A DNA stretch of 28,226 nt from Promethearchaeota archaeon (GTDB lineage Archaea > Asgardarchaeota > Odinarchaeia > Odinarchaeales > JBHLKK01). The stretch spans positions 1 through 28,226 of the forward strand of contig JBHLPL010000010.1 of the NCBI GenBank assembly GCA_048939465.1, written 5' to 3'. Of this stretch, positions 1 to 28,226 are shown piece by piece (the first letter of the stretch is position 1; each line of letters opens with the position of its first letter). The position numbers and the translations under genes were made by a program. The notes under the pieces are model-generated. The model did no database searches. It was not told the DNA's origin and saw only the letters and a list, made by a program, of their open reading frames with translations.

Positions 1-65
1 TCTGCAGGGCTAATGGTTTTATATACTTCAGTCATTTGCAGGTTCACTCCCCGTTAGAATTACGA

Positions 66-647
66 TCAAGTTTCATTTATATCTAGAGAGGGTTCCCATA
101 AAGATACTTCTTCTCTTTTTATTTTTCTTCTCTTCCTATGCAAAAAGCGGTAAACTGAACTGTGGGGCGCCCCATCAACTATTAAGACTACAGCTTCCTT
201 TGCTATCTGAAGATTCATGGACTCGCCTATTATGGCCACTGTATGACCAAATACAGACAAGTGAGTTTTTGTAAGCTCTTCGATCACCCGTCTAGTTTTC
301 CCTTTTTCACCTATTATTCTGCCTTTGACACGCGTTAGACTGCTAGGTGAACGTCCCACGAAATCGTGTAGATTAATGATTTCCAGCATCACGTTATCAT
401 TAAGAAGTGCGAATGCATTCTTAGGACTAAAACCACGAGATATTGCTGAGATTATATATTTGGCGTTCCATACGCCGAGAGGGTCGTCCGAATCCGGCGA
501 AGATTCTATTAGAATTGTATTCTCCTTACTATCTATTTTCAGATTCGTTTTCGTCATTTCTTCTATTCTCTTCTTTATTTCACCGTTCGTCCCTATGATT
601 ACTCCAAGTCTGTTTCCTGGGACCTTCAGGAATTCTTTGGAAATCAC
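66..647 (-). CDS. dim2: KH-domain rRNA-processing protein, Dim2/Pno1 family
   Basis: Two KH GxxG motifs (GVIIGTNGEIK, GRIIGEKGKTRR) and RGFSP. GTG start overlaps the rio1 stop; conserved rio1-dim2 order. Confidence 0.92.
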   Translation of the reverse strand: MISKEFLKVPGNRLGVIIGTNGEIKKRIEEMTKTNLKIDSKENTILIESSPDSDDPLGVWNAKYIISAISRGFSPKNAFALLNDNVMLEIINLHDFVGRSPSSLTRVKGRIIGEKGKTRRVIEELTKTHLSVFGHTVAIIGESMNLQIAKEAVVLIVDGAPHSSVYRFLHRKRRKIKREEVSLWEPSLDINET

Positions 648-1432
648 TTGGTCTTTCCTCCAATAATTCTGCGGTAAACAGTTTCTGGATCGGGTAGATC
701 ATCGACAAGGGAGTGAAAATAGCGGAGAACATTTTTTATGTCTCTGAAAAGAAATTCTTGCGCCAAGGGGTGCTGTACGAGTACTGCCTGCGATACATCT
801 ATGATAACGGGCTCGTCCCAAATGAGTATATTATATTCGCTCAAATCTGCATGGACTAGTCTTGCAGTTTGATAAAGACTCCGTACGTATTTAAGTATGG
901 TACTTAGAATAGCTCTAGGATTCCTCGGTTCCTTATCTTTCAGTCTCGGAGCAGGTATTCCATCCCCACCTATGAATTCCATGACCAAAACATTTTTTCG
1001 GACTGCCACAGGTTTTGGCACTCTAACTCCCGCGTCATATGCTCTTGTTAGGTTCTTGAATTCTTTTGTGGCCCACGTATAGATAAGACTTCTTGTGTCT
1101 TTCTTCACCCTTTTGAACCTAGGATCACCCTGAACATAAACGAGCATCCTTTTGAAATCGGCTGTTGTTGTTCTGTAAATCTTGACAGCATATTCCTCCT
1201 CATCTTCCCCTTTTGCCCAGTAGACATTTGCCTCTTTTCCAGTAGATATGACGCCAAAGAGTTCATTAATTACTCCTGAGTTAATCAAATAATAAAGAGT
1301 GAGAAGTGTTGATCGATCAAATACAGCCTCGACAGCGCTAAGATCTTCACTTCGCTTTTTTCTAATACGTCTTTTATCGATTTTTGTCCTCTCAAGGCGG
1401 CCGACTGTTTCATCCACCTCTTTTCTTGGCAA
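644..1432 (-). CDS. rio1: RIO1 serine kinase
   Basis: STGKEANVY P-loop, AVKIYR, LVHADLSEYNIL catalytic loop, IIDVSQAV. TTG start. Confidence 0.95.
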   Translation of the reverse strand: MPRKEVDETVGRLERTKIDKRRIRKKRSEDLSAVEAVFDRSTLLTLYYLINSGVINELFGVISTGKEANVYWAKGEDEEEYAVKIYRTTTADFKRMLVYVQGDPRFKRVKKDTRSLIYTWATKEFKNLTRAYDAGVRVPKPVAVRKNVLVMEFIGGDGIPAPRLKDKEPRNPRAILSTILKYVRSLYQTARLVHADLSEYNILIWDEPVIIDVSQAVLVQHPLAQEFLFRDIKNVLRYFHSLVDDLPDPETVYRRIIGGKTK

Positions 1433-1447
1433 AAGAAGTTCCTCCGA

Positions 1448-1753
1448 TCATAGTTTAAGATGCCCTCTCCTCTCAAGCCATGCTACTTGACCACGGGTGT
1501 ATCTCCAAACAATGTCGCCTCGTGTTTCATATTGAAAATCCCATGGGGCCACAATAACGATATCGTTGTTTCTTATCCATGTTCGCTTGCGCATCCTTCC
1601 TGGTATTCGACAGATGCGTACCTTGCCGTCGCCGCATTTGACTTTTACCTTATCATGGCCTAATAGCTGGACAACGCTACCAAACATCTCTCCTTCCCTG
1701 GGTAGTCTTACATATCTGATCGCGGATGATTGATCTGTTTTCTTCTTAGGCAA
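1448..1753 (-). CDS. eif1a: Translation initiation factor aIF-1A
   Basis: VRLPREGEMFGSVVQLLG...RIPGRMRKRTWIR..DIVIVAPWDFQ...GDIVWRY signature. Confidence 0.95.
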   Translation of the reverse strand: MPKKKTDQSSAIRYVRLPREGEMFGSVVQLLGHDKVKVKCGDGKVRICRIPGRMRKRTWIRNNDIVIVAPWDFQYETRGDIVWRYTRGQVAWLERRGHLKL

Positions 1754-1881
1754 CTGCTCATCTCCGAAGATTAGGTGCTGTTTGTGTCTTTTAAATGTGC
1801 TGTCCTTTTGGACAAAACAGATAGGAGTTCAGAGTGTCTTTTAATACTTATAACGTATTCCAATCTAGCTAAAAAGGCGTT

Positions 1882-2994
1882 CTAATTACCCTTTGAAGAG
1901 ATATCCTTAAGGTAGTTCTCAGGAGGGAGCAGAAATATCCTATTGTTTGCTACTATTCCTCTTGTTTCCTCACTGATTCTTATGTCCCAGGAAGGCCTAG
2001 AAGTCTCAAATGTCTGAAAAGACTGCATATCCATAAGTTGAACAATATCTGGAAGGATCGTTAGGACAAGAAAGACCTTTATTTCTTCCTTGTTGAGTAT
2101 TTCGGCGTTCCAGACATCGGTTAAAGGATAAGAGATGTGCTTAAGGTTTCCCAAATTGATGCAGACGACTTTATCTCCTATAATTGATAGCACCTGATTA
2201 GGCAATCCCTCAACGATCAATATATCACTGACACCGAATGAAGGTAGCCTTAGAGAGATAACTGTTCGAAAGGTCCGCTTGCCAGATTTGTCAGTACCCA
2301 TAAGTCTGCGAGATTCACGAGAAATTCCACCAAACGTGTTTTTTACACCAAGAAGAACTTTTCGTGCTGTGCTTAAAGAGCCGAAACGCATGTTGAAGCC
2401 TCTCCTCTGCTCTTTTATCTCACAAAAAGCCGTCCTATCTTTGGGAATTCTTTCCATGACGTTATCTAGAATCGAAAGAATAGCTTTCCTTTCCCTTTCA
2501 GTAACTTTGCGTCCTTTTGCACGCACCTGCAATATTGCTACAAATCTGCTCTGGCGCAGGCTTTTGCATCTGTTACATATCGTGAAATACACATGAACCT
2601 GAGCACTTCTTTGCGCAGTATAAGCTGCCACACTCGGATCGGCTTTCCCTTTTGCGACAATCGTGACTGGAACGGATAGATGGTTTTTCTTCTCTGATTT
2701 TGCCTCGTTTGGATGAGGAATCACCTTCAGATATTCAATTTTTCCAGTCGGCTTGATGAAAGATGATGAATTCTCAATAACTGCCTTTGTAATAGCTTCT
2801 TTGCCGGTATGAGTGGATAAATCGACCCATTGTCCCTTAGATAGTGAACTCAGACATTGGGAACATATTTTGATAAGTGAAGACTCTTTCATTTCAAAAA
2901 GCGGGTGCTCTTGCTCAAAACAAGACTGGCATAGACCGTGAAAATACTCCTCTTTCGTTAGTTCGGTACCGCACTTCGCACAGAAAAGCTCCAT
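1882..2994 (-). CDS. nmd3: NMD3-family 60S/50S maturation factor
   Basis: Zn-binding CAKC/CQSC/CSQC/CNRC, AILQVR motif, and a C-terminal OB-like region (VQLMDMQSFQTFE). Confidence 0.88.
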   Translation of the reverse strand: MELFCAKCGTELTKEEYFHGLCQSCFEQEHPLFEMKESSLIKICSQCLSSLSKGQWVDLSTHTGKEAITKAVIENSSSFIKPTGKIEYLKVIPHPNEAKSEKKNHLSVPVTIVAKGKADPSVAAYTAQRSAQVHVYFTICNRCKSLRQSRFVAILQVRAKGRKVTERERKAILSILDNVMERIPKDRTAFCEIKEQRRGFNMRFGSLSTARKVLLGVKNTFGGISRESRRLMGTDKSGKRTFRTVISLRLPSFGVSDILIVEGLPNQVLSIIGDKVVCINLGNLKHISYPLTDVWNAEILNKEEIKVFLVLTILPDIVQLMDMQSFQTFETSRPSWDIRISEETRGIVANNRIFLLPPENYLKDISSKGN

Positions 2995-3021
2995 AAAAAG
3001 ACATCACTCTCTAAGAAGTTT

Positions 3022-3318
3022 CTAGACCTTAATGATTTGGGCATGGGGAATCCCACGCACCCACAATAGACAAGTTTCATGCACCAGGCCATTAGAAATT
3101 GCAAAATCAACTATTCTCTTGCCAATGATGTTTATTATCGTTGAATTACTCATGGCTTCCTTGCACTCCTCTATTGGAATCAGTCTACCTCCATAGAATT
3201 TCTCATTTATATCTAGCCGGATATTCCCTTCCGTCAGAGTCTTTCCGAGCAGATCCTCGTCACATATCGCCACCAGAACTTCTCCACGAACCTTCATAAC
3301 ACGCATATATACCTTCAT
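3022..3318 (-). CDS. DUF424 family protein; likely start ATG 3318 (ORF track extends to 3360)
   Basis: LVAICDEDLLGK, FYGG, NIIG motifs. The 3318 start removes the overlap with aIF-2beta. Confidence 0.85.
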   Translation of the reverse strand: MKVYMRVMKVRGEVLVAICDEDLLGKTLTEGNIRLDINEKFYGGRLIPIEECKEAMSNSTIINIIGKRIVDFAISNGLVHETCLLWVRGIPHAQIIKV

Positions 3319-3326
3319 GTCGATCC

Positions 3327-3749
3327 CTACAATGGTTTTAAGGATGCCCGGGCACCGCATGCTTTGCAGACCAGAAAGTGGTAGCGATCCTCTTTTCTTA
3401 TGCTGGTGTCAGGTTTTTGACATTCAGGACATATAACATACAGTTTAGTGTACCGTCCTATGAGTTCATCAAGCGTATTCCTAGCAAAACGACCTTGAAA
3501 TATAGCTTGCGTGTCCCCTAGAGATCCTGCCGTAGCCAGTTCACGGAGTAGGAATTTCAGAATGTGTTTTGGTGGTCTGTCTAATGTCTCACTGATCTCT
3601 CTGAAATTACGAATGAATGTTCTATTTCCTTCCGTAAACGAGTCAACCTTCGGTATGGTGAAACGGGAGTGCTCAAAGACCGTTGAGGGGAGAACAGATC
3701 TTGCCCTTTTTAGCATTTCTCTGTAATTATACTTGTCCAAGCAAATCAC
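3327..3749 (-). CDS. eif2b: Translation initiation factor aIF-2 beta subunit
   Basis: RFTIPK, TFIRNF, LRELATAG and the C-terminal CPEC..PDT..CKACGA Zn ribbon. Confidence 0.95.
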   Translation of the reverse strand: MICLDKYNYREMLKRARSVLPSTVFEHSRFTIPKVDSFTEGNRTFIRNFREISETLDRPPKHILKFLLRELATAGSLGDTQAIFQGRFARNTLDELIGRYTKLYVICPECQKPDTSIRKEDRYHFLVCKACGARASLKPL

Positions 3750-3751
3750 CC

Positions 3752-4495
3752 CTATGTTCTTCTATACTGACCTGGTTTGGGTTCATATATGGCTCCTTCC
3801 TTTATAAGCGACGTCAAAGCTGATTTGATATCTGCTTTGGGGAACTCCGACAACTCTTCGAATAAATCCTTGGCCGCTACACCGTCCTCTGTATATTGTT
3901 CTATTAATTCGAATAAGATTCCCTGAAGATCAGTCTTACTCTCTAATTTAGCCTCAATCTCTTCCGAACTTTCCAACTCTCCTGGCGCATAAGTATCTTT
4001 ACTGTCCCGTTCAGCTATTTCTGATTCGGTCGGTGCTGAATTAACAGGAGGGTACTCTCTTTTTGCTTCGATTATTTCAAGTTCTCGAACGAGCTCCCAG
4101 TTGGGATCAACGATTCTGCTGATTGTCTCAGGCATTATGTAAAGCTCCTCTTGATATTCACGGACCCGCCCCACTACGTCTACTATGTCTCCAATATCTA
4201 TTGATTTAACGAGTTCCGTGTCTTCTTGCCAAGTCTTTATTCGGATTACTCCTGTTCCATCATCAATTGTCAGAGTAGAATAATCTTTTTTGGTTCCATT
4301 TGATGATGTGAATTCGTTACCAGATTCGAATTTTTCAACAACTGTAGCCATAACATGGGTTCTTAATATCTTCAGTCCATATTGGGTATCCAAGAAACTA
4401 CCTTCCTTGCTCTTATGATAAGTTCCACCCAGAATGTCTGATATGTTAAGTTTGAATGCCGTTGCTCTCTTTTTGAACCTACGGTTTTTCAACAT
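3752..4495 (-). CDS. RPA2/RPA32-like ssDNA-binding OB-fold protein with C-terminal winged helix
   Basis: LTIDDGTGVIR and VDVVGRVREY OB-fold motifs, an acidic linker, and C-terminal LIKEGAIYEPKPG. Confidence 0.8.
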   Translation of the reverse strand: MLKNRRFKKRATAFKLNISDILGGTYHKSKEGSFLDTQYGLKILRTHVMATVVEKFESGNEFTSSNGTKKDYSTLTIDDGTGVIRIKTWQEDTELVKSIDIGDIVDVVGRVREYQEELYIMPETISRIVDPNWELVRELEIIEAKREYPPVNSAPTESEIAERDSKDTYAPGELESSEEIEAKLESKTDLQGILFELIEQYTEDGVAAKDLFEELSEFPKADIKSALTSLIKEGAIYEPKPGQYRRT

Positions 4496-4602
4496 CTTGT
4501 GACCACCGATTTCACAATGCCGTTTTCACAATTAAGAACTACTAGATAATAGTGACGTTCACTCAGAAAAACCTTGAGAATAAAGTGCATGCAGGAAAAT
4601 AG

Positions 4603-4609
4603 TTTAAAT
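4603..4609 (+). promoter_or_regulatory. Putative TATA box (TTTAAAT) with upstream purine-rich BRE
   Basis: GGAAAATAG-TTTAAAT about 30-35 nt upstream of the 4642 gene. Confidence 0.5.
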
Positions 4610-4641
4610 CTTAGAAAGATATAGGGATATCAGTTGACGGT

Positions 4642-5241
4642 GTGCAAAAGTTGGATAAGATTGAATATGCTCCCATCTCAATTCGTGAGTCTCTAGTTGA
4701 GATGAAGGACATAGCAGAACTTATGATTGATTTGGCATATTCTGCCGTTCTTTTCAAAGATAGAGACATAGCCGAAGAAGTCTTAGATTTGGAAGAACGC
4801 GTAGATAGGCTGGCATATTTGGTTGCTATGAACGCCATGTTGGCCGCCAGAGACGCAGAGGATGCTGAACAGCTTGAGGCTTTATTGAGGGTAGCTTCCT
4901 CCACAGACAAAATTTCTGACGCAGCAGCCGATATAGCAATAACGGTCCTTAAAGGTATAGAGGCGCATCCGTTAATCCTCAAGGCAATAAGAGGTTCTGA
5001 GGAGCCGATTACTAAAGTCAATATTGATCCGCAGTCTCAGCTATGCAAGAAGGCGCTGGGAGAATTGAGTTTGGAAACTGAAATTGGCGCAGATATTATT
5101 GCAATCAAGAGAGGGAAAAAATGGATATACGATCCTAGCGAAAAAACGAAGATTGAATCCGAAGATATTCTATTCGCTAGAGGTTCAAAGACTGGGATTA
5201 GGACCCTTTCAGCCCTAGCATCCGGAAAGGAAGGAATTTGA
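4642..5241 (+). CDS. PhoU-like + TrkA_C (RCK_C) domain protein, paralog 1
   Basis: N-terminal MKDIAELMIDLAYSA helical-bundle repeat; C-terminal LGELSLETEIGADIIAIKRG...D.LFARG. Confidence 0.85.
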   Translation: MQKLDKIEYAPISIRESLVEMKDIAELMIDLAYSAVLFKDRDIAEEVLDLEERVDRLAYLVAMNAMLAARDAEDAEQLEALLRVASSTDKISDAAADIAITVLKGIEAHPLILKAIRGSEEPITKVNIDPQSQLCKKALGELSLETEIGADIIAIKRGKKWIYDPSEKTKIESEDILFARGSKTGIRTLSALASGKEGI

Positions 5242-5855
5242 GGTGGCAAGAAATCGAAGAAAAAGATAAACTCCTCAAAATCGCTGAGTCTCTCTTTCGT
5301 ACACTAAAACAGAAGTCAGAAAAGATGGTTGATCTAGCTTTTTCTGCTCTGCTATTTGGTAGCAAGGAGATAGCAGAGGATGTCTGCGAAATGGAGGAAA
5401 GAATGGATAACCTACACGTAATGTTTGAACAGACGATCATAACGCTGGCTAGCACAGTTGAAGAGCCAAAGAAGCTTCTGAGTTTGCTTAGACTTGGCAT
5501 AGCAACTGAGAACATTGCTGATGCTGCAAAGGATATTGCGGAGGTTGTGCTTCGAGAGATAAAGCCCCATCCGGTTTTTGCCAGAATAATGTCCGAGACG
5601 GATGATACGATCACCCGCGTTGAGGTGGGCTCAGGTTCGCCGATAGTCAATCGAAACATTGGAGATTTGCGTTTGAAGGATGAAACCGGCATGAAGATAA
5701 TAGCAATTAGACGCGATAACGACTGGCTTTATAGACCGTACAAAGGCGTGAAGATTAAGGGAGGGGATATACTAATCGCAGAGGGGGCGCAAGAAGGACT
5801 GGAACTATTCGAAAGACTTGTACGCGGAGAAGAGGCAGAAGAAGAGTCGGATTAG
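5238..5855 (+). CDS. PhoU-like + TrkA_C domain protein, paralog 2
   Basis: Same architecture (MVDLAFSALLF; IGDLRLKDETGMKIIAIRR). TTG start overlaps the upstream TGA (TTGA). Confidence 0.85.
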   Translation: MRWQEIEEKDKLLKIAESLFRTLKQKSEKMVDLAFSALLFGSKEIAEDVCEMEERMDNLHVMFEQTIITLASTVEEPKKLLSLLRLGIATENIADAAKDIAEVVLREIKPHPVFARIMSETDDTITRVEVGSGSPIVNRNIGDLRLKDETGMKIIAIRRDNDWLYRPYKGVKIKGGDILIAEGAQEGLELFERLVRGEEAEEESD

Positions 5856-5929
5856 AGTGTCTTTTTTGCTGTATTATTTCTGTGTGCCCAGGACAAAAGA
5901 ATAATGTCACTACCTGCCTTTCGTTCTGG

Positions 5930-5953
5930 TATTTAGAACATATGTTCTAAATA
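5930..5953. repeat. Perfect 24-bp palindrome TATTTAGAACATATGTTCTAAATA
   Basis: Equal to its own reverse complement, read directly; intergenic. Confidence 0.9.
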
Positions 5954-6030
5954 TTATCAAAGACAGAAAGTTAGGTTTTTTTGTCGAATTTTGGCGAATA
6001 AGAGAAATCAAAATCTGCTTACTCGATACC

Positions 6031-6038
6031 TTTAAATA
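6031..6038 (+). promoter_or_regulatory. Putative TATA box of metG (TTTAAATA)
   Basis: Consensus match about 50 nt before the ATG; SD-like GTGAGGGG just before the ATG. Confidence 0.55.
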
Positions 6039-6085
6039 TATTGCTATTTATCCCCTTTTCTACCTACTAATACTTTTGTGAGGGG

Positions 6086-7786
6086 ATGAAACTATCCAAG
6101 AGAAGGATACTAGTTACCGCAGCACTTCCTTACGCGAATTATGAACTACACCTAGCACATGCCCGGAGTACCTATATTCCTGCAGACATATACGTAAGAT
6201 ATCATCGTCTAAGAGGAAATGAGGTTTACTACGTCTGTGGGACCGATGAGCACGGCACTCCGATATCGGTTGAGGCAGAGAAGGAGGGTGTTTCCCCGAA
6301 AGATATTGCGGATAAATACTACAAATCAGACTTGGAAGATTTCGAGAAACTGGGGATATCCTTTGATAATTTCTCAAGAACAACAAGCGAGATTCACTAT
6401 GAAACTGCTCAATGGTTCTTCAAAACACTTTACGACAGTGGGTACATTTATTCAAAAACCATACTCCTGCCTTACTGTGCTCACTGCGGAAGATTTCTGC
6501 CCGATCGGTTTGTTACAGGTACCTGTCCGTACTGTGGCTTCGAAGAGGCAAGAGGAGACGAGTGTGAGAACTGTGACAGAGCATTAACAGTGGGAGAGCT
6601 TCTGGATCCTCGTTGCCGTTCCTGTGGAAATCCGGCTGAGGAAAGGGAGAGTGAGCATTGGTTCTTAAGACTCTCCGCCTTTGACAATAGACTGCGTAGA
6701 TGGATAGAGGAAGAAGATCCCATATCAATCTACGGAAAGCAATACATGATAAAGCAATATCTCGACGCCGGACTGACCGATGTATGTATTAGTCGAGATC
6801 TTGACTGGGGGGTCCCTGTGCCTCTCAAGAAAGCCAAGGGGAAGGTGCTTTATGTTTGGTTTGAAAACGTGATAGATTACGTTGACAGTACTAAGGAGTT
6901 ATCGCAAAAGCTTGGTAAGCCGCGGCTTTGGGAGGACTTCTGGCTTAAGAAAGAAGATGTCAATACAGAGCTGATTCATTTCATCGGAAAAGGAATAATA
7001 TACCATCATTCTCTGCTCTGGCCTGCAATTCTGATGGGGTGTGGGTATAAGCTCCCAGATATCATCCCGACTTATGCGTATGGGAATCTCGAAGGAAAGG
7101 CAATGTCCAAAGGTAGAAGATGGTATATTCCCCTAGGAGAATTCATTGAGGACTTCGGTCCGGATTCACTACGATATTATTGGCTTATCATATCACCACT
7201 CACAGAAGATGCAGACTTCAATTGGACAGAATTTGAAAAAAGACATAACGACGAGCTTGCAGACATTTTGGGAAATTTTGTTCATCGAGCTTTGATGTTT
7301 GTGGAAAGATTCTTTGAAAAGAAAATCCCTGAAGCAGCAGAACATGATGAGTACGACCAACAAATCGAAAAACGCATCATTGAGACACAGAAAGCTGTCA
7401 GCGAAAGCATCGAAAGATTTGAGTTTAGGTCAGGACTTCTAAGCATTATGAGTCTGGTCAGAACTGGAAACAAATACTTGAATGATAAGGAGCCTTGGGC
7501 TACGATAAAAACTGACCCAGAAAAGGCGAAAAACACAATAAACATCTGCGTTCGCATCGTGAAAGCGTTAACCGTTCTGCTAGAACCATATCTACCATTT
7601 ACGGCAGAACGAATCTGGAACATGCTCAATCTTGAGGGAAATGTTCACGAGCAACAATGGAATGCAGCGCTGGAAGATGTTCCAGCAGGACATGGTATTA
7701 AGACTCCACAGCCGCTTTTTGTAAAACTTGAGAAAGATCAGATAAAGGCACAACGAAACAAAATCCTTCAAAGGCTAAAAGATTAG
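6086..7786 (+). CDS. metG: Methionyl-tRNA synthetase, short form without the C-terminal tRNA-binding domain; divergent motifs
   Basis: TAALPYAN, HLAH (HIGH), GTDEHG, four CxxC (two Zn knuckles), ISRDLDWG, AMSKG (KMSKS), FNW anticodon-binding domain. Confidence 0.9.
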   Translation: MKLSKRRILVTAALPYANYELHLAHARSTYIPADIYVRYHRLRGNEVYYVCGTDEHGTPISVEAEKEGVSPKDIADKYYKSDLEDFEKLGISFDNFSRTTSEIHYETAQWFFKTLYDSGYIYSKTILLPYCAHCGRFLPDRFVTGTCPYCGFEEARGDECENCDRALTVGELLDPRCRSCGNPAEERESEHWFLRLSAFDNRLRRWIEEEDPISIYGKQYMIKQYLDAGLTDVCISRDLDWGVPVPLKKAKGKVLYVWFENVIDYVDSTKELSQKLGKPRLWEDFWLKKEDVNTELIHFIGKGIIYHHSLLWPAILMGCGYKLPDIIPTYAYGNLEGKAMSKGRRWYIPLGEFIEDFGPDSLRYYWLIISPLTEDADFNWTEFEKRHNDELADILGNFVHRALMFVERFFEKKIPEAAEHDEYDQQIEKRIIETQKAVSESIERFEFRSGLLSIMSLVRTGNKYLNDKEPWATIKTDPEKAKNTINICVRIVKALTVLLEPYLPFTAERIWNMLNLEGNVHEQQWNAALEDVPAGHGIKTPQPLFVKLEKDQIKAQRNKILQRLKD

Positions 7787-7815
7787 GCTAAATCGGCTGA
7801 TTGAGCATCAGACCC

Positions 7816-8550
7816 CTACTGAAGCAATTGACTGCCACCATCGACATGAATTGTTTCGCCGGTAATGTAAGAAGCCTCATTCGATGCTAGAAAGACTATT
7901 ACTTTGGCTATATCTATTGGTTGCCCAACCCTCTTTAAAAGCGTCCTTTCTGTGAAATATTCTTTCTCCTCTGTACTCATTTCCCACGTGTCAACAGCAC
8001 CAGGCGACACTGCATTGACCCTGATAGGAGCAAGCTTTCTGGCCAGACCGCGAGTCAGCGGGGTGCCTGCCGCTTTGCTCAGAGTATAGCCCAATCCTCC
8101 AGGAGCATAATCCATAACAACATTCACTATATTTCCACCAGATTTCAACAAATTGGGTACGGCGAAATAAGAACATACTAGTATACCCATTATATTCGTG
8201 TGAACCATCTTCTTCCAAAGCTGCCAGTCGGGTCTGTCGAAGTCAAAAAACGGAGGCGGATGCTTGGCCGCATTATTGACCAATACATCGATTCGACCGA
8301 ATTTCTCCATTGTTTCTCTTATCATCGAGGATACTTCTTTTGGACTAGATACATCTGCTTTAAAGGAGAAGGCCTCAGCACCTAGTTTGCGAATGTTCCT
8401 TACTATTTCTTCTGCCTTATCATGAGAAGAGAGATAATTTACTGTAATGTTTGCCCCCCTCTCTGCAAATAAGAGGGCAGTTTCGCTTCCTATGCCACCA
8501 CTTGCTCCAGTTATGATTACAGACTTTCCTCTAAGACTCATTTTTATCAA
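7816..8550 (-). CDS. Short-chain dehydrogenase/reductase (FabG-like)
   Basis: TGASGGIG, VLVNNA, YTLSK, IRVNAVSPG, G.TIHVDGG. The usual catalytic-Ser segment reads VNVVMD. Confidence 0.9.
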   Translation of the reverse strand: MIKMSLRGKSVIITGASGGIGSETALLFAERGANITVNYLSSHDKAEEIVRNIRKLGAEAFSFKADVSSPKEVSSMIRETMEKFGRIDVLVNNAAKHPPPFFDFDRPDWQLWKKMVHTNIMGILVCSYFAVPNLLKSGGNIVNVVMDYAPGGLGYTLSKAAGTPLTRGLARKLAPIRVNAVSPGAVDTWEMSTEEKEYFTERTLLKRVGQPIDIAKVIVFLASNEASYITGETIHVDGGSQLLQ

Positions 8551-8610
8551 CCAACGCCATAATCACTGACTCAAGGTTCTCATTTCCTTTTAATTGAGAT
8601 CTTAAAACAA

Positions 8611-9300
8611 TCATATTCCGATGGATTTGAGATCCTTTAGGATGAAATGTGGCTCAGCATTTTGAATTTGCGTTCTGTCATGAGGCCCAGTCAGGACAGC
8701 AATAGTTAAGGCCCCCGCTTTTCTTCCAGACTTTATGTCTAGGGGGCTGTCTCCAACAACCGCACAGTTACTTGCTGCCATTCCCAATCGTTTTGCTGCT
8801 TCAAGTATTATGTCCGGAGCCGGCTTATGCTGTTTCACTTCATATCCGGTAACCACTGTGTCAAACAGTTCAACCAGATTGAAGCGTTCAAGTTCTTCCA
8901 AAGCAAATTTTCTATACTTCGTTGTGGTTACACCAAGCTTAAAATCGTGTTCCCTGAGTTTCCGAAGAAGACTATCAACACCTGAATGAAGCTTTGTGCA
9001 TTTCAGCCCATAAATAGAGTAATACTCCCTGTACTCTAAGACATACTGCCAGATTTCTTTATCTGATAAAGCGGGGATAAGAATGCCAAATATCTGTTCC
9101 AATGGCATTCCAATAACCTTGGCTACCTTGTTCCTATCATAATGGTGCTCCTTGGAGTCAAGGACCTTTGCAATGGTTTTGAAAATTGCGTCAGATGAGT
9201 CAATCAAGGTACCATCTAAATCAAACAGGAATGCTTTGATACGATATTCGAGCGCATTGTTTAAATCACTTATTTGGAGTTTCATACTTCTCCCACTCAA
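8611..9300 (-). CDS. HAD-IA hydrolase (phosphoglycolate phosphatase-like)
   Basis: FDLDGTLID, KPAPD, VVGDSPLDI motifs. Confidence 0.9.
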   Translation of the reverse strand: MSGRSMKLQISDLNNALEYRIKAFLFDLDGTLIDSSDAIFKTIAKVLDSKEHHYDRNKVAKVIGMPLEQIFGILIPALSDKEIWQYVLEYREYYSIYGLKCTKLHSGVDSLLRKLREHDFKLGVTTTKYRKFALEELERFNLVELFDTVVTGYEVKQHKPAPDIILEAAKRLGMAASNCAVVGDSPLDIKSGRKAGALTIAVLTGPHDRTQIQNAEPHFILKDLKSIGI

Positions 9301-9758
9301 GCGGATACTGCTTTGCCATATTTCTTCTTAAGCAGCCTCATCCAACTTTCGATTCCGACAGTTTTAATCTGATTGTTAGCTTCAATTATTGTTTTTTTGT
9401 AGTCCGACATGGGCTCTCTCGTTAATCTACTACACGGAAAATCTTTGCATTGATAGCAAAAATCTATATTTCTCTCAACGCAGCAGTCTCGAACTGGGCA
9501 GTCAGACCACCAAGACCACCCTCCTCCGAAACGACAACCTTTGCAAGGCTCATCTTGGGAGGCCAACCACTTCAGACCTCTTGCAAATTCGTTAAAGTTA
9601 CAGGCATCGCTTGTATCAGCAATTAGCCTCAGCGAATTGTACGTTTCGACAAATACTAGGAGATCTCTTGCTGCTTCAACTATAGTTCCTTTATGGTAAT
9701 CACAAAGGGCACAATGATACATTCCACAATAGGACAGATACTTGTATTCTTTCTTCAT
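9297..9758 (-). CDS. DUF3795 family Cys-rich protein
   Basis: YCG..C..C, CKGCR, CPVRDCC, FCYQCKDFPC pattern. Confidence 0.8.
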   Translation of the reverse strand: MKKEYKYLSYCGMYHCALCDYHKGTIVEAARDLLVFVETYNSLRLIADTSDACNFNEFARGLKWLASQDEPCKGCRFGGGWSWWSDCPVRDCCVERNIDFCYQCKDFPCSRLTREPMSDYKKTIIEANNQIKTVGIESWMRLLKKKYGKAVSA

Positions 9759-9830
9759 AAACTTGGCCCCCCTAGTGCATCATTTTGTGGAGGATTGACC
9801 TCTGTATTCTCCCCCCAAAATCCACTCTTA

Positions 9831-10439
9831 TCAAGCACCTCTCATCGCTTCTGGAATCTCAAGGCGATCAGCAACCATCTCGGCGACCTTCTTTCCATAA
9901 ATAATCTCTAAGATTTTAAGACCTAAATCCAGAGAACATGAGACCCCGCCAGCTGAGATAATATTCCCGTCCACGGAAACACGAGAATCAACTACCTCGC
10001 AGGAGTCTCTCAGTTGCTCTCTATACTCATGATGGGTGGTAACCCTCCTTCCCTTTAGTATTCCCGCTCCCTCCAGGATTAATGCACCAGTACACACGGA
10101 ACAGACAATATGGTTTTTGGCGAAGTCTCGTATCCTTTCTAGAAGGTTTCTATCGTTGATCAGTTTCGTTACTCCTTTCCCACCCGGTACTATTAGCAAG
10201 TCATAACCCTCAAAGTCTTCGACAATTTTGCTGGGCTTCACCAATAGGCCGTTTGCGCAGACAATCGATTCTTCGGAAGCTATAAGATCAGTTTGAATTC
10301 CTTTTTTGATAGGCAATGTTCCTTCGTCTTTCATTGCCTGGGTCTTAGCTAACACCTCAAACACACCGACGAAATCTAGCTCCTCCACATTCGGAAAAAT
10401 GTATATTCCAATTCTCTTCATTTTGGAACCCTGTGTCAT
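9831..10439 (-). CDS. DJ-1/PfpI family protein
   Basis: EELDF (catalytic Glu), LLIVPGG, SVCTGA (nucleophile Cys), SAGGVS. Confidence 0.9.
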   Translation of the reverse strand: MTQGSKMKRIGIYIFPNVEELDFVGVFEVLAKTQAMKDEGTLPIKKGIQTDLIASEESIVCANGLLVKPSKIVEDFEGYDLLIVPGGKGVTKLINDRNLLERIRDFAKNHIVCSVCTGALILEGAGILKGRRVTTHHEYREQLRDSCEVVDSRVSVDGNIISAGGVSCSLDLGLKILEIIYGKKVAEMVADRLEIPEAMRGA

Positions 10440-10485
10440 TCATTCAGTTATTGAAACATAGAAGTGAAACTGAAGTATGGATTGA

Positions 10486-10587
10486 TGCGGTCGCCGGGAT
10501 TTGAACCCGGGTCGTGGGCGTTCTTCTCCGAGTCACTATTTGCGGATTGGCAGGCCCATGTCCTAAGCCAGACTAGACTACGACCGC
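10486..10587 (-). tRNA. trnG-GCC: tRNA-Gly(GCC) with 27-nt canonical intron (37/38) at 10521-10547; no encoded CCA
   Basis: Acceptor GCGGTCG/CGACCGC, anticodon arm TGGGC-CTGCCA^C-GCCCA, T-loop TTCAAAT. BHB inner helix TCCG/CGGA. Confidence 0.95.
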
Positions 10588-10693
10588 TTATTTTTAGATG
10601 ACTTCCGTTTTTTTTAAACTTTTCGAATACTAAGAAGTGTATTAAAGCAATTATATGAGTTTACCACCCTTGAAGTAGATTCCATAGAACAGT

Positions 10694-10700
10694 TTTTATA
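10694..10700 (+). promoter_or_regulatory. Putative TATA box for tRNA-Val (TTTATAA)
   Basis: 32-38 nt upstream of G1 at 10732. Confidence 0.5.
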
Positions 10701-10731
10701 AGGAAAGTAAGTAGAAAATAGAATAAATGTG

Positions 10732-10859
10732 GGGCGGGTAGTCTAGTCGGCTATGATGCCGCGTTGACGACGCGGAGAGAGTTGGAAGAAAACTCACGAA
10801 TGTCGAGAGTTCGAAACCCTACGGTTCTCTTGAGGGAGAAAGTCTCTCCCCGCCCACCA
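10732..10859 (+). tRNA. trnV-GAC: tRNA-Val(GAC) with two non-canonical introns: 24 nt in the variable loop (about 10778-10801, 45/46 or 44/45) and 27 nt in the T-loop (10816-10842, 59/60); CCA encoded
   Basis: Acceptor GGGCGGG/CCCGCCC-ACCA, anticodon arm CCGCG-TTGACGA-CGCGG, T-stem GAGAG/CTCTC. Removing both inserts restores a normal cloverleaf. Confidence 0.88.
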
Positions 10860-11164
10860 ATTATCCGGGTTCTCCTATTAGATACCATCAAACCGTTCCA
10901 ACTGCTTTTGAAGTCCTAAATATCCTATTCGACGTAAATCAAAGATGAAGCTTTTGTCCTTGATAAATACCTTTAACTGAGCAGAATATCGAATCCTGTC
11001 GGAAATGTTGTCCGTTAGGCTACTTCTCGACTCTCCTCTCGACTGTCTCAAAGACACGGACCTACCGCCGCATTTCGTATCCCTATCGGACAGGTGCTGA
11101 CTCCCATAGAAAGCGATGGATCTGAGATCTCCGCTTCTTCCGCAGCTTAGAAGAGGTCAAGCAA

Positions 11165-11191
11165 ATTGAGGATCTTAAGCCTATCCTCAAT
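11165..11191. repeat. Perfect 9-bp inverted repeat ATTGAGGAT-N9-ATCCTCAAT
   Basis: Read directly; about 30 nt past the tRNA-Ala 3' end; possible terminator hairpin. Confidence 0.6.
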
Positions 11192-11219
11192 ACTAGGCAC
11201 TCCACATGCACCATAAGTT

Positions 11220-11322
11220 TGGTGGACCGGAGGGGATTTGAACCCCTGGCCTACGGATTCCTACAGAACATAGGAATTCTCCGCCATGCCAAGGCGGCGA
11301 TCTTCCGCTGATCTACCGGCCC
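11220..11322 (-). tRNA. trnA-GGC: tRNA-Ala(GGC) with 28-nt variable-loop intron (45/46) at 11251-11278; CCA encoded
   Basis: GGGCCGG/CCGGTCC-ACCA with G3:U70, CCGCC-TTGGCAT-GGCGG. BHB: bulges AG^A and AG^G, H GCGG/CCGT, inner helix ATTCCTA/TAGGAAT. Confidence 0.93.
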
Positions 11323-11394
11323 TTTTTTGGTCTTATAATCTTATTATCGAAGAAAGGAGACTTCGAGTTTGGAGGTGTTAGTTTTTTAGACTTT

Positions 11395-11583
11395 TTATGT
11401 GGTTCGTGTTTTATTAAAGGTTTTGTTTGCCCAATCGTAGCTTCTTATTCGTTTAGAAGCCCCGAAACCACATGCAGCGCAGTATCTTTTCTGAACATGA
11501 TAAGATCTTCTTCCACATCGTCTGCATCTTATGTGGGTCTTTTTTCCGCTCCTCTTTCCAAAAGAGGGTGTACCTTTTCCCAT
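11395..11583 (-). CDS. rpl37e: 50S ribosomal protein L37e
   Basis: [26 protein letters not shown]...CAACGFG. Confidence 0.97.
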
Positions 11584-11620
11584 AGACTTAGCACTCCTTA
11601 CAGACGGTCACAAGCTTCTT

Positions 11621-11860
11621 CTATTTTGTCGGCGGTGGCGATATTATTATTACATTGTCCCCCCGCACTACCACCGTGCCCAGTGGTTTCGATTGCTCAC
11701 TCTCTTGTTCAATTAGCTCTACTGCATCCTCCAGAATGAGATTCATGTGTTGGTCAAATCCCTTCAATTTCCCTCGAAGACCACGTCCTCCTTTTAGTTT
11801 TACAAGAACGCTCTGGTCTATCGATCTCTCCAGCAGATCCAGCGGTCTTTGTCCACTCAT
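11621..11860 (-). CDS. Sm-like (Lsm/SmAP1) RNA-binding protein; start ATG 11860 (the ORF-track extension to 11986 is probably spurious)
   Basis: Sm1 GKLKGFDQHMNLILEDA and Sm2 VVVRGDNVIIISP; directly upstream of rpl37e. Confidence 0.93.
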   Translation of the reverse strand: MSGQRPLDLLERSIDQSVLVKLKGGRGLRGKLKGFDQHMNLILEDAVELIEQESEQSKPLGTVVVRGDNVIIISPPPTK

Positions 11861-11956
11861 TTCGCATGTCTCCCAAAGAAACGATAAATACGCAAAGAAG
11901 ATTAGATGAGACATATTTAAAATTATTGCTGGAAAAAGGTATTCTATTACGTTCGG

Positions 11957-12478
11957 GTGAGCAAAATGAGGATTAGAAAAAGACATCTTCTAAGCTCAAA
12001 GGATTTGAAGCGACTTAGGGAGACTTTGATAGATCTCTCGTTCTATAATGAATTTCTGGTTCCCAAGGGTGCAAACGTGGAACTAATCCATTTAGAAGAT
12101 ATGGAATTGTATGCAATCGATAATAGAATTCAGTTTATTAAGAGGAAGGAAACGATATTTCCCGCATTACAGGCTCTTTTGGAGGGGGAGGTAAAACTTC
12201 CTCACGTAGTTGTTGATATGGGTGCCGTTCCCTATATTGCACGTGGAGCTACAATAATGGCGCCTGGGATAGTCAAGGCTGATGAAGGCATTGGAAGCGG
12301 AGACACGGTCGTGGTTGTTGATGAAATTCATAAGAGACCGTTGGCTATCGGAATTGCACTTATGACTACAGTGGAGATGAAAACCACAAAAAGGGGGCGT
12401 GCAATAGATAATCTTCACCATGTAGGAGACAGTATATGGGATTTCATAAAGGAGTTTCAGGCAAAGAGAGGAAAGTAA
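11957..12478 (+). CDS. PUA-domain RNA-binding protein (Tma20/MCT-1-like); start 11957 or 11966
   Basis: VVVDMGAVPYIARGATIMAPGIV...PLAIG...G.AIDNLHHVGD. Confidence 0.9.
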   Translation: MSKMRIRKRHLLSSKDLKRLRETLIDLSFYNEFLVPKGANVELIHLEDMELYAIDNRIQFIKRKETIFPALQALLEGEVKLPHVVVDMGAVPYIARGATIMAPGIVKADEGIGSGDTVVVVDEIHKRPLAIGIALMTTVEMKTTKRGRAIDNLHHVGDSIWDFIKEFQAKRGK

Positions 12479-12572
12479 GACCGTCTTGCTGCGTATTTCC
12501 CGGATAACATAAAGCTTAAAATTCGACCATTGTCTAATCTAAATCTAACCTAAAGAGATGCACTCACGCTAG

Positions 12573-13022
12573 GTGGTATTGGTGGGAATACTTAAGAGGC
12601 TTTTTGGCAGAGGGCGTGAAAAAGACAAAACAGAAGACCATGAAAGAGATATCAACTACGAGGGGGCGGTTGTCGAGGGGGAGGAATACCTAAGAGAGTT
12701 AGGCGTATTTGATGAGGGGTCGCTTGATGAGGGGATTGGTTTGGAGGAGATTTATATCAAGTCAATTCCTTTGTACGGGCTTGATGATGTTCCTTCCATT
12801 GCCAGCGAACTGGAGGATGGAAATATCTTGGTGTTGAACGTATCCCCTCTTGTCCGCAAAGATGATTCTGCTACGAGGGAATTGAAAAGAATAGTAGATC
12901 GGCTTCGAGGGCTCTGTAGAAGTTTGAGAGGAGATATCGCGCAGCTTGGAAGCAACTACATTATTGTTACTCCATCGTTTGTACGAATTTGGAGAAGAAA
13001 GAAAACTAGGGAAGAAGAGTAG
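12573..13022 (+). CDS. sepF: Cell-division protein SepF
   Basis: N-terminal amphipathic GILKRLFG, acidic linker, DGNILVLNV..L...GDIAQLG..YIIVTP core. Confidence 0.85.
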   Translation: MVLVGILKRLFGRGREKDKTEDHERDINYEGAVVEGEEYLRELGVFDEGSLDEGIGLEEIYIKSIPLYGLDDVPSIASELEDGNILVLNVSPLVRKDDSATRELKRIVDRLRGLCRSLRGDIAQLGSNYIIVTPSFVRIWRRKKTREEE

Positions 13023-13030
13023 TTGGATTT

Positions 13031-14938
13031 TTATTTGACACGAATTGTTTCTAGATTCTGTGGAGCTTTTGTTTCTAAACGGTAAACTCTGTGAATTGCG
13101 CTGGCTAAGCTTGTGCATTTAGTGCTTTCACCGTGACACGTAAGGATGTTTTCGGGTTTTGGTGAGATCTTTTGAACAAAGTTCATTAGTTGCCTTCTAT
13201 CTGAATGACCTGAGAAACCTTCAATTGTGTGAAGAGAGGCGTCTACGTTCACAATTTCGGTACGTCCATTTCTGGATCGCATGGGAATCTCATGCCATCC
13301 TTTCTGAACTCTGCGTCCCAGCGTGCCTTCCGCCTGGTAGCTTACAAATATCACACTGTTTCTCGAATCGGGAGCCATCAGACGGAAATATTCTACTGAG
13401 GGGCCGCCAGTCAGCATTCCGGAGGTAGCCATAATGATACAAGGATCCCCTTCGACTATGTCAGTTCGTTCGTTCATATTGTCAACTTGTACAAAGAAAT
13501 CAGCCAGAAATGGATTATGGCCATAGTGAAATATCTTCTCTCGAAGATTGTTGGCTAGATATTCGGGATGAGTTGTATGAATCGCTGTAGCTTCAGATAT
13601 CATGCCATCTATGTAAACTGGAACTTCATTCAGTATACCTTTTCTCATGTATTCCTCAACGACTATTATGAGCTCCTGAGCTCGCCCTACTGCTAAGACA
13701 GGTATTAGAACCTTCCCGCCCTTGCTCGTTGTCTCATTTATGGCGTTTACTAAACGTTTTTCCGACTCTCTTCTTGGCGGCATGTTGTCCTTGGAACTTC
13801 CGTAAGTGCTTTCAATTATCAGAGTTTCGAGACGGGGGAAGTTGCAGACAGCCTGTTCGAGCAAACGAGTTCTGGCGAATTTAAAATCACCAGTATAGGC
13901 AATGTTATGAAGGCCTTCGCCTATATGCAGATGCACGATGGCCGATCCGAGGATGTGTCCGGCATTATGTAATGTTAGTCTAATATCGGGTGCTATGTCA
14001 GTTACCTCACCAAATTCCAAGGGAATGGTATGAAGTACCGTTTTCTTGATATCTTTTTGGCTATAGGGCAGAAGTTTTCCCTCTCTTTGGGCGACCTCCA
14101 GGTAGTCCAGTTGGAGCAGAGTCATAAGATTTCGGGTGGCACTTGTACAGTATATCGGTCCATTGTATCCATACTTGAATAGGAAAGGAAGAAAACCAGA
14201 ATGATCCAGGTGAGCATGCGTAACGACTACTGCATCTAAAGATTCTATGGTAAATTCAGGTACGTCCAAACGTGGAAAAGCGTGAGTAGATGAGCCTACA
14301 TTAACACCACAGTCGACTAATACACTGCTCTCAGGTGTTTGGATAAGCATTGCTGTTCGCCCTACCTCTCTGAAACCACCCAGCGTAGTCATTCGAACCC
14401 AACTTTCCCTAAACACAAGTGGTCTATGAATCCTTTCACCCATATTCCTAAGAATTTGCTTTCTTGTTTCTCCTTCATTTTGAAGAAGATGACGTATTTG
14501 CATTATAGTCTTGGAATCAATAGGAGGGGTTCTTATGACAGAAGGGCGCCACAGGGTCGATTTCGTTATATCTTTTAGAGTCACTCCATTTCTTCCTATA
14601 ACTAGGCCTGGCTTCTTAGCCTCAATTACGACTTCTCCAACGCTCTGATCAAAATAAATCTGGGTAATTTCTGCGTCGGCAGGTACCAATTCCCGAATTC
14701 TCTTTTCAGCATCTTCCGGAAGAGTTCTAACAGATGGATCAGATCTAAGTACAATTCTTTTTCTGATTTGCCTTACGAGATTCTTTATTGTCTCACCATT
14801 ATCCATTAGAACTACTGGGTTTTTTGAGTAAACTGCGATTTCAGGCCCCTCGAACTCAATACTGGAAATCATAGCGTCGGCGGGCAATTCTTCTATTATT
14901 TGCTGTCTGATTTCACTCAAAACATCCTTAGATAACAA
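13031..14938 (-). CDS. fttA: KH-domain beta-CASP ribonuclease aCPSF1 (transcription termination factor FttA)
   Basis: N-terminal KH domains (KPGLVIG), LGGFREVGR, HAHLDH, AGHILGS, FSGHSDR. Confidence 0.95.
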   Translation of the reverse strand: MLSKDVLSEIRQQIIEELPADAMISSIEFEGPEIAVYSKNPVVLMDNGETIKNLVRQIRKRIVLRSDPSVRTLPEDAEKRIRELVPADAEITQIYFDQSVGEVVIEAKKPGLVIGRNGVTLKDITKSTLWRPSVIRTPPIDSKTIMQIRHLLQNEGETRKQILRNMGERIHRPLVFRESWVRMTTLGGFREVGRTAMLIQTPESSVLVDCGVNVGSSTHAFPRLDVPEFTIESLDAVVVTHAHLDHSGFLPFLFKYGYNGPIYCTSATRNLMTLLQLDYLEVAQREGKLLPYSQKDIKKTVLHTIPLEFGEVTDIAPDIRLTLHNAGHILGSAIVHLHIGEGLHNIAYTGDFKFARTRLLEQAVCNFPRLETLIIESTYGSSKDNMPPRRESEKRLVNAINETTSKGGKVLIPVLAVGRAQELIIVVEEYMRKGILNEVPVYIDGMISEATAIHTTHPEYLANNLREKIFHYGHNPFLADFFVQVDNMNERTDIVEGDPCIIMATSGMLTGGPSVEYFRLMAPDSRNSVIFVSYQAEGTLGRRVQKGWHEIPMRSRNGRTEIVNVDASLHTIEGFSGHSDRRQLMNFVQKISPKPENILTCHGESTKCTSLASAIHRVYRLETKAPQNLETIRVK

Positions 14939-15000
14939 ATTCTTATCTCCTCCTGGAGAACGTGGTGCTTAGAAGTTTGGTAAGGCCATGTGTAGGCAAT

Positions 15001-15669
15001 CTAACGTCGTTTCTTAGTTGTAGTTAATTTCTCTATTTCTGCCCAAACTTCCTTTTCGGGCGTCCTACTAAAGCCCGATTTTGAAATTGTCACAACATCA
15101 ATACCGTTGCCGGTGGCAACATCCCGTTCAAGGGCAGAATGAACTGCTCGGATGACCAAGGGTATTCCATCTCTAACGGTCAGTTTATCGTTATATGAAT
15201 CTTCCAAAACGCCATAAGCGACTGGTGAACCAGATCCTGTTGAGACGAACTTATCTTCGACCACACTCCCGAAAAGATCAAGTATAAACAATCGAGAGCC
15301 TGTATCATCCAGTCCACCAATTACAACCTGCAAGATGTATGGAAATAACCTCGACTGAAAGAAGATATTGGCAAGTAATCTAGCAGCAGCACCAACACGA
15401 ATAGGGGCTTCTTTCTGAATTCTATATAGGCTAGCGGAGGCCCGCAATATGTCCATAGCGGTTTGCGCATCAGCCACGGAGCCCGCAATTGTTGCTCCAA
15501 GGTGCGTATCGATTTCAAATATTTTTTCAGTATGTTTATGAGCTACTAGGTATCCAGCAGTAGCTTGTCTATCAGCAGCTAGGACAGTGCCGTCATTGCA
15601 GACAACACCCACTGTTGTTGTTCCAGTAAGGAGTTTCTGCGTTTGCTCATTCGTATATGAATGGTACAT
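15001..15669 (-). CDS. psmB: Proteasome beta subunit
   Basis: Propeptide ending G^TTTVG, AADRQAT, GSGSPVAYG, RDVATG; adjacent to aCPSF1. Confidence 0.95.
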   Translation of the reverse strand: MYHSYTNEQTQKLLTGTTTVGVVCNDGTVLAADRQATAGYLVAHKHTEKIFEIDTHLGATIAGSVADAQTAMDILRASASLYRIQKEAPIRVGAAARLLANIFFQSRLFPYILQVVIGGLDDTGSRLFILDLFGSVVEDKFVSTGSGSPVAYGVLEDSYNDKLTVRDGIPLVIRAVHSALERDVATGNGIDVVTISKSGFSRTPEKEVWAEIEKLTTTKKRR

Positions 15670-15864
15670 GAATTATGCCTCAGGTATAGGTTTGCTGCGC
15701 TAAATCTTTAAAAACTCGGAGCGTAAATCTAAGATAAGCTTATAGAGTGTTTTTCTTACGTATATTTAAAGATAGCGTTCCACACTTTTTATTCTGTAAT
15801 CGATAATATAAGAATCTATTTATAATATCGACTCGTCCTTATTTAGACGAGCCGGGGTGAGAAG

Positions 15865-16926
15865 ATGTCATCATTGTCAATACATAAAATGCAGCTTCCC
15901 AGAGAGATAACTATCGGACGTGACACGCTAGGAATTGTGGGGGAAATTTGCTCGAAGCTTGGTTATAGAGGAAATGCGCTGGTTATATCCGGTCCGCACA
16001 CAATGAAGATTGCAGGGCAGCAAGCCGTCAATTCATTATCTGAAGCAGGATTCAAGGTTTCTACAACAGTTGCAGGCGAGGCTACGCCAGAAACAATAGC
16101 AACTACCCGCAAGAAGATAGTTTCAGTTCAACCTTCGATAGTTTTGGGAGTAGGAGGGGGCAGAGTTATTGATATTTCAAAACTTTCCTCTGCCGAGGAG
16201 AAATTGCCTTTCATAAGTATACCAACAACTGCCTCTCACGACGGTATAGCCTCACCAAGGGCTTCGATTAAAGGTGGGAAAAAACCTCATTCAATTAAAG
16301 TCGAGTCACCGATAGCGATTGTTGCAGATACCGAGATTATAGCCAAAGCACCTTACCGTCTTCTGGCATCAGGTTGTGGTGATTTGATTGCGAATTCTAC
16401 GGCTGTCAAGGATTGGGAACTCTCATACAAGCTGAGAAACGAGTACTACGGAGAATATTCAGCCTCTCTTTCTCGAATGTGTGCAGAACTTGTCATCCGT
16501 AATGCATCATTAATCAAGCAGAAAACGGATGAGGGCATAAGAATAGTTCTGGAGGGGCTGATCTCCAGCGGTGTTGCCATGGGAATTGCAGGAAGTAGCC
16601 GTCCCGCAAGTGGTTCAGAGCATATGTTCAGTCACAGCTTAGATCTGCTCTCAAAGAATCATGCATTGCACGGAGAGCAATGCGGTGTGGGTGCTATAAT
16701 GATGATGAATCTTCACGGAGGCGACTGGCAAAAGATACGCGACGCATTAAAGGAAATTGGTTCCCCAACTACTGCTGGAGAGTTAGGGGTAGGTTCAGAG
16801 GATATAATAAATGCCCTGTGCTATTCACATAAAATAAGGCCCGACAGATATACAATACTGGGTGTCAAAGGCCTAACGAAAGAGGCTGCAGAGCGCCTAG
16901 CGAGAATAACAGGAGTAATCAACTAG
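15865..16926 (+). CDS. egsA: NAD(P)-dependent glycerol-1-phosphate dehydrogenase
   Basis: GVGGGRVID, PTTASHDG, SRPASGSEH.FSH, LHGEQCG, RPDRYTIL. Confidence 0.95.
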   Translation: MSSLSIHKMQLPREITIGRDTLGIVGEICSKLGYRGNALVISGPHTMKIAGQQAVNSLSEAGFKVSTTVAGEATPETIATTRKKIVSVQPSIVLGVGGGRVIDISKLSSAEEKLPFISIPTTASHDGIASPRASIKGGKKPHSIKVESPIAIVADTEIIAKAPYRLLASGCGDLIANSTAVKDWELSYKLRNEYYGEYSASLSRMCAELVIRNASLIKQKTDEGIRIVLEGLISSGVAMGIAGSSRPASGSEHMFSHSLDLLSKNHALHGEQCGVGAIMMMNLHGGDWQKIRDALKEIGSPTTAGELGVGSEDIINALCYSHKIRPDRYTILGVKGLTKEAAERLARITGVIN

Positions 16927-17205
16927 CTAAGCTAAGGACGGAGAATCCTGAAATTATTACATGATGGAAGTCAAGACTGTCTGAGGAGCCAGATTTGAGT
17001 TCTAGAGAAACGGAGAAGCCGCAGTCCCTTGGTGTCTAAATGCCAATAGAAACTGACGGCTATTGGAAAGATTAATTGACTTATCATCCAACCGAGGGGG
17101 ATGGATTTTTGGAATGGACACTGATTCAGCTGTCAGCCTCGACGAATCTCCGATTTGTATTGTTTTTATTGATAGAATGTGTAACTAACATAGGAGATAT
17201 GTGAG

Positions 17206-17646
17206 ATGCCTGTCGTAGCAATTGGAGAGAAACAAGCGAAACCTGGCACAGAATTCATGTTTAGTGATTCGTTTGAAGAGTGTAAGAGTTGTGATCTACG
17301 CCGAATATGTGTAGGTAATCTCGAACCCGGGCGTATTTATGAAATAATCAGAGTGAAGAAAAAGAAACATTCTTGTAGTCTTTATGAAGGGGGGATCGTT
17401 GTTGTGGAGGTTGAAGAAGCAAGGATTAAGGCCATAATTGATGCCAAAAACGCTTTTGAAGGCGCCACCATAACACTAAGATTGCCCACGTGTAAGCAGC
17501 TCTCCTGCAACTATTATGGGCAATGTATTCCAGATGGGCTTTATGATAACGACAGAATAAAAATCATTAAGATATACAGTAAGAAAATTGATTGCCCGCA
17601 AGGTCGACGTCTGAAATCAGTTCAGCTCAAGAGATCTTCTTTTTGA
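17206..17646 (+). CDS. UPF0179 family protein
   Basis: EC..C.LR.IC..NLEPG..Y, C.LYEGG, second Cys cluster; SD GGAG. Confidence 0.8.
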   Translation: MPVVAIGEKQAKPGTEFMFSDSFEECKSCDLRRICVGNLEPGRIYEIIRVKKKKHSCSLYEGGIVVVEVEEARIKAIIDAKNAFEGATITLRLPTCKQLSCNYYGQCIPDGLYDNDRIKIIKIYSKKIDCPQGRRLKSVQLKRSSF

Positions 17647-18344
17647 AAAGTTTCCACAAAAGATATGGTCTCAATCGTAGTCAGAAATCTTCCAATGTCT
17701 TTTGCAATTCCCCTCTTAACAAACTGTATTCCCTCAAGAAACATAGCATCTTTGGGAACGTCTATGTTTGCTTTTCTGTTCTTTACATCGACTTTGAAGT
17801 TCTCTATAGGAATATCGATTATCCTCCGCTCTATTAGAGCCTTTATTTTATCTATTACTCTCGTAAGTCTCTTTTTGACGGTAACCTCATACACCAGAGT
17901 CTTTCCAGCCAGCGGGGGGTTATAGTCTACACGGACCCTGCCCCCGCCAACGCTAATCACTGTGCCCCTGCGCGTACCTATTTGAACGCGCATACCAGGA
18001 CGGGGTTTAACATCCTGTCGTCTAAATTCTCTGATGGATAGAACTTTGATAGCGCTTGGGTCTCTTTTTCCAAATCCTTTCTCGGGGACGACTTCAATCG
18101 TTTCTGTCTGTCCGAGTGCTAAACCTTCCAGTGCTTCATCCAGCCCTTTGACAACCCATCCTTCCCCGATTATGATCAAACGAGGTTTGTATGTCGTTTC
18201 TTCAGAGAACACATTTTCTTTCTTGGCAACATCTTCCAAGGTAACATCAAAAAGATCATTGGTTTCCTCTACCCGCCCAATTAAATCTGCCAGTATGAAA
18301 TCCCCTTTCTTCAGGGACCTAACATCGCTTTTTGATTTTGTCAA
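17622..18344 (-). CDS. Long FKBP-type peptidyl-prolyl isomerase (SlyD-like)
   Basis: GEGWVVKGLDEAL, PEKGFGKRD, VRVDYNPPLAGKTL, plus the archaeal C-terminal extension. Confidence 0.9.
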   Translation of the reverse strand: MTKSKSDVRSLKKGDFILADLIGRVEETNDLFDVTLEDVAKKENVFSEETTYKPRLIIIGEGWVVKGLDEALEGLALGQTETIEVVPEKGFGKRDPSAIKVLSIREFRRQDVKPRPGMRVQIGTRRGTVISVGGGRVRVDYNPPLAGKTLVYEVTVKKRLTRVIDKIKALIERRIIDIPIENFKVDVKNRKANIDVPKDAMFLEGIQFVKRGIAKDIGRFLTTIETISFVETFQKEDLLS

Positions 18345-18488
18345 AGATAACCACCTACAGAAGCCAATTTACAGAGGTTCAACGGAAAGATCTGATGTTA
18401 AGCTTAAGTTTTAACTTTATCGGCCGAAAGGGCCTCCGCACGAACTCCTCCTGCAGTTTGCTATAAAGGCCTACAGACAGTGCTTTAT

Positions 18489-18709
18489 GTTCTTCTCCGT
18501 AAGAAGACTCCAACTGAGGGGGTGAAGGCGGATTGCGAGGAATAAGATGCTTGGTTTTACGACAGACACGTGGAATTGAGTCGAGGTAGCACTCGCCGAT
18601 TCGTAAACACAGAGTTTCAGGGCAGGAACTGTCCGCAGAGCCAGTAAGACATATCCCGCTGGGAATGGAAGAAGCAGGAAGCTCCGCCCAAAAGGACGGA
18701 GTAGTTCAC
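18489..18709 (+). mobile_element. Non-autonomous miniature IS200/IS605 derivative (221 bp): left end + omega-RNA-like scaffold + right end, no ORF
   Basis: Preceded by TTTAT; left end aligns with 25974ff; 18616-18709 is 81/95 identical to 27187-27281; ends in AGTTCAC. Confidence 0.85.
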
Positions 18710-18729
18710 ATTCTTACCACTACCAAAAA
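18616..18729 (+). ncRNA. Putative stand-alone TnpB omega/reRNA scaffold plus about 20-nt guide (5' boundary uncertain)
   Basis: Hairpins GGGCAG-GAA-CTGTCC, CAT-A-TCCC/GGGA-ATG and CTCCG/CGGAG are conserved with the tnpB 3' region. Confidence 0.6.
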
Positions 18730-18784
18730 TAAAATAAGTAGCAACGTCGAAAGAATCTCAAATATTGTCAATGGAGGAGATTTC

Positions 18785-19231
18785 TTGTCTATTACTATGA
18801 GATGGAATAGAACACCATCCATCGGCATTGCTATATTTCTTATAGGACTTGCAGGCATCGCTCAGATTCCTGCAATATTGTTTGCTCAGATCTTTCTTGT
18901 AGTCAACAGTGAATACCTGTTAGTATTGGTACCGTCAGGAGTGACTCTGGTTTTATCTGCAGCCGAGATACTTCTAACCGAGACACTGATCCGCAGGAAG
19001 AAAGGCAGAAGAAAACAGCTGTTCGGCTTTGCTCTAAGAGCGTCTTTGGTTGTTCTAGGAATCTTTTTTGCAATATATTTTCTGCCATTTGCACTCAGCT
19101 ACGTTCTAATTCCCCCAGAGCCAATAAGAACTCTTTCTAGAGCTGCCAAGTTCGTGATTGTGATAAACTCAGCGGCCATAACAACTGCAATCGTAGCTTC
19201 TATTTTTGAGCTTAGCTCCAGGACTAGATAG
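18785..19231 (+). CDS. Hypothetical membrane protein (about 4 TM); start TTG 18785 or ATG 18797
   Basis: Four hydrophobic segments with a basic RRKKGRRK loop; GGAGGA 6 nt before TTG 18785. Confidence 0.6.
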   Translation: MSITMRWNRTPSIGIAIFLIGLAGIAQIPAILFAQIFLVVNSEYLLVLVPSGVTLVLSAAEILLTETLIRRKKGRRKQLFGFALRASLVVLGIFFAIYFLPFALSYVLIPPEPIRTLSRAAKFVIVINSAAITTAIVASIFELSSRTR

Positions 19232-19486
19232 AGTCGACCAGCTGCCGGCTAAACTCTCGCCAAGACCTTTATGTTTCATTTATATTTAATTGCTAGAGGA
19301 GTGTTGGTTTCTGGTTGCAGCCTATGCTGTTGAATTAACTGAGATGTCCAGAGTACAAATTAGGAGAGGTAGGCATCAATGCTCTACAAAGCATTAATCT
19401 AAGGATAAAAGAAAAGGGTTTTACTGCAATTGGGGGGGGTATCGGGACTTGGGGAAAACGCTTCTGAACACTAGGAGCATTGAAAA

Positions 19487-20005
19487 ATGTCGTATGTTGA
19501 CTTACAGCTGCTAGTCAACACGGACATTCAATCTATAGGAAATCTCTGGAGTTTTGTGTCGGTACTCTGAGTCCTACATCTGGCTATACCGTTGTTTACT
19601 GTTGTTAGTACTCTAACCATGTTGACCTCATATAGGAAAAAGGACTTGACGATGATGAGAGCTCTGGGAGTAAAGCGTATGAGGCCTCTCAAAACTCTCA
19701 TCGCGGAGAGCACCGTGCCTACGACGGGAGGAGGTACGCCGGGAATAATTGTTGGGATAATCTTTACATCGCTATTTCATATTCAGATGCCCGTTCGGCC
19801 CCCCGTCCTCACGTCTTTGACAGTTTTGATGACCATAATAGGCTCTCTCTTCGCAACTTGTCTTATCTCAAATGTACTCAGCATATCAAATAATAAGAAG
19901 CCCACCAATAGAAACAGCATAAGATGCGCTTTTCATTTTAAAGAAGCGAATCACAGGAATTACATAAAAAATATAACGGAGTTTGACAGAAAAGGACTGC
20001 CATAA
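19487..20005 (+). pseudogene. FtsX-like ABC permease C-terminal fragment with in-frame TGA at 19568-19570
   Basis: STLTMLTSYRKKDLTMMRALG...LIAES...GG..GIIVG resembles the FtsX domain; the frame is open from ATG 19487 apart from one stop. Confidence 0.6.
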
Positions 20006-20029
20006 AACACGTCTCAGGAGAAATTACCG

Positions 20030-20368
20030 TTGCCCAAAAGAAAATCAAAGAAGCATGATAGTACCGTCCGAACTCTTGCAGTAATTGGAGCAATATTATC
20101 TATTATCTTCGGGGTCTTAGGAATATTCGGATATGGAATCATTGGCGTACCTATCGCTTTTGGACTTGAAAGAGTCTTTACTGCAGCAATTGTAATAATC
20201 ATCGGACTCATAGTACTGGCTAGCTATAGTGTGATCAACATTTCACTCAAAGTGAACACGCACTGGATAACGCTTCTCATTCTCGGAGTGATTTCGATAA
20301 TCTTTGGCGGCGATGTTGGAGCGCTTCTTATCATCATAGCAGGATTAATAGCTGCAGTGGTTCAATAA
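20030..20368 (+). CDS. Small hypothetical membrane protein (about 4 TM)
   Basis: Basic N-terminus then hydrophobic helices; GGAG SD before TTG; T-rich tract after the stop. Confidence 0.65.
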   Translation: MPKRKSKKHDSTVRTLAVIGAILSIIFGVLGIFGYGIIGVPIAFGLERVFTAAIVIIIGLIVLASYSVINISLKVNTHWITLLILGVISIIFGGDVGALLIIIAGLIAAVVQ

Positions 20369-20476
20369 AACTCCCTTCTTTTTTTCAGTTTCAATAAGGA
20401 CATCCGTAAGTGAGCAAAGAAGAATAGGTCAAGGTTTTTTTACTAATAAATAACATCTTTCTATCATTAATATGCC

Positions 20477-21049
20477 GTGGGGTTTCTTTTGAAAAAGGAT
20501 AAAATAGAACCAAGATTTAAGATCTGGTTAGAGTTCGAAGACAAGCCTATCTTGGGGATAGGCGGGGCCATGCTACTCCAGCTTGTGAAGGATAAGGGCT
20601 CCCTATCAGCTGCTACAAAAGCACTTTCTATATCCTATAGACATGCTTGGAATCAGCTTAATAAGATTGAAGAAAGACTGGGAGAACCTATAGTTGAGAG
20701 GTTCAAGGGAGGACTCAAAGGAGGAGGAATGCAACTCACAGACTCTGGTAACGCTATTCTGAAGAAATTCCAGAGATTTAAGACGTACCTAGAATATGCT
20801 CTTCAGAATCCAGAGTTATGGGAGGCGTACGGTCTGAGGACTAAGGAAAGGAATAGAGTAAAAGGAAAAACTGTTGAAGTCAAGAAGGATGCGCAAACAG
20901 CACTAATAAAGATTGAAGTAGAAAGCCCCGTATTAGTTGCTTCCATAATTACTGAAGAGGCCGTTGATGCTCTTGATCTAAAAGTAGGAGATAAGGCCAA
21001 AGTAATCATAAAGGCGACAGAAATCATGGTAGATAAGGGGGATTCGTGA
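20477..21049 (+). CDS. modE: ModE-family molybdate/tungstate regulator (HTH + TOBE)
   Basis: GSLSAATKALSISYRHAW, GG..GGG..LT; C-terminal ASIITEEAV..LDL.VGD.A..IIKATEI. Confidence 0.88.
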   Translation: MGFLLKKDKIEPRFKIWLEFEDKPILGIGGAMLLQLVKDKGSLSAATKALSISYRHAWNQLNKIEERLGEPIVERFKGGLKGGGMQLTDSGNAILKKFQRFKTYLEYALQNPELWEAYGLRTKERNRVKGKTVEVKKDAQTALIKIEVESPVLVASIITEEAVDALDLKVGDKAKVIIKATEIMVDKGDS

Positions 21050-21255
21050 TGGAACTAAGTGCCAGAAACAAACTGGAGGGCAAAATCTTAGAAATTGACA
21101 AAAAGGGAGTAATTTCAAAGGTGGAGATCAAAGTAGACATACCATTTACGATTACCGCCGTGATCACAAGAGAGGCTGCTGAAGAGTTAAAAATAAAGGA
21201 AGGGGACATAGTAGAGGCCATTATCAAAGCGACCGAAGTCATGCTATCAAAATGA
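21046..21255 (+). CDS. mop: Mop/TOBE molybdenum-binding protein
   Basis: LSARNKLEG.I, TAVITREAAEEL.I.EGD.V.AIIKATEV. Confidence 0.9.
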   Translation: MMELSARNKLEGKILEIDKKGVISKVEIKVDIPFTITAVITREAAEELKIKEGDIVEAIIKATEVMLSK

Positions 21256-21926
21256 GTGTTGGGAGAGGTATCAAAATGATAAGATTGATCATTTTCGACG
21301 TAGATGGGGTTTTGCTTGAAGCGCGGAGTTTCTGGACCTATTTGCATGAAAAACTTGAGACATATAACGAAACAGAATCTAATCGGAATATGCAGATGTT
21401 TTTTCAAGGAGAACTGTCATATCAAGAATGGTCAGATTTAGAGGCCAGCGCGTGGAAGAATATTCAGTATGAGAAAGTGAAGCAATTGCTTTTAGACATC
21501 CCATTAACAAAAGGAATAGAAGAGACTTTGAACAAACTTAATGAGGAGAAATACATTACTGCAGCAGTTTCTAGCGGTGGATTATTGAGTATTCTTAAAG
21601 AGAGATTTGCCAACCTAAATCTTAAGTACATTTACGCGAATGATTTGGAGCAGAAGGATGGAATTCTGACGGGGAAGACAATAATTAATGTGCCCTTCGA
21701 TAAGAAAAAACAGGTTGTTGAGGAGAATGTACTGGCAACCGAGGGAGTAGAATGGGAAGAGTGCGCTGTAATTGGCGATTCTATAAATGATCTTGAAATG
21801 TTCAGAGCTGCAAAACTGAGAATAGCATTTTGCCCCATAGATGCTGCGCTAATCCCGATAGCAGATCATGTGATACGAGAAAAAGATCTTACTCAAATCA
21901 TACCTTATTTTGAGAAATTATTGTGA
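21252..21926 (+). CDS. HAD-IB phosphatase (SerB-like); start 21252 or 21276
   Basis: FDVDGVL, VSSGG, YAN.L....G.LTG, IGDSINDL.MF.AA. Confidence 0.82.
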   Translation: MSVGRGIKMIRLIIFDVDGVLLEARSFWTYLHEKLETYNETESNRNMQMFFQGELSYQEWSDLEASAWKNIQYEKVKQLLLDIPLTKGIEETLNKLNEEKYITAAVSSGGLLSILKERFANLNLKYIYANDLEQKDGILTGKTIINVPFDKKKQVVEENVLATEGVEWEECAVIGDSINDLEMFRAAKLRIAFCPIDAALIPIADHVIREKDLTQIIPYFEKLL

Positions 21927-22005
21927 ATTAAATCAAACCATGTTTCTGATAATTCCTAAGAATCTGTATCAAAAAGAACATATTCCCAATTTGAGGAGAG
22001 GATGA

Positions 22006-22893
22006 ATGATGAAGGCAGAGATTGAAGATACTTATGCAGAAGCATTTGATGGGCTGCTTGCCAGGATTCTGATTACCGCCAAGGACGAGAAAAGACTCGT
22101 AAAAGCAGTCATGAGCGCAACAGCACTTCCCCTGACAGTTTTGGGAGAGGCAGAGGGAGGTATCGATAGGTGGCTGGACGTAGGTGAAACGCCTGATGGG
22201 CGTAAGGGAGCGATTATTCAGATTTGGATACTTGGGGGGGAAAATGCAGTGGAAACTCTAGAGATAGAGTTAGCAAAACGAATACGGCAGGGCATACTTG
22301 TTGTGCCGACTACGACAGTCTTCAACGCCTTGGAATCGAAGAAGAGAATCGATATCATGGACAGAGTCGGACATTGTGGTGATGGGTACGAAGAAGAAGT
22401 AGAGTACCTGGGCCGCAGAATGATTAATATCCCCATCATGATGGGTGATTTCCTGATAGAGCACCATTTGGGGTATGCTAAGGGCATAATGGGTGGAAAC
22501 ATATGGTACTTCTGTAAGACCATTGACGCGGTGCTGGAAGCAGGAGACAGAGCGGTTGATGCCGTAAGCAAGATAGACGGAGCAATTACACCCTTTGATA
22601 TTTGCGCTGCAGGTTCGAAGGTTGAGACAAACTACCCAGAGATAGGCCCAACTACAAATCACCCGTACTGTCCAACACTAAGAGGAAGAATATCCGATTC
22701 AAAGGTTCCAGAAGGGGTTGTATCTATTCCGGAAATAGTGATAAACGGCATTTCACTCGAAATCGTAAAAGAAGCGATGAAAGCAACAATCAAAAGCGTT
22801 GAAGATGTGGAAGGGGTGGTAAGAATATCGGCGGGAAACTTCGGTGGCAAGCTAGGCAAGTACAAGATATTTCTCAAAGATATTATGGACTAG
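22006..22893 (+). CDS. ftr: Formylmethanofuran-tetrahydromethanopterin formyltransferase family protein
   Basis: [50 protein letters not shown]. Confidence 0.88.
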
Positions 22894-22932
22894 ATGACGG
22901 CCTTTCCTAATCAAAAGGACCATCACCAAGAA

Positions 22933-23340
22933 TCATGTTACGTGATTAGTAAGTTTGATCAGCGTATTTGTATCCAAAACTCCATCGATACACCTTATTT
23001 CATCAATTCTCCTGTTGAGTCCTTCGATCGATTCTGAGTCGATGAACATAGCTAAGTCATAGTCACCGGAGATTTCAAAAACCTTTTCTGAGAGTCTCTT
23101 TAATCTTGAGGAGACTTCGCCGGTTCTCAGCGGATCTGTTTTTATTAATACTATTCCCTCCGTTTGAGAAGCAGTTTCTACGGTGAACTTAATGATTATT
23201 CCTTTATCAAGCATTATTCTGACTCTTCTTCGAATTGCTCCCTCCGTTAAAGCCACTGTCTTTGCGATTTTTACATAGGGGGTTCTTGCGTTCTTTTTCA
23301 AGATTTTCAGTATTCTTTGGTCGATTCTGTCCATAGCCAA
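22933..23340 (-). CDS. Lrp/AsnC regulator, LysM-like
   Basis: D.ID..IL.IL..NARTPY..IA......EGAIRRRV; GDYDL; LNRRIDEIR.I.GV..TNT closely recalls Sulfolobus LysM. Confidence 0.85.
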   Translation of the reverse strand: MAMDRIDQRILKILKKNARTPYVKIAKTVALTEGAIRRRVRIMLDKGIIIKFTVETASQTEGIVLIKTDPLRTGEVSSRLKRLSEKVFEISGDYDLAMFIDSESIEGLNRRIDEIRCIDGVLDTNTLIKLTNHVT

Positions 23341-23366
23341 ATCTCTTCATCTTATTTGTTAAAAGC

Positions 23367-23383
23367 ATTACGATTTTCGTAAT
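23367..23383. promoter_or_regulatory. Lrp-type operator ATTACGA-TTT-TCGTAAT
   Basis: Perfect 7-3-7 inverted repeat; the core ACGATTTTCGT is shared with the Ptr2 consensus GGACGATTTTCGTCC; lies between the divergent lrp and aminotransferase genes. Confidence 0.75.
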
Positions 23384-23567
23384 AGAATAGATTAAAACGG
23401 GTTTGAAAGTGGTTTTTATGAAAAGAGGGGAAGGTTGTCAAAGAGCGTAACATTTGAATATGTCCGGTGGCGATCTAGAGACTATACAATTCAAACGGAG
23501 AAGTGCTGAGACTTCACCTTCTGAGAACGTTTTAACGTATTACTTGAGACAAGGAGATGCTTTAAAG

Positions 23568-24752
23568 ATGAGCAGGATAGACATAGAATCCGCAGAGAGA
23601 GTCAAGAAAATCCCAAAGTACGTATTCGTTGAGATAGAAGAACTTCTCAAGAAGAGAAAACGGCGAGATGCAATAATCTCGCTGAGCATTGGTGACCCGG
23701 ACCTTCCCCCTCCACAATTCGTGCTAGATTCACTCGTTAAAGAAGCAATGGATCCGAGGAATCATAAGTATCCGACCTCTGAAGGCAATCTAGAGTTCAG
23801 AGAAGCGATTGCAAAATGGTACAAAGGTCGCTTTGGGGTGTCTTTGGACCCTGAAACAGAAGTTAGCGCCCTAATAGGATCAAAAGAGGGGTTATCCAAC
23901 GTCATTCGAGCGTTTATCAATCCAGGAGACCGTGTTTTGGTTCCGGATCCATCTTATCCGGTTTATGCTCATGGCGGTGCAGCCCTATGTGATGGTATAC
24001 CGGTGTTTGTACACCTTCGCGAAGACAGTGATTTTAAACCAGATCTTTCAAAGACTAATTCCGAAGAGGCGCGGATGATGATTTTGAATTACCCCAACAA
24101 TCCTACTGGTGCCACTGTGGATAGATCATTTCTTAAAGAAGCAGTTGAATTTGCCTTAAAAAACAATTTAATCTTGGTCTACGATAATGCATACTCCGAG
24201 ATAACTTTTGATGGATATACCGCACCAAGCATCTTGGAGATTGAAGGCGCAAAAGATGTTGCAGTTGAGTTTAATTCTTGTTCAAAGACATTCAATATGA
24301 CCGGAGACAGAGTCGGCTTCGCCATGGGAAACGAAAAAATCATAGAGGCATTGAAAAAAGTCAAATCTCAAATTGATACAGGAGTTCCAATATTCATCCA
24401 AAGAGCAGCAACGGTGGCGTTGGAGAGCTACAGAGACGGTCGGCCTCCTAGACCTGTAGAAATAACCAGACAAACATACAAAGAAAGAAGGGACATTCTC
24501 CTCAAAAGACTGAGAGAAATGGGATTCAACCCAAAAACGCCGAAGGGTACATTCTATGTTTGGGTAAATCTGGGTTACGAATCGATGGAATTTACTAGGA
24601 AAATGATAGATGCAGGCGTCGTAGTAGCACCAGGTGCGGCATTTGGGAAACATAGCTGGAGTTATGTACGTTTTGCACTTACAAGACCGAAATCAGAGAT
24701 AGAAGAAGCGTGCGATCGAATGGTAAAAGCCTTAGAAAAGGTTCAGAATTAG
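23568..24752 (+). CDS. dapL: Class I/II PLP aminotransferase, LL-diaminopimelate aminotransferase-like; likely ATG 23568 (frame open from 23454)
   Basis: IPKYVF, SLSIGDPD, LIGSKEG, LNYPNNPTG, YDNAYSE, SKTFNMTGDRVGF; AGGAG SD before 23568. Confidence 0.75.
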   Translation: MSRIDIESAERVKKIPKYVFVEIEELLKKRKRRDAIISLSIGDPDLPPPQFVLDSLVKEAMDPRNHKYPTSEGNLEFREAIAKWYKGRFGVSLDPETEVSALIGSKEGLSNVIRAFINPGDRVLVPDPSYPVYAHGGAALCDGIPVFVHLREDSDFKPDLSKTNSEEARMMILNYPNNPTGATVDRSFLKEAVEFALKNNLILVYDNAYSEITFDGYTAPSILEIEGAKDVAVEFNSCSKTFNMTGDRVGFAMGNEKIIEALKKVKSQIDTGVPIFIQRAATVALESYRDGRPPRPVEITRQTYKERRDILLKRLREMGFNPKTPKGTFYVWVNLGYESMEFTRKMIDAGVVVAPGAAFGKHSWSYVRFALTRPKSEIEEACDRMVKALEKVQN

Positions 24753-24756
24753 GATT

Positions 24757-24891
24757 TGGTGCGGCTGACGGGACCTTCGTGGAAGTAGAAAAACTTCCAA
24801 TTCGAACCCGTGTTATTGGCTTTCTGACAAGTCCAGGATATCTGCATTTGTTGGAAGGCCAAGGTCCTAGGCCAGACTAGACCACAGCCGC
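24757..24891 (-). tRNA. trnG-TCC: tRNA-Gly(TCC) with two introns: 30 nt at 37/38 (24822-24851) and 27 nt at 59/60 (24774-24800); CCA encoded
   Basis: GCGGCTG/CAGCCGC-ACCA, TTGGC-CTTCCA^A-GCCAA, T-stem ACGGG/CCCGT. Perfect BHB at 59/60 (TTCG/CGAA; TGGAAGT/ACTTCCA). Confidence 0.93.
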
Positions 24892-25107
24892 ACAAAAGAT
24901 ATGTAAAATGAATCTGATTTTAACTCTATCGGTCTCAGGATATCGCCTGAAGAACAGGCAGAAAAATGGAAGTAGTGTTCGTTCTTCCTTAGTAGTGCTC
25001 ATTTTTCTCAAAAGATAATTGAAAAGTTAGCAAGGAAGTTGCTGAATCTAATCTGATGAACTCCTATATCTTTGCTAGGAGACTAGTGACCGTTTCAATA
25101 TGACTAA

Positions 25108-25812
25108 TTAATATGTGGCTTTCGAAAATCTCTTCTGGGAGAGTTTGATAGCCTCTTCGTACGTATACGCTATCCTTGCAGCCACCACCCAAGAGTCCAG
25201 AGGCTCTACATCGATCGATAGTTCCAGATCTGCAAGTTTCCTTGTCCGGGAACTGAAATCACCGTGAGGAAATCCTCCTATAATCACTGCGATGTCTTCT
25301 CTCTCTTTCAGTTTGTCAGTGAGTTCCTCCACAGTTGTCGGAATCCCACCTTCACTAAATAACAGTGTTTCTTGTGGCCTTATGTGCTCGATTAGCTGCT
25401 GAAGGGACTTGCGTTCAAGATGAATCAAAGGAGTGCCAGCTGGAGGCACTTTTCCGAACTTGAATAATTGCTCCATTAATCCGATGAATCGATTGTAGTT
25501 CTTAGGAAGCCTTACTTCAGGATTGATAAAGATGATATTGTCATCTATAGTGTGGACGTAGATCCTCAGTAATCCTGCCTTGTTCAAGGGAGTTCCCAGT
25601 ATTGATAACAAGCAAAAATGAACGATGTCAGGTCTTCCGCGCTTCTCACTGTTAGGAATGCTACTAAATAAGGTATGGTGTAGGGATACGTCAAGGAGTA
25701 AATCACTGGGATTCTTCTTCGTTCTACGGGCCTGATTCCTTACAGAAGGATGGCTCCAGAACCGAGGGGGGATAGGTTCGAGACCAGACTCAACCAACAG
25801 AAAATGCAACAT
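25108..25812 (-). CDS. nep1: 16S rRNA N1-pseudouridine methyltransferase Nep1/Emg1
   Basis: LLDVSLHH, RGRPDIVH, RLPKNYNRF.GLMEQL, IGGFPHGDF, PLDSWVV. Confidence 0.95.
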   Translation of the reverse strand: MLHFLLVESGLEPIPPRFWSHPSVRNQARRTKKNPSDLLLDVSLHHTLFSSIPNSEKRGRPDIVHFCLLSILGTPLNKAGLLRIYVHTIDDNIIFINPEVRLPKNYNRFIGLMEQLFKFGKVPPAGTPLIHLERKSLQQLIEHIRPQETLLFSEGGIPTTVEELTDKLKEREDIAVIIGGFPHGDFSSRTRKLADLELSIDVEPLDSWVVAARIAYTYEEAIKLSQKRFSKATY

Positions 25813-25973
25813 TTCGAAGACCCTCTAGAGGTAAAACAATTACGAACAGTTCTTGGCCTGCTTCATCTTGTTCTGGGTTGCTTTTTATCGTACGAAATGC
25901 AGGACCCAGAACGGCATCTTACATTTCGGTCCTTGTCAGCAAGTTGACGACATATATCTGTTGAGCAATTTAT

Positions 25974-27281
25974 CTCTTTCTCCGCAAAAAGACTCCATCC
26001 GAGAGGTGGTGATGAATTGAGTTGTCTTTAAATGATTTCTTGATGATTAAATCTTGGACGAACTTAAAAAATCCCGGAAATAGGTTTGAGAGATGAACCG
26101 CACCTACAAATATCGCTTATACCCGACCAAACAACAAGAGACTCTTCTTACTCAATGGCTTAATACCTGCCGTGCGTTGTACAACAACTCGCTTGCAGAG
26201 CGAAGGCAAGCGTGGAAGACTAGCAAAAGAACAGTCACTTACACTGAGCAGGCCAACCAACTGAAAACCGCAAAGAAGACCAATCCACACTTAAGGAAGG
26301 TTCACTCACAGGTTCTTCAAGATATTCTAAGAAGACTTGACAAAACCTTCAAGAACTTTTTCAAACGGATCAAAATGGGAGAAAAGGCAGGCTATCCACG
26401 ATTCAAAGGAAAAAACAGGTATGATTCCTTCACCTATCCCCAAAGCGGCTTTGCCCTCAAAAAGAAGAAGCTTACCCTATCAAAGATCGGTAAAGTAAAC
26501 ATTAGACATCACCGTCCTATCCCGTCTGAAGGAAATATCAAGACCTGCACGATTAGGCGTGACATAGACCACTGGTACGCGTGCTTTTCTGTTGAACTTC
26601 CCGAGGTCAAACCTTCCACCACACCTTTTCTACGAGAAGTGAGACAGATTGGTGTGGACGTTGGACTTAAGAACTTGTTGGCACTAAGCAGTGGTGAGAT
26701 TGTAGAGAATCCACGCTGGTTTAGAAGGACTGAAAAAAAGCTGGCGAAAGAACAAAGGAGTCTCTCACGCAAAGAGAAGAGGTCAAATAACCGTGAAAAG
26801 CAGCGGATCAAGGTGGGACAATTACACAGAAAGGTGCGCAATCGGAGAAATGACTTCCACCACAAGATTAGTAGAGAGTTGGTCAACACATACGACCTGA
26901 TCGTGTTTGAGAATTTGACGATCAAAAACATGGTAAAGAATCCACATCTTGCCAAGTCCATTGCTGACGCAGGGTGGGGACAGTTGATACGGTTTACCCA
27001 GTACAAAGCGGAGGAAGCTGGTACGCGGGTGGAGTGTGTCAATCCGAGGGGTACAACCCAAATCTGTAGTAGGTGTGGGAGTGTTGTTTCAAAAACCCTT
27101 GCAGTACGCGTTCATGAGTGTCCCTATTGTGAGCTCACGCTGGATAGGGATGTTAATTCTGCGATAAATATTCTGAACCGATCGCCTTCAGGGCAGGAAC
27201 TGCCCGTAGGGCCTGTAAGACATATCCCGTTGGGGAATGGATGAAACAGGAAGCTCCATCCGAAAGGGCGGGGCAGTTCAC
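25974..27281 (+). mobile_element. IS200/IS605-family element, tnpB-only (IS1341-like), 1308 bp
   Basis: TTTAT target 25969-25973; left-end hairpin CTCCATCC-GAGA-GGTGG with AAGA at +16..+19; right-end hairpin CTCCATCC-GAAA-GGGCGGGG preceded by GAAG; terminal TCAC. Confidence 0.9.
26093..27244 (+). CDS. tnpB: RNA-guided endonuclease TnpB
   Basis: N-terminal YKYRLYPT, RuvC GVDVG / VFENL / DRDVNSAINI (D-E-D intact), Zn finger CSRC/CPYC. Confidence 0.95.
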   Translation: MNRTYKYRLYPTKQQETLLTQWLNTCRALYNNSLAERRQAWKTSKRTVTYTEQANQLKTAKKTNPHLRKVHSQVLQDILRRLDKTFKNFFKRIKMGEKAGYPRFKGKNRYDSFTYPQSGFALKKKKLTLSKIGKVNIRHHRPIPSEGNIKTCTIRRDIDHWYACFSVELPEVKPSTTPFLREVRQIGVDVGLKNLLALSSGEIVENPRWFRRTEKKLAKEQRSLSRKEKRSNNREKQRIKVGQLHRKVRNRRNDFHHKISRELVNTYDLIVFENLTIKNMVKNPHLAKSIADAGWGQLIRFTQYKAEEAGTRVECVNPRGTTQICSRCGSVVSKTLAVRVHECPYCELTLDRDVNSAINILNRSPSGQELPVGPVRHIPLGNG

Positions 27282-27301
27282 ATAAGAGTCTTGACTCTCT
27301 T
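27187..27301 (+). ncRNA. Putative omega/reRNA 3' scaffold plus guide of the tnpB element (5' boundary uncertain)
   Basis: Overlaps the tnpB 3' end and right end; GGGCAG-GAA-CTGCCC hairpin; conserved with 18616-18709. Confidence 0.7.
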
Positions 27302-27409
27302 CTCCAGTTTTCACAACGGAAACTAAATCTTGATTAATGAGCAAAACCTTGTTATGATAACTTGAACCTACCGATAGTCTCAATATCCTATGCGTTACGG
27401 GGCGATTCC

Positions 27410-27730
27410 TTGTCAAGACGTGGCCGATCGAATAGACGTATCCGAAAGATTGCAGAGGAGAGAATGAAAATACTACTTAGGAAGGCAGAAAGAGCAGTCG
27501 AGAATAGGAAAAGAGTTCAACGATACGTAGAGATCGCGAGAAGAATAGGAAGAAAATGCAAAGTCAGAATGCCTTCAGAGTGGCGTAGACGCATATGCAG
27601 GGGCTGCAACTCCTTTCTTCAACCAGGTGTTAGTTGTAGAGTGCGTCTGAGACAAAGACGTGAAGCGCACGTAGTAGTCACATGCTTGATCTGTGGAAGA
27701 AGAACAAGGTTCTTGACGAAAAGAGAGTAG
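27410..27730 (+). CDS. rnp4: Ribonuclease P protein component 4 (Rpp21); likely TTG 27410 (track start 27362)
   Basis: IAEERM..L, RYV.IARRI, ICRGCNSFL.PG, VTCLICG...R. Confidence 0.92.
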   Translation: MSRRGRSNRRIRKIAEERMKILLRKAERAVENRKRVQRYVEIARRIGRKCKVRMPSEWRRRICRGCNSFLQPGVSCRVRLRQRREAHVVVTCLICGRRTRFLTKRE

Positions 27731-27932
27731 TAGAAGGATGAAACTAAGGGTGAGAAGTATCCTATGAATGCAAGACCGGCGTACCTTCATGGATTTGGAA
27801 GGCCTTAGTATCTGTGGGTCCGCCTCTCCATTCATTGGAAATAGGCTCACTGCCGATAAAGTTAAAAAGCAATAAACTACTATTTTTTCAAACCAACCGT
27901 CATTACACTGTCCATGCCTGTTGGTGTCGGTT

Positions 27933-28226
27933 ATGACTACAGTATTTGATGTCCCAGCAGATACGCTCATTAGAGAAGTCGCCAAAATATTGAAAAAAGA
28001 TTATGAGCAAGTCACACCACCTTCGTGGGCATCCTACGTAAAGACAGGGTCCCACAAAGAAAGAGCTGTTGAAAATCCTGAGTGGTGGTTTGTTCGTTGT
28101 GCTTCCATTCTTAGAAAGGTTTACCTAACATATCCTATAGGTGTCTCAAGATTAAGAACGACCTACGGTGGAAGAAAACGTAAGGGAAGTCGTCCGGAGC
28201 ATTTCCGTAAGGGAAGCGGAGCAATC
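27933..28226 (+). CDS. rps19e: 30S ribosomal protein S19e, cut off by the window end (absent from the ORF track)
   Basis: My translation: MTTVFDVPADTLI...PPSWASYVKTGSHKER...WWFVRCASILRKVY...IGVSRLRTTYGG...GSGAI. Confidence 0.95.
   Translation, partial: MTTVFDVPADTLIREVAKILKKDYEQVTPPSWASYVKTGSHKERAVENPEWWFVRCASILRKVYLTYPIGVSRLRTTYGGRKRKGSRPEHFRKGSGAI

Follow-up and report, generated by a model that had tools for sequence, protein, structure and literature searches.

IS200/IS605-type elements inserted 3' of TTTAT in an Asgard archaeon and the TATA-like appearance of their rebuilt target sites

The window analysed here, a stretch of 28,226 nt from an Asgard archaeon, carries two insertions, a gene-less mini element and an element with a tnpB gene, each lying directly 3' of TTTAT. 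When the flanks of either insertion are joined, TTTATAT is rebuilt, and the rebuilt octamers, TTTATATT and TTTATATA, fit yTTAWAWa, the TATA core of this genome. The original prediction was that each insertion divides a working TATA box, that the TTTAT motif biases insertion into core promoters, and that excision restores these promoters as a reversible switch. The question is whether such elements are aimed at promoters or only share a short motif with them. The two TTTAT/AT joints alone (slashes mark junctions throughout) are unremarkable, because AT comes next at 12.5% of the intergenic TTTAT sites.

Boundaries of the two insertions and their empty counterparts

The mini element and its neighbours have the following positions in the window.

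17622-18344, minus strand: gene for an FKBP-type peptidyl-prolyl isomerase, divergent left neighbour of the mini element (Pfam FKBP_C, FKBP26_IF and FKBP26_C)
18484-18488, plus strand: TTTAT target of the mini element and its probable TAM; no other left flank is as common in the family
18489-18709, plus strand: mini element, a gene-less IS200/IS605 derivative (PATE) of 221 bp with a left-end hairpin and a GTTCAC terminus
18710-18729, plus strand: right flank ATTCTTACCACTACCAAAAA, which a guide RNA of TnpB transcribed from the mini element would carry, following the published TnpB mechanism (PMC10055086)
18785-19231, plus strand: gene for a small hydrophobic (membrane) protein, with TTG at 18785 after the Shine-Dalgarno sequence GGAGGAG; conserved in the congeneric genomes G001 and G002

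In the window the junctions of the mini element read cagtgcTTTAT/gttcttctccg...ggagtagttcac/ATTCTTACC, also spelled as cagtgcTTTAT/gttcttctccgtaagaag...ggacggagtagttcac/ATTCTTACCAC, and its joined flanks give GCTTTAT/ATTCTT. The start codon TTG 18785 stands 75 nt after the joint, and no Pfam family was matched by the small hydrophobic protein in a Pfam search. The element contains no ORF, while near-terminal palindromes at both ends and a guide-RNA scaffold at the right end are retained. It shares about 50 nt of left end and about 110 nt of right end with the tnpB element, and its right 110 nt have 85% identity to the 3' end of that element, where the guide-RNA scaffold lies. DNA folding placed a hairpin in its right end (z -2.0), and the left-end folds were weak. 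The mini element is present in the strain of metagenome run X3, as seen in its contigs. In G001 and G002, which are about 77–79% identical to the window in the genes of this region and are free of the element here, the DNA is uninterrupted at the orthologous position and aligns across the joint, the rebuilt site GTGCTTTAT/ATTCTTACCAC corresponding to GTGTTTTATATCTTAGTACGAC in G002 and to GTGGTCCATATTTTGTTACCAC in G001.

The spacer between the FKBP and membrane-protein genes has a further peculiarity in G002, where about 570 extra bases (L011, about 2350-2950) look like an additional reverse-strand gene. They lie at the position which the mini element has in the window genome, and G001 has nothing there, so this spacer accepts large insertions.

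The second locus is made up of the following features.

25108-25812, minus strand: nep1, for an EMG1/NEP1 methyltransferase (Pfam PF03587, E 9e-58)
25969-25973, plus strand: TTTAT target, and probable TAM, of the tnpB element, from the junction sequence and the empty allele
25974-27281, plus strand: tnpB-only IS200/IS605 element (IS1341 type) of 1308 bp, polymorphic between natural strains and ending in GTTCAC
26093-27244, plus strand: tnpB, 383 aa (Pfam HTH_OrfB_IS605, OrfB_IS605 and Cas12f1-like_TNB, the zinc ribbon)
27282-27313, plus strand: right flank of the tnpB element, its predicted guide target; 32 nt in the window and 35 nt in the empty allele
27410-27730, plus strand: rnp4, for the RNase P Rpr2/Rpp21 subunit (Pfam PF04032)

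The junctions of this element read gagcaaTTTAT/ctctttctccg...ggggcagttcac/ATAAGAGTC in the window, also spelled as gagcaaTTTAT/ctctttctccgcaaaaag...gggcggggcagttcac/ATAAGAGTCTTG, and its joined flanks give CAATTTAT/ATAAGAG, the joint itself reading TTTAT/ATAAGAG. The two joints, rebuilt from the window sequence, and the FKBP, membrane-protein, nep1 and rnp4 genes around them, checked by Pfam and start positions, agree with what the original prediction had described. A comparison of the window with G001 and G002 gave TTG 27410 as the start of rnp4, which is ATG in G001. A decayed older element had also been considered after 27281 (CTCTTCTCC...AGTTTTCAC), and was dropped; the end profiles gave no match there.

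A natural empty allele of the tnpB element exists. Contigs from metagenome runs X3 and X5, which belong to the independent studies P3 and P5, pass from position 25973 to ATAAGAGT with no element in between and return to the window sequence at 27314. They have exactly the rebuilt joint, so that the precise restoration of the empty site, which had been expected of these elements, is seen in natural alleles. In the same runs the depth of the flank in the empty allele is 8–20, against 2–4 for the interior of tnpB. Moreover, the predicted guide target differs between the two alleles, since 27282-27313 and its counterpart in the empty allele are separated by 7 substitutions and a 3-nt indel, whereas the surrounding DNA is about 99% identical, with 8 differences in 811 nt on the left and 2 in 487 nt on the right. 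Both versions of the patch contain a small hairpin (AGAGTC..GACTCT and AAGAGT..ACTCTT, respectively). Because of the 7 substitutions and the indel, the empty allele is not a fresh excision product of the window copy. This speaks against a promoter switch, although an insertion that is polymorphic in nature and has an exact empty allele is what a switch would need. In a 1% sample of the raw reads of run X17, which shares its study with the probable source sample, no read mapped to the window.

Elsewhere in the window, at the 3' end of an aminotransferase gene (24317-24881), two contigs are found in run X3 and two in run X9, and in each pair they differ from the window at 2 and 53 positions, respectively. 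The divergent haplotype is sharply bounded, which suggests recombination between lineages.

The element family and its target code

Both insertions belong to the IS200/IS605 type, as had been proposed; this is shown by the Pfam TnpB domains of the long element, by the ends which the two share and by their TTTAT target. The closest natural solved match of the TnpB protein is ISDra2 TnpB (8EXA, E 1e-60), and of the named records that contain a similar TnpB, a Hodarchaeota MAG is the nearest. The Asp-Glu-Asp triad of RuvC appears intact (GVDvG, vfENL and DRDvN), as judged by eye from the printed alignment to 9yyg, a close designed TnpB homologue.

In the genome from which the window comes (G000, an Asgard archaeon assembly of 1.96 Mb in 152 contigs), about 62 paired elements were inventoried with end profiles and curation. 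The group to which the two window elements belong, defined by the left end cttcttctccgcaagaag and its variants and the right end GTTCAC, has size classes of 47, about 220, 300–350 and 1308 bp, plus one copy of 1849 bp. This last copy (C105:997-2845) encloses the sole Y1 transposase gene (TnpA) of the genome (C105:1180-1545, PF01797, 126.7 bits). In this group 22 copies lie 3' of TTTAT, and TTTAC, TCTAT, TTCAT and TTTGT account for most of the others. The 22 left flanks of the TTTAT copies show no target duplication. Terminal inverted repeats are absent, and both ends have subterminal stems of the CTCC(A/G)NCC-GAAA-GGNNGGAG type. Furthermore, the tetranucleotide of the left end covaries with the target, AAGA going with TT(AT) in a ratio of 19:4 and GAGA with TC(AT) in a ratio of 10:3 (Fisher p=0.0009). 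This covariation indicates that the transposition machinery reads the left flank only. In the IS608 work, a guide tetranucleotide of the left end reportedly specifies the target in the same manner, and the left flank alone is said to be read. The target of IS608 is TTAC, and that of ISDra2 is TTGAT.

These features are those of known systems. The subterminal hairpins, the fixed target of 4–5 nt, the lack of a duplication and the exact empty site are the same as in IS200/IS605 elements of the IS1341 type, ISDra2 and IS608, and the HTH, RuvC and zinc-ribbon domains are those of ISDra2 TnpB, the Y1 TnpA being located elsewhere in this genome. What sets the elements apart from ISDra2 and IS608 is their Asgard host and their TTTAT target, with no difference in kind. 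Two papers describe the same motif: TTTAT flanks the left end of solo-tnpB elements in Sulfolobus islandicus (PMC10640517), for which it is the published TAM, and that of ISGst2 from Geobacillus stearothermophilus, for whose TnpB2 it is an experimentally verified TAM (PMC10055086). By analogy with these elements, the TnpB of the window would use TTTAT as its TAM. As for the mini element, the PATEs of Haloquadratum walsbyi (PMC3119063) are likewise ORF-less with palindromic ends, and PATE-like minimal elements of G. stearothermophilus that encode guide RNAs (PMC10055086) resemble the mini element with its right-end scaffold.

Several other groups of copies were noticed. About a dozen elements of only 47 bp consist of the start of the left end, one hairpin and GTTCAC, and are found 3' of TTTAT (for example C73:16331-16377, C23:1999-2045, C77:37742-37788 and C88:7414-7460). 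These single-hairpin copies are a difference from the PATE systems compared here and may approach the smallest mobile unit. A second IS200/IS605 family, with the left end ctaaaccacctcaaggag, the right end GTTTAC and a length of about 300 bp, is inserted 3' of TTCAT (for example C139:3766-4065, C23:2084-2383 and C61:18115-18414), which is also the motif of ISGst5 (PMC10055086). Since TTCAT is ATGAA on the other strand, several copies of this second family abut predicted start codons at distance 0. In addition, the three species of the genus have in common a 223-bp mini element that is followed by one and the same flank (..GTGTACTAGTATGGTAACT; G000 C59:248-470, L021 about 1388-1611 and L024 about 1390-1611), so that this insertion is old and shared; in G002 the original TTTAT target has decayed to CTTAT. 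A DNA search of 7 genomes of the class found the family only in the three genomes of the genus and not outside it.

Rebuilt sites and predicted promoters

All promoters named here were predicted with a home-made gene caller and an EM-derived matrix, and the comparisons cover 22–24 sites. The gene caller combined hexamer coding scores with a ribosome-binding-site term and was run on the genome with the elements cut out. GGAGG stands at -14 to -8 before start codons, TTTAWA is about three-fold enriched from -85 to -45, and EM on 925 upstream regions gave cRaAA-n2-yTTAWAWa, with a peak of the TATA core at about -68 to -43. The caller set the start of nep1 wrongly and missed rnp4, so that all distance statistics are approximate, with an error that is equal for occupied and background sites. 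The best candidates near three of the four neighbouring genes are the following.

18405-18422, minus strand: best BRE/TATA-like candidate of the FKBP gene, CGATAAAGTTAAAACTTA, core at -71; top PWM match in its spacer (4.93)
18723-18740, plus strand: BRE/TATA-like candidate of the membrane-protein gene, CCAAAAATAAAATAAGTA, core at about -55; PWM score 3.08; intact, downstream of the mini element
27342-27359, plus strand: BRE/TATA-like candidate of rnp4, CAAAACCTTGTTATGATA, core at -61; PWM score 3.91; intact, 60 nt downstream of the tnpB element

At the mini element, the candidate box of the FKBP gene is intact and lies 66 nt to the left of the insertion point, and the same box at -71 scores 4.9–5.2 in G001 and G002. 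The box of the membrane-protein gene, CC(G/A)AAAATAAAATAA, is kept in both of these genomes as well, with scores of 3.2–3.9 at -54. The two boxes thus flank the element, one on each side, and are found in all three species, which means that in the element-free relatives the neighbouring genes have conserved candidates at -71 and about -55, respectively, apart from the rebuilt site. The rebuilt TTTATAT of the mini element is located at -80 from the start of the membrane-protein gene, which is within, but at the edge of, the TTTAWA-enriched zone of -85 to -45 and to this extent agrees with a role as a promoter; its score, however, is 0.3–2.5, and the motif, retained in G002 (TTTTATAT), is lost in G001, where it reads TCCATAT and the boxes at -55 and -71 remain intact.

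The site of the tnpB element is less clear-cut. After excision the rebuilt site TTTATATAA would be separated from rnp4 by 131 nt and from nep1 by about 160 nt, which is outside the usual zone of 45–85 nt. On the other hand, no BRE/TATA match anywhere in the nep1-rnp4 spacer scores higher than the rebuilt TTTATATAAGAGT (4.52), which counts in favour of a split promoter and against an ordinary insertion; in detail, the rebuilt site AGCAATTTATATAAGAGT scores -0.6 in the TTTAT register and 4.5 in a shifted register, where 4.5 is also the median best match of promoters. The candidate of rnp4, CAAAACCTTGTTATGATA, resembles by eye the TTTTATAGGATATTTG box (TTTATA) found at -72 in the relatives, although the two are not confidently alignable. 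In a scan of the relatives themselves, the TTTTATAGGATATTTG box was not ranked for rnp4; its highest score was obtained on the minus strand, where it would be a candidate of nep1 at about -94. An alignment of the nep1-rnp4 spacer was attempted, and it has diverged too far from the relatives for orthology at the base level. The matrix scan of the window found no convincing promoter candidate for nep1 elsewhere in the spacer. This missing candidate is the weakest point in the reading of these elements as ordinary insertions, and nep1 is the gene for which real promoter use is most conceivable. For the FKBP gene, the membrane-protein gene and rnp4, intact and better-placed candidate boxes exist, and the claim that working TATA boxes are split by the insertions is not supported.

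A separate matter is the junction to the left of the inserted tnpB element (25964-25981, minus strand). It contains AGAAAGAGATAAATTGCT facing nep1, with a BRE/TATA-like score of 5.25, which is above every minus-strand match in the rebuilt empty spacer. Half of this sequence comes from the end of the element and half from the target, and it could be a hybrid outward promoter, as predicted from the matrix score at one copy; the filled junction of the mini element scores only 1.6. In this the AGAAAGAGATAAATTGCT junction would resemble the hybrid promoters of bacterial IS elements.

Whether TTTAT directs insertion into core promoters can be judged over the whole genome. After excision of the elements it contains 5,681 TTTAT sites, 25% of which are intergenic, and 1,424 of these intergenic sites are free. 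All but one of the 22 occupied sites (21/22) are intergenic, which is expected because selection acts against gene disruption. The 22 occupied sites were compared with the 1,424 free intergenic ones as follows.

Joint 40–85 nt from a start codon, either side: occupied 8/21; free intergenic 33%
Full BRE/TATA score, fixed register: occupied median 0.19; free intergenic median -0.45; p=0.13
BRE half alone: occupied median -2.15; free intergenic median -2.86; p=0.32
Joint inside best predicted TATA core, any score: occupied 5/22; free intergenic 20%; p=0.46
Joint inside predicted TATA core, score 4.5 or more: occupied 2/22; free intergenic 13%; p=0.80
AT content, +3 to +20: occupied 0.630; free intergenic 0.627; p=0.50
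AT content, -20 to -6: occupied 0.586; free intergenic 0.621; p=0.89

In this comparison no promoter measure showed an enrichment of occupied over free intergenic TTTAT sites, and upstream of the occupied sites there is no BRE. A bias of the motif towards core promoters, as proposed, is therefore not seen, and a handful of copies in high-scoring predicted cores, such as C137:8599-8824 with a score of 6.2, are what can be set on the other side.

The one positive signal came from the bases that follow the joint. Among 24 independent TTTAT insertions of the genus, which include both discovery sites and three copies from the congeners, A comes first at 13/24 against a background of 0.30 (p=0.012), and AT at 8/24 against 0.125 (p=0.007). 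This could reflect a mild but real preference for TTTAT sites that continue with A or AT, as an extended target or through easier melting or pairing, with no regulatory role, and the three independent copies of G001 and G002 are in line with it, all of them (3/3) having A at +1. It is also something that targeting by the left flank only does not predict. However, without the two discovery sites p is about 0.05 (an estimate, not calculated), and the excess becomes marginal when it is further considered that ten positions were tested. Moreover, in other Asgard genomes and metagenomes, 27 unique copies of related tnpB elements have A at 8/27 and AT at 4/27, which equals the background of this genome, although their own background composition may differ. 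These loci were found via the TnpB protein, and their right flanks were used for the bases after the joint only, many left ends being unrecognised. The AT content of the flanks also equals the background, and target recognition by IS608 reportedly reads the left flank only. We therefore regard such a preference as unlikely. With regard to the original prediction, the bases after TCAC are close to random across these copies, with a mild excess within the genus only.

A probable origin of the TATA-like sites and what it means

Taken together, these results are best explained if both elements are ordinary IS200/IS605 insertions, one of the IS1341 type and the other a PATE-type mini element, whose TATA look is a side effect of the target motif, and we hold this to be probably the case. 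The single Y1 TnpA on C105 would move both elements in trans by single-strand peel-and-paste. In the transposase complex, the tetranucleotide 5' of the left-end hairpin would pair with the final bases of the flank on that side (AAGA, for instance, with TTAT), and since the target would be chosen by this pairing, insertion would occur 3' of (T)TTAT whatever comes next. A copy that lands in a gene is lost, and those that remain accumulate between genes, where TTTAT is frequent; one reason for this is that the motif makes up half of the archaeal TATA consensus. As a consequence, some rebuilt sites resemble TATA boxes, and of all intergenic TTTAT sites 13–20% fall in predicted TATA cores. An additional aiming at promoters is likely to be absent. 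Both window insertions are placed between divergent genes and outside the better-placed candidates.

The right end of such an element would be transcribed into a guide RNA, the last 16–20 nt of which would be the flank after TCAC, and the conserved scaffold at the right end fits this arrangement. TnpB with this guide RNA would recognise TTTAT and the adjacent flank, and would cut the empty donor joint after excision, whereupon recombination would restore the element; donor-joint cutting and restoration of this kind are described in PMC10055086. Because TnpB would cut the empty donor joint, retention of the element would be favoured over switching. We infer the transposition in trans and the activity of TnpB with its TAM by analogy with the systems described above, and the identity of the working promoters is likewise predicted.

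The contrary reading is that TTTAT/AT sites are working TATA boxes, that insertion turns them off or rewires them, that excision turns them on, and that the guides are promoter sequences. The rebuilt TTTATAT at both joints speaks for it, and so does the fact that the site of the tnpB element is the best matrix match in its spacer. Against it stand the genome-wide comparison, the state of the boxes in the relatives, the distances at the tnpB site, the empty allele, which is 7 positions and an indel away from the filled flank, and the homing by TnpB, which would oppose element loss. In the light of the promoters predicted here and of the composition of the flanks, the central inference of a promoter switch is not supported, and we consider it very improbable.

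A more speculative thought concerns the hypervariable patch beside the tnpB element, which could be the mark of a conflict that TnpB has with its target in natural populations of Asgard archaea, where empty alleles might escape cutting by mutation of the target, or cutting and sloppy repair might leave scars. Likewise, 2–5 of the 22 copies, those in strong predicted TATA cores, could act as on/off promoter alleles. We would give little credence to these ideas.

No link between TTTAT and TATA boxes is made in the excerpts of PMC10640517 and PMC10055086, and a literature search found no paper that connects IS605 elements with TATA boxes. TTTAT TAMs and PATE-type mini elements are already published, and the elements described here add ordinary members to a family already known. 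If a switch were true, the target motif of a transposon would at the same time be a means of reaching archaeal core promoters, and the TnpB guides would form a natural promoter library. The comparisons make this unlikely and suggest instead that elements which seek TTTAT meet TATA-like sites at the rate expected from the distribution of TTTAT. The gains are modest, and consist of an inventory of IS200/IS605 elements in an Asgard archaeon together with their target code, and of a polymorphism between filled and empty alleles which fixes the boundaries of an element to the base. A further gain is a genome-specific BRE/TATA matrix with a profile of promoter distances for an uncultured Asgard archaeon.

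What the first reader, a model, noticed from the sequence alone, without database searches (positions are those of the whole stretch)
18489..18729. ORF-less miniature IS605 carrying its own omega-RNA scaffold and a different guide: candidate trans-acting guide cassette for the TnpB 7.4 kb away
Seen: a 221-bp element with the same TTTAT target, AAGA at exactly +16..+19, GAAG before the right-end hairpin, and terminal TCAC as the tnpB element. Its last 94 nt are 81/95 identical to 27187-27281, and several changes preserve pairing (CTGCCC to CTGTCC wobble; right-end stem CTCC/GGGG to CTCCG/CGGAG). The flank gives the guide ATTCTTACCACTACCAAAAA, unlike ATAAGAGTCTTGACTC in the full element. Known: in IS608-type elements 4-nt guide sequences select the cleavage sites (AAGA/TTAT and GAAG/TCAC fit that rule), and TnpB loads an RNA from the right end plus flank. 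Inference: one TnpB serves several dispersed mini-guides, so protein-free elements borrow both TnpA and TnpB.
Basis: partly seen in the sequence, partly recalled or inferred. Interest (0 to 1): 0.8.

Follow-up and report, generated by a model that had tools for sequence, protein, structure and literature searches.

The report
Guide-RNA-only mini transposon in Asgard archaeon
This 221-base, gene-less offshoot of an IS200/IS605 transposon keeps the guide-RNA scaffold of a nearby TnpB nuclease; it is a real member of a conserved family of such cassettes in Asgard archaea, but this kind of element and its borrowing of enzymes have already been described.

Summary
Window 18489-18709 is a 221-bp ORF-less IS200/IS605 derivative. 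It sits exactly between TTTAT and the flank ATTCTTACC, and both sister species have an empty site there. Its last 94 nt are 81/95 identical to the right end of the tnpB-only element (25974-27281).

It belongs to a family of about 14 full and 3 partial copies in this 1.96-Mb Asgard MAG, which holds one cognate, intact tnpB under purifying selection and one tnpA with matching ends. The family was found only in genomes that carry the cognate TnpB, across several Asgard lineages.

Evidence for function at the family level:
- A five-helix fold with compensatory changes, including one helix that TnpA does not need.
- 95% retention of the bases that are invariant in TnpB-linked scaffolds.
- A TATA-like box about 30 nt upstream of the fold in 38 of 42 copies.
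- One orthologous copy conserved well above neutral sites.

The "trans guide cassette" reading is therefore well supported for the family. This copy has lost the TATA-like box, has two mismatches in its left-end hairpin, and differs at 5 of 53 invariant scaffold bases, so its present activity is doubtful.

The concept is published (standalone ωRNAs; PATEs encoding ωRNAs). This is a new member of a known kind. Other copies of the family were already noted elsewhere in this genome by this scan.

The parts
18484..18488 (+). TTTAT target / transposon-adjacent motif of the mini
   Evidence: Read. G002 has an empty site with TTTAT followed directly by the flank, and G001 has GTCCAT plus the flank.
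18489..18709 (+). 221-bp ORF-less IS200/IS605 derivative (PATE / standalone ωRNA cassette), family A
   Evidence: No internal ORF above 32 aa. Absent from the syntenic sites in G001 and G002.
18504..18507 (+). Left-end guide tetranucleotide AAGA, directly 5' of the left-end hairpin
   Evidence: The tnpB element has it at the same offset, and the position is conserved in the family.
18508..18527 (+). Left-end hairpin, weakened in this copy (6 of 8 pairs)
   Evidence: Compared with the family consensus. The mismatches were read.
18541..18549 (+). Position of the family's TATA-like box (TTTAAATA); here degenerate (AATAAGATG)
   Evidence: the box is present at -28..-33 of helix 1 in 38 of 42 copies and absent here.
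18573..18602 (+). Helix 1, a mini-specific 5' stem-loop that replaces the ORF-embedded part of the tnpB-linked RNA
   Evidence: 97.6% of cells paired; 2 pairs with compensatory change.
18616..18709 (+). 94-nt scaffold shared with the tnpB element's right end (helices 2-5)
   Evidence: 81/95 identical; structure; invariant positions.
18678..18681 (+). Right-end guide tetranucleotide GAAG
18682..18701 (+). Right-end hairpin (7 of 8 pairs)
   Evidence: This is helix 5, where 6 of 8 pairs covary across the family.
18706..18709 (+). Terminal TCAC cleavage site
   Evidence: All copies end in GTTCAC and then diverge.
18710..18729 (+). Flank that would serve as the guide; unique in the genome
   Evidence: No second site with 2 or fewer mismatches.
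25969..25973 (+). TTTAT motif of the tnpB element
25974..27281 (+). tnpB-only (IS1341-type) element, the cognate full-length partner
   Evidence: Absent from the syntenic site in G001 and G002.
26093..27244 (+). tnpB gene, 383 aa, intact
   Evidence: Pfam OrfB_IS605, Cas12f1-like_TNB and HTH_OrfB_IS605. Full-length match to ISDra2 TnpB 8bf8, E = 1e-60. dN/dS 0.15-0.18.
27187..27281 (+). Right end and ωRNA-type scaffold of the tnpB element
27282..27297 (+). Flank / guide of the tnpB element

Best explanation
The 221-bp element is a non-autonomous internal-deletion derivative of an IS1341-type (tnpB-only) IS200/IS605 element. In published terms it is a palindrome-associated transposable element that is also a standalone ωRNA cassette. 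It keeps the left end with its hairpin, the position of the tnpB promoter, a roughly 135-nt structured RNA module (a mini-specific 5' stem plus the 94-nt scaffold shared with the tnpB right end), and the right end.

Inferred mechanism:
1. The single Y1 transposase TnpA of the genome (contig C105) excises and inserts these elements as single-stranded DNA, 3' of TTTAT-like motifs.
2. Transcription from the internal TATA-like box yields scaffold plus flank.
3. The single cognate TnpB (26093-27244) loads this RNA in trans.
4. After an excision, TnpB cuts the restored empty site (TTTAT plus flank), so the mini is copied back from a sister chromosome.

Shown here: the structure, the boundaries, past mobility, family-wide sequence and structure constraint, and co-occurrence with the cognate TnpB. 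Inferred: transcription, loading and cleavage. This copy has an intact scaffold fold, but it has lost the TATA-like box and has a weakened left-end hairpin, so it is probably a poorly expressed, decaying member.
For: - Ends and scaffold are homologous to the tnpB element.
- Empty sites in two sister species fix the boundaries and show no target duplication.
- The genome has about 14 full and 3 partial family copies against one cognate tnpB.
- The only tnpA is at C105:1180-1545. Its element has left and right ends nearly identical to the minis' ends.
- TnpB is intact, aligns over its full length to ISDra2 TnpB, and has dN/dS of 0.15-0.18 across three species.
- In 42 minis from 6 genomes, 96.5% of cells pair against 89.5% in shuffles. 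There are 113 compensatory cells against 39 (0 of 500 shuffles reach this). Slid controls give 30-48% pairing. Helix 4, which is not a TnpA hairpin, covaries at 3 of 4 pairs.
- The 53 positions invariant in 14 TnpB-linked scaffolds are kept at 95% in the minis, against 57% for variable positions.
- A TATA-like box lies at -28..-33 of helix 1 in 38 of 42 minis, although the upstream spacer has diverged.
- The family was found in 6 of 41 related genomes, exactly those with TnpB at 67% identity or more, and also in two Borrarchaeum genomes.
- Lineage-specific scaffold variants are shared between the minis and the resident tnpB.
- An orthologous mini in three species is 85-90% identical. Third codon positions next to it are 62-79% identical, the neighbouring intergenic DNA is 77-85% identical, and tnpB dS is 0.5-0.75.
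- In this copy 32 of 33 scaffold pairs are intact.
Against: - There are no transcript, binding or cleavage data.
- This copy lacks the TATA-like box, has 2 mismatches in the 8 pairs of the left-end hairpin (read), and differs at 5 of 53 invariant scaffold positions, which ranks it about 34th of 42.
- The gene upstream is divergent, so read-through cannot replace the promoter.
- Covariation is concentrated in a few lineages, so the number of independent events is small, and the same pairs could form in single-stranded DNA.
- Families B and D show that minis can be numerous without a detectable cognate nuclease in this assembly.
- The assembly is a 91% complete MAG in 152 contigs, so 'one tnpB' and 'one tnpA' are lower bounds.
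Confidence: 0.65

Rival explanations
1. Dead deletion relic or plain MITE. The mini is mobilised by TnpA only, and the scaffold homology is leftover sequence with no RNA role.
For: This copy has lost the TATA-like box and has a weakened left-end hairpin. G000 copies are on the whole the most diverged of the family. PATEs formed by core deletion are common in archaea (PMC3119063). Families B and D persist without a detectable nuclease in this assembly.
Against: Conservation is highest in helices 1-3, which TnpA does not need. Helix 4 covaries. Invariant TnpB-scaffold positions are kept at 95%. The promoter-like box is conserved at a fixed distance across distant lineages. An orthologous copy is conserved above neutral sites. 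The family was found only in searched genomes that hold the cognate TnpB.
Confidence: 0.2
2. Portable promoter or structured 5' leader. The minis persist mainly because their internal promoter drives the co-oriented gene just downstream. The target TTTAT(A) resembles an archaeal TATA core, so insertions tend to land in promoters.
For: Of 15 family-A copies, 7-8 end 11-80 nt upstream of a co-oriented ORF start, against 19% of intergenic TTTAT sites (p about 0.003-0.015 with crude ORF calls). In 8 of 15 copies the first flank base is A, which makes TTTATA-like junctions. The window copy is co-oriented with the membrane-protein gene about 77 nt downstream.
Against: This does not explain the conservation of the TnpB scaffold positions or the co-occurrence with TnpB. 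The window copy lacks the box. A conserved A/T-rich stretch between the mini and the gene could be that gene's own promoter. ORF starts were called crudely.
Confidence: 0.1
3. The conserved fold acts only in single-stranded DNA, as an extended right end that improves TnpA-mediated excision or integration, and not as an RNA.
For: IS200/IS605 elements move as single strands of this same strand. Helix 5 and the left-end hairpin are known TnpA substrates. Pair counts cannot tell RNA from DNA.
Against: Studied TnpA enzymes need only the subterminal hairpin plus the guide and cleavage tetranucleotides (IS608 literature, from my own knowledge). A promoter-like box is conserved just upstream of the fold. 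The same fold is the 3' end of tnpB, where ωRNAs are known to be made (PMC10055086).
Confidence: 0.05

Closest known systems
Standalone ωRNAs of OMEGA systems (Altae-Tran et al. 2021, as summarised in PMC10691335)
   Same: A mobilised ωRNA locus without effector or transposase, in the same genome as an effector-containing locus, with a different flank as guide. Reported to work in trans with compatible effectors.
   Different: Here the host is an Asgard archaeon and the effector is a TnpB. The cassette keeps an archaeal TATA-like box and has its own 5' stem in place of the ORF-embedded part. No experiment exists for this family.
PATEs (palindrome-associated transposable elements) of Haloquadratum walsbyi and Geobacillus stearothermophilus (PMC3119063; PMC10055086)
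   Same: ORF-less elements with IS200/IS605-type subterminal hairpins, no terminal inverted repeats and no target duplication. They arise by core deletion and outnumber the coding elements. Meers et al. state that PATEs often encode ωRNAs that would have to be used in trans by TnpB.
   Different: This is a different host phylum. The family is heterogeneous (73-86% identical between copies) yet structurally constrained, and it is shared across several Asgard lineages.
ISDra2 / IS608 (IS200/IS605 family) with the TnpB-ωRNA homing model
   Same: A pentanucleotide target or TAM 5' of the left end, and guide tetranucleotides 5' of each hairpin. AAGA with TTAT and GAAG with TCAC follow the IS608 position-by-position pattern. 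The ωRNA comes from the right end plus flank. TnpB resembles ISDra2 TnpB (8bf8, E = 1e-60).
   Different: The TAM is TTTAT rather than TTGAT or TTAC. The element discussed here carries neither tnpA nor tnpB.

Membership tests
IS200/IS605 family (non-autonomous derivative) | Subterminal hairpins at both ends and no terminal inverted repeats | tested here: met
   The left-end hairpin (18508-18527) and right-end hairpin (18682-18701) are similar to each other and to those of the tnpB and tnpA-tnpB elements.
IS200/IS605 family (non-autonomous derivative) | Insertion 3' of a short specific motif, without target-site duplication | tested here: met
   TTTAT-like motifs precede the left end in most copies. 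Empty sites in G001 and G002 show the motif followed directly by the flank.
IS200/IS605 family (non-autonomous derivative) | Guide tetranucleotide 5' of each hairpin that matches the cleavage site by the IS608 rule | tested here: met
   AAGA/TTAT and GAAG/TCAC are at the expected positions. The pairing rule itself is recalled from the IS608 literature and was not tested.
IS200/IS605 family (non-autonomous derivative) | A Y1 (HUH) TnpA available in the genome with compatible ends | tested here: met
   There is one Y1_Tnp gene, at C105:1180-1545 (126.7 bits). The ends of its element match the minis' ends. Actual mobilisation was not tested.
Standalone ωRNA / ωRNA-encoding PATE | No protein-coding gene inside the element | tested here: met
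   The longest ORF wholly inside the element is 32 aa.
Standalone ωRNA / ωRNA-encoding PATE | Carries the scaffold found at the 3' end of a TnpB element in the same genome | tested here: met
   81/95 identity to 27187-27281. The fold is shared. Positions invariant in TnpB-linked scaffolds are kept at 95% in the family. This copy keeps 48 of the 53.
Standalone ωRNA / ωRNA-encoding PATE | The RNA is transcribed, loaded by TnpB and directs cleavage | not testable with these tools
   There is only indirect support: a conserved TATA-like box in 38 of 42 copies, which this copy lacks.
Rfam ωRNA-type families (e.g. IS605-orfB motifs, HEARO) | A match to a curated covariance model | tested here: not met
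   No Rfam 15 hit at gathering score in the window, and none at E of 1 or less on 8 loci that hold minis and the tnpB end.

The most novel reading that the evidence does not exclude
Family A may be an old, self-standing lineage of guide-only replicators. These would be promoter-bearing ωRNA cassettes with their own 5' stem that have co-diversified with one TnpB clade across several Asgard lineages and outnumber it up to about 15 to 1. They would be kept by selection in situ, and they would often sit in the TATA region of host genes because the TAM (TTTAT) resembles the TATA core, so that they donate a promoter and an ωRNA leader to the downstream gene. That would make them more than decay products: either parasites of the TnpB/TnpA machinery or a host-used regulatory layer.
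Probability: 0.3. Interest if true: 0.6.

Novelty: new member of a known kind. Interest (0 to 1): 0.35.

Why it matters
It gives a clean natural example, in Asgard archaea, of the modular use of the TnpB system. One nuclease gene, one transposase gene and many small cassettes each pair the nuclease's RNA scaffold with a different flank.

The family-wide constraint is the kind of comparative evidence that has been missing for the published idea that PATE-encoded ωRNAs are used in trans. That constraint includes structure, invariant bases, a promoter-like box, co-occurrence with the nuclease and conservation in place.

The family also offers a minimal natural scaffold of about 135 nt, with a defined archaeal promoter-like box, for testing this 383-aa TnpB. 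It does not change current concepts.

Tried and rejected
- **Rfam:** nothing beyond two tRNAs in the window, and nothing at E of 1 or less on 8 loci with minis.
- **Global MAFFT alignments of the filled and empty sites** were misleading. I replaced them by direct reading and local alignment.
- **Empty site of the tnpB element:** it could not be read to the base, because the intergenic DNA is too diverged. Only its absence from the syntenic gap is shown.
- **Second genomic targets of the guides:** none with 2 or fewer mismatches next to a TAM for any family-A guide. An exapted regulatory targeting role is therefore not supported.
- **IscB family search in the genome:** only a sub-threshold HNH-like hit, so families B and D are not explained by an IscB.
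- **The C105 tnpA-tnpB element:** it has no minis that carry its own scaffold.
- **Covariance model:** I did not build one, because nhmmer profiles already recovered the family.

Full report
**Observation.**
- TTTAT (18484-18488) precedes it.
- AAGA occupies +16..+19, directly 5' of a hairpin.
- GAAG (18678-18681) precedes a second, similar hairpin (18682-18701).
- The element ends in TCAC (18706-18709).

The tnpB-only element (25974-27281; tnpB 26093-27244) has the same layout. blastn aligns 18616-18709 to 27187-27281 at 81/95 identity, E = 5e-24. A 23-nt core pattern occurs only at these two places in the window and never in shuffles. The left ends also align. No ORF above 32 aa lies inside the element.

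**Boundaries and mobility.** The two congeneric genomes G001 and G002 have the flanking genes in synteny but lack the 221 bp.
- G002 reads TTTAT followed directly by the flank.
- G001 reads GTCCAT followed by the flank.
- Neither shows a target duplication.

The tnpB element is also absent from its syntenic gap in both. Their intact tnpB copies (82-83% amino-acid identity) lie elsewhere. Both elements have therefore moved, or been precisely lost, since these species split. G001 and G002 look closer to each other than to G000, so one gain and one loss are equally parsimonious.

**Host.** The window carries intron-containing tRNA genes, EMG1/NEP1 and an FKBP26-type gene. The same-genus MAG is deposited as a Candidatus Hodarchaeota archaeon. 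The other TnpB relatives are Sifarchaeum, Borrarchaeum and a Promethearchaeota MAG. The host is thus an Asgard archaeon. Earlier notes of this scan call it Odinarchaeia, which I could not confirm.

**Family in the genome.** In the 1.96-Mb, 152-contig MAG the mini has 13 further full-length relatives of 221-231 bp. These are 73-80% identical to the window copy and up to 86% identical to each other. There are also three partial or shortened copies. All end in GTTCAC and then diverge. Most are preceded by TTTAT or a one-base variant.

There is one cognate tnpB. Profile searches find two more TnpB genes:
- one at C105, next to the only Y1 tnpA of the genome;
- one split between contigs C70 and C55.

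The C105 element's left and right ends are almost identical to the minis' ends, so TnpA supply in trans is plausible.

Separate profiles for the left and right ends find 74 and 54 sites respectively. These define further ORF-less families:
- B: about 13 copies of roughly 350 bp.
- C: about 11 copies of roughly 290 bp, with TTCAT as target and GTTTAC as end.
- D: about 4 copies.
- About 10 terminal-only elements of roughly 55 bp.

Family C carries the right-end scaffold of the C70/C55 TnpB. The pattern of one nuclease with many minis therefore occurs twice. Families B and D have no detectable nuclease here.

**Is the RNA module constrained?** Across the 14 G000 copies, conservation is uneven.
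- Highest: helix 2 (0.96), helix 1 (0.91) and helix 3 (0.89).
- Lowest: the spacer and linker (0.73-0.75) and the covarying right-end hairpin (0.77).

I then collected 28 more minis from five other genomes and aligned the RNA part of all 42. For a five-helix structure:
- 96.5% of cells pair, against 89.5% in column shuffles (0 of 500 reach this).
- There are 113 compensatory cells against 39 (0 of 500).
- Slid controls give 30-48% pairing.
- Compensatory pairs occur in helix 5, the TnpA hairpin (6 of 8 pairs), in helix 4, an internal hairpin that TnpA should not need (3 of 4), and in helix 1 (2 of 11).

Kinship inflates these counts. The helix-4 variant arose perhaps once or twice.

The 53 columns invariant in 14 TnpB-linked scaffolds from at least six genomes are kept at 95% in the minis, against 57% for variable columns. 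Column-wise conservation correlates at r = 0.68. Lineage-specific variants, such as GATGAAACAGG, GATGAATCAGG and GATGATTCAGG together with the matching hairpin types, are shared between the minis and the resident tnpB.

Folding shows the same architecture for the tnpB 3' end and the minis. The exception is the 5' stem, which lies inside the ORF in the full element and is replaced in the minis by a different, mini-specific stem.

**Promoter-like box.** In 38 of 42 minis a TTTAAATA, TTTTTAAA or TTTAAGTA motif lies 28-33 nt upstream of helix 1. This holds even though the sequence between the left-end hairpin and the box differs completely between distant lineages. The same box sits upstream of tnpB in the full element. 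It fits an archaeal TATA box that would start transcription at helix 1. That is an inference, since no transcript data are at hand.

**Link to TnpB.**
- Among 41 related genomes, family A was found in six (counting G000), exactly those with a TnpB at 67% identity or more.
- Two Borrarchaeum genomes with 64-67% TnpB copies also hold many minis. A Methanophagales genome with a 57% TnpB holds none.
- These are only about four independent lineages, and the genomes are incomplete.
- TnpB is intact and aligns end to end with ISDra2 TnpB, with the RuvC and zinc motifs visible in the alignment.
- It evolves at dN/dS of 0.15-0.18 between the three congeners.

**Conservation in place.** One mini (G000 C59, G001 C52, G002 C133) is orthologous in all three species. 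It is 85-90% identical. By comparison, third codon positions of the neighbouring gene are 62-79% identical, the adjacent intergenic DNA is 77-85% identical, and tnpB dS is 0.5-0.75. This is a single locus, but it argues against neutral decay.

**This copy.**
- Its scaffold fold is nearly intact, with 32 of 33 pairs.
- It departs at 5 of 53 invariant scaffold positions, about rank 34 of 42.
- It has 10 private changes at columns that are conserved in the family.
- Its left-end hairpin has two mismatches (read).
- It is one of only four copies without the TATA-like box.
- The gene upstream is divergent, so read-through cannot substitute for the promoter.

I therefore rate this copy as probably poorly expressed and poorly mobile, while the family looks functional.

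**Guides.** None of the family-A flanks has a second near-match in the genome. This fits the homing and retention model, in which the target is the element's own empty site. It gives no sign of exapted targeting.

**Comparison with what is known.**
- PATEs derived from IS605/IS1341 elements were described in haloarchaea (PMC3119063).
- Meers et al. state that PATEs often encode ωRNAs that would need TnpB in trans (PMC10055086).
- Altae-Tran et al. summarise that standalone ωRNAs occur beside effector loci and were shown to work in trans (PMC10691335).

The additions here are the Asgard setting, the mini-specific 5' stem, the conserved promoter-like box, the multi-lineage co-occurrence and the in-place conservation. 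First readers of this scan had already noted other copies of the family on other contigs.

**Verdict.** It is a new member of a known kind, of moderate-to-low interest.

Noticed in passing
G000 contigs C70:3-866 and C55:5858-6043 (not in the window); family C minis, e.g. C38:1591-1877 and C118:3636-3930: A third TnpB gene is split across two contig ends that overlap by 77 identical bases. Its right-end scaffold, ending in GTTTAC, is shared by about 11 ORF-less minis of roughly 290 bp with TTCAT as target. This is a second case of one nuclease with many minis in the same genome.
   Followed up: partly
G000 family B, e.g. L028:331-680 (C77:9030-9379) and C10:12065-12395; family D, e.g. C138:26979-27277: About 13 copies (family B, roughly 350 bp) and about 4 copies (family D, roughly 300 bp) of ORF-less elements have the same type of ends and a TATA-like box, but different long structured cores. 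No cognate nuclease was found in this assembly and there is no Rfam match. Family B was also found in G002 but not in G001.
   Followed up: partly
G000, e.g. C77:45641-45700, C23:2007-2050, C73:16326-16369: About ten elements of roughly 55 bp look like a left end fused directly to a right end through the shared hairpin. They resemble the 52-bp terminal-only PATEs described in Haloquadratum.
   Followed up: no
Family-A copies in G000 (C137:8599-8824, C137:2633-2852, C39:12674-12893, C68:13251-13469, C71, C133) and window 18489-18709: Of 15 copies, 7-8 end 11-80 nt upstream of a co-oriented ORF start, against 19% of intergenic TTTAT sites (p about 0.003-0.015 with crude ORF calls). In 8 of 15 copies the junction would read TTTATA-like. 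The target motif may overlap archaeal TATA boxes, and the minis may supply promoters.
   Followed up: partly
window 18665-19231: An ATG inside the mini's right end (18665) is in frame, with no stop, with the downstream membrane-protein gene. The conserved start of that gene is near 18786-18799. The extension is probably a chance artefact of ORF calling.
   Followed up: no
G002 locus L057:2224-2861, syntenic to window ~18445-18490: Just upstream of the mini's insertion site, G002 has about 600 bp of extra sequence that looks like a small gene on the opposite strand. G000 and G001 lack it.
   Followed up: no
G000 C116:24486-24594 versus G001 locus L033: Where G001 has a full family-A mini, G000 has only a remnant of about 105 bp that matches the left end. 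This is an example of decay or internal deletion in place.
   Followed up: no
window 10486-10587 and 11223-11322 (minus strand): Two tRNA genes, each with an insertion of about 29 nt relative to the tRNA model. This is typical of archaeal introns.
   Followed up: no
window 25974-27281; G001 C3:50165-51474; G002 C1:13131-14453: The cognate tnpB element is single-copy in each of the three congeneric assemblies. In G001 and G002 it does not lie at G000's locus. The gene is intact, with dN/dS of 0.15-0.18.
   Followed up: yes
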